Virus record (IMG/VR): IMGVR_UViG_3300045988_030456
Coordinates: 1-50,496 of that record
Direction: 5' to 3' (one strand)
Length of the DNA: 50,496 bases
Source of the DNA: a virus
Position 1 is the stretch's first letter; each line of letters opens with the position of its first letter. A model generated the notes under the pieces. It had not been told where the DNA came from, searched no databases, and saw nothing but the letters and a program-made list of their open reading frames with translations. Positions 1-50,496 of this stretch are shown here, one piece after another. Both the position numbers and the translations under genes were made by a program.

Positions 1-55
1 AATGCATGGTTCTTCCATGAATTATATTTCTCATAGAATTTTTCCTCCGTGAGTT
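1..55. repeat. Terminal overlap: nt 1-55 identical to nt 50442-50496 (circular assembly closure)
   Basis: Direct comparison of both window ends gives 55/55 identity. Joining the ends keeps the reverse-transcriptase ORF in frame. Confidence 0.9.
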
Positions 56-956
56 TCCCGGCTTTCACATCTTTTACCAGTTTTCGAAATTTCTTCTTAT
101 TCTTCCGCTTGTTCTCTCCGGTCAGTTTCCGAATATATTTCCCATCGGCCGTCATATAATGATGAAATCCTAAATATCGCATTCCTTTTCTAAACGGTAT
201 GATCTGTGTCTTTCCGTTCAATTCAAGTCCAAGTGTTTTTAGCATTTCTCTGATACATTCCAAACACCATCTCAAATATTCCTTATCTTGATGAATCAAG
301 TAGAAATCGTCCATATATCTTCCATATTCAGTTATTCCAAGTTCGCCCGTCACCATGCAGTCTACTGCATGAACCATAAGCAAGGCATATACCTGTCCGG
401 CTTGATTCCCGAGTGGCAAGCCAGGATTCTCGCTGCTATCAATCAATGTATGATTCAGCCACGTTGTGTACGGGTCTGGGAAGAAATAATCTACAATATC
501 TTTCAGTATTTCATGATCAATTTCGTAAAAGAAATGTCTTATATCGCATTTCAATATCCATCCGTCTACGCCATGTCTCTGATAGAATGATTCCATGTGG
601 TCCCTTAATCCATCTAATGCATACAGTGTTCCTTTTCCTATTTGTCCAGCAGAATTGTATTTTATAAATACATTCTTCAATTTTGGATGCAGAATGTTGT
701 CACAGAGTATGTGTTGCACTACCTTATCTTTAAACGAACACGATTCAATTACTCTTTGTTTCGGCTCATATATTTCGAACCGGTTATACGGAGCAACTGT
801 ATATGTCTGATTCTCTAACTGCTCTTTTAGGATATTGATTCCGTCTAAAGCGACATTAGAAAATCTTGCAGTGCTGCTATTAAATTTCTTGCCAGACTTA
901 GCTTTTCGATAAGCGTAATACAGATTCCCGTAATCCGTGACAATTTCTTTATCCAT
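1..956 (-). CDS. DGR reverse transcriptase, 5' portion (ORF runs off the window start and continues at 50441..50369)
   Basis: ATG at 956 with an AAAGGAG RBS. The ORF is open to nt 1, so it is absent from the ORF track. My translation reads MDKEIVTDYGNLYYAYRKAK...NSAGQIGKGT...GLPLGNQAGQVYA...GRYMDDFYLIH (YMDD box). It lies adjacent to TR and avd. Confidence 0.9.
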   Translation of the reverse strand, partial: MDKEIVTDYGNLYYAYRKAKSGKKFNSSTARFSNVALDGINILKEQLENQTYTVAPYNRFEIYEPKQRVIESCSFKDKVVQHILCDNILHPKLKNVFIKYNSAGQIGKGTLYALDGLRDHMESFYQRHGVDGWILKCDIRHFFYEIDHEILKDIVDYFFPDPYTTWLNHTLIDSSENPGLPLGNQAGQVYALLMVHAVDCMVTGELGITEYGRYMDDFYLIHQDKEYLRWCLECIREMLKTLGLELNGKTQIIPFRKGMRYLGFHHYMTADGKYIRKLTGENKRKNKKKFRKLVKDVKAGKLTEEKFYEKYNSWKNHA

Positions 957-1049
957 TGGTACTCCTTTATATTTACCTCTATGAGGACGGTCCGTTTCCT
1001 TTTTGTATCTTTCCCGATTTCGGCTTGATGCCTACTCTGACTCCCTGTT

Positions 1050-1123
1050 ATACAGAATGGGCGCACCCCGTGACTGTTGTTGTAGTTATTGTTGTTGACG
1101 TAACCGGACGGAGAAACAACCGC
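1050..1123 (-). repeat. DGR template repeat (TR), non-coding, between avd and RT
   Basis: About 74 nt homologous to VR1 and VR2. In the VR frame it reads TAC GTC AAC AAC AAT AAC TAC AAC AAC AGT CAC GGG GTG CGC CCA. Every TR/VR difference in the 63-nt core falls on a TR adenine. Confidence 0.9.
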
Positions 1124-1149
1124 TTAACGGAAACGAACCTAAAGTGTAT

Positions 1150-1521
1150 TTATCTTTGCCGGTCTTTAGTTCTCCATGCAATAGCCATATGTTTTACATC
1201 AGATACCAACTTTGACCAATATTCCACGCTCTTTTCACTGATAATATTTAGCTCATAGGACATCTCTATGTAGAAAAGTAGTTCATCACAATATGCAATT
1301 GCCTTTGTCTGCATCTCAAGTCGATCTCTTTTATAATTCTTGATATCCGTTCTATTCGCTTCAAAGAGCATTTCATAGATTTCCATTGACTTATTCTGCA
1401 TTTTATCAACAAGTGAAAATCTATATTTTTTTGGATATCGGTTGGCATTGCTGGTCACTTTCAATGTATGGGTGGCCAGTTCCTTCGCTTTTTGAATTAC
1501 TTTCAGATCATTCTCTGCCAT
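1150..1521 (-). CDS. avd: Accessory variability determinant (Avd), four-helix-bundle protein
   Basis: 123-aa helical ORF between the target gene and TR, the canonical DGR position. TAATG overlap with the upstream target stop. Confidence 0.8.
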   Translation of the reverse strand: MAENDLKVIQKAKELATHTLKVTSNANRYPKKYRFSLVDKMQNKSMEIYEMLFEANRTDIKNYKRDRLEMQTKAIAYCDELLFYIEMSYELNIISEKSVEYWSKLVSDVKHMAIAWRTKDRQR

Positions 1522-2120
1522 TAATCATCATCTTCCTCACAAGATTCAAAGATTGAAGAGGAAAAGATACAAACTGGGCGCACCCCGTGACAGTTGCGGC
1601 AGTCATCGTCGCGGACGAAACCGGACGGAGAAACAACCCGAACAAAGGTGTCATCATCATTACAAGCTGTGCTGCTTGGTGTAAGTGTCCACCACCATTT
1701 GCCTGTATTTGGCAAATGTTTTCTATACTTCCGGTATTCATCCACAGAAATAAGCGAAACATAATCTCTACAAGTTCCATATTCCGTCTGACCATCCAAC
1801 GAAAGTAAATTGCGTTCAAATTCGACCAGCGAATCTGTCCCTAATTCGCTTTCAATCTTTTTGCGGAGATCAGTGTTTAACTCATTCCTCAAATCACTGG
1901 ATTTCCAATCGTTGCAATTATCATCAAACTCTCTGTCTCTTCCGTAAAAATCTTCCGAAATTGCAAAATATCCTTTTTCAAGCTTGTCCAACACCAGCCA
2001 CTTAATACCGGCAACCTCAATTGTCTTTCCGATTCCCGGCTTCTGGTATTTTTTTCTTAACTGTTCAAAAACTTCATTAAGATTTTTAAGGTTTTCTCCG
2101 AATTCTTTTAACGTCATCAT
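1521..2120 (-). CDS. DGR target protein 1 (199 aa) with C-terminal variable region
   Basis: ORF track. The C-terminus ...WWWTLTPSSTACNDDDTFVRVVSPSGFVRDDDCRNCHGVRPVCIF contains VR1. Paralogue of the next gene. Confidence 0.85.
   Translation of the reverse strand: MMTLKEFGENLKNLNEVFEQLRKKYQKPGIGKTIEVAGIKWLVLDKLEKGYFAISEDFYGRDREFDDNCNDWKSSDLRNELNTDLRKKIESELGTDSLVEFERNLLSLDGQTEYGTCRDYVSLISVDEYRKYRKHLPNTGKWWWTLTPSSTACNDDDTFVRVVSPSGFVRDDDCRNCHGVRPVCIFSSSIFESCEEDDD
1567..1639 (-). repeat. DGR variable repeat VR1
   Basis: Aligns to TR with an offset of 517 nt. Ten substitutions in the core, all at TR adenines. Shares the GC-rich 3' end GGGGTGCGCCCA. Confidence 0.9.
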
Positions 2121-2132
2121 GTTTTACTCCTC

Positions 2133-2732
2133 CTAAACTTTGGATACAAAGATATTAGATTTTAAGATACAAAATGGGCGCACCCCGAGACTGTAGTAGT
2201 AGCCATTGCAGTTGACGCAACCGGACGGAGAAACAACCGCTACTGAATACTCCCATCCTCTTTCTTTCGTACTCCAAGGTGTGCAAGTCCAGTACCAATC
2301 CGGGAGGTCTTTGTTTACAAGCAGATCATTGTATTCACGTGCTTCGTCAAATGTCAGAGGTCTTACTTTTGTCAAAAGTTTTCCAAATACTTCCTGTCCA
2401 TCAAGTGTTACTAATCCGGCTTCATTTGTGCAAATATTTTCTTTCCCAAATTCTTCAGAAAACTCATTGAGAATTTCGCCCTCACACAGTTCTCTTAATG
2501 ATGATTTCCTGTATTCCGTACAATCATCATCAAATTTCACATCTTCACGATATAAGTTTTCTGTAATAACTACAGTGCAATCTTCTTTCTGTTCCAGTAC
2601 AATGAATCTTCCGATACCTGTATCAAACTTTCCACCAACCGGAATGTCTTTCAGCATCACTTTGTTTTTCCGGTCTTCTTTTTCGATAGTTGCTACTAAG
2701 TTCTTTGCTAATTCCAATACATTACTGCTCAT
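2133..2732 (-). CDS. DGR target protein 2 (199 aa from ATG 2732) with C-terminal variable region
   Basis: ORF track 2133..2807. An internal ATG at 2732 has an AGGAGG RBS. The C-terminus ...WYWTCTPWSTKERGWEYSVAVVSPSGCVNCNGYYYSLGVRPFCIL contains VR2. Confidence 0.85.
   Translation of the reverse strand: MSSNVLELAKNLVATIEKEDRKNKVMLKDIPVGGKFDTGIGRFIVLEQKEDCTVVITENLYREDVKFDDDCTEYRKSSLRELCEGEILNEFSEEFGKENICTNEAGLVTLDGQEVFGKLLTKVRPLTFDEAREYNDLLVNKDLPDWYWTCTPWSTKERGWEYSVAVVSPSGCVNCNGYYYSLGVRPFCILKSNIFVSKV
2167..2240 (-). repeat. DGR variable repeat VR2
   Basis: Aligns to TR with an offset of 1117 nt. Eight substitutions in the core, all at TR adenines. Confidence 0.9.
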
Positions 2733-2833
2733 TATTCTTTTCCTCCTGTTTCTTTCTCCAATATTCATACGGATCCGCATAATGTGGCTTCCGTTTAAAA
2801 TCCTCAATAGCCTGTTCCTGTCTTGTCACAAAG

Positions 2834-2986
2834 TCACCTCCGAACATCGTTCTTTTTGTTACGTCTTACTATTCTCCGCTTTTTCTTTGTTTCTCCAGGT
2901 AATTCAGCTTTAGCACTCGCCCAACTACAGTCTGCCAAAGGACAGATAAAACAGTTTGGATAAGTGCATCCATCCGGTTTTGCCAT
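2834..2986 (-). CDS. Small Cys-rich protein (50 aa), hypothetical
   Basis: My translation is MAKPDGCTYPNCFICPLADCSW... with an AGGAGG RBS. It is below the ORF-track size cut-off. Confidence 0.4.
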   Translation of the reverse strand: MAKPDGCTYPNCFICPLADCSWASAKAELPGETKKKRRIVRRNKKNDVRR

Positions 2987-2996
2987 ATTCTTCCTC

Positions 2997-3719
2997 CTAT
3001 GTGATAAGCTTTCTCTCTAAATCATTCATGTCATAGTTCCGCCCATCGAAATTATTGAATCCTTTTTTCTCTTGTCCGCTATCCTCGTACTGTCCCTCAG
3101 ACACTTTTGTGAAATTGTTCGGCAACACAAACCAGTCGAATGTTATCTTCCAGTTTTTCACTTTCCCTTGTAAGTACTTGCTTTTCTTCACATTGTCCAC
3201 TGCTTTCAAGACATCATCCAATCCGTTGCTTTCTAATCTCGCTTGTAAATTCTGATATCTCTTGGAAGTCTTTTCTATCTTCTTTACAGGTTTTATCCCG
3301 TAGCTTTCCAAATCGTTCCAAGCTTTTATGACAGCTTCAACGGATCCATTGTCTTTCTCCGGCTTTTCTTCCTGTCTTATCGGCTTATCTTTTTTTTCAT
3401 TCTTCTGTTCGGTCTGGTATCTTGCGTAGTTATTCACCGTATATACGGTATATCGGTTGGTACTTTTGCATGTGATTTCTCCCGTCTTTTCCAGGTGCTT
3501 TAATGCTGTCTTTACCTTGCTTTCGCTCATTCCTGTTCCTTTTGCCAATTTGTCTATCGATGCAACAAATGATCCTTTTTTTATCTCTTCGCCACGATAG
3601 CTTGCGTCTTTCCAATTCGCTTTTAATAGCATGTGCAAGAACAGATGGCATGTATTTACGTCTGTATACCAGTCCCATTCCAGTATTTTTCTGCTAAGTT
3701 TTATGTAATTCTCGCTCAC
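2997..3719 (-). CDS. Phage replisome organizer / DnaD-like replication protein
   Basis: 240 aa. The N-terminus IKLSRKILEWDWY...GSFVASIDKLAKGTGMSESKVKTALKHLEKTGEI is winged-helix-like, as in replisome organizers. It sits in the replication module. Confidence 0.55.
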   Translation of the reverse strand: MSENYIKLSRKILEWDWYTDVNTCHLFLHMLLKANWKDASYRGEEIKKGSFVASIDKLAKGTGMSESKVKTALKHLEKTGEITCKSTNRYTVYTVNNYARYQTEQKNEKKDKPIRQEEKPEKDNGSVEAVIKAWNDLESYGIKPVKKIEKTSKRYQNLQARLESNGLDDVLKAVDNVKKSKYLQGKVKNWKITFDWFVLPNNFTKVSEGQYEDSGQEKKGFNNFDGRNYDMNDLERKLIT

Positions 3720-4087
3720 ACCTCTTCAATATCCACCTCAATTCTCGGATTTTTCTTATCAACATAGAATTCATCCGTGAATCCCACTATGTTTTTCCAC
3801 CCATCGTCCTGTAAGACTTTGGTATCTACTAATGCATCTTGTATACACTTTCGTCCAAATGCGCTCACATTATCCAAATCCCGTCTCTTGTCCGGTTCAT
3901 ACCATCGGTAGTGCATCCGTACCTTTCTTGTTATTCGCAATCTTCCGAATTGCTCATATATAGCTTGCATCACACGGGATTCATTATCTTTCTTCATATC
4001 CGCACCTTTATACCTGTTAGTATTCAGTGCCCGGATATAATCATTCATGTTGTTCAGTTTCCCTTTTATGATTAGTATGTAATGCAT
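3716..4087 (-). CDS. rusA: RusA-family Holliday junction resolvase
   Basis: MHYILIIKGKLNNMNDY...RRDLDNVSAFGRKCIQDALVDTKVLQDDGW matches RusA-type motifs. The start was chosen at an internal ATG of ORF 3716..4183. Confidence 0.7.
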   Translation of the reverse strand: MHYILIIKGKLNNMNDYIRALNTNRYKGADMKKDNESRVMQAIYEQFGRLRITRKVRMHYRWYEPDKRRDLDNVSAFGRKCIQDALVDTKVLQDDGWKNIVGFTDEFYVDKKNPRIEVDIEEV

Positions 4088-4451
4088 TGTATTCCCCCGC
4101 ATCTTTCCAACTTTTGAATGTCTGTGACATACATTTTCTTTTTTTAAGCGTCGACCTCGCCCTTGATAAATCTTTGTTGACATATTCGTGATACATCTTG
4201 GTGTCTATTGGATCACTTGGTATCGGTCTGAATATCCCTTTCCCTGTGTTTACGATGCAATCACCATCACAGTTTGCTTTCTCTATCATTCTTCTCAAGG
4301 CTCTATCTACGTTTGGGTCTGCCGGACGTTGCATTGCGTTTTTGTGTCCATCTGATATCCTGATAAAATAGCTTTCTGCTATCTCTCTGCTATTCTTTCC
4401 CAACGCTTTTCTCCTTTCTGCCGGAGTGTGGCTTCTCCGGCCGTGATACAA
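4041..4451 (-). CDS. Hypothetical protein (start uncertain; TTG in track)
   Basis: ORF track only. No convincing RBS and no recognised motif. Confidence 0.3.
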   Translation of the reverse strand: MYHGRRSHTPAERRKALGKNSREIAESYFIRISDGHKNAMQRPADPNVDRALRRMIEKANCDGDCIVNTGKGIFRPIPSDPIDTKMYHEYVNKDLSRARSTLKKRKCMSQTFKSWKDAGEYNALHTNHKRETEQHE

Positions 4452-4544
4452 TATCTTGTGCTGTGCATATCGAATGGGTGAGATGATATGCGTTAGAACC
4501 TGTTAATAGTTCCTTTTTTGCCACATGAATCTATATTTATTTGG

Positions 4545-4841
4545 TTACAACCTGTTCTTTCCGAACACCTGTATGAACTCTTCTCTTGTCCCATAGTGTT
4601 CTTCAAAATATCTCTGTGCCATCTGCTTAAGTTCTAAGTCCAACCCACTGTTTGGGTTCCCGTGTACGCTCTCGGGCGTAAATTCGTGTAAATGTGGTGC
4701 TAACGGTATCACAAATCCGTATTCTTCCGATTTTTTTCTGTACGGACCATAGAAAATGTGGTGTCTGTGGCAGTTTGGACTTCCTGTAAAGTAGCAGTGC
4801 TCCATATCGTCAGTGAATACACTTTTAAGTCTTTTCGCCAA
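4545..4841 (-). CDS. Small HNH/DUF968-like zinc-binding protein
   Basis: 98 aa with CYFTGSPNCHRHHIFYG...IPLAPHLH, a pattern resembling prophage DUF968/HNH-like proteins. Confidence 0.4.
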   Translation of the reverse strand: MAKRLKSVFTDDMEHCYFTGSPNCHRHHIFYGPYRKKSEEYGFVIPLAPHLHEFTPESVHGNPNSGLDLELKQMAQRYFEEHYGTREEFIQVFGKNRL

Positions 4842-5385
4842 TCTTCACACCCCATCTTTCTTTCATTTCGCTGATTTGGTTCGGTGTCATAGTCTCTATG
4901 CCAAGTTCTCTTGCTTCATACACAGTCCCGTCAATCAGTTTTGCCATTTCATCGGTATCGTAAGTATGTGAACCTCGCATTACCAGATTTACCCGGAATA
5001 CTTTTCCTTTGTGATTGGTGGTTGTCTTAGATGTAGGTTGCAGATGAACAAATTCCACATTGTATGCGTCTATATCATCGTCCAACGGTAGTGGGACTAA
5101 TGCACCGTTAATGGTTTCGTACTGTCCGTATTCCGCTATTAGCTTATTCTTTATGTACACCTTGCTGTTCCCGGTCGCATCTGCAATCTTTCCAACCAGT
5201 ACATGAAAGTAAGAGTTTGCATCGAGACTTCTTTTTTTCTTGTATTCCTTAATCGTTATTGCAATCTGCTTACCTCTAAAGTTCTCAAATGCCTGTCTTG
5301 CGTCTTCATTTAGCGTCAGACTGGCTTTCTGCTTATTGGTGGCAAAATCCACCGCTAAGCCATCAAAAGTCCCTGTATAGTTCAT
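4825..5385 (-). CDS. NinB/Orf-like recombination mediator
   Basis: 186 aa. KKKRSLDANSYFHVLVGKIA resembles the RSLDQN motif of lambda NinB. It lies directly downstream of the annealing-protein gene. Confidence 0.5.
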   Translation of the reverse strand: MNYTGTFDGLAVDFATNKQKASLTLNEDARQAFENFRGKQIAITIKEYKKKRSLDANSYFHVLVGKIADATGNSKVYIKNKLIAEYGQYETINGALVPLPLDDDIDAYNVEFVHLQPTSKTTTNHKGKVFRVNLVMRGSHTYDTDEMAKLIDGTVYEARELGIETMTPNQISEMKERWGVKIGEKT

Positions 5386-6008
5386 TAATCATCACCATAC
5401 TTTTTCTTAATCGCATTCAGCATCATTGCACATTCTGTTTCTGTAAGTGTGTCCACCGTCTTTCCATTTCCGCATACCCAAGCTTCTAAATCAATGCCGT
5501 GTGCCGTACACTGCGTTTTAAGCGTTTTCTTTTTTGCTTCTGATGCAAGATTCTCTCCAGTTCCAGGAATCTGTGCTTCCAGTTTGTTGTATTCTTCTTT
5601 CAGCCATAAGTTAAATCCAAGTCCAGTATGAATAGCCACACACTTCACAAACGCTCTGCACATGCTGTTCCATACTCTCTGTTGGCTCATGGAGTTGTCC
5701 TTTACTGGATTTGCGCCGTTCATTACTGGTGTCTGCATCTCATACTCTTTATCGTCAATCACAACTTTTATTCGTGTTTCATAACAACGATTTGTATTAT
5801 TGTTTTTGTCCTTAAACTCGATGTCTGTTTTTCTAAGGCTACTTCCGGTTTGCGGATCAGGAATTGGCTCCCAATACACCTCGGTAGCACCATTCTGTCT
5901 CAGCAGTTCAATACATTTCGCCCAGTTCAAATACGTGAATCCATCTCGTTTTTCGCAATACTGGCTTACATCGACTTTCACTAATTCCTCGTAGCTTTTA
6001 AGTGCCAT
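5385..6008 (-). CDS. Sak/Rad52-like single-strand annealing protein (DUF1071-like)
   Basis: 207 aa. ...GFTYLNWAKCIELLRQNG...WEPIPD...RCYETRIKV... resembles Rad52/Sak recombinases. It sits in the recombination module. Confidence 0.6.
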   Translation of the reverse strand: MALKSYEELVKVDVSQYCEKRDGFTYLNWAKCIELLRQNGATEVYWEPIPDPQTGSSLRKTDIEFKDKNNNTNRCYETRIKVVIDDKEYEMQTPVMNGANPVKDNSMSQQRVWNSMCRAFVKCVAIHTGLGFNLWLKEEYNKLEAQIPGTGENLASEAKKKTLKTQCTAHGIDLEAWVCGNGKTVDTLTETECAMMLNAIKKKYGDD

Positions 6009-6188
6009 TTATAACATCCTCCTATACATGTCATTCAAGCAATCTTCGCATAGCTTCTCATCGTCTACCGTGTATAGATATTCACCCTCATACATCGGCA
6101 CACCGCATGAGCTACAGTAAGTTACTGGTTCCGGCTCCGGCGGTATGGTCTTCCAATGGTCATAGCCTTTAATGCTTTCCATCTTCAT
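6009..6188 (-). CDS. Small zinc-ribbon protein (59 aa)
   Basis: My translation is MKMESIKGYDHWKTIPPEPEPVTYCSSCGVPMYEGEYLYTVDDEKLCEDCLNDMYRRML, with CxxC...CxxC. Confidence 0.4.
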   Translation of the reverse strand: MKMESIKGYDHWKTIPPEPEPVTYCSSCGVPMYEGEYLYTVDDEKLCEDCLNDMYRRML

Positions 6189-6390
6189 CCCACCCCATTA
6201 ACTTTAAAATCATGTCTCGCTCAACATAGCTGCTTTTGCGGACAAATCTTTTCAGTGTATCCAGTTGTGCTTTCTGGTATGCATATTCCTCAACAACTTC
6301 TCCGTAATCTTCAACAACGTCTGCTACCGCATCTATCACGCTTTGTAAGCTATCTTTTTTCTCTTCTCCCATGTTCAAATCCCCTTTCAT
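6169..6390 (-). CDS. Hypothetical protein (73 aa)
   Basis: ORF track, same orientation as its neighbours. Confidence 0.45.
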   Translation of the reverse strand: MKGDLNMGEEKKDSLQSVIDAVADVVEDYGEVVEEYAYQKAQLDTLKRFVRKSSYVERDMILKLMGWDEDGKH

Positions 6391-6869
6391 GTGTTATAAT
6401 TTCCTTGAATGTTTTTCTGAGTGCTTGACTGGATTTTATCCATCGGCACTCTTTTTCTATACGCATCCGGCTATCATAACCGCCAATGCGTATAGCGTTA
6501 TCACAAGTGCTATCCTGTAGTAGTTAAGCTTGTCTTCCATGTGCTACCTCCTACCAGATCATAAGTGTCAGCATTGCGATGAATGTGACAAACCATAAGC
6601 AACGCCAAAAGATTAATTTTCTTTTCAACTTGCGGATGATCTCTGTTGCCATTGTCATGTGTGCTTCCTCCTGTTCTTCAGATTTGCGAATTACAGGAGA
6701 ATGTGTTATAATCAACCTGTATTCGCTAAGTGTTCTTTAGCGGTACACCGCCCTGTCTGGTATGCCAGTACCAGCGGGGCACTTTTTATGTCCCTTTTAT
6801 CGTCAGACCGATTGTGTCTGACATATATCTATATTCTTTTTATTCTTATTCTTCTTTATATTCTTCTAT

Positions 6870-7145
6870 TGTTGTTAACTGGCTTGCGAATTGATTGTTA
6901 ATTGATTGTTATGTGGCTTGCTAACCGTTTTCACTTGACAAGCAGTTTTGCCTTATTTTTCAAGGGTTTTAGCTTGTCATTTGCTTGTCAACTGGCTTGT
7001 CAAAATTTTCGATTTTTTGAAAATTTCTTTAATTTTGGCTTGTCAATTGATTGTTATCTGAGTGACGTTTGGCTTGCGACCAGTTGCCGTTTTCCCCTTA
7101 TTTTTCAAGGGTTGTGGCTTGCTAAGTGGCTTGCGATTTGACCAA
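6870..7145. repeat. Iteron cluster with central AT-rich palindrome: putative phage origin of replication
   Basis: About 10 copies of TGGCTTG(C/T)(G/T/C)AA-type 11-mers (for example 6914, 6993, 7036, 7070, 7115, 7127). Three copies of ATTGATTGTTA. A duplicated TTATTTTTCAAGGGTT. An AT-rich AAAATTTTCGATTTTTTGAAAATTT at about 7001-7026. No credible ORF. Confidence 0.6.
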
Positions 7146-7209
7146 AAATCAACTACCATTTTCACATTTACCTTTTCAATAATTTGAATACATTGAAAAA
7201 TAAATATTT

Positions 7210-7881
7210 TTAGGCTTTTTTACTGCCTTTCGTACCTGTTTTTTTCACCTTTTTATATGCGTTATTACCGCCAATGATGTTCCCATTTTTGTCAAGTTCG
7301 TCCCAAACATAGCGTCCTTTGCCGGAGTTTCGCCACTGTGAAAAACCTCTCAATTCTCCGTAGTCAAGCCATTCTTTTATGAGTTTTACATGGCTATCTA
7401 GCATACACTGAACGGTAAATTCCATTGTTGTGCCAACCGGAACGGTCTCTGAACATGCAAGGGATATTCTTTCTCCCTGTGGTGTATTTGCCCGGAGCGG
7501 TCTCTGACACGTCCCCATATCCCCGTCAAAAATCAGTGGAATTTTGCGCTCTTTCACAAAAATAAGACCGTCAATCTCCTTTTTGTACGCTTTAATTTTT
7601 GATGATTCACTGCCCTTTACTTTACGAAGCATTCCGCAAGAATCTTTGAACATGCCTTTTAACTGGTAGTCATATACGAACGGCTTTCCGTCTTCGTATT
7701 TGTGGAAAATCGTCATTGATTTCTCTTCCACTGCATCTACACCCAGTGTTGCTACTTCGTCCTCACGGGACGGTGCGTCCGGCGCTTTGGATGCAATATA
7801 AGTCCGGTGAATCTCCTTATCCGCACACTGAGAACCTAATACTTCCTCAGTGAACGTAATTCTTACTTTCAGTTCTTTCAT
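7210..7881 (-). CDS. Hypothetical protein (223 aa) flanked by two repeat-rich non-coding regions
   Basis: ORF track. Beta-rich N-terminus MKELKVRITFTEEVLGS, a Gly-rich SQWRNSGKGRYVW segment and a Lys-rich tail. No family recognised. Confidence 0.55.
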   Translation of the reverse strand: MKELKVRITFTEEVLGSQCADKEIHRTYIASKAPDAPSREDEVATLGVDAVEEKSMTIFHKYEDGKPFVYDYQLKGMFKDSCGMLRKVKGSESSKIKAYKKEIDGLIFVKERKIPLIFDGDMGTCQRPLRANTPQGERISLACSETVPVGTTMEFTVQCMLDSHVKLIKEWLDYGELRGFSQWRNSGKGRYVWDELDKNGNIIGGNNAYKKVKKTGTKGSKKA

Positions 7882-7960
7882 GATACTGTTTTCTCCTTTT
7901 CAATTTGTTTTGGTTGCTTTACCATTCTGCGCTCTTCCTTTTCTTGTCGAAACTGTGCTC

Positions 7961-8167
7961 AGCTTTTCCGTTTCAAAGCTTTTCACTTCGTTTCCGTCTC
8001 GAAGCATCGCCTTTCCTTTTCAAGGCTATTCCATGCTATTCCGTTTCAGAGCTTCTCTCTTCAATTCCTTATCTTTTCGTGTCTGTTCGTGCTGATCTGC
8101 TACTTTTCTTATCCGTGCTAAGCGACACAAAGCCATTTTATTTCCGCGCTGTTCATTTCCGTCTCAG
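7961..8167 (-). repeat. Array of four hairpin/repeat units with conserved core (plus strand TTCCGTYTC; minus strand GARACGGAA)
   Basis: Copies at 7961-7980 (stem AGCTTT/AAAGCT), 7986-8004 (stem CTTCG/CGAAG), 8039-8052 and 8156-8167. They lie in a roughly 430-nt region with no ORF of 60 aa or more on the transcribed strand. Confidence 0.5.
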
Positions 8168-8310
8168 TTACATTCAGTGCTTAACATTTCAGCTCCATAG
8201 CCTTTCAACTCTTTGCTCTTCCATTGCATGTTGTCTTTTCTTCTGGATTCTCCTATACTATTCATACAGGCACTGCCATGCCGAGTAATTCGGAAAAGTG
8301 AAAAGGAAAA

Positions 8311-8475
8311 CTAATCAAACTTTGCTCTGGCAGACATCAGCTCAGCCAGAGCTTTTGTCATTTCGGTTAATTCCTGGCTTTCGTAAATAGATGCAACACG
8401 TGCTGTTTCTTTCTGCAAAAAGTCACACAGTTTTTCAATGGTTTTATCTACTTTTAAAAGTTTGTCCTGTTCCAT
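8311..8475 (-). CDS. Small helical protein (54 aa), hypothetical
   Basis: My translation is MEQDKLLKVDKTIEKLCDFLQKETARVASIYESQELTEMTKALAELMSARAKFD with a GGGAGGTGA RBS. Confidence 0.45.
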   Translation of the reverse strand: MEQDKLLKVDKTIEKLCDFLQKETARVASIYESQELTEMTKALAELMSARAKFD

Positions 8476-8503
8476 GTTGTCACCTCCCTATATTCAATTT
8501 ATG

Positions 8504-8707
8504 TTATGCATTGACTTGTCCGATGTAATAAAACAGTAGTAATGCTACCGCAAAATTTATTGAAACCTGTGAACTGCAAGTCAAATACGGCACTCTCAAA
8601 AACAACCAGAACGGTTTTTCAATTTCTGTTACGATAAACGCCACAATCAATGCAGTTATCCCGTATACCGTGCAAATAACCGATGCAGTTATCATCTTTG
8701 TTATCAC
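8504..8707 (-). CDS. Small membrane protein (two predicted TM helices)
   Basis: ORF track. The sequence is hydrophobic. The real start is possibly the internal ATG at 8695. Confidence 0.4.
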   Translation of the reverse strand: MITKMITASVICTVYGITALIVAFIVTEIEKPFWLFLRVPYLTCSSQVSINFAVALLLFYYIGQVNA

Positions 8708-8716
8708 CCCTTTTTG

Positions 8717-8725
8717 TGTTATAAT
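8717..8725 (+). promoter_or_regulatory. Extended -10 promoter element TGtTATAAT for the plus-strand moron gene
   Basis: The sequence tgtgttataat lies 32 nt upstream of ATG 8757. Positions were fixed from the ORF-track frame. Confidence 0.45.
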
Positions 8726-8756
8726 TTTTCAAATGCTAAAGAAAAGAGGTTGTATA

Positions 8757-9311
8757 ATGCACGCAATTTTTAATTTCATGCAAGAATTATTCACAAGAGA
8801 AAATGTAACTTTTGCTATCGCAGTTTTCGGTGCTGTCGGTACTGCCAGGAGCATATTCCAATCCCGAAAGAAAGTAGAATTTATTCCGTTGGGATATACG
8901 CTAAACGAAGACCATGATTTGATTGTCCATTTTGAAATTATCAATCATTCCACCACTGCTATTTCCATCGTGAACATCTCTTATATTTACGATGGCGAAC
9001 ATTATTCGTGTTCAAAAGAACGTGCTATTGCCGAGTCAATTTATCACGAACGTATGCACGTACCTTGTCTGAAAGACTTTTATACACAACCTTTTCCTCT
9101 ACAACTGGTGGGTCGTGGTGGCACTTCGGAATATATTCGGTTTGAACTTCCGCCAGAAATTCATCCAGATTTTTCCAAACCTCAGACTTTTCAAGCGTCT
9201 GCCAATCGCGGAAAGGTAACCGAAATGAAACTTTCGCTATCTGATCCGTCATCATCCAGTTTACGTAAACATCATATTCCGACTTCAATCCGTTTGTTCT
9301 TTCGAAAATAG
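8757..9311 (+). CDS. Membrane-anchored beta-rich protein (DUF4352-like?), lysogeny-expressed moron candidate
   Basis: Internal ATG of ORF 8670..9311 with an AAGAGG RBS. It has an N-terminal TM helix followed by FEIINHSTTAISIVNISYIYDG...GGTSEYIRFELP. It has its own promoter-like element. Confidence 0.5.
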   Translation: MHAIFNFMQELFTRENVTFAIAVFGAVGTARSIFQSRKKVEFIPLGYTLNEDHDLIVHFEIINHSTTAISIVNISYIYDGEHYSCSKERAIAESIYHERMHVPCLKDFYTQPFPLQLVGRGGTSEYIRFELPPEIHPDFSKPQTFQASANRGKVTEMKLSLSDPSSSSLRKHHIPTSIRLFFRK

Positions 9312-9378
9312 TTTCTACACAATTACCGCTCACTTTCTGGGATATTGGCTTTCCATTGCCTAATGGACTGTATTCCAC
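9025..9378 (-). CDS. Hypothetical early protein (117 aa; GTG start), conflicts with plus-strand ORF 8757..9311
   Basis: Strong GGGAGGTGA RBS before the GTG at 9378, immediately downstream of the cro-like gene. It overlaps the convergent ORF by 287 nt, so one of the two may be an antisense shadow. Confidence 0.3.
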   Translation of the reverse strand: MEYSPLGNGKPISQKVSGNCVETIFERTNGLKSEYDVYVNWMMTDQIAKVSFRLPFRDWQTLEKSEVWKNLDEFLAEVQTEYIPKCHHDPPVVEEKVVYKSLSDKVRAYVRDKLTRQ

Positions 9379-9406
9379 GCTATCACCTCCCTGTATTTAA
9401 TTGCAA

Positions 9407-9425
9407 AATCCTATATTTTAGGATT
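9407..9425. promoter_or_regulatory. Palindromic operator AATCCTA-N5-TAGGATT
   Basis: Perfect inverted repeat overlapping the stop of the cro-like gene. The same half-site recurs in the divergent promoter region. Confidence 0.5.
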
Positions 9426-9636
9426 CTCTGTCCACAAAAATAAAGTCCATAGGAATACCAGAAAGTTCACTGATGGTCCTTAACTGACTTAAATCCGGCT
9501 CCGTTTTACCCAACTCCCAGTTAGTTACAGTCGCCGGAGAAACGCCCACTTTCTCAGCAAATTCTCTTTGTTTCAGCTTAGCATTAACTCTACATGCTGC
9601 TATGGAAATCCTCGGAACTTTGTAAGTCTCTACCAT
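9418..9636 (-). CDS. Cro-like XRE-family HTH regulator (72 aa)
   Basis: KLKQREFAEKVGVSPATVTNWELGKTEP is a classic XRE HTH. It is the first gene of the leftward early operon and is divergent from the plus-strand regulators. Confidence 0.8.
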   Translation of the reverse strand: MVETYKVPRISIAACRVNAKLKQREFAEKVGVSPATVTNWELGKTEPDLSQLRTISELSGIPMDFIFVDRES

Positions 9637-9668
9637 TTAGGTTCCTCCTTTCTTTATCTTATGCCTGT

Positions 9669-9697
9669 ATTATAATCCTATTTTTTCGTATTGTCAA
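9669..9697 (-). promoter_or_regulatory. Consensus sigma-70-type early promoter (TTGACA-17 nt-TATAAT) for the cro-like operon
   Basis: The minus strand reads TTGACAATACGAAAAAATAGGATTATAAT. The TAGGATT operator half-site overlaps the spacer and the -10 element. Confidence 0.65.
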
Positions 9698-9710
9698 TAT
9701 AATAATTTAA

Positions 9711-9758
9711 TTTTTTAGGATTCTTGTTGAATTTTTTAGGATTCTGTGATACTATAAT
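9711..9758 (+). promoter_or_regulatory. Two direct TTTTTTAGGATTCT operator repeats (21-nt phasing) plus -10 region (TGATACTATAAT) of the rightward promoter
   Basis: TAGGATT occurs at 9716-9722 and 9737-9743. TATAAT lies at 9753-9758, 24 nt upstream of ATG 9782. Confidence 0.5.
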
Positions 9759-9781
9759 AAACGTAGAGAGGAGGTGTTAAC

Positions 9782-10156
9782 ATGACCGAGGAGGAACAGA
9801 GAAAAATCTTCGCAAAGAACCTAAACTACTACATTTCCAATAGTGGAAAGCAACAAAAGGAAGTTGCTGAAGCGTTAGGATTCCCCCAAACAACTTTTAA
9901 TACTTGGTGCACTGGCAAGATAATGCCGAAGATGGGAAAGGTACAGGCAATAGCTGATTACTTTAAGATTTTAAAATCCGACTTGATTGACGATAAATCA
10001 TTCAAGGAACCATCAGAAGAATTTCTTGAGATTGTAGCAAAATTAGGCGCAGACGATGAACAGTTTCAGAAAATTATAATTGATTATTATCACATGAGCA
10101 CAGACAGAAAAAAAGTTTTTTGCGAGTTTTTCAACACTTTCGTTTCTGGCAACTAA
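9782..10156 (+). CDS. XRE-family HTH regulator (124 aa)
   Basis: IFAKNLNYYISNSGKQQKEVAEALGFPQTTFNTWCTGK is an HTH motif. GAGAGGAGG RBS. Confidence 0.8.
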   Translation: MTEEEQRKIFAKNLNYYISNSGKQQKEVAEALGFPQTTFNTWCTGKIMPKMGKVQAIADYFKILKSDLIDDKSFKEPSEEFLEIVAKLGADDEQFQKIIIDYYHMSTDRKKVFCEFFNTFVSGN

Positions 10157-10193
10157 AAAGGAAAAGGGGACATTAAGTCTCCTTTTCCTTTTC
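10156..10193 (+). terminator. Rho-independent terminator
   Basis: AAAAGGAAAAGGGGAC-ATTAA-GTCTCCTTTTCCTTTTC directly after the stop codon. Confidence 0.7.
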
Positions 10194-10381
10194 TTCTCTA
10201 TAGCACGCTTTGACAAAATAAAATACCAGTTTTAAATATTTTTCGCTTGTCATTGCGGTTACTGCTTCAAGAATCCGAGTTTTGTAATATTCTTGCTGTT
10301 TCTTTTCGTCCACATAAATCCCTCCAATATCCCGACACGTCATTCCAGTAGCGATTACCTATATTATAGAACATATGTTTG

Positions 10382-10540
10382 TTATCTGTCAATGTTTTCG
10401 CTGATAGCATCTTTTACTATAAGATAGATGTACCTCATTAGGCGGGGGTCACGGATGCCTTTTATCATCCGTTTGATTTCGTTTTCATAAGTATCCGTCC
10501 ATGTTTTGTTGCTCTTGCTGTTCATTTCGTCCTTTCCCAT
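10382..10540 (-). CDS. Small protein (52 aa), hypothetical; a similar small ORF lies at about 10.18-10.32 kb
   Basis: Internal ATG of ORF 10382..10597 with a GATAGGAGGT RBS. It is antisense-oriented between the two plus-strand regulator genes. Confidence 0.4.
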   Translation of the reverse strand: MGKDEMNSKSNKTWTDTYENEIKRMIKGIRDPRLMRYIYLIVKDAISENIDR

Positions 10541-10562
10541 TAGATTACCTCCTATCAATGGC

Positions 10563-10590
10563 TTGACAAGTGCCATTTTTGTCTTATAAT
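10563..10590 (+). promoter_or_regulatory. Near-consensus promoter TTGACA-16 nt-TATAAT upstream of the CI-like repressor gene
   Basis: ggcTTGACAagtgccatttttgtctTATAATaat. Positions were fixed from the ORF-track frame. Confidence 0.6.
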
Positions 10591-10721
10591 AATACATTGT
10601 AATACCTACATAGATTATAACTCGAAACTATAGTCAAGATGTTGGCCAAAATATCGTATTTTTCTTACAAAAAGAATGAAAAATAGCCAAGATATTAGCC
10701 TTTTCGACAGGATGTGACGTA

Positions 10722-11456
10722 ATGCTAACGAAAAATGAAATGTTGGATAACTTTGCACATAACATCGAAGAAGAGCGGAAAAGACTTGATTTTACGCAAG
10801 TTCTCTTTTCTAAGATGCTGGGTGTATCTGTGTCCACATACAAAAACATCGTTTCACGGAAGACTAATAATCTTGACGTTTTCTTAGCACTAAGGTTGTC
10901 GCAACTAACTAATAAACCTATCCCTGATCTCTTAGGGTGTTCTTCTAAGGAATACGAGGTATTGGGAAAATACAGGCAATTGACTGACAGACAACGTGCG
11001 TATATTCTTGGTAAGATGGACTATGAACTCTCTATGAAAGTGTTGGAAACGGATCCCGAAAACATGTTGGATGTTCTATGTCTCACTGGCGAGATGGCCG
11101 ACGGTATGATATTGGATTCCTCACACGAAGAACGGATATACTGCCCGGAATACATACAAAAGTACGGTGAGACGTTACATTGTGGCATAAAGATAACGAG
11201 CAACCACTTGCACCCTGTGTATGTTAAGGATGATATCATCTGCATATCCAAAAGAACACCAAGAAACGGTGATACCGTGATTGCTATACACAAAGAAACA
11301 GGACGTGCGTATATAAGACGGTATGTACATGGGAGCAAAACAAAGTTAGTCCCGATTAATGGATTTGGTGATACTATAGAAATTGATCCGAATAGTTTTG
11401 AAGAATTGGAACAATGGGTGATGTTTGGAGTTGTGATTGCGGTATTAAGAAGATAG
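10722..11456 (+). CDS. CI/LexA-like repressor: N-terminal XRE HTH plus C-terminal S24-peptidase-like domain
   Basis: HTH region FTQVLFSKMLGVSVSTYKNIVSRK. The C-terminal segment ...NGDTVIAIHKETGRAYIRRYV...LVPINGFGDTIEID is LexA/S24-like. The Ser/Lys dyad is not obviously intact (TSNHLHP; IRR instead of KR). Confidence 0.75.
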   Translation: MLTKNEMLDNFAHNIEEERKRLDFTQVLFSKMLGVSVSTYKNIVSRKTNNLDVFLALRLSQLTNKPIPDLLGCSSKEYEVLGKYRQLTDRQRAYILGKMDYELSMKVLETDPENMLDVLCLTGEMADGMILDSSHEERIYCPEYIQKYGETLHCGIKITSNHLHPVYVKDDIICISKRTPRNGDTVIAIHKETGRAYIRRYVHGSKTKLVPINGFGDTIEIDPNSFEELEQWVMFGVVIAVLRR

Positions 11457-11482
11457 CATACTATGTATGCGGAGGTATTTAT

Positions 11483-11968
11483 ATGCAGAATAAAAAGGTC
11501 TTGGAATTAGATAGCTTTTTCGGGAAACTTGTTGCTTGTGATGAATATGTAGAGATTATTCCTATGTATGTAACAGATTCTCGAAAACAAGGGAGAAAAT
11601 TCTATTATCAAAACATTAGCGGTATAACATGCAAAGAACCAAGTGTTTGGTGGGGGCCTGGATATATACAATTTATAATTCCGGGAGAACAGGCCAAGCA
11701 AATAAAATGGATGGGCAAAGGCTGGAAGAATACTGTTAAAAATGATCCAAATTCTTTACTTCTTTCGGTTATAGGAAAAGATTACAAAAAAAGATATAAA
11801 GAATTTATGGATTTTCTAAACAAAAAGATAAGCGACAAACCAGAATCTACCGCAGAAGTTGCAAATGATCTAAATCAGCTAAAAGCATTAAAAGAACTTC
11901 TTGACTGTGGAGCAATCAATAAGCAAGAATTTGAAGAAAAGAAAAGAAAAATACTTAATAAAATATAA
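11483..11968 (+). CDS. SHOCT-domain protein
   Basis: Start at an internal ATG with a GGAGG RBS. The C-terminus LNQLKALKELLDCGAINKQEFEEKKRKIL is a SHOCT motif. Confidence 0.65.
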   Translation: MQNKKVLELDSFFGKLVACDEYVEIIPMYVTDSRKQGRKFYYQNISGITCKEPSVWWGPGYIQFIIPGEQAKQIKWMGKGWKNTVKNDPNSLLLSVIGKDYKKRYKEFMDFLNKKISDKPESTAEVANDLNQLKALKELLDCGAINKQEFEEKKRKILNKI

Positions 11969-12008
11969 TCATAGCATACTATATAAAAAATTGAAAGGAA
12001 ACATAAAA

Positions 12009-12395
12009 ATGGATGACGGCAAAAAATACTGTAAGCATTGTGGAGAACGGATAGATTCTGATTGCGTAGTATGCCCGAAATGTGGTAAACAGGTGGAAGA
12101 ATTAAAAAGCAAAGATCAGAGCATAATCATAAACAACGCTCCGTCCGCTTCTTCTTCCGCAAGTTCCAGTGCAAGTGCTTCTGCTTCTTCCTCTGCAAGA
12201 TATTATGGATGCCCCAAAAATAAATGGATAGCATTTTTCTTATGCTTATGTTTGGGATTTGTTGGCGCACATAAATTTTACGAGGGAAAAATAGGCATGG
12301 GAATCCTGTATATATGTACGTTTGGACTTCTCTTCATCGGTGTGATTATAGATTTGATTGCTATCCTTGGAAAGCCAAATCCATATTATGTGTAA
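12009..12395 (+). CDS. Zinc-ribbon plus TM2-domain membrane protein
   Basis: YCKHCGERIDSDCVVCPKCG, then a Ser/Ala linker, then WIAFFLCLCLGFVGAHKFYEGKIGMGILYICTFGLLFIGVIIDLI, which is TM2-like. Confidence 0.7.
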   Translation: MDDGKKYCKHCGERIDSDCVVCPKCGKQVEELKSKDQSIIINNAPSASSSASSSASASASSSARYYGCPKNKWIAFFLCLCLGFVGAHKFYEGKIGMGILYICTFGLLFIGVIIDLIAILGKPNPYYV

Positions 12396-12406
12396 GGAAA
12401 AGTTAA

Positions 12407-12991
12407 ATGGGAAAGAAAAAAAGTGGTTGTCTTAAGCCTATACTTATAGTAATTGCTATATTTATAGTGCTCGGTGTGATAGGTTCAATGGCCGGAAGTG
12501 ATAAAAACGAACCCAAGAAAGTAAATTCTTCTTCTGACCAAAGCACTACAAACACAAAATCAAGCGAAAAAGAAGAAAAAGAAGAAAAGACAGAATTCCA
12601 AGTTGGAGAAACAGTTTCGCTCAAAGACGTTAATGTAACATTGGTAAGCTACACAGAATCAGCCGGAAGTGAATATGTGAAACCGGATGATGGAAAAGAG
12701 TTTTTGATACTTGAATTTAACATTGAGAACAATTCTTCAAAAGATATCAATATCAGTTCTGTAGCGAACTTTGAAGCTTATTGCGATGATTATTCGTTGA
12801 ATCAAGACATTCTCGGACAGCAAGCACCAGAAGCAGAGGGAAAGACGCAATTAGACGGATCAGTTGCTTCCGGAAAGAAAATGAGTGGAATTATCGTATA
12901 TCAAGTACTTACAGGCTATAAGAGCTTCGAAATTAATGTTGCACCGGATTTCTGGTCAACAAAAGATATAAAGTATGTAATTAATAAGTAA
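12407..12991 (+). CDS. DUF4352-like membrane-anchored or secreted protein (possible superinfection exclusion)
   Basis: N-terminal TM/signal sequence followed by a beta-rich domain EFLILEFNIENNSSKDINISS...SGIIVYQV. Confidence 0.65.
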   Translation: MGKKKSGCLKPILIVIAIFIVLGVIGSMAGSDKNEPKKVNSSSDQSTTNTKSSEKEEKEEKTEFQVGETVSLKDVNVTLVSYTESAGSEYVKPDDGKEFLILEFNIENNSSKDINISSVANFEAYCDDYSLNQDILGQQAPEAEGKTQLDGSVASGKKMSGIIVYQVLTGYKSFEINVAPDFWSTKDIKYVINK

Positions 12992-12995
12992 TTCA

Positions 12996-13038
12996 AAAAT
13001 CCCACTACTGGCAAGAAAACAGTAGTGGGATTTTTTTG
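12996..13038. terminator. Bidirectional rho-independent terminator between convergent genes
   Basis: AAAAATCCCACTACTG-loop-CAGTAGTGGGATTTTTTT. Coordinates are within 1-2 nt. Confidence 0.7.
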
Positions 13039-13068
13039 GTATTGTATGTAAAGTGTAATGCTCTTGTA

Positions 13069-14058
13069 TTATTTTACGATGCCGGATAAGAGCCAGTAGG
13101 TCGTGTCAAGTCCTACTTTTCTATCCGGTGTAAGTCCTCTGTTCCTCTGGAATACTTCTACACACTTCCCGAGGTAGTCTGTCCATCCCTCATTGTAAGA
13201 CAGCTTTGTAAAGCCGTATACGTCTCTGAGGGTTCGTCTAAGCCATCTGATAGCCGTGATACAGTTGTGTGTCTGGCCGGACCATAAGATATGCGTTTTA
13301 GCAAAATTCTGTGAGCCGACACCGAATTTGTCATCAACAGACAGTGCGTTGGTATCAAACCCTTTATTCATGGCTTTCTGCCATTCCCCTACACGGGAAT
13401 TGTTCAAGTAATACCGCTTGTCACCTTTCCAGGATTCATCTACCGGTTTAGGTGCCGGTGCTACAGTCGGCTTCTGTACCGGAGTTACCGTACCGCCCAA
13501 ATCCTTATAGAGATAGTTTACATCTACATTTCCAGGGATTCCAGGAATAGACCCTTTCGATGTGTACTGCCACATATCAATTCCGTCTACTCCGGCAGAT
13601 TTAGAGCCGTAAGATGCAATCCACAGAGAATATCCCCATGTCTGACCGATATAGTTCTTGTACCAAGATGTAGATGCATAGATTCCGGCTTTATAGCCAT
13701 GTGCCACCATTGCGTCACAAAATGCTTTTGCATTGGCTTTTGCAACGCCCTGTGTTCCCGGCTGTTCGCTGTCAAAATATACAGGCCATGCCGGAGAATG
13801 TCCTTTTAGAAGTCTTAATGCGTGGTTAATTTCTCCCTGTACTGCACCTGTAGACTTTGCGTAAGAATACAGATATACACCGTAAGGGATGCCAAGACGC
13901 TCACATTCAGATACATTTCTCAACCATTTTTTATCATCCTGTCCGGTCTGATCTTGTCCATATCCGCATCTAAGGATAGCACCTACAATGCCAGATGCTT
14001 TTACTTTCGCCCAGTCGATGTTTCCGTTATGTTCAGAAACATCGACTACCCTACTCAA
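13069..14058 (-). CDS. Endolysin: GH25 muramidase plus C-terminal cell-wall-binding region
   Basis: VVDVSEHNGNIDWAKVKASGIVGAILRCGYG...GVYLYSYA...DMWQYTSKGSIPGIPGNVDVNY are GH25 motifs. A Pro-rich linker precedes the C-terminal domain. Confidence 0.9.
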   Translation of the reverse strand: MSRVVDVSEHNGNIDWAKVKASGIVGAILRCGYGQDQTGQDDKKWLRNVSECERLGIPYGVYLYSYAKSTGAVQGEINHALRLLKGHSPAWPVYFDSEQPGTQGVAKANAKAFCDAMVAHGYKAGIYASTSWYKNYIGQTWGYSLWIASYGSKSAGVDGIDMWQYTSKGSIPGIPGNVDVNYLYKDLGGTVTPVQKPTVAPAPKPVDESWKGDKRYYLNNSRVGEWQKAMNKGFDTNALSVDDKFGVGSQNFAKTHILWSGQTHNCITAIRWLRRTLRDVYGFTKLSYNEGWTDYLGKCVEVFQRNRGLTPDRKVGLDTTYWLLSGIVK

Positions 14059-14236
14059 TATATCCCTCCTGTTTTAAATGTTCTTTTGCTTCTGCAATCT
14101 CAGCTGCATGCTCTTTTACAAACTTTTCTGCATCCGCTTTTTCCATGCCGTAGTGTTCTAACAATTCGTCTGCGGTATAACCGTAGGCACAGCTTTTGAC
14201 TACTTCGCAAATGGTTTCTTCGCTCATTGTTGCCAT
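14051..14236 (-). CDS. Hypothetical acidic protein (61 aa) upstream of the endolysin; not holin-like
   Basis: ORF track. No TM segment. Confidence 0.45.
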   Translation of the reverse strand: MATMSEETICEVVKSCAYGYTADELLEHYGMEKADAEKFVKEHAAEIAEAKEHLKQEGYIE

Positions 14237-14408
14237 ATTTATTCTCCTTTTCTTAGTGATACAATAATCATGGCATTTTCTACTTTTTTTGCTGTGCCCG
14301 TACTTTCTTTAAATAGCAAGGGATTTTTAACCGATTCTAAATAGTCAGATGTAAAACTTCTTGCATAGCACTTGTTACATTTCTTATTATGTTTTCAATA
14401 TTGTTCAT

Positions 14409-14455
14409 AAAAACACCCCTTTCAAGAGTTATATTACTCTCAAAAGAGGTGTTTC
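14409..14455 (-). terminator. Rho-independent terminator after the tail-fibre genes
   Basis: The minus strand reads AAACACCTCTTTTGAGAG...CTCTTGAAAGGGGTGTTTTT. Confidence 0.6.
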
Positions 14456-14558
14456 CTGTATATTTTATTTGTTTATTCTTGTCTGAAAAATTGCGTTTTG
14501 AATGCAAATTTTGATTAATCCACAAAATTCATTTAGTAAATTAAATGGGAAGACCAAA

Positions 14559-14903
14559 TTATTGTCCCAAAATAGTACCTGTTACACTTAACTCTGTGCT
14601 GACAAGCCATGTACCATTTTTCTTTGCTTGTAATCGTACACCGTTGATTTTTCCGGTTGTATTATTTATTAGAAATGAGTTGATCACAAATGAAACTTCA
14701 TCTATCGGATTAATACTAATTGCCGGATCATTATTATATTCAAATCCGTCAAAGTAGAATGCAAAATCCCCATACGGAGATCCAGTTGTAACAGTAATGT
14801 CAAAGTAGAATATTTCGGTTATGTTTTTGGCTCTTATCTGCTTGCTATTTTGTTTAAGAAATTTTTGAAAAAATTCCACTTTCGATTGAATATCGACTAT
14901 CAA
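14559..14903 (-). CDS. Hypothetical tail-associated protein (114 aa)
   Basis: ORF track. It overlaps the upstream gene end by 50 nt, so the start may be internal. Confidence 0.4.
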   Translation of the reverse strand: MIVDIQSKVEFFQKFLKQNSKQIRAKNITEIFYFDITVTTGSPYGDFAFYFDGFEYNNDPAISINPIDEVSFVINSFLINNTTGKINGVRLQAKKNGTWLVSTELSVTGTILGQ

Positions 14904-15522
14904 GTTTCAGACCATATCTATATAATACTATCAGTCCGTATGTACCATTATCATATCTATATCCAACGGCAAGATATCTCGAACCGGCTATAAAACTTTT
15001 AAAGAACGTTCCTTCTTTCGGAAATCTGTTCTTAGTCACTGCATCCTTTACACATTCATCAATTCCACCAAGAGCATGATATTCCGAGTCTTGATAATAT
15101 ATTACTGAAGTATCAATCTGAGCCTTGCTATTTAATGTAAGAAGAGCACCCGTAACTGTGCCATTTCCGATGCCGGATATATCCGCACTTCCTACTAATT
15201 TGATCAGTGTGTTGAGGTCTGTGAACCATTTTTTCACCTTCCCGAATAATGTAGGTATTGATTCGCCACTGTTGATATTATTCCTTGTCTCAGCTTCAGA
15301 GAATGTCGGATTATTTAATTCATTAATTGCCCCTATAACCGTCTTATTTTGCGTCTCTAATTTTGCAAACACCTTGCTTGCGAGCTTGTCTAAAAAGTAG
15401 TCAGCTAAAGTCGACAATGTGACACGCTTGTTTGCTTTTGGAGTTTTATCTGTATCCAGTGTCATAACCTCATCAGTATCAGTCGGGTTTGTATCTGTAG
15501 TGTAATCTGTCCATTTTGCCAT
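14854..15522 (-). CDS. Tail fibre / receptor-binding-like protein (222 aa)
   Basis: The N-terminus MAKWTDYTTDTNPTDTDEVM...RVTLSTLADYF is typical of phage fibre proteins. It lies downstream of the tail-tip gene. Confidence 0.45.
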   Translation of the reverse strand: MAKWTDYTTDTNPTDTDEVMTLDTDKTPKANKRVTLSTLADYFLDKLASKVFAKLETQNKTVIGAINELNNPTFSEAETRNNINSGESIPTLFGKVKKWFTDLNTLIKLVGSADISGIGNGTVTGALLTLNSKAQIDTSVIYYQDSEYHALGGIDECVKDAVTKNRFPKEGTFFKSFIAGSRYLAVGYRYDNGTYGLIVLYRYGLKLDSRYSIESGIFSKIS

Positions 15523-15579
15523 AATTATTTCTCCTTTTTTAATAAATATTATTTCATTTGTTTTGTTGTGGATTTACAA

Positions 15580-15816
15580 CTATTTTGCTTCTTTTTCTCT
15601 TTCGTCTGTTAATGCATTTAACTGTTCGACCACCAAATTGTGATCATAGGAATCTTGTATTTCCCTTTTTTCTTTTACTTCGGACACAACAGCACAAAGA
15701 ACATACTGCATCAATCCGGCAGGCATATTGTTCTTTTCCATAATGTCGGACACCAATGAGCCGACCTCCTGTTTTGCAATGTCCATGAGCTGATATATTG
15801 GCATTTTATTCTTCAT
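15580..15816 (-). CDS. Hypothetical protein (78 aa from the internal ATG)
   Basis: ORF 15580..15858 trimmed to MKNKMPIYQ..., which has an AAAGGAG RBS. Confidence 0.4.
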   Translation of the reverse strand: MKNKMPIYQLMDIAKQEVGSLVSDIMEKNNMPAGLMQYVLCAVVSEVKEKREIQDSYDHNLVVEQLNALTDEREKEAK

Positions 15817-15933
15817 CTTCTTTGCTCTCCTTTCTGATTGTTGAACTTCCGCTTTCACCCGTCAAGGTTTTGTGCGTTGGCTCAATCTGCTTTTTTTCTG
15901 TTTCACGTTCTTTTTCTTTTAACAATCTTTTCA

Positions 15934-18900
15934 TTATTTCTCTTCTCCCCATGCCACTATAAGTCCATTTTTAACAGTTACTACAGTCCAATAATACGTG
16001 CCGTTAACCATTTTATATACACAACGTCTTGTTCCAGAAAACGTGGAGTATCCACCGGCTGAAACTTCGCCGTCTAAATCAACATTCTTCAACGACCAGT
16101 TGTGCATATCAACATCACTATAGCAATCAACGTCTGTTCCGTTCGGAATGTAGATACTATCCAAAAGCCTTGCATTTCGAATGTTTGAGCCATCACAATC
16201 CAAATCGCAACCAAGGTATAATCTTCCGGCAGTGTAATGTGAAAATGATTTGTGCGCATATAACAATTTTACTGAATAGAGAGATTGAGCACTATCTGCT
16301 GCTGCCCACGCCATATAAGACGCATCATTGTCTAAGTCGAATACAAGTCCGGTACTGTTTGGATATCCTGACATTTCATTTTTGCCAACGGAACCAATCG
16401 ATGTACCTGAATTATATACCCAAAGTTTCCCATTCCTTAAAGAAGCAACATCTGAACCGCTTTTTGATGTTATGGTTCCGTTTTTGACATCGATTCCATC
16501 GTTGTCCCATGCTCCTATCACTTTTCCAGAATTATCTATAATTTCAAGAGTTCCATGTTCGTTATTTTCCCCACCGAGAGTTAATTTACCACTTTTGATA
16601 TATGTAGCATTAACATACAAGTCTCCGTTTTCTATATATATTCCTTGTGCTTTCCCGTTATTTGTCAGCCGATTAAAGATATCTTCCTGTGTCAGTGCTG
16701 CGTCCAAGTCATCTACTGCGGAATCATCCGTATATTTAACAGCTTTCTCCCAATCCGTAGTTATAAATGCACCGGATGCTTTAGCAACTTTGCACCGCAT
16801 TAAATCTCCGCTTTTCCCCTGTGTCCAAAGGTCGCCGACATCATAAGGCGGTGCCGGTGTGGTGACGAATACTCTACGCTTGCTGTCTGCCGTGTCCTGT
16901 GCATTGGACGCATCATTCATTGCCTTGTCTATTTGACTGTCCTTTATTCGGAACCACTGCCATACACTGTCAATCTTAAGGAATCGGTATGTATAACCTT
17001 TTGTTTTCCAAAAGAACAGGTCACCGTTGTGTACGGTTTTTAATTCATCGGTTGTCCATGCGGATGCCGGAACGTTGCTAAGTGTCGGCTCGTAATCGTA
17101 GAAATAGGTGTCAATCTTTCCGTCAATCTGTGTCTGGATATCTTCTATCTTCGGGTCGTAGGTATTCTGAATGAAATCATTTACCGTGGAATCATCCGTA
17201 TAGTTATCTTTCTTTCCCCAGTCCGAAGCATCAAAGTTTCCGCTTTCTCTTGCAGTCGTGCACACCTTTATATCCGTACCTGTGAACCAGGTGTCGCCGA
17301 CATCGTAAGGTGGCTTTGGCTGTGTGACATATATAGATGCTTTTCCGTCAATCTTGTCAAATACTTCATCCGGAATAGAGGATTCAACCCAGTGTCCGCT
17401 CTGATAAATGTATTCTTTATTTCCTGTCTTGGTGTGCCACAAATCACCCTCATGCATGGCTTTTTCTGATTCTATGACAAGCAAAATTTCGTTTTCGTTT
17501 ACATCAAGAATCTTGTTTCCGTTCACGTCACACCATGCAGTTGTTTCTACTGTTGTCCACGAAAGAGCCGGGTCTTCATCTTGATACCAGGTTTCAATCT
17601 TTTGGTCGAGCTGTTCTTTGATTTTTTCAACATCTTCTGCATAAGTGTTTTTGATGAAATTCTCAACGGCTGTATCATCTGTGTATTTGTTGCGTTTCTC
17701 CCAGTCGGAAGATGTAAAATCTCCTGTCTCACGGCTTTTTACGCACGTCATAATATCAGATGTGGAACTGTCAAACCACAAATCACCGGAACTATATGGT
17801 GTAGATGGTGTGTTAATGAATATCTGTGCTTTTCCGTCAATTTCGTCAAATACCGCATCCGGGACAGGCATTTTTACCCATTCACCGGATTCTGAATACC
17901 GGTACTCTTCGTTCGTGGTTGTGTTCTTCCACAGATCACCGATATGAGATGCTTTGCTTTCCTCAAAGTAGAGATACATTTCATTCCCGTCTGTGTCGAG
18001 AATTGCATTTCCATCCACATCACACCAAGGTATTTCTGCAATTCCACCCCAGTTAACCGCCGGGTCGGTAGGCTGATACCATGTTTCAATCTTGTTTGCA
18101 ACTTGGTCTTTCAGATTATTGATGTCTTTTGTGTATACATTGTCAACAAAATTTTTGACAGCTATGTTTGCGATAGCTTCAAGTGTCTGTCCACCGATGG
18201 AAACTGATTCCGCACGGATATCCACACGTCCTGTTTCGGTATCTGCATAAAACGTAATGTTGCCGTCTTTGTCCCTGATAGTTAATGCCCCTGTGTTAAT
18301 ATAATCCGCATTTATTCCGATAGCATACAATACTTTTGCCACTAAATCACCAGTAAGAAAGAAGCCGTAAGGATAGGTCTGCCCACCGTCTGTTGATACA
18401 CCTACAGCATCGGATGTAATCTTGATGACGTTTTCGGATTCACTCATTGTCGGCTTGTCATGCAGATATGTTATATAAGAGCCGTCAGTTTGTCTCACCT
18501 TACTGGTGTACATTCCTTTTGCATTTGCGAGAGTGGTCTGCAAATTCTCAATAGCAGATTCCATTTCTTTACGGTTTTTGTCAGCTTCTGCCTGTGCTTT
18601 GTGGTACATCTCAGCGGATTCGCTGTAGTATGTACTGCTATTTGTTTCCGGGTCTTTGATGCCACAAGACAGTTCTGATTCTCCCGGATAAGAAAAATCA
18701 TGTGTGGTTATCACTGTTTTGTACGCTTTGTCGTTTTGGTCTACGATAACGGCACAATCCATGATTTCTGCGGTCGGGTAAGGAAAAAACGTTCCAGAGA
18801 ACGATGTCAGTGTCACACCGTTCAACACATCTCCGATTAATTCCAGTGCTTTTTCTTCTGCTCCAGTGATTAATGGATTGGTTATAGTCAATGCATAGTC

Positions 18901-19713
18901 GTCCGTTCCGTTCAGATATTCTACGTCCTTGTTGTTTACACGCTTTGTAGTTCGGATTCCAGTAATCGTTACCGGGTTCATCCCTACTGTTGGATAATCC
19001 GAATATTCTGATAAAACATGGTACTTTGCGTTTTGCGTTGACAATTCAGTGTACAGAGTACCGTCTGTAACGTCTTTGAGTGGCTCAAAATCGTAACTTT
19101 TAATGCTAAGTGAACCATTCTTAATAATTGCATTTCCGACCGCTATTTGAGCAATATAGCCAATGATTTTACGAGCCGTTGTCTTTTCCGGCATGCTCTG
19201 AATTTGAAAATTTTCGTTCTTGAAATGAGCATCTGCAGCTGTAATTCCAACGAACGCACAGACTTCTAATAACAGGTTTCTTGCAGTTGCCGGATAGGAA
19301 AGCTGAGAAGTAAATTCTTTATTGGTTTTATACATAGCATCATAAGCTGTGATTTCTATAACTTCTCCCGTTGCTACCGGAGAAGTGACATAAAATATGC
19401 CCTCATTTATTCTTTCCTGTGTACCATCTTCCAAGTCTGCTTCTGTGTATAATGTGATCTGTGAATAAAAGAAATCATAATCCGAAAATCTTCCATCCTC
19501 ATTGAACAAGGACAATGTGATAGTTTTGGACAGAGCGGAACCCAGCGGTAAATCATCACCGCCGGATTCCGAATATCCGTTGTCAGAAATGGCAAAATCA
19601 TCCTCTGAGTTTAGTGTTATTTCAGAACCATCTGAAAATAAAACTTTTGCGTAAGAGTAAAATGGCCCGCCATTCTTTATAACTTTTTTAAAATTGTTAC
19701 TTACATTTTTCAT
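15934..19713 (-). CDS. Large tail-tip / host-specificity protein (1259 aa) with three internal tandem repeat modules
   Basis: It follows the tape measure and Dit-position genes. Three modules of about 150 aa each carry ...ETWYQ...DPA..W...GDLW...Y.Y..G.W......D..DGKA.I....P..PY..GD.W. Confidence 0.7.
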   Translation of the reverse strand: MKNVSNNFKKVIKNGGPFYSYAKVLFSDGSEITLNSEDDFAISDNGYSESGGDDLPLGSALSKTITLSLFNEDGRFSDYDFFYSQITLYTEADLEDGTQERINEGIFYVTSPVATGEVIEITAYDAMYKTNKEFTSQLSYPATARNLLLEVCAFVGITAADAHFKNENFQIQSMPEKTTARKIIGYIAQIAVGNAIIKNGSLSIKSYDFEPLKDVTDGTLYTELSTQNAKYHVLSEYSDYPTVGMNPVTITGIRTTKRVNNKDVEYLNGTDDYALTITNPLITGAEEKALELIGDVLNGVTLTSFSGTFFPYPTAEIMDCAVIVDQNDKAYKTVITTHDFSYPGESELSCGIKDPETNSSTYYSESAEMYHKAQAEADKNRKEMESAIENLQTTLANAKGMYTSKVRQTDGSYITYLHDKPTMSESENVIKITSDAVGVSTDGGQTYPYGFFLTGDLVAKVLYAIGINADYINTGALTIRDKDGNITFYADTETGRVDIRAESVSIGGQTLEAIANIAVKNFVDNVYTKDINNLKDQVANKIETWYQPTDPAVNWGGIAEIPWCDVDGNAILDTDGNEMYLYFEESKASHIGDLWKNTTTNEEYRYSESGEWVKMPVPDAVFDEIDGKAQIFINTPSTPYSSGDLWFDSSTSDIMTCVKSRETGDFTSSDWEKRNKYTDDTAVENFIKNTYAEDVEKIKEQLDQKIETWYQDEDPALSWTTVETTAWCDVNGNKILDVNENEILLVIESEKAMHEGDLWHTKTGNKEYIYQSGHWVESSIPDEVFDKIDGKASIYVTQPKPPYDVGDTWFTGTDIKVCTTARESGNFDASDWGKKDNYTDDSTVNDFIQNTYDPKIEDIQTQIDGKIDTYFYDYEPTLSNVPASAWTTDELKTVHNGDLFFWKTKGYTYRFLKIDSVWQWFRIKDSQIDKAMNDASNAQDTADSKRRVFVTTPAPPYDVGDLWTQGKSGDLMRCKVAKASGAFITTDWEKAVKYTDDSAVDDLDAALTQEDIFNRLTNNGKAQGIYIENGDLYVNATYIKSGKLTLGGENNEHGTLEIIDNSGKVIGAWDNDGIDVKNGTITSKSGSDVASLRNGKLWVYNSGTSIGSVGKNEMSGYPNSTGLVFDLDNDASYMAWAAADSAQSLYSVKLLYAHKSFSHYTAGRLYLGCDLDCDGSNIRNARLLDSIYIPNGTDVDCYSDVDMHNWSLKNVDLDGEVSAGGYSTFSGTRRCVYKMVNGTYYWTVVTVKNGLIVAWGEEK

Positions 19714-19730
19714 CTTCTACCCCTAACTAT

Positions 19731-19763
19731 TTAAGGTCAGCGACTGTCTCAATCGACAGCCGG
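19731..19763 (-). promoter_or_regulatory. Late-gene leader motif copy A (CCGG-hairpin-TCGCTGACCTTAA)
   Basis: Minus strand: CCGGCTGTCGATTGAGACAGTCGCTGACCTTAA. It lies between stop 19770 and ATG 19713. Confidence 0.55.
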
Positions 19764-19769
19764 AGTTAT

Positions 19770-20156
19770 TTATAATGACAACGGATTGATACAAGTTACT
19801 TGAAAGCTTAATTCACTATACCTTTCTTCTCCGTTATTAAGACGTACAACCGGAAGATTATAATTAGAAGCATAGAATTTTCCAGTTTCCCACTGCGCTT
19901 TATATGCGTTAAAATGGTAGAAATCAAATTCATTTTTATTCATAACCTGTCGGAGTATATTTGACGCTTCTTTTGCACTGATATCTGTCCATTTTAAGTT
20001 ATATGCTTCTACGGTAAACATTACCGTGTTTTTCATATTCCCTTTTTGCGTACGTGCAGACTTTGCAGTAGAGGTTGTCGCAAGTTGTACTGTATATCCG
20101 TCTTCGTCAACGTCCGGGGCGGTGTATGTTCCGAACATCAAATGCTCCTGTGCCAT
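19770..20156 (-). CDS. Tail component in the distal-tail-protein position (128 aa)
   Basis: ORF track. It lies between the tape measure and tail-tip genes. Confidence 0.45.
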   Translation of the reverse strand: MAQEHLMFGTYTAPDVDEDGYTVQLATTSTAKSARTQKGNMKNTVMFTVEAYNLKWTDISAKEASNILRQVMNKNEFDFYHFNAYKAQWETGKFYASNYNLPVVRLNNGEERYSELSFQVTCINPLSL

Positions 20157-20167
20157 ATCATCACCCC

Positions 20168-23100
20168 CTACGCCATCTCAAACGGATTCATACCCGTCTG
20201 TGACATTACTACTTTTCCCTCTTCTACCACTGCTTTATATATCTGCTTACCTTTCAGATATACTGGGATTTCAATGCGCTGTTTCTGTCCACCGCCGGAT
20301 TCTTCTCTTACGATCTGCCGGATTAAGCTTTCCGGTGCTTCGATGTTGTTTCCGTTCTTCTGGTCGCCGAGTACCGCCATGAACTCTTTGTTTGGTGGAA
20401 TTACCGCACCTTTTGCAAGATACGGGATATAGTTCGGACTCCAATAACCAATATTAAATCCAACAGAACTCCAACCTGTAAACTTCTGCAACCATTTTGG
20501 CAACCGAATATTCATGTGGTTCATAGCACTTGCAAATCCGTTCTGCATCCTCTGGAATCCACGTAACATAGCGTTCATAAAGCTGATGATTAGATTTACC
20601 GGACTTTTTACAACCGATGCCATTGCGTTCCAAATTCCGGCGAATATATTCTTAATACCATTCCACGCTCTTCGCCAATTCCCAGACAAAACACCATTTA
20701 CAAAATTTACAATACCGTTAAATATCTGTTTTACCGAATCGAAAAGATTTTTAATATTCTGCGCCCATCCGTTCATATAATCGCCAATGATTCCAAATGC
20801 CTTTGTCCAGTCTGTTTTAAAAATACCATTCACAAATTTTGAAAACGGTGTTAAAACGAAATTCTTAATGAATTCAAAAACTTGGTTCACAAGGGTCTTT
20901 ATTAAGTTAAGTGGCGTGGTGACTATTGTTGCCATTAAATTCCATACGCCAATAAAAATATCTTTTATTCCCTCCCAGGCTTGTTTCCAATTGCCGGTAA
21001 ATACTCCTGTAAAAAATTCAACGATACCGTTAAATATCTGTTTTATACCATCAATGATATTGCTGATAGTGGAAAAGAAAAGATTCATGTAATCGCCAAT
21101 AATTCCGAATTGTTTTGTCCAATCGGTTACAAACGCATTACTGAGCCAATCTGCAAAATTTAACATTGTCTGTTTTACTTGATCCCAATGAGTTACTAAA
21201 AGTACAAGGATTGCAATCACAGCCGTTATTACAATCGGGATTATTCCAACTGAGGATATAATCGCACTAATTGCACCGATAAGACCTTCAGATCCAAGTA
21301 TTGAAATCAATCCAGATATTCCGTTGACGATCATTGCGATTAATGGTGTGATTTTTCCGGCAGCAAACGCACCCATCAAAAGCGAGCCGATCAATTCAAT
21401 TATCCAAGAGTGCTTGCTTAAAAAGTCAAAGAATCCTGCTATTCCATTAATCAATGTCGGTAATCCTTTTTCTATTAGCCACTTCAAAAATGGCAATACA
21501 ATAGTTGTGTATAATTCGTACACATAATCACCAATGACTTTAATTAATGGTTGTAATTTTTCCAAAACATTTCTAATCGAATCGAGTAATGGATAAAAAT
21601 CAAGTTTTCCACCCCAATCAGCCGTTGCCCATACAATCTTATTAATAATATCTAGGATTGTTTGGAAAATATCAGCAATTGCCTGTACAATTGCCGTACC
21701 GACTTTGTTTTTGTTCCATGCCACATCTAATTGTCTTGCAACATTCCCGATAGTCGTAAAAATTCCTTGCGTTATTTGCAAAATTGTTTCCAAAATCTTT
21801 GTGCCTGTACCATTTGTCCAAACTTCAAGCATGCTCTTTCCGACATCTGTCACCAGATTTTTTAATTCGGTAAAAGCGTATTTAGCAGAATCAATAGTAT
21901 TTTGTCCCTCTTTGTCCCACGCTTCTTTGAACGGTTTGAATATTTGCGAGAGAATATCCTTTAACTTTTCCAAGATTGGAATATCTGAAATTGCCACCTC
22001 TTCAAACATCGGTGACGTTCCACTGCCACCGCCAGTATTCGGTGTACTACTTGATGGATTTTTAGAACCGGAATTGTTTTTATCCTGTTGTTCCGTGTAT
22101 CGGTTCAAATCATCCAATGGCGAAAGATAATCCTCTGTAGCGTCAGTTGCGTCTTCTGTAGCGTCTGCAACATCTTTTGTACTGTCTGCATCTTTCTTTG
22201 CGCTGGATGCCGTCTTATCTAAACTCTTCGCATAGTCTTTTTGCACTGCTATAGCTTTCGTATATGTTTTCTTACCGCTTAGGAAAGCGAAGAACATACT
22301 TACATAGCTTGCAGCTGTCGAAATCATGTCGATAAACTTAGACAGTATCGGTGCTACTACGGAAAGTATCGGGGCAAATGCTGTTGCGAGTGAGTTTTGC
22401 AAGCGTACCAAACTGCCCCACAACATCGACAAGCTGTTATTTGTATCACTGGAATACTGAGACAGGTTGTCGAATCCCACTTTGATTCCGCTCATCACAG
22501 CCGAAAACGCACGGAAAGCAACACTCATAAGCAAGGACATACCAAGCATACGGCCAAGGCTCATTCTTGCGCCACCGGCAGATTTCGAAACACCTTTTAT
22601 GGATTTTGATGCCCGCTTGCCGGATGAACTCATTTTATCGTTCGCATCTGAAGCTTTAAGCGTTTTGGACTTATATTCGTCTACAGTTCCTTTTATGGAT
22701 TTGTAAGACGTATTTAACCGATCATTGATATTTGCGAGTTTGTCTTCTGCTACCGCAAGCTTTTCCATATCGGATTTTGCTTCTTTGGTTCCTGTTCCTG
22801 TTCGGAATGCAGTGCCACTTGCTTCTAAGTCCTTTAATTCTCCCTCAGCATATTTGATAGTATTTGCAAGCTCATCAATGTCATATTGCTGTCTCTTGTA
22901 AGTATTAGAGTTCTTCTTTCCACCATTTGCAAGAAAACGTTCCTGTGCTTCTGTGAGCCGATTCATCTTTGCTGTTGCTTGATCTATCTGTGCCTGTATT
23001 TCCCTGTATTCCTCTGTCGGAATCTTCTGGTTGCCATATTCGGCTACTTTTCTTTTTAATTCTTCTACTTTTTCGGATTGCCTAGCATATTCCCGGCTAA

Positions 23101-23272
23101 GTTTTGAGAACGAATCAATCTGTTTCTCTATTGATGCTTTGGTTTTGGCACTAACTCCATTCAGTTCATTTGCCATTTTTCTCAGTGATGATTCTATCTC
23201 TCTGCCACCGGCACTCATACCATCCGAGTTGATTTCGGTATCAATAATAATGCTACCGTCTGCCTGTGCCAT
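20168..23272 (-). CDS. Tail tape measure protein (1034 aa)
   Basis: Its size, N-terminal coiled coil, central hydrophobic Gly/Ala-rich segments and repeated ...F.GI..F..G...GNW..AW.GIK.IF.G.W motifs fit a tape measure. It follows the chaperone genes. Confidence 0.9.
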   Translation of the reverse strand: MAQADGSIIIDTEINSDGMSAGGREIESSLRKMANELNGVSAKTKASIEKQIDSFSKLSREYARQSEKVEELKRKVAEYGNQKIPTEEYREIQAQIDQATAKMNRLTEAQERFLANGGKKNSNTYKRQQYDIDELANTIKYAEGELKDLEASGTAFRTGTGTKEAKSDMEKLAVAEDKLANINDRLNTSYKSIKGTVDEYKSKTLKASDANDKMSSSGKRASKSIKGVSKSAGGARMSLGRMLGMSLLMSVAFRAFSAVMSGIKVGFDNLSQYSSDTNNSLSMLWGSLVRLQNSLATAFAPILSVVAPILSKFIDMISTAASYVSMFFAFLSGKKTYTKAIAVQKDYAKSLDKTASSAKKDADSTKDVADATEDATDATEDYLSPLDDLNRYTEQQDKNNSGSKNPSSSTPNTGGGSGTSPMFEEVAISDIPILEKLKDILSQIFKPFKEAWDKEGQNTIDSAKYAFTELKNLVTDVGKSMLEVWTNGTGTKILETILQITQGIFTTIGNVARQLDVAWNKNKVGTAIVQAIADIFQTILDIINKIVWATADWGGKLDFYPLLDSIRNVLEKLQPLIKVIGDYVYELYTTIVLPFLKWLIEKGLPTLINGIAGFFDFLSKHSWIIELIGSLLMGAFAAGKITPLIAMIVNGISGLISILGSEGLIGAISAIISSVGIIPIVITAVIAILVLLVTHWDQVKQTMLNFADWLSNAFVTDWTKQFGIIGDYMNLFFSTISNIIDGIKQIFNGIVEFFTGVFTGNWKQAWEGIKDIFIGVWNLMATIVTTPLNLIKTLVNQVFEFIKNFVLTPFSKFVNGIFKTDWTKAFGIIGDYMNGWAQNIKNLFDSVKQIFNGIVNFVNGVLSGNWRRAWNGIKNIFAGIWNAMASVVKSPVNLIISFMNAMLRGFQRMQNGFASAMNHMNIRLPKWLQKFTGWSSVGFNIGYWSPNYIPYLAKGAVIPPNKEFMAVLGDQKNGNNIEAPESLIRQIVREESGGGQKQRIEIPVYLKGKQIYKAVVEEGKVVMSQTGMNPFEMA

Positions 23273-23286
23273 AGCAATTCCTTTCT

Positions 23287-23332
23287 ACCGTTAATTTTTT
23301 ACGGTCAGCGAACATCCACAATTGATGTCCGG
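23287..23332 (-). promoter_or_regulatory. Late-gene leader motif copy B (two hairpins)
   Basis: Minus strand: CCGGACATCAATTGTGGATGTTCGCTGACCGTAAAAAATTAACGGT. It starts right after the TAA of the upstream gene, 15 nt before the RBS of the tape measure gene. Confidence 0.55.
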
Positions 23333-23935
23333 TTATTTCTTCTTGAACCCGAAAAGTTCTCTTAATTCTTCCTTTTCGGCTTCGCTACGTTCCTGTGTTT
23401 TGATTTTTAGATCAACCATGTTTTTGTGTTCTTTATAATAATCCTCTTCCCACTTTTCCAGTTTTTTTCCTCTTCTTTTTTTGTCCCTTATACTGACAAT
23501 AGTGGAAAATGTGCTTTCTCCTACTTCCATATATGCACCAAGGAATGTCCACCAATGCATATATTCTTCCGAACGCACATCCTTTCCTATGGTCTTGTTA
23601 ATGGCCGGGATGACAACAGGAGCATCTTTTTCCCAATCCATCAACTGCGGTCTTGGCTTTTTGCTGTCTTCTTTGAATCCGCAATCTATGAATTCCCCAC
23701 CTTTTTTCATGGCTTCTTCATAGTCTCTAGGGTTCATGCTGTCGAAATCAATATACAGAATTTGCAACAACGTAAGCGCACGCTCTTGATTCTTTTCTTC
23801 TTCCGTCATATCAGGTTCAAATATCTCCGGGTCGTTCATAGCAGAAAGAATATCCAATATCACACGAAAGTCTGTGCGTATCCGATATTCTTTGCCATTA
23901 ATCTCTAAGGAAGTGGGAAGCTTCCACGCATACAT
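23333..23935 (-). CDS. Phage Gp15-family protein (tail assembly chaperone-like)
   Basis: MYAWKLPTSLEINGKEYRIRTDFRVILDILSAMND... resembles the Gp15 family. It lies just upstream of the tape measure gene. Confidence 0.6.
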   Translation of the reverse strand: MYAWKLPTSLEINGKEYRIRTDFRVILDILSAMNDPEIFEPDMTEEEKNQERALTLLQILYIDFDSMNPRDYEEAMKKGGEFIDCGFKEDSKKPRPQLMDWEKDAPVVIPAINKTIGKDVRSEEYMHWWTFLGAYMEVGESTFSTIVSIRDKKRRGKKLEKWEEDYYKEHKNMVDLKIKTQERSEAEKEELRELFGFKKK

Positions 23936-24375
23936 TAGTTATGGTACTTTGCCACATATTTGTTCATGCGACGTTGTACCTTTTTTGATCTGTGGTGAAA
24001 TTCTCTTTCAATTACTTTCGCAACTGCATTGAGAACATTTTCTACATACAGTTCACCGTTTTCCAGTGCTGAAAACGCCCCAAGAATCTTGAAAAAGGAT
24101 TCTCCCGCATCTGCATTGATTAGGTAGGATATTTTTTCCACAATCTCTTTCTCTGCTTTTGATACTCCGTCTTCGCCATCCGGCATTTTGTAAGTGTTGA
24201 AAAATTCGATCACTTCATCCAGTCGGTTTACGATATTTGTATCTGATGGGCGGAATTCAAACACACCAAGTTTTTTCCCTTTTTTGTTCTCAATAGTATA
24301 GGACTTTGAACCATCATCAATGATGATCTTGTTTTCATTGGACGGCTTAATCAATTTATTGCTCATAAGATGCAC
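23935..24375 (-). CDS. Tail assembly chaperone candidate (146 aa)
   Basis: ORF track. It lies between the major tail and Gp15-like genes. Confidence 0.45.
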   Translation of the reverse strand: MHLMSNKLIKPSNENKIIIDDGSKSYTIENKKGKKLGVFEFRPSDTNIVNRLDEVIEFFNTYKMPDGEDGVSKAEKEIVEKISYLINADAGESFFKILGAFSALENGELYVENVLNAVAKVIEREFHHRSKKVQRRMNKYVAKYHN

Positions 24376-24386
24376 CTCTTTCAGAA

Positions 24387-24917
24387 TTAATCAGCCAGTG
24401 AATTTACGCTTGCCGGTAACGCACCGGCTGTAAACTTCGGGTTTCCTGTTTTAAGTGATTCAGCCGTTACATAGCCTTTTGTTCTATCACCATCGAACGA
24501 AATGTTGAATGGGATATTCACTCCGGCTGTGTCACCGCCGTAGCTCTGAGGTTTTACGAGCACTTCCTGTACATAGGCAAGATGATTCTCTGCGCTTGTG
24601 TCTTCCACGATCACTTCAAGCATCAGTGTTTTGCAAGCATCACCTTTTAACTGGTCAAGCGCAATGTCTCTAATGTGTGGATATAATTTTGAATCCGGGT
24701 CCGCATAGAACGGGTCTGCACTAATGGACGGCTCATACCCGTTGTCTGTTGTTTTTGTCTTGCCAAGAATCGTTTTCTTGGTCGATGTATCCGGGTTGAG
24801 TTCGACAGACATTTCTTCAATGTCTTCTCCGACAACTTCAAACTCTGCGGATGATAAGACTTTTTTGAATGTGGTGTCTAAATAGTGTGCTAATGCTTCA
24901 CGATTTAACTGTCCCAT
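24387..24917 (-). CDS. Major tail protein (176 aa from ATG 24917)
   Basis: ORF 24387..24968 trimmed to MGQLNREALAHYLDTTF..., which has an AAAGGAAAG RBS. The N-terminal extension in the track overlaps the leader motif. Confidence 0.6.
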   Translation of the reverse strand: MGQLNREALAHYLDTTFKKVLSSAEFEVVGEDIEEMSVELNPDTSTKKTILGKTKTTDNGYEPSISADPFYADPDSKLYPHIRDIALDQLKGDACKTLMLEVIVEDTSAENHLAYVQEVLVKPQSYGGDTAGVNIPFNISFDGDRTKGYVTAESLKTGNPKFTAGALPASVNSLAD

Positions 24918-24933
24918 ATTATCTTTCCTTTCT

Positions 24934-24979
24934 ACCGTTAATTTTTTACGGTCAGCGAGCATCTTCAATTGATGTCCGG
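24934..24979 (-). promoter_or_regulatory. Late-gene leader motif copy C (two hairpins)
   Basis: Minus strand: CCGGACATCAATTGAAGATGCTCGCTGACCGTAAAAAATTAACGGT. It is nearly identical to copy B. Confidence 0.55.
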
Positions 24980-25498
24980 TTAATTAGTTCTTCTGAATAT
25001 ATTCCTGTATTTGAGAGACATACTAATCACCCAGTCTTGCACATTGTTTTCGTAAGTTTTGTCAAGGTATGATGGTGTGATTCTTGTAATCTCTTCTATT
25101 TTTCGTTCCTCTGTAAGTGTTGGGTAAGATGTAAGCCTATGCTTTTCGCCATCAACCACAATTGTTTGTCGTTCCAGCCATTTACCTACACTATCAAGAA
25201 ATTCCTTGATATCCGCTTTCATATTCGGGGAATCACGGGATGTCCTGTACACGATATAAAATGGGTAGTTGCAAAGCTGATTCACCTTACCTGTTATCGA
25301 TTTTTTCTCCTGTGCAATCACCGCACCGGATACCGGATAGAATGCTATTCCATCATCTTCTTTCAGAGTGGAGAATTTAAACACTTCTCCGGTTTCCAAT
25401 CCTGGATACTGATTCAGCAAATCTTTAAGTGCATTTGTTACAATGTCGTATCCGTCAACATCGTATTTCACTGTTTTTTTACTATCCACCGCCTGCAC
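24980..25498 (-). CDS. Tail completion / terminator-like protein (172 aa)
   Basis: ORF track and gene order. Confidence 0.4.
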   Translation of the reverse strand: MQAVDSKKTVKYDVDGYDIVTNALKDLLNQYPGLETGEVFKFSTLKEDDGIAFYPVSGAVIAQEKKSITGKVNQLCNYPFYIVYRTSRDSPNMKADIKEFLDSVGKWLERQTIVVDGEKHRLTSYPTLTEERKIEEITRITPSYLDKTYENNVQDWVISMSLKYRNIFRRTN

Positions 25499-25940
25499 GT
25501 TTCTTCACTCCTTTTACCCATGTATCGCAGAATTCATCTTTAGCAGAATCAAACCAATGATCTGTTGCAAAAGGGTTCGGCTCTTTCGAGAACTGAATAT
25601 CACGGTCTGTTACCACCTTTTTCGCCCCCGGTCTCGCCCACGGTGATCCTGTTTCCGGGTCTACCATAACTTTCCCCATGTACAGGTATCTTGCGTAAGG
25701 ACCATATCCGGCGTAAACCTTTCCACTACCTTTCAAGGCTTCGTTCTGCGTATTGGTTGTATCAATCAGCATCCCGTCTCTTTGTGGAATATACTTTTTT
25801 GTGCCTGTCCACACCTGTTCATCTAACCAAAGTTGAGCATCTTGGAATTGCTTTTCAAATCGGTTAAGATTCACATTCACTTTGATGTCAGCTTCAACTA
25901 TCGAGATGTTCGGAAAATGGAACATTCTGCTACGTGCCAT
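25482..25940 (-). CDS. HK97 gp10-like head-tail joining protein (152 aa)
   Basis: ORF track. ...YIPQRDGMLIDTT...GKVYAGYGPYARYLYMG is similar to the minor capsid/gp10 family. Confidence 0.5.
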   Translation of the reverse strand: MARSRMFHFPNISIVEADIKVNVNLNRFEKQFQDAQLWLDEQVWTGTKKYIPQRDGMLIDTTNTQNEALKGSGKVYAGYGPYARYLYMGKVMVDPETGSPWARPGAKKVVTDRDIQFSKEPNPFATDHWFDSAKDEFCDTWVKGVKKRAGGG

Positions 25941-26402
25941 TTACTTTCCCCCTATCTCAAAATGTGGGATAAGTGTGTATGTTCCGACATTGGTGATTAA
26001 GAATACATTGTCGTGATTTTTGTTCATATAATCATAAAAGCCACCATCTCTCCGGCTCTGATAGTCTTCGTCTGCTATCATCTTTTCATCATGTTCGCCC
26101 TCAATAAAAAAGTCACCGCTTGCAAATGTGACGGTATGTCCAAGTGTATCGTTAATTTGTTTCACCCATTTTTTAGGCTCAAGATACTTTTTGCCAGCTA
26201 CTACTTTTTCATCGGACGCCATGTGATACAGAACATGGAGTGTTGCCGTGTCAGCCGTATCAAGTCCTGTCTTTTCAATGTTTGCGGATTTATCAACAAT
26301 GAGTTGAACACCTTTGATTACGGTCGGATACCAAAATATTTCATCCTTTTGATTCACATATTTGTTGAATACAGTTATGGTTTTGTCATACATCGGTATC
26401 AC
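25941..26402 (-). CDS. Head closure / head-tail adaptor candidate (153 aa)
   Basis: ORF track and gene order. Confidence 0.4.
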   Translation of the reverse strand: MIPMYDKTITVFNKYVNQKDEIFWYPTVIKGVQLIVDKSANIEKTGLDTADTATLHVLYHMASDEKVVAGKKYLEPKKWVKQINDTLGHTVTFASGDFFIEGEHDEKMIADEDYQSRRDGGFYDYMNKNHDNVFLITNVGTYTLIPHFEIGGK

Positions 26403-26408
26403 CTCTCG

Positions 26409-26570
26409 TTAATAAAACTTCTTACCGCATTTTTCGCACTTCCATATGTGCCTTGTTTCTTTTATCCCGTTTCCGATATCTTCCAGATACGTTCCGGCAT
26501 GGATTTTCTTTTTGTGTTTGCAAAATAATTTATTGATGATTCTTAACACGCTTTCCTCACAATCCGGCAT
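26409..26570 (-). CDS. Small zinc-ribbon protein (53 aa from the internal ATG)
   Basis: MPDCEES...WKCEKCGKKFY. This is a trimmed version of ORF 26409..26624. Confidence 0.35.
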   Translation of the reverse strand: MPDCEESVLRIINKLFCKHKKKIHAGTYLEDIGNGIKETRHIWKCEKCGKKFY

Positions 26571-27030
26571 ACAAAAGGCAAATGCCCTTGTCGTTAGTTG
26601 CTCCGGCAAGATACTCTGTAGCAACGTTTAGTAACAAGGCATTTTCCACTTTTTTATCCATAGATGCCTGAGCATACACATTTCCACTTATATTACTTCC
26701 GGTAGCGTAGGAGATGCTTTCGTTCCCCGAAGAAACAGAAGAGACGGCCTTATTAACGACCGTCCCATCTTCTTTCTGTATAGTTCCTACGGTATCCATA
26801 GAAGCTTTTTTAATCTGATCAATTTGATACATGGTATCAGCAACCGCACAGACAGCCTTTTGTACTTTCGTTTTAACTCGCTCATTTTCTGGAAGTCCGT
26901 CAACAAGGCGGTCGAAAGTATATTGGTCTATGCGGTCACTGGCACGCTCTGCATACTTAAGGAAGTCACTTTCCGGCACAGTATCACCATAGAATTTGCT
27001 TTTGTAAAATTCATAATTTGTGTACGCCAT
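26557..27030 (-). CDS. gp6-like head-tail connector protein (157 aa)
   Basis: MAYTNYEFYKSKFYGDTVPESDFLKYAERASDRIDQYTF is typical of this connector family. Confidence 0.6.
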   Translation of the reverse strand: MAYTNYEFYKSKFYGDTVPESDFLKYAERASDRIDQYTFDRLVDGLPENERVKTKVQKAVCAVADTMYQIDQIKKASMDTVGTIQKEDGTVVNKAVSSVSSGNESISYATGSNISGNVYAQASMDKKVENALLLNVATEYLAGATNDKGICLLYAGL

Positions 27031-27043
27031 GATGTTCCTCCTG

Positions 27044-27196
27044 CTACTTCGGTTCTTCTTTTGCAGTAGATTTTCTGCCTTTGTTTCCGCCTTTGATCTC
27101 TTTGTATTTTTTTGGGTTCTTCTCCATCAACTGAGCACTCATTTCATGCTCAGTTGATAAGGTTCTGCCTGTTTCCAAGTCTTCAAACCGTCTCAT
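27044..27196 (-). CDS. Small basic protein (50 aa), hypothetical
   Basis: My translation is MRRFEDLETGRTLSTEHEMSAQLMEKNPKKYKEIKGGNKGRKSTAKEEPK. It lies directly after the capsid gene stop. Confidence 0.35.
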   Translation of the reverse strand: MRRFEDLETGRTLSTEHEMSAQLMEKNPKKYKEIKGGNKGRKSTAKEEPK

Positions 27197-27198
27197 GT

Positions 27199-28050
27199 TT
27201 ACTCACCTTTCTTGTTTTTGAAGATAAGGTCAGGCATTACAGATTTTGTTCCGTAGTGGTAAAAGAGTTCGATGCCATATGCTTCTGAAAGAGGAATCTT
27301 CTCAGCACTGTATGGTGTGGATTTAACAGGCTGTGCGATAGCTCCATCCACCATCACGATCACGTCAACGTCTGTCGGCATGTGCACGCATGAGAATGTT
27401 TTTACGCCATGATAAGCATAGAACTCTTCGTCAGCCACGCCAACACCCGGCACTGTAACTTTGTCCAGATATGTGCGGATTTTTCCGTAGAATTTCGGTG
27501 TACAGATCATGTTCATCATAGAACGAGGTACTCCGTCCACATATTCATTCTTGGTAGTTTCGCACTGCTGAATCATGGTTTCAGCCTGTTCCTCAATAGC
27601 TGTAATACCTGTCAGATCAACTTCTGTCGCATCTGTTCCGGCAACTTTGAAGAACTCAGTGTCGAGTTCTGCGATCATTCTGAGCGCATGGTTTGCTGTT
27701 CTTTTTGCAATAAGTCCCTCTACTCCGAGAAGAGATACGTCTTTCTGTTCAACCTCTTCTACAATTTCCTTATCTACATTAATCGGAATCGTAACCGGCT
27801 TTCCTTTTACTCCATCACCTTTAGATGCACCTCTGGCTGTTCCGTAATTCTTAGATGTCGCATTTGCGAATCTTTTTGCTTCTACGGTTCCGGCTGACGG
27901 ATCACCGGAAAGTTCGGTATTCTTCATTTTTCCAGAAATAGTGTTCTTCTGGACGTTTTCAATGACCTTTCCGTACTCTTCTGCAAGAAGCATTTTTCCA
28001 GTTGGGTCAAGTAACATGTTTAATGATGTAATTCTTGTTGTTTCTGCCAT
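27199..28050 (-). CDS. Major capsid protein (283 aa)
   Basis: It lies immediately downstream of the scaffold gene. Its size and composition fit SPP1-like/HK97-fold capsid proteins. Confidence 0.8.
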   Translation of the reverse strand: MAETTRITSLNMLLDPTGKMLLAEEYGKVIENVQKNTISGKMKNTELSGDPSAGTVEAKRFANATSKNYGTARGASKGDGVKGKPVTIPINVDKEIVEEVEQKDVSLLGVEGLIAKRTANHALRMIAELDTEFFKVAGTDATEVDLTGITAIEEQAETMIQQCETTKNEYVDGVPRSMMNMICTPKFYGKIRTYLDKVTVPGVGVADEEFYAYHGVKTFSCVHMPTDVDVIVMVDGAIAQPVKSTPYSAEKIPLSEAYGIELFYHYGTKSVMPDLIFKNKKGE

Positions 28051-28070
28051 TTTTGTTCTCCTTTAATTCT

Positions 28071-28104
28071 TTAAGGTCAACGACTATCCTCTATAAATAG
28101 CCGG
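28071..28104 (-). promoter_or_regulatory. Late-gene leader motif copy D
   Basis: Minus strand: CCGGCTATTTATAGAGGATAGTCGTTGACCTTAA, upstream of the capsid RBS. Confidence 0.5.
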
Positions 28105-28118
28105 ATAACAGTATGGTT

Positions 28119-28727
28119 TTACCAAACAGTTCCAGGAACAAATGGCTCTGCTTTCTGTTCACTTCCACCTTTTCCTGTAGGTGTTGTGAATACCGGAGGC
28201 GTCTTGCCATCCGTCACGAAAGCATCTTTCTGAGATTCTTTCAGCTCTTTCATGTAATCATCAAGACCAAGAATCTTTTCGCCCTCACGTTTCAGACCCT
28301 TGTCTTTAATCATGTTGATGATTCCTGTTTTGGCAAAATCAGAACTGAATTTCTCGCCCGCAAGAGCCTTTGTCAGAACGTCATTGAAGTCTCTTTCTTC
28401 AATCTTCTGGTTGTACTCTTTTTCACTGGCTTCAAGCTTGTCTTTCCATTCTTTTTCTGCATTCTCAGCTTTCGTCTTCCACTCATCACGTTCTCTTGTG
28501 ATCGCATCGAAGTCTTTTCCCTCGAACCCGTCCAAAGTCTCTTTCGCTGTTTCATACTGTGTTTTAAAGTTGTCACGTTCCTGTGTCAGAGTTTCTACTT
28601 TTCGTGTCTGCTTATCATAGTCAGATACGCTCTTGTAATTCTCTTTCACTGCATCTTCGATTGTCTTTTTCTGCTCATCTGTAATTTCAAGACCAGCATC
28701 TTTGATAATCTGAATAATATTTTTCAT
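28119..28727 (-). CDS. Scaffolding protein (DUF4355-like coiled coil)
   Basis: ORF 28119..28745 trimmed to MKNIIQ..., which has a GAGGAGG RBS. It is highly charged and helical, and lies upstream of the capsid gene. Confidence 0.75.
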   Translation of the reverse strand: MKNIIQIIKDAGLEITDEQKKTIEDAVKENYKSVSDYDKQTRKVETLTQERDNFKTQYETAKETLDGFEGKDFDAITRERDEWKTKAENAEKEWKDKLEASEKEYNQKIEERDFNDVLTKALAGEKFSSDFAKTGIINMIKDKGLKREGEKILGLDDYMKELKESQKDAFVTDGKTPPVFTTPTGKGGSEQKAEPFVPGTVW

Positions 28728-28808
28728 GTTGCATATCCTCCTCAACGTCTCTTATTAACCGCCTCGTCTGCGGTAGGGATTCAGACAGATGAACCTCTGT
28801 CGGGGTAA

Positions 28809-28899
28809 TCGGGATACACGGAATCGAACCGTGGACATAAGTCTTTTTTCAAAGAGATGATGGATTGTGACTTTTGTTCTACCATTGAACTATATCCCG
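28809..28899 (-). tRNA. tRNA-like gene with canonical acceptor, D and T arms but a roughly 25-nt anticodon loop (non-canonical, possibly non-functional or specialised)
   Basis: Minus strand: CGGGATA-TA-GTTC-AATGGTA-GAAC-A-AAGTC[ACAATCCATCATCTCTTTGAAAAAA]GACTT-ATGTC-CACGG-TTCGATT-CCGTG-TATCCCG-A. The D arm resembles tRNA-Trp. No CCA is encoded. Confidence 0.5.
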
Positions 28900-29312
28900 T
28901 TAGTGGTTGGTGTAAGTGTTCCCTCTATACAGTTCCAACCACTGTTACGGCTATTTGACGGTCAATCTGCATATTGTTCCGTAACTAACTCTATGCAGAA
29001 AAAGGATAGCCGGAAATGAATCCATGCACCATACTGTGCACTATCCTTTGCGGATAAGAATTTATCATATTATATCTTTAGGAGGTAACATAAGATGACG
29101 GTTCCCTAAGTCCGCAAGCTTAAGGGAAAACCTAACGGGCGTTTGACCGCCCTTTAATCAGCATTCCGCTATTAGGTTTAATTGAAAGGAGGTGTATCAA
29201 GAAAAGAAAATGTCCTATGTGATTCACCATGTTTATTGTATAATGTAGAGGTAATAAACTTGTCCCCCGTGATAGAGTTTATCAAGAGCCATTATGTGTT
29301 ATTTAAAACCTT
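28900..29312 (-). ncRNA. Candidate large structured non-coding RNA (about 410 nt), adjacent to the tRNA-like gene
   Basis: No ORF. There are many 6-9-bp helices, for example GTGGTTGG/CCAACCAC, GTTACGG/CCGTAAC, AAAGGATAG/CTATCCTTT with nested TGCAC/GTGCA, AACCTAA/TTAGGTT with nested GGGCG/CGCCC, and ATAAACT/AGTTTAT. Confidence 0.5.
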
Positions 29313-29735
29313 TTACATCTCTGCAAGCTTCTTGATTTGCCTTTGAATCTCTTTCCGTTCTTCCGCAAAATCTGAATCCATCACCATAGATGAAAGCATG
29401 TCGTACACTTCTACCATAAGTTTCCCGACACTTTCCATCAGTTTGTCTCTGTGTGCTTGATCTCCGTTCTGCTGATACATCTCTTTCGCCATGATGTACT
29501 GGTCATATAGTGCATCAATGTTTTTGTCGTACTTTCCGTTACTGTACTTCTTGATAAGGTTTTCCGATGCATCCGCAATCATCCCCGGTACGCTTTCACA
29601 TTCCAAAGATTTCATATTGCACAATGTAGATGTAATCATGTACATTGCCTGTAAGTTAGACATATTTAAGTCTTTTCTTGCAGATGCTTTCTCACGTTCA
29701 AGCTGTTCTTCCAAAATCTTTTTAATCTCGCTCAT
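29313..29735 (-). CDS. Hypothetical helical protein (140 aa)
   Basis: ORF track. Confidence 0.5.
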   Translation of the reverse strand: MSEIKKILEEQLEREKASARKDLNMSNLQAMYMITSTLCNMKSLECESVPGMIADASENLIKKYSNGKYDKNIDALYDQYIMAKEMYQQNGDQAHRDKLMESVGKLMVEVYDMLSSMVMDSDFAEERKEIQRQIKKLAEM

Positions 29736-29738
29736 TTA

Positions 29739-30329
29739 TCACACCTCGATTCCTTTCGTTTTCTTTTTGTATTTGTCGTGAATCTCCGATTGAATTTCTG
29801 TGATGTATACCATGTCGTATCCGGTAGATATGAGGTCGTTAATCATACATTCTACAGTTTTTAATTCTTCGCTTACATCCTCTACCAAACATTCCACAAA
29901 CATAGCATCAGCCACATGACCGTTTTCTCTTAGCGTGTGTGCGTACTGTTCGTACACTTCCTTTGTTTCGGATTCCCAATTGTGGTACTCAACAAATCCA
30001 TCTTCTACGGCTTTCTGCTTTGTGCTTTTCCCAACGCTTAACCGTTTGGCCGTTCGCCACGCATCCGGGATAACATTCACTTTCCCCTCAAACGCATCAT
30101 CAATAAGCTGATTGTGATGGTTTATAAAATATCGGCACACTTTCCTATGTTCCAAATTTTCCGCAATGTGCTGGTACTCATGCATCCGCTTAAAGCCTTT
30201 TAAGCCAAGGAAATCAAAGTAGTCCGCAAACTGTCCGTGCATCATAACAGCTCCGATAAACCGTTCGTTGATTTCGGCAAAGATTTCTTTCGGAGTTTTA
30301 ACATCTAGGTTGCTTTTAAAATCAATCAT
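29739..30329 (-). CDS. Ferritin-like / four-helix-bundle protein (196 aa)
   Basis: HGQFADYFDFLGLKGFKRMHEYQHIAENLEHRK is a ferritin/Dps-like pattern. The gene ends with tandem stops TGA TAA. Confidence 0.4.
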   Translation of the reverse strand: MIDFKSNLDVKTPKEIFAEINERFIGAVMMHGQFADYFDFLGLKGFKRMHEYQHIAENLEHRKVCRYFINHHNQLIDDAFEGKVNVIPDAWRTAKRLSVGKSTKQKAVEDGFVEYHNWESETKEVYEQYAHTLRENGHVADAMFVECLVEDVSEELKTVECMINDLISTGYDMVYITEIQSEIHDKYKKKTKGIEV

Positions 30330-30346
30330 AGAAACTCACCCCTTTT

Positions 30347-30775
30347 CTATGAGAGCTTTTTAATGATGATATTCGCATCCTTAACCAATGTGTCAACTGT
30401 GCCAACGTTGCCAACCGATATAGTGACGCTACTTCCGGCCGGAACTGCAATCAATGTAGTTGCCCCGACATTCTGATACACATTTGCCGTTGCTACTGTA
30501 TAGTCCATTTCAGTACCGGAAATCGGTTCTCCGTTCTGTTTGATAGATAACGCTACCGCTCCTATTGCAGATGCCGTAACGTTTCCGTTAAACTCAACTT
30601 CGACCGCCATTGGCAGATTTCCACGGTTTGTGATTTCAAAAAGTCCACTGCCGTTGTCATGTGCAAGCCACCCTGTGTTACAAGCACATCTACGGCTTTT
30701 CACTCTTGTTTCTGTAAATAATACATTCTGATTTGTTGCTACTGTCTGAGCGTTTTTAGCAATAGAATTTAACAT
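30347..30775 (-). CDS. BclA-C-terminal-domain-like (C1q/TNF-like jelly roll) protein (142 aa)
   Basis: The beta-rich pattern ...NVLFTETR...GLFEITNRGNLPMAVEVEFNGNVTA...SIKQNGEPISGTE...ATTLIAVPAGSSVTISVGN...ANIIIKKL resembles exosporium BclA-CTD-type proteins. Confidence 0.35.
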   Translation of the reverse strand: MLNSIAKNAQTVATNQNVLFTETRVKSRRCACNTGWLAHDNGSGLFEITNRGNLPMAVEVEFNGNVTASAIGAVALSIKQNGEPISGTEMDYTVATANVYQNVGATTLIAVPAGSSVTISVGNVGTVDTLVKDANIIIKKLS

Positions 30776-30792
30776 ATTTTTTCTCCTTTCTT

Positions 30793-30825
30793 AAAAAAGA
30801 GAGCAAGCGCATGCCTACTCTCTTT
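30793..30825 (-). terminator. Hairpin plus T-run (terminator or attenuator) just upstream of the BclA-like gene
   Basis: Minus strand: AAAGAGAGTAGGCATGCGCTTGCTCTCTTTTTT. Confidence 0.5.
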
Positions 30826-30838
30826 GATGTTCGCAAGA

Positions 30839-31045
30839 CTACTTTTTCGTAGATATGGATTCTTCCAACATGCTTATGATTTTGTTTTGGTTTTCAATTA
30901 TTTTTAAAAAATACTTACTGTCTTGCTCATGCAAGTGTTTTTCGATGTCAGAATTACTTGCTTGTGATAGATCACTGTTAAAATTCGCTATCTGCAAAGC
31001 AACTCCGTACACTGTAAGGAAGTCAAGTAGTGATATATCGTTCAC
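30839..31045 (-). CDS. Hypothetical protein (68 aa; GTG start directly after the upstream TAA)
   Basis: ORF track. Confidence 0.4.
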   Translation of the reverse strand: MNDISLLDFLTVYGVALQIANFNSDLSQASNSDIEKHLHEQDSKYFLKIIENQNKIISMLEESISTKK

Positions 31046-31314
31046 TTACATCACATTCCCACTTGCACAGCAACCATTACCAAATGCGTTATACGCAAAG
31101 TATGGACTGCAAGACATATAAGCCGGTTTTGGTGTCGGTCTCACTGCATCAATAATGTTATTGGTCTGTGATACCTGTGAAATCTGCCAATATGCTGTCT
31201 GCAAATCTCTGTCACGATCAGCAAGCTTGTCTCTCAAGTTCTGAATCGTGTTATCCTGGATTAACTGGCGTGTAGCCTGTCCATCTGCTAAGATGCTTTC
31301 TTTAATGTCACAGC
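31046..31314 (-). CDS. Exon 2 of the intron-split Cys-rich membrane/coiled-coil protein gene
   Basis: The frame is open upstream of the track TTG: ...CDIKESILADGQATRQLIQDNTIQNLRDKLADRD.... It joins exon 1 as ...QMAQC|CDIKESIL, which mirrors the earlier internal motif QSQCCCNTQKEIL. Confidence 0.7.
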
Positions 31315-32410
31315 CATTTTGTTAACATGTAGACTCTTTATTCTACATTTCTATCGGTTTCCTCGATAGTTCGGACTATATCTTCATCCTACCATTCGGG
31401 TAGGAGCCGGGTACTCGTGTCGAGATTATTGGTTTCCGTCCTCACTCGTTAGTCTCTGAACCTTTCAAACTACTCTTATCGGTATTCGTCTGACTAGGCT
31501 GCTGATTGTCATATTTACAAATATGTCCTTTACATGGTCTATTATTTTTTAGTGCTGCTATCAAAGAGTTTTGCGTTACGTTAATGTATTCAGCTGCGCT
31601 CTTTACGCTTTCAAAATGTTTCCCATCAATATATACTGGCTTACAAAATGAATACTTTATTTTGTGTGGAATAGGTTTTTCTTCTCCGACATAATAGCAA
31701 GGTCTTAAATCTGGTGTCTGCTTTCTTTTTAACCAATACGATATGGCTTGAACAGTTACTCCATAATGTTTTGCAGCTTGTGCCAGACTTTCATATTCTT
31801 CATCTCCGACCATTACACCTCTCCACTTTGTTTTCCCAACTTTCATGGCTGTTTTTTTGTCTTTCATCGGATTTTTTTCAGACATTCTTTGTCTCTGGCT
31901 TTTAGATTTCATAACATTATGTTCAGAATATTCTTTTCTTCTTTTTTCGTTCCACCACTCTGTATCACCGCCGGTTCCACCTCGGTTGATATTACATACA
32001 CATTGACCTTTCTTTTTCAGTTCGGCAATTCTGATGTCCTCGTAAAGAAAAGCTTCCCTTTCGTCTTCAAATTCTTTGATAATACGGCTATCACATTCAA
32101 ATCTTTTTATCATTTCATTAAAAAGACGATTGTGCTTTCTAACCTTATATCTTTTCTTATGACCTTTTCCAACATATATTATTTCTCCAGTTGAAACTAT
32201 AAACCATTCATATACATAAAACATATTCTTACCTCCGCATAAGTATTATTGATATTTTAATTATACATTATTTTAATGCGAAAATAAAAGTAAACTTAGA
32301 TTTTCCAGCAATTCTCCCGGTTGCCAACGCATATTACTATGCGTAAGTGCCTACTGTGTTTACTTTTTTGGTAAACAGATTCCTTATGGCTTTAAAGAAT
32401 CTCTTTAAGC
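31315..32410 (-). mobile_element. Group I intron (about 1096 nt) carrying a GIY-YIG homing endonuclease ORF
   Basis: The classical core elements are present: P AATTGCTGGAAA (32302-32313), Q AATCAGCAGCC (31497-31507), R GGTTCAGAGACTAAC (31448-31462) and S AAGATATAGTCC (31373-31384). P4 and P7 pairings are intact. The 5' exon ends in U and the intron ends in G. Confidence 0.85.
31442..32224 (-). CDS. GIY-YIG homing endonuclease (I-TevI-like, with two NUMOD/IENR-type HTH repeats)
   Basis: MFYVYEWFIVSTGEIIYVGKG (GIY-YIG variant). SLAQAAKHYGVTVQAISYWLKR and SVKSAAEYINVTQNSLIAALKN are DNA-binding repeats. The ORF 3' end overlaps intron core elements Q and R. Confidence 0.85.
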   Translation of the reverse strand: MFYVYEWFIVSTGEIIYVGKGHKKRYKVRKHNRLFNEMIKRFECDSRIIKEFEDEREAFLYEDIRIAELKKKGQCVCNINRGGTGGDTEWWNEKRRKEYSEHNVMKSKSQRQRMSEKNPMKDKKTAMKVGKTKWRGVMVGDEEYESLAQAAKHYGVTVQAISYWLKRKQTPDLRPCYYVGEEKPIPHKIKYSFCKPVYIDGKHFESVKSAAEYINVTQNSLIAALKNNRPCKGHICKYDNQQPSQTNTDKSSLKGSETNE

Positions 32411-32807
32411 ACTGTGCCATCTGTGCCTGCATGTTCTGTGCCTGTAATGCTGCATCATATCTACTCTGTAAGATCTCTTTCTGTGTGTTGCAGCAACACT
32501 GAGACTGCTGAGCCTGTAAGTTCTGCAAGCCGAGCTGTGTGTTATAGCGGTTCTCTAATACGTCTCTCTGTGTCTCGCAAGCTGTGTTGGACACATTCTG
32601 ATTTGTGTTAAAGATATCTCTTTTCACAAATTCGTCAGAGATAAAAGCGTCCTGTGCTCCGTTGTTGTTTCCCCATCCGTTACCGCAAAACAGGAAAGCA
32701 AGAATGATGATCCAGAACCATCCACCGTCACCCCACATATTTCCATCGTTGTTTCTTGTGACTGCTGCTACATCGGCAGCACTAAGTGTGTTTAATCCCT
32801 CGTTCAT
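32411..32807 (-). CDS. Exon 1 of the intron-split Cys-rich membrane/coiled-coil protein gene
   Basis: ORF 32337..32807. After ...QAQMAQC the track sequence (LKRFFKAIRNLF...) is intron read-through. It contains the TM-like segment GGWFWIIILAFLFCGNGW and Q-rich repeats with CCC. Confidence 0.7.
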
Positions 32808-32859
32808 GTTGGTTCTCCTTTTCTTTTATTTATCAAGACGTGTGCACTCCGTCCGGATA

Positions 32860-33114
32860 TCACTTTATTTTATTGATAATGTCGTTTGGATTCATGCCAT
32901 TTTGCTGGCACATCTCCATAAATACATCTTTCGGGTTTCTTCCTTGGCACATATCCATAGCCTTTTTGATGTTCGGGTTGCTCTGCGCCATATTCTGCAA
33001 CATTGCTCCGGGATTCTGTGCATTTTGCATCATCCCCATCATTCTTTGAATCATTCCGAATGGACTGTTACCACCCGGCATACCGCCCATCATTCCCATT
33101 AACGGATTACTCAT
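32860..33114 (-). CDS. Met/Gly/Pro/Asn/Gln-rich low-complexity protein (84 aa)
   Basis: ORF track: MSNPLMGMMGGMPGGNSPFGMIQRMMGMMQNAQNPG.... Confidence 0.45.
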   Translation of the reverse strand: MSNPLMGMMGGMPGGNSPFGMIQRMMGMMQNAQNPGAMLQNMAQSNPNIKKAMDMCQGRNPKDVFMEMCQQNGMNPNDIINKIK

Positions 33115-33538
33115 GCGTCAGCTCCCCTTTCTGCTCTTCCGGCTGTGGTTTCAATGTATCCAGTAATTTGTTGAATTCTTCTCTTGTCACGTACTTAGCG
33201 TCCATGTTTTCCGCTACAGGTTGTGGGTTGTTCGCCTGTACCTCATGGAATTCAAAAGCCTTAAACGTAACACTTCCCACACCGTCAACGGATTTAACAT
33301 AAAAGTATGGTGCATTGTTATCCATCATCCAAGCCGTAGTTCCCGGTTGTACGATCTGATTTCTTGCCCCGTCAATTCCGGCTACCTGTATCCAGTTCAC
33401 GTTCGGCTGTGGCTGTGCCTTGTATTGCTGTTGAGCCTGTGATAAGTTGTCTATCCGTTGTCGTAATGCCATCTGGTCTTGCATATAAGCATCCTGTGGC
33501 ATATACGGTGTATATGACATATATGGATTCATACTCAT
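33107..33538 (-). CDS. Protein with a Q/M/Y/P-rich N-terminus and a beta-rich core (143 aa), hypothetical
   Basis: ORF track. It is the first gene after the terminator at about 33.6 kb. Confidence 0.5.
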   Translation of the reverse strand: MSMNPYMSYTPYMPQDAYMQDQMALRQRIDNLSQAQQQYKAQPQPNVNWIQVAGIDGARNQIVQPGTTAWMMDNNAPYFYVKSVDGVGSVTFKAFEFHEVQANNPQPVAENMDAKYVTREEFNKLLDTLKPQPEEQKGELTHE

Positions 33539-33588
33539 ACCTCCTGTAAATTAGTATTTGTTGTTCTCTATGCTTTCATTTTACGCAT

Positions 33589-33622
33589 AAAAAAGAGACC
33601 TTAACAGTTCGTTAAAGTCTCT
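33589..33622 (-). terminator. Rho-independent terminator splitting the island into two transcription units
   Basis: Minus strand: AGAGACTTTAAC-GAACTG-TTAAGGTCTCTTTTTT. Confidence 0.65.
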
Positions 33623-33656
33623 AAAAAGTATCACTTATTATTTTGTGCTTTCGGTA

Positions 33657-34319
33657 TCATTCTGCAAATACCCAATCTTCCGCAAGCATATCTGTCTGAG
33701 GCGGTGTCCAAGGCACTTTATTTTTAGGCGCATAAGGATTTTCTGTCTGTAATCCAGTAGTGTTGATATATATGAACGAATGCGTCATATAATTGAATGC
33801 TTCAATAGTTGTTCTTGCTGTAACTCTGTCGTATTCTTTCACTTCTTCACTTAGTTCAGAATACGGAATCATATCCGGGTGATCTGTAACTCCCTGTTTT
33901 TTCTTTTCTTCCCACCATGCGTTATGCACTGCTTCTGCAATAGTTTCAAGATTGACTTCTGGCGAATACATTTCCAGATAGATTCCTTTACCATTCCAAC
34001 CTTTACGAGCTACCTTAAGTCCTCTTTTTAGATAACGGATAGCATCACCAAATCCAAATGTTGACCGACCGCCAAGAGCACCGCAATTCTCTTCATCAGC
34101 AATCATCCAATCGTCTCTCTGCGTGTGCATAAAAGTATATTCCACTCTCTGCGTTTCACGGATATCAAGAACATCTCCCTGTCCTTTGTCGGAATCCTTT
34201 GGTCTGCAATGAATCATAATCGTCTGCTTATCATTATCCCAACACCAGTATCCGTTTCATCCCGGCAATTTTACTTTCGCACCCTGTTTCATTAATTCAA
34301 ACGCTTCTTTAAAAATCAT
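33657..34319 (-). CDS. Tandem DUF2829 (Tad2-like) protein; the second domain carries an inserted RyR domain; interrupted by an in-frame TGA at 34257-34259
   Basis: ATG 34319 overlaps the upstream stop (ATGA) and has a GGAGGA RBS. It reads MIFKEAFELMKQGAKVKLPG-TGA-NGYWCWDNDKQTIMIHC...DDWMIA, then FGFGDAIRYLKRGLKVARKGWNGKG...[ETIAEAVHNAWWEEKKKQG...IPYSELSEEVKEYDR]...WTPPQTDMLAEDWVF. The track shows only 33657..34217. Confidence 0.7.
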
Positions 34320-34732
34320 AATAAATCCTCCTGTCCGGCTTTCCACTTTGCCAATTCATCACGCATAATTTTCTCCGCTTTTTCTCTATTCATTTCAATC
34401 GGAAACGTTGCTTCAACATGTACTTCATCTCCTATTTTCTCAAAATTAATATCTTTTCTCATAAATGTAAGAATTGGTTCATACATATATTGCTTGGATA
34501 TCTTGTTATATTTTGCATGCAATACATATAGATTACCAATAGCCCAATCACTGTCTATCTCATATTCATCAGTGTCATATTCTTCTACAGAAGCCGTATC
34601 TCCATATAGTTTTGCTCTAATCAAACCATCATTTATCGTTGCACAAATCTGTTCAGCTTTATCTTTATCTAGGCACACTGCATCTATTCCATAATCTGAA
34701 TATTCACCGCTTGTAATCACATAGACTTTCAC
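34316..34732 (-). CDS. Hypothetical protein (138 aa)
   Basis: ORF track. Confidence 0.5.
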   Translation of the reverse strand: MKVYVITSGEYSDYGIDAVCLDKDKAEQICATINDGLIRAKLYGDTASVEEYDTDEYEIDSDWAIGNLYVLHAKYNKISKQYMYEPILTFMRKDINFEKIGDEVHVEATFPIEMNREKAEKIMRDELAKWKAGQEDLL

Positions 34733-34749
34733 GTTTTTACCCCCTCATT

Positions 34750-35070
34750 TCACAGAATTTCTAATTCTTTAAATACTTTCATAATTTTAGGAAACTGAAT
34801 AGCAAACCAGTCAACGATTGTTTCTTCATGTCCGAACTGTTTATAATGTTCAAAGTTTGCCTGTAATCCACTTTCAGCAAGAAAAGCATGTATGATTTCA
34901 TGTCTTAACTGTTTTTTCATAAGTTTTTCAAAATCGCCAACTTCGCTTACATTATTATTTCTGACTTTTATTATGTGCGCTGTATAGTCGCAAAAGCCGT
35001 CAATCGTTTCGTCTTCAAACGCTTCTCTAATTATTTCGTATTCCGTTCCAAGAATATTTACTTTTTGCAT
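34750..35070 (-). CDS. Small HExxH metallopeptidase-like protein (106 aa)
   Basis: QLRHEIIHAFLAESG is a zincin-like motif. Confidence 0.45.
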   Translation of the reverse strand: MQKVNILGTEYEIIREAFEDETIDGFCDYTAHIIKVRNNNVSEVGDFEKLMKKQLRHEIIHAFLAESGLQANFEHYKQFGHEETIVDWFAIQFPKIMKVFKELEIL

Positions 35071-35532
35071 TTACTTCTCCACTAACTCAAATCTATACTT
35101 CTGCTTCACATCCGGGTATTTCTTCCTGTCTACCTCACTCACAAACATTCCGTAAGGTCTGCACCACACGCCATTAGAACATTCGTAAACTACCTTGAAC
35201 TGGCCCGGCATTTCGCTATCCTGTGCAATATACAGGACTTTCACTGTCTCGCCCTTGAAGTGCCTGTACACCTGTCCGAGTTCAACTTTTCTATTGCTCA
35301 CTGTCGGCGGTTCGCCATTGAAATACTTATCGCATTCTGCCAAATCACAGTTCTCTTGCATGAGTGGATGCTTTTCATCCAGTTTCTTAATCTCTGCTTT
35401 CTGTACATGAATGTGCTGTCCTACAAGCGGGAATCCACAGCCGTAAAGCATTTTCGCCTTAATGTGGTGTGGTTCAAGTCTTCCTGTCGGTTCTATGAGA
35501 TATCCACTTATTTTAAAAATCTTAGGTATCAT
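35071..35532 (-). CDS. DUF1653-domain protein
   Basis: The C-terminus GQVYRHFKGETVKVLYIAQDSEMPGQFKVVYECSNGVWCRPYGMFVSEV is a DUF1653 pattern. The start was trimmed to the ATG with an AAGAGGTGA RBS. Confidence 0.55.
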   Translation of the reverse strand: MIPKIFKISGYLIEPTGRLEPHHIKAKMLYGCGFPLVGQHIHVQKAEIKKLDEKHPLMQENCDLAECDKYFNGEPPTVSNRKVELGQVYRHFKGETVKVLYIAQDSEMPGQFKVVYECSNGVWCRPYGMFVSEVDRKKYPDVKQKYRFELVEK

Positions 35533-35536
35533 ATAA

Positions 35537-35875
35537 TCACCTCTTTGCACCTGTTATTTTGTTGTGCTCTTCTTCAGATATTGGTTTTGCTCCAACTAAG
35601 CAAAATGTATTAGTTTCAGCACTTGATCCGTAATATGCTTGGAAATCTATTTTTTCTGTATGGACATTCGAAAAATACTCAAAAGGTTTTACAAATTCAG
35701 CAGTTTTAAAAACAGGAATATGCGCTGTATGTCCATGCTTATATTTGTTTCTTCCTTTTTCGTCAATAATCCAACCAGCGTTAAAATTTATTTCACCGAA
35801 CCCAAGTACGCCCGATACTTCTTGACTAGTTGCTTCGATGTACGCTTTACAAGGTTTTATATCTTCAATCCACAT
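35537..35875 (-). CDS. Hypothetical protein (112 aa)
   Basis: ORF track. Confidence 0.5.
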   Translation of the reverse strand: MWIEDIKPCKAYIEATSQEVSGVLGFGEINFNAGWIIDEKGRNKYKHGHTAHIPVFKTAEFVKPFEYFSNVHTEKIDFQAYYGSSAETNTFCLVGAKPISEEEHNKITGAKR

Positions 35876-35877
35876 AC

Positions 35878-36078
35878 CTATACAACCCTTTCAATCTTAT
35901 CATTTACTCTTCTACTCAATCTCTTGACCGTAGACACACTCACATTCATTTCTTCCGCACAGTCCTCTAAAGGCATAGCTTTAGCACGGAGCCGGAACAG
36001 TTTTAATTCATCCGATGTAAAGTTGCATTCTAACTCAAAATAGTCAAGTTCTGGTCGTGTAAAAGAGTATATTTTCAT
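35878..36078 (-). CDS. Small sigma-70-region-4-like HTH protein (66 aa)
   Basis: ELKLFRLRAKAMPLEDCAEEMNVSVSTVKRLSRRVNDKI. Confidence 0.5.
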   Translation of the reverse strand: MKIYSFTRPELDYFELECNFTSDELKLFRLRAKAMPLEDCAEEMNVSVSTVKRLSRRVNDKIERVV

Positions 36079-36440
36079 AATTCCTTTGGTTTCTTGTCCG
36101 TCATAGCATTTACAAGCTCTTCCCGAGTTTTTTTTAAACCCTCAATGTTATTCCCTGTGATTTTGTTTTCGATTAAATTAAACATACTTCTCATTAATAG
36201 ATTCATATCATCCCTCGTATTCCTTATGTTCTTATAATCGTTATCAAGTTTCTGATTAATCCCTGTGATAGATGTTTCAATATTCGTTATTCGCTTTTCA
36301 ATCTGCTCTATACGGTTGTCCTGTTTTTCTTTTGGTGCTTTCCATGATTTGTACCACCCGGAAAGCACCGCAACAGCACCGCCGATAACAGATATAGCAC
36401 CGCATATAGCAAGTATCTGTGTTATTAGTTCCATATTCAC
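36075..36440 (-). CDS. Membrane-anchored coiled-coil protein (121 aa)
   Basis: N-terminal TM segment ITQILAICGAISVIGGAVAVLSGW followed by heptad-like repeats. Confidence 0.5.
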   Translation of the reverse strand: MNMELITQILAICGAISVIGGAVAVLSGWYKSWKAPKEKQDNRIEQIEKRITNIETSITGINQKLDNDYKNIRNTRDDMNLLMRSMFNLIENKITGNNIEGLKKTREELVNAMTDKKPKEL

Positions 36441-37663
36441 TTTTCCTTTGATTTTATATATCTCTGTGCTGCTTTTGCTGATTTCACAGCCTGTGACCTA
36501 TCCCACTGTGCTACCCGTAGGCGTTCCGAATATTCTTTAAGGCCATTGTCTTTGCAGTAATCACGATACTGCTTATTCTGCCGTCTCAACACCGCTGACT
36601 TGCGGTCGTACATTTGTTGGAGCTCAAGCTTAAGTTTATCATCTCCGCTTGCATCTATAGCAGTCTGCAAATTCTGAATCTCTCTCTTGCTGTTGCGAAT
36701 GCGTCTTTCCATAAGACGTTGCTTTTTCGCACGCTCTTCCGCTTTGATATTGTCTTCACTCGACAGGTTGATATCTGCATACGGATTGTTTTCGCCGTCA
36801 CCGGATCCGAAAGAGTGTCGGCAGTTCACGCCACACAACCCTGTCACCGTTCCGTAGCCTGTTGTTGTTCGGAAGTCCTGGAATCTCTTGTCTTTGCCTG
36901 TCCGGGAATAGAATTTTCCTTGCCACCAAAAGTGATTCGTTGGGTTGTTGCCACCATCACCAATTCGTGCGCCAACATGTGCCGATACTAGGATGGTGTC
37001 CCATTCCAATTCTTCCATTCGTTTTAGTGCGATTGCTCCGGCGCACTGGCTTATCCCTGTGCGGACAGTCATCATTGTGGCTGATTCAATACTCATTTCT
37101 CTACCGGACGGATACGATACTTTAACACCTTGCTTTATCATCCTGTCAACAGCATTCCTGACGGCTTGTGTATATGATATGGCACCGCTTGATGCCATGC
37201 GGTAAGCTGTGTCAACTTCTTTCAAAAACAGTTTCTGCGCTTCATCCGCCGTTGTTCGTGTAAGGTTTCTCCATTCTCCACACGTAGCGTTATAATCTCT
37301 TTCCAGTATTCTTAGCAATGCCGGAGATTGCAATAAGGGCGTAGGTGATAGTCCTACCGCCCTATATATCGCATCGTCTCTCTCGATAGCTTTTATACCA
37401 GCTTCTTCAAATGCGCTTTTAAGCTCTCTCTCTTGCTTTTTCGTTTTATCAGCAATCTCTTTTTGTATGTCTTCCAGTAAGTACCCGGATTCTTGTAACA
37501 CCTGTATCTGCCACCTGTCCGTAGCCGTAAGGATATAATCTTCCCCACGACCTATACGCACCATTATGCGCTTAACGATCATGTCCATGATGTTTTTATG
37601 CATGTCTGACGTTATCTTTTCCGCACCATCGGTCACATGGAAGAGATATTCCGGTGTAAGCAT
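36437..37663 (-). CDS. Minor head / head morphogenesis protein (Mu F / SPP1 gp7-like)
   Basis: 408 aa downstream of the portal gene. ...EWRNLTRTTADEA...SYPSGREMSIESA...CRHSF... resembles the Mu F family. Confidence 0.7.
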   Translation of the reverse strand: MLTPEYLFHVTDGAEKITSDMHKNIMDMIVKRIMVRIGRGEDYILTATDRWQIQVLQESGYLLEDIQKEIADKTKKQERELKSAFEEAGIKAIERDDAIYRAVGLSPTPLLQSPALLRILERDYNATCGEWRNLTRTTADEAQKLFLKEVDTAYRMASSGAISYTQAVRNAVDRMIKQGVKVSYPSGREMSIESATMMTVRTGISQCAGAIALKRMEELEWDTILVSAHVGARIGDGGNNPTNHFWWQGKFYSRTGKDKRFQDFRTTTGYGTVTGLCGVNCRHSFGSGDGENNPYADINLSSEDNIKAEERAKKQRLMERRIRNSKREIQNLQTAIDASGDDKLKLELQQMYDRKSAVLRRQNKQYRDYCKDNGLKEYSERLRVAQWDRSQAVKSAKAAQRYIKSKEK

Positions 37664-37746
37664 TACTTATCCTTTCCGCCGGGAATTATTGCTACCAAAA
37701 GCAAAAAAGCACAGATAACAATGATATTAATAGTACTTGTTGCCAT
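37663..37746 (-). CDS. 27-aa single-TM peptide
   Basis: My translation is MATSTINIIVICAFLLLVAIIPGGKDK. TAATG overlap with the next gene. Confidence 0.3.
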   Translation of the reverse strand: MATSTINIIVICAFLLLVAIIPGGKDK

Positions 37747-37748
37747 CT

Positions 37749-37976
37749 TTATTCCCCCTCTACTTCCGGAATTCCTGCTACAGATGTAAGCAAGCTTGCC
37801 ACTCCGGCTACGGCCGTTACTCCGATTGCATATTTCCAGTCAATTTCATAGATTCCTTTTCCAACGATCACAAATCCAAGTGCTGTCTGTGCCATCGTCT
37901 TAACGCATCTTACGCCTGTTGCTTTCAGCCATTTAACAGTGTTTACGTTTGGTTTCAATACACAATTTCTAAACAT
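37749..37976 (-). CDS. r1t-type holin-like membrane protein (75 aa)
   Basis: ATGVRCVKTMAQTALGFVIVG...IDWKYAIGVTAVAGVASLLTSVAG resembles the r1t holin family. It lies between the portal and head-morphogenesis genes, far from the endolysin. Confidence 0.5.
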   Translation of the reverse strand: MFRNCVLKPNVNTVKWLKATGVRCVKTMAQTALGFVIVGKGIYEIDWKYAIGVTAVAGVASLLTSVAGIPEVEGE

Positions 37977-38027
37977 AATATCACTCCTTTTCTTTAGTTT
38001 ACGTAAGAATAGAGTATGTGTTGTACC

Positions 38028-39419
38028 CTATTCATCTCCAAACAACCCGCTGTCCGGCTTGTTCTGTTCCTGTGCTTCTTTTATCATTGCTTTCGCTTCG
38101 CTTTCGGTCATGTTTTCAAATTTCACAAAATACATCCATGCTGGAACCTTGCCCTGTAAAACATAGTTCCACCACCGTGCACGATCATCCTCTAAGTTGT
38201 ATACGAGGTCTTCAAAATCACATGCTGTTTGGTAGTTCGTTGCCGGGATAGTTCCGTTTGCTGTGCCGACTGCATACAGGATATAGATGATTCTGTGTAG
38301 TACTCCATCATGGTTCTTTCCGTCCAAAATGTTTCGGAATGCCTGGATGGTATGCAGTGTACGTCTATCGTCAGATTCTACCTGTCTTGCTGTCTGTATG
38401 CCCCGATTTTGGTCAAAAGAGAAATATCCGTTTGAGAATCCACATTTATATCCGATGATGGACAACAAGAAGTTAATACCGGCTACACGCTCAGTTACTA
38501 ATAATGTTGGGGAGTGCTCTTTGATGCTATCTTCGTTCGTTCCCATTTCGATCCCTTGAATAAATCTCGGCAATTCAATAGAGTGATTGCTTGCATATTC
38601 GATAGCTGTCTGTGGTACATAAGTAATATGTCTACTGTCTTCCGTTTCATCTCCCATCATGTTTAATGCAATGTCAAGCCATCTCAATTCCTCGATACAT
38701 TCCGAAAACGCCGGAACGGTCAGTGGAGATTCCTTGTCAATCGCATTTGCGTAAGGATTTCTCCAGTAGACGAACAGCGGATATTCTAACCCATGTACGT
38801 ATACTTCCGGCTCAATGTCTTTCCACTCATCTACCCTGTCAAGCGTGATCTCTGTACCGATCATATCCTTGTTATCAGACTTGAAAGCCTTACTGGTTAT
38901 ATGGTATACACGTTCCAGTCCAACATATTCAAATCTATGGAACTCAGATTTTGTGTAGTATTTGTCGTTTTTCTTAAGGAATGAGAAAAAGATAGCTGCT
39001 AACGCATCCCCGTCTGTGTTTGTGTCTGTAATCAGAAAGTAATCCGGATCCAAAAATTCTACATCGTCACCATCGCTCTTGATCATCATCCCACAGGTTG
39101 CACAGCTTTCCTCTTGTTTCTCCTGTAATGTGTTCATCACTCTGTCAAATCTCTTTTGCAGTTCATCATTCCCTGTAATCTGTATATCTGCATTGAACAG
39201 TGTGAGGTTCGCTAACTCACGGCAAATCACGTTTGAAAACCTTGTCGGCTTTATCCTACCGGTACACCAATACGGAATTCCAGATCTCATACTTTTGTAC
39301 TTTTCTAAGGCAGTATCCATATCAGATGACCGCCTCGTTTCTATTCCGAATATTTCTTTTGCATCGTTTACCTTAAACACCTTATCCCACACCGCCTTTA
39401 TCTTGTCTATAATTCCCAT
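38028..39419 (-). CDS. Portal protein (463 aa)
   Basis: It lies directly downstream of the large terminase. Its size and position fit an SPP1 gp6-like portal. Confidence 0.75.
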   Translation of the reverse strand: MGIIDKIKAVWDKVFKVNDAKEIFGIETRRSSDMDTALEKYKSMRSGIPYWCTGRIKPTRFSNVICRELANLTLFNADIQITGNDELQKRFDRVMNTLQEKQEESCATCGMMIKSDGDDVEFLDPDYFLITDTNTDGDALAAIFFSFLKKNDKYYTKSEFHRFEYVGLERVYHITSKAFKSDNKDMIGTEITLDRVDEWKDIEPEVYVHGLEYPLFVYWRNPYANAIDKESPLTVPAFSECIEELRWLDIALNMMGDETEDSRHITYVPQTAIEYASNHSIELPRFIQGIEMGTNEDSIKEHSPTLLVTERVAGINFLLSIIGYKCGFSNGYFSFDQNRGIQTARQVESDDRRTLHTIQAFRNILDGKNHDGVLHRIIYILYAVGTANGTIPATNYQTACDFEDLVYNLEDDRARWWNYVLQGKVPAWMYFVKFENMTESEAKAMIKEAQEQNKPDSGLFGDE

Positions 39420-39433
39420 CTGCTCACCTTTTT

Positions 39434-40684
39434 CTACGCACTCTGTCCACGTCTCATAGATATCGGACTAGTAGCATATCTCAATGCATCAATCCAGTGG
39501 TCGTTACCGTCCGGATAATCTGCTATCACTTCACCGTTGCCGTCTCGCTCATGCTCATACTCTATAACCTCTTTGTACAGTCTTGGTGTCCGTCTTGGGT
39601 CAATCACCAATGTACGGCATTGCAACCATTCAAACGTATACTTCCGGCTACCCGGTGTCACGATTGCTTTACGTGCCGGAAGTCCGGCATCACGGAAGTC
39701 AACAATGCTCTCTTCTTCATCCACTCCACAGTAAATAGCGAAATCATCATATCCCTTTTCTTTTATCTGTCGTGCCATCTCGCTGTTCCTTATTTTGCAA
39801 CCGCCCAATTCATCCAGTGCGTATACTTTCTGTTGATTTGGAACATAAGCAACACGCAAAAACGCTTTCGGATCCGGGAACCATCCCCAGTCCTCGCCCT
39901 GGTAGATAGATTGCATCCTACTTATCTCTTCATCTGTAATCTCTCTAATCTCCAACAGCTCAAAGATATTTGTGCCAAGTCCTACAGGGATTCCAAGATA
40001 TTCATGCTCATAAGCTCTCGGATTTGTTGCTTTTAGATACTCAGCATCATCGATGAATTGTTGCCCTAGCCATTCTACCGGAACAGATCTATAATCGCTT
40101 TTGTGCCTTAAGCTGTCCGCTCTCGGCTCTGCTACGTACTTATTCGCCCAATTGCTGTTGCTGATCGGTGGATTGAACGATTTAAAAACTACGAATTTTT
40201 CGCCACCACGGAGAACAGACTGTTGTGTCATTCGCACCTCTTCCATTCCGGCAAATTCGTCCAATTCCTCAAACCACAGATATTTAAAATATCCTTTGCT
40301 TATCTTTATGGATTTCGTCTTTTTCGCCTTATCCAATCCACGGAAGATTATCTTCTGTCCTGTCGGCTTATACACATATTGCATAGGACTTAAGCTTGAT
40401 GTCCATTCGTCCGATGCTCCAAGTGCATCTATTCCCCATGCGATCTGTTCGAATACCGATTCTCTTAATGTATTCCCGACTTTTCTGAATACTACCGCAT
40501 TTGAATGTATGCCATTTACTGCGTCTTGCATCATTCCAAGTGGTATCTCTGTCCCGATAAAAGATGATTTAGTCGAACCTCGACCACCAAACAAATCATA
40601 ATACGTGTGCTTTCCATCTATGATATCCCAATGTACACCGTAAAAAGCCGGAGCTATCACATCCGTAAGCTTAATCTCCCCCAT
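39434..40684 (-). CDS. terL: Terminase large subunit (PBSX-like family)
   Basis: FGGRGSTKS is a Walker A-like motif. LWFEELDEF is a Walker B/coupling motif. The C-terminal nuclease region contains ...DGNDHWIDALRY. Confidence 0.9.
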   Translation of the reverse strand: MGEIKLTDVIAPAFYGVHWDIIDGKHTYYDLFGGRGSTKSSFIGTEIPLGMMQDAVNGIHSNAVVFRKVGNTLRESVFEQIAWGIDALGASDEWTSSLSPMQYVYKPTGQKIIFRGLDKAKKTKSIKISKGYFKYLWFEELDEFAGMEEVRMTQQSVLRGGEKFVVFKSFNPPISNSNWANKYVAEPRADSLRHKSDYRSVPVEWLGQQFIDDAEYLKATNPRAYEHEYLGIPVGLGTNIFELLEIREITDEEISRMQSIYQGEDWGWFPDPKAFLRVAYVPNQQKVYALDELGGCKIRNSEMARQIKEKGYDDFAIYCGVDEEESIVDFRDAGLPARKAIVTPGSRKYTFEWLQCRTLVIDPRRTPRLYKEVIEYEHERDGNGEVIADYPDGNDHWIDALRYATSPISMRRGQSA

Positions 40685-41096
40685 CTGCGCCCTCCGGTTT
40701 CGGAATGTTATTTATGATTGTGATTCCACCAGTATCTTTTTCTTCTCCATCGGCTTTCTCATACCAACGCATGAGTTCACGTCCGGCAGACAGGCGGTCG
40801 GATATAGTAGCGTCTAGGTCGAACTGGTCTTTTACTTCTCCACGCATGACGGAAGAAAAGAACCGGATTACTTCTTCGAGGTCGGCTGTCTTCTCGGTCT
40901 GGATCTCTTTCATTCGTTCAGCAATATAGGCTTTCACGTTGGTATTTGTTAGTAATTTACTCGCATTCGTTCTAGCCGTTATATCTTTTTTTGCACTTTT
41001 GTATATTTCTTTGTACGCTCTTGTTCCGTTCAGATCTGTCAGATATTCATCGCAAAACGCTTTCTGTTTCGGAGTGAGTTCTTTTCCTTTCGGCAT
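40671..41096 (-). CDS. terS: Terminase small subunit
   Basis: LTPKQKAFCDEYLTDLNGTRAYKEIY is a typical terS N-terminal HTH. The gene overlaps the terL start. Confidence 0.85.
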   Translation of the reverse strand: MPKGKELTPKQKAFCDEYLTDLNGTRAYKEIYKSAKKDITARTNASKLLTNTNVKAYIAERMKEIQTEKTADLEEVIRFFSSVMRGEVKDQFDLDATISDRLSAGRELMRWYEKADGEEKDTGGITIINNIPKPEGADGGD

Positions 41097-41127
41097 CTAC
41101 CCACCCTCTTTCATATATCCATCCATG

Positions 41128-41466
41128 CTACTCACCGCCCTTACCTGTTCTATACAATTTCTTTCTGAGGTTGCTGTACCTGTCTGTAATAACATCCAGT
41201 ACAATATTGAGTGCCTGTATCGTTCCGTTCTGTCTGTTGTGTTCTTCTACCAGTCTCTTATTTTTTTCAGTAAGTTCCTGTACTTCGCACAGTGCCCGTT
41301 CTCCGACAGCCTTTGCGTCTTCTACCTCTTTTTGCAGATACTCATTCTTTTCTTTCAGCTTTTCATTCTTTGTAATCATGTCAATGAGTTGCTTCTGCAT
41401 TTCTTCCATATCACGTGAGTCTGGTTTGTTTAATTCTACTGGTATCTCTGTATAGTTTTCCATCAT
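41128..41466 (-). CDS. Coiled-coil protein (112 aa from the internal ATG)
   Basis: ORF 41128..41499 trimmed to the ATGA overlap with the upstream stop. Confidence 0.45.
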   Translation of the reverse strand: MMENYTEIPVELNKPDSRDMEEMQKQLIDMITKNEKLKEKNEYLQKEVEDAKAVGERALCEVQELTEKNKRLVEEHNRQNGTIQALNIVLDVITDRYSNLRKKLYRTGKGGE

Positions 41467-41720
41467 TCTTTCACCGCCCTCCATATATCGTTTAAACAAT
41501 TTACAATCTCTATCTGTGATGCTGTTCGGATAATTTCATAATCATAATATTTCCATTCCCCGTTTTTCTTTCGCTCTAATACTCTGGTAGATAGGATGTA
41601 CATGGTGATAAGTCTATTTTGCTCCACGGAATAAAACTGGCTTGTCCCCATCTTTATAACTAATCCTTTTTGCAGTATTGCTTTCTGTAACTTTTTAGCA
41701 ATGCTATTTAGATTTGCCAT
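41463..41720 (-). CDS. Hypothetical protein (85 aa)
   Basis: ORF track with a GGGAGGTAG RBS. Confidence 0.5.
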   Translation of the reverse strand: MANLNSIAKKLQKAILQKGLVIKMGTSQFYSVEQNRLITMYILSTRVLERKKNGEWKYYDYEIIRTASQIEIVNCLNDIWRAVKE

Positions 41721-41726
41721 GCTTAT

Positions 41727-42213
41727 CTACCTCCCGGCATTAAACCATGCATCAAAATTCTTCATTCTTCTTTTCCTTGCCCGGTCATAAGTGGTTGTTG
41801 TCCGGCTTGCATCATGCATAGCACTTGTATCCCCTTTCTCTATCTTTCGGTTAAACTCATGCATCTTATCCTGTGCCTTATTACTTGCTGTCAAAAGATT
41901 TCTATACTCTTTTGCAAGTCTCTGGTTCTTGTACAGTGCATCCGCACTTCCAAGCTTTGCTATCTTTCTTTTCGTTTCATTTAATCTGTCTCTATAATAT
42001 TCGCTTATTCTTTTTGCTTCTTTTTTGTCCTTGACAGAATCAATAAAATCTATTTTTCCGCTCTGAGCCGATCTTTCTAACTTAACATCTTTCTTAACTG
42101 TTCCACTTCCACGCAATGCATCACTTTTCTTGGATGCATTGTAGAATAACCTTGCCCCCCCCCTTGGTCACAGGGGTTCCGCTTATTGCGCTTGTGCTAC
42201 CTCTACCACCCAT
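41727..42213 (-). CDS. Basic protein split by a homopolymer frameshift (ATG 42213 frame, then ORF 41727..42116 frame)
   Basis: MGGRGSTSAISGTPVTKGGG runs into a G9 tract. A one-nucleotide shift continues as ARLFYNASKKSDALRGSGTVKKD..., which is the ORF-track protein. Confidence 0.45.
42155..42163. repeat. C9 (plus strand) / G9 (coding strand) homopolymer
   Basis: The count was derived from flanking frame anchors (TTG 42116, ATG 42213). It is the only long G/C homopolymer I noticed in the window. Confidence 0.7.
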
Positions 42214-42217
42214 TTAA

Positions 42218-42532
42218 TCACCGCTTTCCTTTTTTAATTAATTTATCTGTCACTTCTGTTTTGTTCTTTTTCCTTAGTCCATCCGGCATTATTTTCCCGG
42301 ATTGCTTTTCTGTTCTTTCGTAAATATCGTTTTTATCAGGACTTTGCATCTTTCCACCGTGTATTCCGTATACTCTTTTTCTTGTTGAGAATTCATAATT
42401 CACAGCACCGTCTTTACCCATCGTGATTTTTACATCTTCATACCTGTATTCTTTTGCCATTCTCTTTAATCTATCGACCAAGACTTTTTGTTTTGGTGTA
42501 TAACGTGATATATTACTGGCACTTCCACGCAC
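42218..42532 (-). CDS. Basic hypothetical protein (about 104 aa), N-terminus RGSASNIS similar to the next gene
   Basis: ORF 42218..42538. The second GTG has better RBS spacing. Confidence 0.45.
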   Translation of the reverse strand: MRGSASNISRYTPKQKVLVDRLKRMAKEYRYEDVKITMGKDGAVNYEFSTRKRVYGIHGGKMQSPDKNDIYERTEKQSGKIMPDGLRKKNKTEVTDKLIKKGKR

Positions 42533-42549
42533 TTCCACGCCCTCCCATT

Positions 42550-43179
42550 TTATTTACCTCTTTTCCTTTCTGTTAGTTCTTCTCCGAACGACTTAATCTT
42601 TACAATGTTTCCTGTACATTCTTCCGGCACCTGTCCGTAAAATAGTACCGTCTCGGGTTCCAATCTTTTCAACATCTCATTATATCCGTCCACGAACAGT
42701 GCTTTCCGCTCCTTGCTGTTCATAATTCCAACACTGGATACTGCTACAGCACCGCCTACTGGCTCCCCATCAAAGCACCACTCAAACGATTCTCTGTCAC
42801 TCCAACTAATTGTAGGTATCACGTCAATACCGTACATCTGCATATATGCACCTATCCAGTGTTTACGGAAGTGGTTGTAAATCTGTAATGCTTTTGGAAA
42901 ATCAGTATAAGTGCTAAAATCTGGTGACATGATAAATCAGAACTGTGAAAGCATGTTTATGTAAGTGTCTGGGCTGTTCCATAATCTTTGAAATTGGTAA
43001 TCGTCAAGAAAGAAATGCACGCCTTTCCCGGCTCTTTTCTTGCATGTCTTAGCTTGGTTGAATCCGATAAACTCGCACGGTTCATATTTTGTAAGTTGTA
43101 TCTCTGGTATTCCGAACTCATTTACAATGTCGAATATCATTCGTTGCTGATTCTCATAATTCATATTTTCTTTATACAT
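42550..43179 (-). CDS. DUF4417-domain protein interrupted by an in-frame TGA at 42937-42939
   Basis: Track ORFs 42937..43197 and 42550..42930 are in the same frame, separated only by TGA TTT ATC. The domain pattern GVHFFLDDYQFQRLWNSPDTYINMLSQF-*-FIMSPDFSTYTDFPKALQIYNHFRKHW...IDVIPTISW is continuous across the stop. Confidence 0.65.
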
Positions 43180-43197
43180 AAAAATAGCACCTCCCAC

Positions 43198-43529
43198 GAT
43201 AATTACATCTTACCGTCAGAAGTGCTATTTCATTGTCCCCGTTATTTGGTTTTATTGCTATTTTGATATTTATATTTTACCATAAAACATGTGATTTTTC
43301 AACTTTTACAGAATTGGACTGTATATAAGTTTTTTATATCATTTACTAGTCAGGAAAAAAATAAAAGATTTCAATTATTTTCAAAATCTTTTTCTCTTAA
43401 TCTATATATTTATATTTTCAACTCTAGTCTTTGCTTTTCTTAATCATATAATAGAATCTTGGTCTTTTCTTCCTTTTCTCCACTTCCTACCGCTGTTGGG
43501 ATGATGGTTGGAACACGAGAAAGTACCTA
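43198..43529. other. AT-rich non-coding region next to the integrase gene: candidate attP
   Basis: 332 nt without ORFs, immediately downstream of the serine recombinase gene. The core was not identified. Confidence 0.4.
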
Positions 43530-44885
43530 TTAATATATGCTAAAATGTATGTCTATGTCATCACCTGTGATAACTACCTTTTCAACACACTCTTTTAGCA
43601 CCTTGTTTTTCTCGGAATCCGTCAGTGTATCCCACACGTTGGACATCTCTTTTATTTTCTCTATCTTTTCTCCCCGTCCGGCTTTCTCCCGGATGTCTTC
43701 TGCATTTAGTTCTTCCCGTAGGTTTTTTAGTGTTTTTTCTTCTGCCTGGATAACATCCAAAAGCGTATCTGTACCGGAGTTACCGCTTGCATACAATGTG
43801 TATAAGCGTTTCAGTTTTGCTTCGCTTAGTGATATCTCTTTTTCTATCATCTTCCGAGTGCTTTCAGATTCATTCTCTTTTTCTTCGACATTAACGATGA
43901 ATCGTTTAAAACAGTCCTCTACTTCTTTTTCTACCACATCTGCCCGCACTTTTTTATTCTTGCAAGGGTTACCTGTCTTAGATATATGCTCTTTCCCCTT
44001 GTACTGTGAGTAGCATACTATCTTGGTGTACTTTCCCCACTTCTGCATCCGCATTTTAGTACCGCATTTTCCACAGTAGCACAAACCGGTAAGCATATAC
44101 TTGTTGCTTACATAAGCATTTGTGGATCTCTTTTTTATCTCTTCCTGTACTTCGTAGAATAGTTTTTCGTCTATGATCGGTTCGTGTAAACCTTGGTATA
44201 CTCTTCCTTTATACTGTATCTTACCTACATAGGCTATTCTCCTAATAATGTTCGATACAAGCTTCTCCGAATGCATCCCGAGAATTTTTTGAATCCTGTC
44301 ACACGAATATCCGTCCCGGAACATCTGAAAGATAGCTTTTACCTTTTCCGCTTCTTCCGGGATGATATGTAATATCCCATCGTTCCTGTCGTACCTATAT
44401 CCGTAAGGTATCGTACCGCCACCCATCCACAGTCCACGCTTTACACGTTCCAACATTCCGGCTCTTGTACGCATATAGATAACCTCACGCTCATACTGCC
44501 CCATGACAGCATTAACTCCCAACATCACACGATCCATCGGTGTCTCATTCCGCAAATCCTCTGTAGCTGATACCACCTCTACATTGTATTTCGGTAAAAG
44601 CTTACTCACAAGCGTAAGAGTATCTACAACATCACGGCTCATTCTATCAAGCTTATAGATGTATACTGCCTGTATTTCTCCGGATTCTGCATCCTCCAGA
44701 AGTTTCTGTATGTTTGGCCTTTGGATATTGCTCCCGGAATATCCCCCATCCACATACCATCTGGCTATCTTCACGCCCCTTTTCTTGGCAAGTTCCTTTA
44801 TCTTGTCTTCTTGGACATCAAGACCATACTTTTCGGTCTGTGCTTCTGTAGACACTCTCATATAACCTACATTTAATTTTTTCAT
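43530..44885 (-). CDS. int: Large serine recombinase (integrase)
   Basis: MKKLNVGYMRVSTEAQ (catalytic Ser motif), ...IYKLDRMSRD..., then a recombinase domain and a Cys-rich zinc-ribbon region (CYCGKCG...C). The start was trimmed to the ATG with an AAAGGAG RBS. Confidence 0.9.
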   Translation of the reverse strand: MKKLNVGYMRVSTEAQTEKYGLDVQEDKIKELAKKRGVKIARWYVDGGYSGSNIQRPNIQKLLEDAESGEIQAVYIYKLDRMSRDVVDTLTLVSKLLPKYNVEVVSATEDLRNETPMDRVMLGVNAVMGQYEREVIYMRTRAGMLERVKRGLWMGGGTIPYGYRYDRNDGILHIIPEEAEKVKAIFQMFRDGYSCDRIQKILGMHSEKLVSNIIRRIAYVGKIQYKGRVYQGLHEPIIDEKLFYEVQEEIKKRSTNAYVSNKYMLTGLCYCGKCGTKMRMQKWGKYTKIVCYSQYKGKEHISKTGNPCKNKKVRADVVEKEVEDCFKRFIVNVEEKENESESTRKMIEKEISLSEAKLKRLYTLYASGNSGTDTLLDVIQAEEKTLKNLREELNAEDIREKAGRGEKIEKIKEMSNVWDTLTDSEKNKVLKECVEKVVITGDDIDIHFSIY

Positions 44886-44951
44886 GTCAATTCTCCTTTC
44901 AATTTTAAAAAAAGAATTGACCAAGATTCTATCAAGGTCAATTCTAAAATA

Positions 44952-45074
44952 TCACTTATTTTTTGTCAACTTTTCTGAAAGAATCCTTTTTACCGCCTTG
45001 TTATGGATTTCATAATTCGAAAGTTCTTCTTTTGTCACCTGTTTGCCGTTCACATAGATTCTTACCATCCGCAT
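44952..45074 (-). CDS. 40-aa ORF upstream of the integrase (possible directionality factor, speculative)
   Basis: My translation is MRMVRIYVNGKQVTKEELSNYEIHNKAVKRILSEKLTKNK. Confidence 0.25.
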   Translation of the reverse strand: MRMVRIYVNGKQVTKEELSNYEIHNKAVKRILSEKLTKNK

Positions 45075-45457
45075 CACTCCTTTTCGGTAGTATTCCCATG
45101 TTTATGCCTTTTTATTCCGAATAACCTTTCAGCCATCTTCCCATCGTCATGTTCTCCCCAAAGTATCCACCTGTACATTTCATCTAAGACTTTCCTCCGA
45201 TACCCCTGGAAGTCTTTTCGTGCAATCGGTATCCAGTAACGCTTACTTATATAGTCGTATCCGATTCCCGTGATAAGCGAGAAGAACAATATCCCCGATA
45301 AGTCATTATTCGCATTTTGACACCATTTCAGTAATTCAAGCTGATCGTTTCCACGCATCCTCTGGCACTCATTCAACATCTTTTTTTCATCTTCTTCGCT
45401 TATGTAGTAGATGTCCTTATGTGCCCCTCTCAGATATTTATCTCTTACTCCGGCCAT
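45074..45457 (-). CDS. Hypothetical protein (127 aa)
   Basis: ORF track. Confidence 0.5.
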   Translation of the reverse strand: MAGVRDKYLRGAHKDIYYISEEDEKKMLNECQRMRGNDQLELLKWCQNANNDLSGILFFSLITGIGYDYISKRYWIPIARKDFQGYRRKVLDEMYRWILWGEHDDGKMAERLFGIKRHKHGNTTEKE

Positions 45458-45596
45458 TAATCAATCCCTTCCTTTTCGCATATCCTAATACATCACTTTT
45501 GACCAAATAGTAGTTTTTCTTTCTTTTTACTGTCTTCTCCTTTGTTTTTTCTTCCAACGCATTCATCATTAAGTGTATCCTCTAAAGTCTTTTTCT

Positions 45597-46049
45597 CTAT
45601 TCATAACTGTCTACTACCTCCAACTTCTTCAAGTTCTCGATAAGCCACGGTGAATCATCTGACCATTTGATCATTGGAAAATCAACATTGAAGTGTCGAT
45701 TCAAACTTAAACAACAATCACCAATCCAATTCCAATACTTTTCCCCTTTTCTTGGCTGTGTTTCATATACAAACAACTTGCCATTTTTATCTCTTGCAAT
45801 GTATTTACGCTTTTCTCTGAAATACTCCAAAAACGCTCTATCTCTCTTACTAATCACTGGCTTTTCAATGTACTCCTGCTCTACCCACTCTCTTATTTCC
45901 TTTACGCAATTAGGAGGTGCAAATAAGCATTCACTGCAAGCAATACTACCGCACTTTGCTATACGTTCACTTCCTTTAGTTACTGCAATACTATCTCCAC
46001 TACAAGCAACCTCCATAATCTCTTTTTCAAACTTTTCTTTATTCTTCAT
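45597..46049 (-). CDS. Hypothetical Cys-containing protein (150 aa)
   Basis: ORF 45597..46058 trimmed to the ATG with an AAGGTGG RBS. Confidence 0.5.
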   Translation of the reverse strand: MKNKEKFEKEIMEVACSGDSIAVTKGSERIAKCGSIACSECLFAPPNCVKEIREWVEQEYIEKPVISKRDRAFLEYFREKRKYIARDKNGKLFVYETQPRKGEKYWNWIGDCCLSLNRHFNVDFPMIKWSDDSPWLIENLKKLEVVDSYE

Positions 46050-46203
46050 CTCTCCCACCTTCTTTCAACTTGCGTTTAATCTCTTCTTTTTCTTCCTTGT
46101 CAAGTGTTCCGCAATAAATCCAATATGCCGAATCAAAACTTACAAATATGTCATTTCCTTCGAATCTAATATATTTAGGTTTCTTCCCAAAATGAACTTT
46201 CAT
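46039..46203 (-). CDS. Small protein (54 aa from the internal ATG)
   Basis: MKVHFGKKPKYIRFEGNDIFVSF.... This is a trimmed version of ORF 46039..46290. Confidence 0.4.
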   Translation of the reverse strand: MKVHFGKKPKYIRFEGNDIFVSFDSAYWIYCGTLDKEEKEEIKRKLKEGGRDEE

Positions 46204-46207
46204 CTTC

Positions 46208-46495
46208 TCACCCCTTATACGGTTCCGGCAACGGCATCCATGCAACAATTGTTTTTGCCGTGTGTTCATAGATTCCTTGAAAGATTCCATTTCTCCAATA
46301 TCTCATCTCTGTTACTGTTCCGCTGTAAAAGCATACAATTACATCCGTGTTGTCCTCCGGCAACTTCTCACTACATGGAATCCATCGACTTTCTTTCAAT
46401 GCATGTATTCCCATATCAATTGCTTCTACTGTCGGTTCTGACCAACCATATTCGAGATGTTTTACCAATCTATCTATTGCCTGTTGATTATTCAT
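46208..46495 (-). CDS. DUF551-like protein
   Basis: WIPCSEKLPEDNTDVIVCFYSG...AWMPLPEPYKG is a DUF551 pattern. Confidence 0.55.
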   Translation of the reverse strand: MNNQQAIDRLVKHLEYGWSEPTVEAIDMGIHALKESRWIPCSEKLPEDNTDVIVCFYSGTVTEMRYWRNGIFQGIYEHTAKTIVAWMPLPEPYKG

Positions 46496-46497
46496 GC

Positions 46498-46785
46498 TTA
46501 CACCTCCTCTTCTTTTGGAAACTGAAATACCTTAGGCAATACCCAGTAATTAGGTTGTACATAGCATTTGTTCACAATGTCATACCCACCATCCAGCTCC
46601 ATTCTTGAAAGATACTTCTCTCTGCACATTTCCATAGCCTTAACAGCTTTCTCTTCGGTGGAATATTTTGCAATTAATGTATCCCTAAGTTTTATTGAGC
46701 TTAAATATATCTCAGTACCTACCCTTATCAAAGTTGTATGTTCATAAGGAACATCAATCGTTTCATCTTGGCTAATTATTCTCAT
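46498..46785 (-). CDS. Hypothetical protein (95 aa)
   Basis: ORF track. Confidence 0.5.
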   Translation of the reverse strand: MRIISQDETIDVPYEHTTLIRVGTEIYLSSIKLRDTLIAKYSTEEKAVKAMEMCREKYLSRMELDGGYDIVNKCYVQPNYWVLPKVFQFPKEEEV

Positions 46786-46949
46786 TTTTTCTTACCTCTC
46801 TTTCGAAAATCTTTCTTGCAATATCCGGTTGAGCAGTACCCACCTCGTCCAAAACCAAATCTTTCTTTTTCTGCTTGTTTCCAATATTTACAGCTCATAC
46901 ATTTTGCATCTGGCTGTGTGACATTTGCTCCTATTCCGATTCTACTCAT
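46782..46949 (-). CDS. Small Cys-rich basic protein (55 aa)
   Basis: My translation is MSRIGIGANVTQPDAKCMSCKYWKQAEKERFGFGRGGYCSTGYCKKDFRKRGKKK. Confidence 0.35.
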   Translation of the reverse strand: MSRIGIGANVTQPDAKCMSCKYWKQAEKERFGFGRGGYCSTGYCKKDFRKRGKKK

Positions 46950-47100
46950 CTTCGTCCTCCTTTACATAATCCGGGCATTCTTTCATGTATTCATATTGGT
47001 CTAAATCATCACACAGAATAGTGCATTCTTCGTACTTCTCACATTCCAGGCAACATTTATGGATTCTTAGGTTTACAATGCATTTTAATTTACATCCCAT
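46942..47100 (-). CDS. Small Cys-rich acidic protein (52 aa)
   Basis: My translation is MGCKLKCIVNLRIHKCCLECEKYEECTILCDDLDQYEYMKECPDYVKEDEDE. Confidence 0.35.
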   Translation of the reverse strand: MGCKLKCIVNLRIHKCCLECEKYEECTILCDDLDQYEYMKECPDYVKEDEDE

Positions 47101-47138
47101 TTATTCTTCCTCGCAATTCATTACAATCGTAATTACTT

Positions 47139-47873
47139 TTACAAGCACTTTCTGAATCTGATCGTAAATGTGGTGGTCATCACTGCCAAAGTGTGAACAC
47201 AGTCTTGCATCATCTTTTCCTCTGTCATAGCACTCTTCCATAAACTCAAAGTAGGAATATTCTCCGAATTTATGTACTCCCACACATCAGAATCTTTCCA
47301 GTCAATAATGGGGTTTACAACCATTTTCTTTTTCTGCATACAGTGTTCGTTCATTCTCCGGCGTGCATCATTGTCATTCATCAGCATTACCGATGTGAAT
47401 TTTTCTTTTGTGGCTTTCGTAGCTCCTAATTTTTCAAACTCTTCACGGTTTTTTCTCTGTACGCTTTCATCCCATCTCACACCAGTAGCGATAAATCTAT
47501 TCGCACAACCTGTTTCCTTCAGAACCGCACAACAATATCGTGCTATTCGTGTCGGTGGAATTAGCTTCTGTGGAATCAATTTCCACATACTGGTTCTTTC
47601 TCCCTTATATGTCGGCATCTCAATCGCGCATTTAATGCCATCCATTTCCAGTTTTTTAAACACATCTCTAATGTGCCTTACTGTCTGTGGGGCATCTGCT
47701 GTCGTGTGGCTGTTGTGAACTTCAAACGGTATACCCCCTCTTCTGAATAATTCAAGCATCACATCCGAGTCTTTACCACCGGAATAAGTACATACAAGTG
47801 GCTTACCGTAATGGTATAAGCTCATTTCTGATGCAACCTGAATCCTTTTTATTGCTTTTTGTTCTAAATCCAT
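47139..47873 (-). CDS. PAPS-reductase-family (ATP pyrophosphatase fold) protein
   Basis: PLVCTYSGGKDSDVML (SGGKDS P-loop) and ...NPIIDWKDSDVWEYI. It is next to the DNA methyltransferase. Confidence 0.7.
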   Translation of the reverse strand: MDLEQKAIKRIQVASEMSLYHYGKPLVCTYSGGKDSDVMLELFRRGGIPFEVHNSHTTADAPQTVRHIRDVFKKLEMDGIKCAIEMPTYKGERTSMWKLIPQKLIPPTRIARYCCAVLKETGCANRFIATGVRWDESVQRKNREEFEKLGATKATKEKFTSVMLMNDNDARRRMNEHCMQKKKMVVNPIIDWKDSDVWEYINSENIPTLSLWKSAMTEEKMMQDCVHTLAVMTTTFTIRFRKCL

Positions 47874-48027
47874 TTCTTCACCTACGCAAATCTTAATTGT
47901 TCCTGTGTATCATCTATAATCAAGTTCGGTACTCTCTTGCCGACCTTGAGATACGGGCAATTCGCTTCTCGAAAGGAGCCGATATATCTTTGCCCGGCCG
48001 GAGCTCCGTACTCCTTTCTGTAAATTA

Positions 48028-49032
48028 TTAATCCAAGTTAATTTTTCCACTCATAAGTTCTTGTAAAAGCGCATCTCTTAATTCCATCAGATATCTATTT
48101 TCCTCAAGATTGAGATAATAGATATGCTGTTTCCACATGTTCAAAATCATTATCAATACACTGGATAACTGTTCCTTTCTGTTGTTTTCGAATTTAATTT
48201 CATTTTTCTTTTTTGATGCTGTGAAATAATCTTGCCGTTCCAACTTTTCAGTACCTAGCTTTTTTAGCAAATCATTTAATCCAGAATCTTTCTGATCTTG
48301 TTTGTACAGTTCAATATCGAATCCCATTCCTTTTGCTATAGATTCATTTAGTGTTAATTTACATGCGTTCTTTTCTCGTGTAATTCTATTTATATCATTT
48401 ACGATGTCCGCATAGCTTCTATGGATATATTCAATCTCTCCAATGTCCAAATAACGGCTTGCAAGAAGCGTATATTTGTTTTCTTTCAATTCTTCAATGG
48501 TTACCGGTTTGCAAAATTCAGGTATATTTTTCCTTTCTTGAATTGCTTCAATGGATTCTTCCATCGTTTCTTCGGTAATCACCTTAAATGTCTTCTTATA
48601 CGTCCTGTTGGTGTGTGCTTTACCGCCATACTGTCCATTCTGTTCACGAACCTCTTCGCTATACTTTCTTCGCAAGTCCACCATTTCTGTTGTTGCAGTG
48701 CTTTTGTTTTTATCCAAAATAATAATGCACGTTCCAATTCCAGTAGATTCAAACATATTATCCGGGCAAATAATCACCGCATCCACCATGTTTTTCTCAA
48801 TTAGATATTTTCTAATATCCATCTCTTCTTTCGTTCCACCACTCATTACAGATGCCGGAAGTAAGAAAACGCATCTATCATTATTTTCTAATCCAGTTAG
48901 AATAAATGCGAAATTTGCATTGCTTTCCGGTGGTACCACATAACAGTCAGAAAAACGTGGCTGAATCTGTGCAAACGCCGGAGCTTTCCATTTCATGTTG
49001 TATGGCGGGTTAGAAATTAACCCTCTTTTCAT
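48028..49032 (-). CDS. N6-adenine DNA methyltransferase, C-terminal part (catalytic NPPY motif plus target-recognition region)
   Basis: MKRGLISNPPYNMKW.... GGGAGGTGG RBS. Its ATG overlaps the stop of the upstream ORF (ATGA). Confidence 0.8.
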   Translation of the reverse strand: MKRGLISNPPYNMKWKAPAFAQIQPRFSDCYVVPPESNANFAFILTGLENNDRCVFLLPASVMSGGTKEEMDIRKYLIEKNMVDAVIICPDNMFESTGIGTCIIILDKNKSTATTEMVDLRRKYSEEVREQNGQYGGKAHTNRTYKKTFKVITEETMEESIEAIQERKNIPEFCKPVTIEELKENKYTLLASRYLDIGEIEYIHRSYADIVNDINRITREKNACKLTLNESIAKGMGFDIELYKQDQKDSGLNDLLKKLGTEKLERQDYFTASKKKNEIKFENNRKEQLSSVLIMILNMWKQHIYYLNLEENRYLMELRDALLQELMSGKINLD

Positions 49033-49541
49033 TTTGCCACCTCCCTAAATTTTCCGTATTTCTCACCTCTACTGATTTTATATGTATGAAAATTTTCTTT
49101 CTGTAACACATCCGCATGATGCACGGTGCATTCAATATTTCTTACTGCCATATTGAATAATAAAAATGGGATTACATTTTCATCAAATTCATACAATTCA
49201 AATTTTTGTTTGTTATTCATGCACCATTTTTGAATTGTCAATGCTCCACTTCCGGCACATAAATCTGTTATTACATCTGCATCTCCAATTAATTTCCCTA
49301 TGAATAATGCAAGACTTTTCGGAGTGTAATCCTGCATTTTTTCTTTTCGATCTGCTAAGTAATACTGGTAGATCATTTGCAACCAGTCTACACTCAAATC
49401 CGTTACCAGATTGCAGAATTCTTCATATTTTTTCTCGTCATTATTTTGTACTGTATCCAATATTCTTTCTGGAAGTGTTTCTATATTTTCTGCACCGAAT
49501 AAAAATTTTGCTTTTTCAGAAAGTTCTTTTAGTTCCATCAT
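49029..49541 (-). CDS. N6-adenine DNA methyltransferase, N-terminal part (AdoMet-binding motif I)
   Basis: VITDLCAGSGALTIQ (motif I) and ELYEFDENVIPFLLFNMAVRNI. It lacks motif IV, which is on the next ORF. Confidence 0.8.
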   Translation of the reverse strand: MMELKELSEKAKFLFGAENIETLPERILDTVQNNDEKKYEEFCNLVTDLSVDWLQMIYQYYLADRKEKMQDYTPKSLALFIGKLIGDADVITDLCAGSGALTIQKWCMNNKQKFELYEFDENVIPFLLFNMAVRNIECTVHHADVLQKENFHTYKISRGEKYGKFREVAK

Positions 49542-49683
49542 TTCACCTCATTTTCTCCTATATTGTGTTTACAAGAACTGTTAGTGCATTTTATCTTTCT
49601 CTTTCCCATATCATCACTTCACCTCGTTCGCCACCTGTAAGCACTGAATCATGTAATCTATCTTTTCTCCTGCGTTCATGGCT

Positions 49684-50250
49684 CTACTCCTTTACTACGC
49701 ATCTACGTTCGCTGATTGCATAATATTTGCCATCGTGTTCAGAACAGTATTTTTTAAGTACTTCTTCTTTCATATCCGAAGTGATAATTGTTCCATTGGT
49801 TTTTTCTTCGTATACTACATTTCTTTTTTCATCCATGATTACTGCATACCAGATGTTTTCCGTCTCAATCGGCTTTTTCTCATGGTCTGCTTTCCACTTC
49901 TTGAGGCTTTCAATAACCTCTTCTGGATGATTGATTGCAAATTCTTCACAGCCACACTCTCCACTTTTTTCATAGGCTGGACAAACATCGCAATTGCTGT
50001 CTTTGCACATTTTTGCATACAGCCTAACAGCTTCTTCCGCACTCATTTCTTCTACTGGTTCAAGCATTTCATCTGTCCAATAGGCGACTTCCATTTCTTC
50101 TATTGCATAACTAGTAATTCCTACACCCGAAATTGTTACCGTCTTTCCTGCAAATTTTTCCATGCTTTTTGTAAGCATATTACTTCCATATATTTCATAC
50201 GCTTTCAAGTCGCTTCTTACTTTTACCTTATCTCCAGCCTTATATTTCAC
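49684..50250 (-). CDS. Hypothetical protein (188 aa; GTG start)
   Basis: ORF track. AGGAGGG RBS. Confidence 0.5.
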   Translation of the reverse strand: MKYKAGDKVKVRSDLKAYEIYGSNMLTKSMEKFAGKTVTISGVGITSYAIEEMEVAYWTDEMLEPVEEMSAEEAVRLYAKMCKDSNCDVCPAYEKSGECGCEEFAINHPEEVIESLKKWKADHEKKPIETENIWYAVIMDEKRNVVYEEKTNGTIITSDMKEEVLKKYCSEHDGKYYAISERRCVVKE

Positions 50251-50366
50251 TTTCTATCCCTCCTAAGCCAAAACTTTCGTTTCTTCTTTTCCTGTTTCTC
50301 TTTCTGTTTTTTAGACCACTCCGCAAGATATTGTTCCTGTTCCTGATCTTCCTGTTCCTGTCGTGT
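50247..50366 (-). CDS. Possible 39-aa charged peptide (GTG start) between the RT and the next gene
   Basis: This is the distal part of track ORF 50247..50459. AAGAGGTGA RBS. VTRQEQEDQEQEQYLAEWSKKQKEKQEKKKRKFWLRRDRK. Confidence 0.25.
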   Translation of the reverse strand, partial: TRQEQEDQEQEQYLAEWSKKQKEKQEKKKRKFWLRRDRK

Positions 50367-50368
50367 CA

Positions 50369-50496
50369 CTATGTCACCTCTTTCATCAATTCCTCTATAT
50401 ACAGATCCATACTGTGAACCAACTTGATACAATTTCCATGCAATGCATGGTTCTTCCATGAATTATATTTCTCATAGAATTTTTCCTCCGTGAGTT
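50369..50496 (-). CDS. DGR reverse transcriptase, 3' end (continuation of 1..956 through the 55-nt overlap; TAG stop at 50369-50371)
   Basis: In-frame continuation ...KFYEKYNSWKNHALHGNCIKLVHSMDLYIEELMKEVT*. The total RT is 1029 nt (342 aa) after removing the duplicated 55 nt. Confidence 0.85.
   Translation of the reverse strand, partial: LTEEKFYEKYNSWKNHALHGNCIKLVHSMDLYIEELMKEVT
50442..50496. repeat. Terminal overlap copy (identical to nt 1-55)
   Basis: See the first feature. Confidence 0.9.

What the first reader, a model, noticed from the sequence alone, without database searches (positions are those of the whole stretch)
33657..34319. Tad2-like tandem DUF2829 protein (second copy with an inserted RyR domain) carries an in-frame TGA exactly where the domain has a conserved Trp
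The gene starts at ATG 34319 with an ATGA overlap with the upstream stop and a GGAGGA RBS. Its first domain reads FKEAFELMKQGAKVKLPG-TGA-NGYWCWD...DDWMIA. The equivalent segment of the second domain in the same protein reads AIRYLKRGLKVARKGWNGKGIYL, so the TGA aligns with the Trp of the G-W-N-G motif. The frame stays open across the stop into track ORF 33657..34217. DUF2829 is the fold of the Thoeris anti-defence sponge Tad2, so this looks like a signalling-nucleotide sponge with an unusual domain architecture (DUF2829 + DUF2829 with an RyR insertion). The TGA could be one of four things: a recent TGG-to-TGA nonsense mutation, leaky UGA read-through by tRNA-Trp, suppression by a phage factor, or regulated production of short and long forms with reinitiation at ATG 34217. 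A second conserved-domain gene in this genome has the same feature (42937). One nearby gene ends in tandem TGA TAA (29739), which is what one expects if UGA is leaky.
Basis: partly seen in the sequence, partly recalled or inferred. Interest (0 to 1): 0.65.

Follow-up and report, generated by a model that had tools for sequence, protein, structure and literature searches.

The report
Nonsense mutation in phage Tad2-RyR gene
A gut phage's anti-defence gene (two Tad2 "sponge" domains, the second carrying a RyR domain) has an ordinary, lineage-private TGG-to-TGA stop mutation at a ligand-binding tryptophan, not a case of genetic-code recoding.

Summary
The in-frame TGA is real. It is codon 21 (34259..34257, minus strand) of a 220-codon gene, and it replaces the Trp of the G-W-N-G loop that contacts gcADPR in solved Tad2 structures. 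It is not recoding. All 77 two-domain relatives fetched read TGG there, and so do both parental haplotypes of this mosaic gene. The other eight Trp codons in the gene are TGG. About 14 genes in the window end in TGA, including this gene and its upstream neighbour. No suppressor tRNA is present. The "second case" (42939..42937, DUF4417) replaces CGA (Arg), not Trp. It is an older allele found in several cohorts that still carry the TGG Tad2. The window therefore holds two independent C:G>T:A nonsense mutations in accessory genes of a complete, temperate, DGR-bearing gut phage whose host is probably a Clostridia member. The Tad2 TGA appears in at least 3 assemblies, two of which differ by a cassette swap, so an assembly error is unlikely. 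The more interesting part is the protein. It is a tandem Tad2 whose second copy carries a RyDEP-like RyR/R12 domain at the beta2-beta5 insertion site. Both modules are known anti-Thoeris elements, and this combination is uncharacterised. The allele is probably null or hypomorphic: rare read-through by tRNA-Trp would restore the wild-type protein, and restart at Met35 would give domain 2 plus RyR alone.

The parts
33657..34319 (-). Complete 220-codon Tad2-Tad2(RyR) gene, including its own TGA terminator at 33659..33657
   Evidence: sequence and translation. (Pfam). (uninterrupted full-length orthologues). (AF2 model with pLDDT 90; Foldseek matches to Tad2 structures at probability 1.0).
34257..34259 (-). 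Premature opal codon (codon 21). The ancestral codon is TGG, equivalent to Trp21 of HgmTad2.
   Evidence: TGG in 77/77 relatives. TGG in both parental haplotypes. W21/N22/G23 of HgmTad2 bind gcADPR, and W21A/N22A markedly reduces binding.
34326..34332 (-). Shine-Dalgarno sequence AGGAGGA, 6 nt upstream of the ATG
   Evidence: sequence.
34086..34319 (-). Tad2-like domain 1 (residues 1 to about 78): a short, SPO1-Tad2-like form without an insertion
   Evidence: two PF11195 stretches. (alignment). (secondary structure: H3-11, E24-28, E33-37, E50-52, H59-66).
34215..34217 (-). First in-frame ATG after the stop (Met35). A possible restart site with no Shine-Dalgarno sequence upstream.
   Evidence: The restart itself is inference only.
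33963..34064 (-). Tad2-like domain 2, N-terminal half (residues about 86-119), with W108-N109-G110
   Evidence: alignment to AcrIIA7/HgmTad2, SPO1 Gp34.65, ModTad2 and SptTad2..
33780..33962 (-). RyR/R12 (RyDEP-like) domain, residues about 120-180, inserted at the beta2-beta5 insertion site of domain 2. It carries the motifs H132-x-x-W135, H145-P and D162-R.
   Evidence: PF02026. (RyR repeats; B. thetaiotaomicron 3nrt and 4n05). (Foldseek matches to 3nrt and 6uag). (the RyDEP paper).
33660..33779 (-). Tad2-like domain 2, C-terminal half (residues 181-220), with W204, T209, D210 and W216
   Evidence: alignment of WTPPQTDMLAEDWVFAE to the HgmTad2 C-terminus..
33594..33622 (-). Intrinsic-terminator-like hairpin (13-bp stem followed by a T run), 35 nt after the gene's stop. 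This gene is the last of its transcription unit.
34332..35070 (-). Two-gene cassette directly upstream: a 106-aa ORF (34750..35070) and a DUF7336 gene (34316..34732). It is present in some relatives and absent in others. It marks the recombinant background on which the TGA arose.
42937..42939 (-). Independent, older nonsense codon (CGA>TGA) inside the DUF4417 gene 42550..43179. Listed because the finding cites it as a parallel.

Best explanation
The gene encodes a composite anti-Thoeris, anti-signalling protein. An N-terminal Tad2 domain is followed by a second Tad2 domain whose beta2-beta5 loop is replaced by a RyDEP-like RyR/R12 domain.

In this phage lineage a single G>A transition changed codon 21 from TGG (Trp) to TGA. 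The genome uses the standard code, so ribosomes mostly terminate after 20 codons. The allele is a recent loss-of-function or strongly hypomorphic variant of a dispensable accessory gene. It is not a recoding signal.

Shown here: the ancestral state is TGG; the TGA is private to this lineage; TGA is the normal terminator in this genome; there is no suppressor tRNA; and the domain identities hold.

Inferred: two minor products may persist. (a) Near-cognate decoding of UGA by tRNA-Trp would insert the original residue and so yield wild-type protein at a few per cent. (b) Restart at Met35, 13 codons downstream, would yield a 186-aa protein with a wrecked domain 1 but an intact domain 2 plus RyR. 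Related phages encode domain 2 plus RyR as a stand-alone 133-aa protein.
For: - **Ancestral codon.** TGG at codon 21 in 77/77 two-domain relatives from IMG/VR, all with uninterrupted ORFs. W21 is at least 90% conserved in the family alignment.
- **Mosaic background.** Nt 1-210 of the gene and the upstream cassette match the L004 type (4 differences, including the TGA). Nt 211-663 are identical to the P0001 type. Both types read TGG.
- **Rarity of the allele.** The exact 186-aa downstream ORF occurs on only 5 contigs, whereas full-length versions make up nearly all of the other ~600 members of the two 90% clusters.
- **No TGA allele elsewhere.** It was not found in IMG/VR, the JGI metagenome contigs or the GTDB genomes.
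- **Standard code.** The eight other Trp codons of the gene are TGG. About 14 minus-strand genes end in TGA, including this gene and the overlapping upstream gene. The 1259-aa and 1034-aa ORFs have no in-frame TGA.
- **No suppressor.** The default ARAGORN run finds no tRNA. The tRNA-like element at 28809..28899 has a 25-27-nt indel-variable 'anticodon loop' without a canonical UCA. It is present in 74/82 relatives, which have no in-frame TGA.
- **The second TGA is separate.** It is CGA>TGA at a variable Arg/Lys/Asp position. It also occurs with intact TGG Tad2 in other samples (L164, L165).
- **The allele is real.** It has the same base in an ENA assembly, an NCBI MAG and the window. The ENA contig differs from the window by a ~700/294-nt cassette swap downstream of the RT gene.
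- **Function.** PDB sequence hits to AcrIIA7/HgmTad2, SPO1 Tad2, ModTad2 and SptTad2. Foldseek probability 1.0 to these structures. W21/N22/G23 are gcADPR contacts. Phage RyR-domain proteins cleave or sequester 2'/3'cADPR.
- **Domain 2 plus RyR alone.** It exists as a stand-alone protein (P0019, 133 aa, 89% identical, 77 members; L031-L033).
- **Precedent.** Natural and selected premature stops occur in phage sponge genes: PaMx41 acb2 and T4 Panoptes escapers.
Against: - No reads were available, so the allele frequency within the sample is unknown. The 5 contigs may all derive from one individual.
- Nothing here measures expression. The allele could be fully null, or leakier than assumed.
- Two nonsense alleles in one viable, circularly assembled genome is slightly unusual. 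My rough estimate is that about 78 SNPs over 17.6 kb to the nearest TGG haplotype would include about 3 nonsense changes under neutrality, so the count is not an excess.
Confidence: 0.85

Rival explanations
1. Adaptive inactivation or attenuation. The stop was selected because an active sponge is costly, or because it triggers a sponge-sensing host defence of the Panoptes type. A UGA that tRNA-Trp can occasionally read would act as a 'dimmer' rather than an off switch. This is a sub-case of the nonsense-mutation explanation, not an alternative to it.
For: Panoptes escapers of T4 carry premature stops and frameshifts in the sponge gene acb2, and PaMx41 naturally has a premature stop in acb2. 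The mutation hits the ligand-contacting Trp. The genome assembles as a circle and so appears viable. In this lineage the nearly invariant Ser207 of domain 2 (HgmTad2 S90 equivalent) is also changed to Pro.
Against: There is only one lineage and no recurrence: none of the 77 relatives has any premature stop in the gene. No host or defence repertoire is known. A neutral or slightly deleterious hitch-hiking mutation explains the data equally well.
Confidence: 0.1
2. Sequencing or assembly artefact: the true base is G (TGG).
For: No reads were inspected. All contigs carrying the TGA may come from the same MetaHIT/Nielsen-2014 material. The gene is a mosaic of two haplotypes, which could also arise from a strain-mixture assembly.
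Against: The base is identical in three assemblies made by different groups (window/JGI, ENA NIEL14 scaffold_366, NCBI UMEN01000230.1). Two of these are distinct haplotypes that differ by a cassette swap. Neither parental haplotype has an A at this site, so chimeric assembly cannot create it. The companion DUF4417 TGA is seen in at least 11 contigs from several cohorts.
Confidence: 0.05
3. Evolved recoding: UGA is decoded as Trp in this phage or host (code 4-like reassignment, a suppressor tRNA or another phage factor), or programmed read-through yields regulated long and short isoforms.
For: The stop sits exactly on a conserved Trp, which is the residue that code 4 or near-cognate tRNA-Trp would insert. 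A tRNA-like element exists in the genome.
Against: No orthologue shares the TGA. TGA terminates about 14 genes here, including this one. Long ORFs lack in-frame TGA. The only other in-frame TGA replaces Arg. The tRNA-like element has no usable UCA anticodon, and it occurs in relatives that have no in-frame TGA. Rfam finds no SECIS or other recoding element. No release-factor-like or tRNA-modifying gene appears in the Pfam annotations of the called genes.
Confidence: 0.02

Closest known systems
Tad2 / DUF2829 sponges (SPO1 Gp34.65, PDB 8SME/8SMF; HgmTad2 = AcrIIA7, PDB 8KBI-8KBM; ModTad2 9EIB; SptTad2 8WJD)
   Same: Both halves match PF11195. Sequence and predicted fold match the solved Tad2 structures. 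The G-W-N-G loop and the C-terminal W..QTD..DW motif of domain 2 align residue for residue with the gcADPR pocket of HgmTad2. An extra domain sits in the same beta2-beta5 position where HgmTad2 carries its cyclic-dinucleotide-binding insertion.
   Different: This protein has two Tad2 domains in one chain, whereas the solved Tad2s are single domains that form homotetramers. The insertion is a whole RyR/R12 domain rather than the small HgmTad2 insertion. Domain 1 lacks a clear T92/D93 equivalent. In this lineage domain 2 has Pro at the S90 position. In this genome the gene is interrupted at W21.
RyDEP family of phage RyR/R12-domain proteins (mycobacteriophage DyoEdafos RyDEP; bioRxiv 10.64898/2026.05.28.727677)
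   Same: The insertion matches PF02026, the family that paper defines as RyDEP. It contains H-x-x-W, H-P and D-R motifs, with the H-to-D spacing (17) expected for RyDEP H75/W78/H100/D117 (my motif mapping). Family members either hydrolyse 2'/3'cADPR or bind it with nanomolar affinity.
   Different: Here the R12 repeat is embedded inside a Tad2 domain rather than standing alone as a dimer. The W-to-H loop is about 12 residues shorter. I could not obtain the DyoEdafos RyDEP sequence for a direct alignment. Tad2 and DUF2829 are not mentioned in that paper or in its held supplements.
Naturally truncated phage sponge genes (acb2 of Pseudomonas phage PaMx41; T4 acb2 Panoptes escapers)
   Same: A premature stop codon in a phage nucleotide-sponge gene within an otherwise viable phage.
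   Different: A different sponge family. No selective agent is known here. The stop here is an opal codon at a Trp codon, so near-cognate read-through would restore the wild-type residue.
Stop-codon-recoded phages (TGA>Trp, code 4-like; TAG>Gln, code 15-like)
   Same: Only the superficial feature of an in-frame TGA at a Trp position in a gut phage.
   Different: Recoded phages carry many in-frame stops across genes, usually together with suppressor tRNAs, and the recoding is shared by relatives (my own knowledge of the literature). None of this holds here.

Membership tests
Tad2 / DUF2829 (PF11195) | Significant match to the family profile | tested here: met
   71.1 bits against a cut-off of 25, in two stretches. 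phmmer hits to AcrIIA7, SPO1 Gp34.65, ModTad2 and SptTad2 at E 3.5e-10 to 1.3e-7.
Tad2 / DUF2829 (PF11195) | [quoted passage not shown] | tested here: met
   AF2 model of P0001 (the TGG orthologue, 1 residue different) has pLDDT 90.4. Foldseek probability 1.00 and target-normalised TM 0.53-0.76 to 8smf, 8kbj, 8wjd and 9eib.
Tad2 / DUF2829 (PF11195) | gcADPR pocket residues (HgmTad2 W21/N22/G23, W87, S90/T92/D93) | tested here: inconclusive
   Domain 2 has W108/N109/G110, W204, T209 and D210, but P207 in place of Ser. Domain 1 has (W21=TGA)/N22/G23, but its C-terminal motif is shortened, with T66 and no clear Asp.
Tad2 / DUF2829 (PF11195) | Homotetramer that sequesters gcADPR or other signals and rescues phage from Thoeris | not testable with these tools
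   Requires biochemistry and phage assays.
RyDEP / RyR R12 domain (PF02026) | Significant match to the family profile and fold | tested here: met
   29.6 bits against a cut-off of 27.4, which is marginal. phmmer E 6.8e-12 to the Bt-hRyR chimera and 5e-6 to the B. thetaiotaomicron 'putative ryanodine receptor'. Foldseek probability 1.0 to 3nrt and 6uag.
RyDEP / RyR R12 domain (PF02026) | Ligand and catalytic residues H75, W78, H100 and D117 | tested here: inconclusive
   H132-x-x-W135, H145-P and D162-R are present, with matching H-W and H-D spacing. The mapping is by motif only, because the RyDEP sequence was not retrievable. The paper shows that these residues do not distinguish hydrolases from sponges.
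RyDEP / RyR R12 domain (PF02026) | Cleavage or tight binding of 2'cADPR/3'cADPR | not testable with these tools
   Requires TLC or EMSA assays as in the RyDEP paper.
Stop-codon recoding (TGA=Trp) phage | In-frame TGA widespread in the genome and shared by relatives | tested here: not met
   Only two in-frame TGAs that interrupt recognisable genes were found in 50 kb. One of them is at an Arg codon. The Tad2 TGA is shared by 0 of 77 relatives, and the DUF4417 TGA by 0 of 59 IMG/VR relatives scored (it does recur in other public assemblies).
Stop-codon recoding (TGA=Trp) phage | Suppressor tRNA (anticodon UCA) or other recoding machinery | tested here: not met
   The default ARAGORN run finds none. 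The Rfam tRNA hit at 28809..28899 has an aberrant 25-27-nt loop and no canonical UCA.
Stop-codon recoding (TGA=Trp) phage | TGA not used as a terminator | tested here: not met
   About 14 minus-strand genes end in TGA, including this gene and its upstream neighbour.
Selenocysteine insertion | SECIS element after the UGA, and Cys/Sec in orthologues | tested here: not met
   No Rfam hit. Orthologues have Trp.

The most novel reading that the evidence does not exclude
The opal codon at Trp21 is not a dead allele but a selected 'dimmer'. Because UGA is misread mainly by tRNA-Trp, the phage would still make a few per cent of exactly wild-type three-module (Tad2 / Tad2 / RyDEP-like) protein, plus some domain 2 + RyR protein from a Met35 restart. 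That lowers sponge dosage enough to avoid a sponge-sensing host defence while keeping residual anti-Thoeris activity. A weaker but likelier component of the same reading is that the intact protein is a natural fusion of two different anti-Thoeris mechanisms: a Tad2 sponge and a RyDEP-type cADPR binder or glycosidase.
Probability: 0.07. Interest if true: 0.55.

Novelty: new variant of a known kind. Interest (0 to 1): 0.27.

Why it matters
The headline feature, the in-frame TGA, does not matter much. It is a private nonsense mutation, and showing this removes a false lead for stop-codon recoding or programmed read-through.

The gene itself has some value. It joins two Tad2 domains to a RyR/R12 domain of the kind reported in 2026 to cleave or sequester Thoeris cADPR signals. 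The R12 domain sits exactly at the insertion site that HgmTad2 uses to bind cyclic dinucleotides. This architecture is abundant in human-gut Clostridia phages: several 90% clusters together hold roughly 900 member sequences. It is not discussed in the Tad2 or RyDEP papers I could search.

The architecture offers a natural test of whether sponge and hydrolase modules cooperate within one protein. The TGG and TGA sister haplotypes also form a ready-made natural knock-down pair for that test.

Tried and rejected
- **Genome-wide code 4 or code 15.** Stop-to-stop ORF totals under alternative codes were uninformative. I rejected this on the long ORFs and on TGA terminator usage.
- **Suppressor tRNA.** The default ARAGORN run was negative. 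Rfam found a tRNA-like element. Folding it, running ARAGORN with introns and comparing 82 relatives showed an aberrant, indel-variable loop and no UCA. Rejected as a suppressor.
- **Other copies of the TGA allele.** Exact-pattern scans of IMG/VR, the JGI metagenome contigs and the GTDB genomes found nothing. The allele was found only by exact-protein look-up.
- **Isolated-phage relatives.** The INPHARED collection has only weak DNA hits, to Ruminococcus gnavus phage RG-TP1 and Dorea phage DO134P1.
- **RyDEP sequence for direct alignment.** tblastn with the 65-aa insertion gave nothing at E <= 1e-3 and only marginal hits at E <= 10, without DyoEdafos among those listed.
- **DGR involvement.** The DGR template and variable repeats lie at about 1050-2240 and share no similarity with the Tad2 gene. 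The change is also not at a template adenine. Rejected.
- **A third broken gene as evidence of general decay.** The split N6-methyltransferase is split in the same way in about 35 relatives down to 68% identity, so it is a stable arrangement. Rejected as evidence of decay.
- **TGA-TAA tandem stop as evidence of leaky UGA.** It is 1 of about 14 TGA-terminated genes, which I judge to be chance level.
- **Mention of a Tad2 fusion in the RyDEP paper's supplements.** None found.
Full report
**1. Observation**

On the minus strand an ATG at 34319 overlaps (ATGA) the TGA stop of the upstream ORF 34316..34732. An AGGAGGA sequence lies 6 nt upstream. Codon 21 is TGA (34259..34257), and the frame then runs open to TGA 33659..33657, giving 220 codons. 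The first ATG after the stop is codon 35 (34217), the start of the 186-aa track ORF.

With the stop read as Trp, Pfam reports Tad2-like PF11195 in two stretches (71 bits, cut-off 25). It also reports RyR PF02026 at residues 124-178 (29.6 bits, cut-off 27.4).

**2. The TGA is private to one lineage**

A scan of IMG/VR returned 80 loci, 77 of which encode the two-domain protein.
- All 77 read TGG at codon 21 and have uninterrupted ORFs.
- In a 50-sequence family alignment W21 is at least 90% conserved.
- The protein database holds a 220-aa orthologue, P0001, that has W21 and differs otherwise only at S43F.

The exact 186-aa downstream ORF occurs on only 5 contigs (NCBI, JGI, ENA). Full-length forms make up nearly all of the roughly 600 other members of the two 90% clusters. 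Degenerate DNA patterns specific for the TGA allele found nothing in IMG/VR, the JGI metagenome contigs or the GTDB genomes.

The two TGA contigs that could be read (ENA NIEL14-1_SAMEA2042107 scaffold_366 and NCBI UMEN01000230.1) are 99.99-100% identical to the window around the gene.

**3. History of the allele**

The gene is a mosaic.
- Nt 211-663 are identical to the P0001 haplotype (L163-L168).
- Nt 1-210 differ from the P0001 haplotype at 11 sites. They match instead the L003/L004/L006/L008/L009/L030 haplotype, with 4 differences including the TGA.
- That second haplotype also supplies the two-gene cassette immediately upstream (34332..35070: a 106-aa ORF and a DUF7336 gene).

Both parental haplotypes read TGG. 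The G>A change therefore arose on, or after, this recombinant background.

**4. Not recoding**

- The other eight Trp codons of the same gene are TGG.
- About 14 minus-strand genes end in TGA, among them this gene, its overlapping upstream neighbour and the 408-aa minor capsid gene.
- The 1259-aa and 1034-aa ORFs contain no in-frame TGA.
- The default ARAGORN run reports no tRNA.
- Pfam annotations of the called genes around the whole genome show no release-factor-like or tRNA-related gene.

Rfam does report a tRNA at 28809..28899 (52.8 bits), so I followed it up. Its acceptor, D and T arms are canonical, but the anticodon 'loop' is 25-27 nt long. It occurs in 74 of 82 relatives, with invariant arms and an indel-variable loop. 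It has no UCA in a canonical loop context, and ARAGORN's calls on it are inconsistent between relatives. Because it is present in relatives that lack any in-frame TGA, it cannot be the explanation for the TGA.

**5. The 'second case' is a different event**

The TGA at 42939..42937 does interrupt a single DUF4417 domain (E 2e-60). The ancestral codon, however, is CGA (Arg) in 23/23 close relatives and AAG, GAT or TCT in more distant ones.

This allele occurs on at least 11 contigs from several cohorts, in two upstream contexts. It also occurs in genomes whose Tad2 gene is intact (L164, L165). It is therefore older than the Tad2 mutation and independent of it.

Both changes are C:G>T:A transitions of the classical nonsense type (CGA>TGA and TGG>TGA). 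The window differs from the nearest TGG haplotype by about 78 SNPs over 17.6 kb. By my rough estimate, one or two nonsense changes among that many is not an excess.

The TGA-TAA tandem stop at 29739 is 1 of about 14 TGA terminators, which I judge to be chance level.

**6. Real allele or error**

I could not inspect reads. The same base appears in three assemblies made by different groups. The ENA contig differs from the window by a cassette replacement downstream of the RT gene (about 700 nt in the window against 294 nt) while being identical elsewhere. At least two assembled haplotypes therefore carry the TGA. Neither parental haplotype has an A at this site, so chimeric assembly cannot create it. 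I put the chance of an artefact at about 5%.

**7. What the gene encodes**

*Tad2 domains.* The closest solved structures by sequence are AcrIIA7/HgmTad2, SPO1 Tad2 (Gp34.65), ModTad2 and SptTad2. An AF2 model of P0001 (pLDDT 90.4) matches these Tad2 structures with Foldseek probability 1.0.

In HgmTad2, residues W21, N22 and G23 of the beta1-beta2 loop contact gcADPR, and the W21A/N22A mutant markedly reduces binding (10.1101/2023.11.15.567273). Domain 1 of the window protein aligns without gaps to this region, so the TGA replaces the equivalent of W21. Domain 2 keeps W108/N109/G110, W204, T209 and D210. In this lineage it has Pro at the nearly invariant Ser207, the HgmTad2 S90 equivalent.

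*RyR insertion.* The insertion lies between beta2 and beta5, where HgmTad2 carries the insertion that binds cyclic dinucleotides. Across the family this site holds several alternative cassettes.

A 2026 preprint (PMC13232231) shows that phage RyR/R12-domain proteins (RyDEP, PF02026) either hydrolyse 2'cADPR/3'cADPR or sequester them with nanomolar affinity. They use residues H75, W78, H100 and D117. The insert here has H132-x-x-W135, H145-P and D162-R, with matching H-W and H-D spacings. This mapping is by motif only, because I could not retrieve the RyDEP sequence.

The intact protein is therefore most plausibly a composite anti-Thoeris device. Its ligand range cannot be predicted, because Tad2 homologues also bind His-ADPR, N7-cADPR, cyclic dinucleotides and cCMP/cUMP.

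*Context.* The gene is the last of its transcription unit: a 13-bp-stem terminator follows it at 33622..33594.

**8. Consequence of the stop (inference)**

Most ribosomes should release a 20-residue peptide. Two minor routes could give protein.
- Near-cognate decoding of UGA by tRNA-Trp is the usual mode of opal leakiness in bacteria (my own knowledge). It would insert the original residue and so give wild-type protein.
- Restart at Met35, 39 nt downstream and without a Shine-Dalgarno sequence, would give a 186-aa protein lacking helix 1, strand 1, the W-N-G loop and strand 2 of domain 1, but with domain 2 and RyR intact.

Domain 2 plus RyR exists naturally as a stand-alone 133-aa protein: P0019 (89% identical, 77 members) and loci L031-L033. 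A restart product could therefore retain activity.

Natural and laboratory-selected premature stops in sponge genes are documented: PaMx41 acb2 and the Panoptes escapers of T4. Selected loss is thus a reasonable but untested sub-hypothesis.

**9. Genome context**

- The window has an exact 55-bp terminal repeat, so it is a complete circular assembly of about 50.4 kb.
- It is a temperate siphovirus-like phage with a large serine recombinase, a cI-like repressor, a GH25 lysin, terminase and head and tail genes.
- It carries a diversity-generating retroelement.
- Relatives of the protein in GTDB genomes sit in Tyzzerella, Lachnospiraceae and other Clostridia. The only isolate-phage DNA hits are to Ruminococcus gnavus and Dorea phages. 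A Lachnospiraceae-type host is therefore likely, by inference.

**10. Verdict**

The TGA itself is ordinary. The residual interest lies in the uncharacterised Tad2-Tad2(RyDEP-like) architecture and in the natural TGG/TGA haplotype pair.

Noticed in passing
window 28809..28899 (-), inside the non-coding gap 28746..29312: A tRNA-like element that the default ARAGORN run misses but Rfam RF00005 scores at 52.8 bits. Its acceptor, D and T arms are canonical, but its anticodon loop is 25-27 nt long. It is conserved in 74/82 relatives, with invariant arms and an indel-variable loop. It sits in an unusually long (~570 nt) intergenic gap in the head-gene module. Its function is unknown, and it is not an opal suppressor.
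   Followed up: partly
window ~1030..2810 (-), plus an RT gene running across the window ends (956..1 and ~50441..50366): A diversity-generating retroelement. It comprises bAvd (1150..1521), an RVT_1 reverse transcriptase, one template repeat (~1050..1124) and two variable repeats. The variable repeats lie in the 3' ends of two paralogous DUF6273 genes (1521..2120 and 2133..2807). All template/variable mismatches that I read off by eye fall at template adenines.
   Followed up: partly
window 42550..43179 (-), stop at 42939..42937: The DUF4417 gene is split by a CGA>TGA nonsense mutation, with an ATG only 2 codons after the stop (42930). The allele occurs on at least 11 contigs from several cohorts and in two upstream contexts. 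It is therefore a tolerated, circulating allele, possibly a functional two-piece protein produced by termination-reinitiation.
   Followed up: partly
window 48028..49541 (-): An N6-adenine methyltransferase is encoded as two ORFs: 170 aa (Pfam profile positions 6-121) and 334 aa (positions 130-306). They overlap by ATGA, and the second has its own Shine-Dalgarno sequence. The same split is present in about 35 relatives down to 68% identity, and the gene is fused in relatives at 58% identity. It is a stable split gene rather than a fresh pseudogene.
   Followed up: yes
window 1..55 and 50442..50496: An exact 55-bp terminal direct repeat. The window is a circularly closed assembly of a complete phage genome of about 50.4 kb.
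   Followed up: yes
window 34332..35070 (-) and 33657..34319 (-): A two-gene cassette (106-aa ORF plus DUF7336) is present or absent between the DUF1653 gene and the Tad2 gene in otherwise >99% identical genomes. The recombination junction falls inside the Tad2 gene at about nt 200, so the gene is a mosaic of two haplotypes.
   Followed up: partly
window 49552..50248 versus L176 8028..8322: The window and the ENA contig of the same TGA lineage are 100% identical over more than 20 kb. They differ by a cassette replacement downstream of the RT gene: about 700 nt with a 188-aa ORF in the window, against 294 nt with three small ORFs (including a DUF7666 ORF) in the ENA contig.
   Followed up: no
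window 33699..33701 (-), codon 207 of the Tad2 gene: Ser207 is at least 90% conserved in the family and is equivalent to the ligand-contacting S90 of HgmTad2. It is Pro (CCT) in the window and in the P0001 haplotype, but Ser (TCT) in the close relative L001. This is a second change in a binding-pocket residue in this lineage.
   Followed up: no
alignment A1, columns ~120-200 (residues ~118-186 of the protein): Across tandem-Tad2 homologues the beta2-beta5 site of domain 2 holds at least four unrelated alternative insertions, or none. The RyR domain is one of them. The flanking Tad2 core stays 60-95% identical. This looks like a cassette-swapping hot spot that may set ligand specificity.
   Followed up: no
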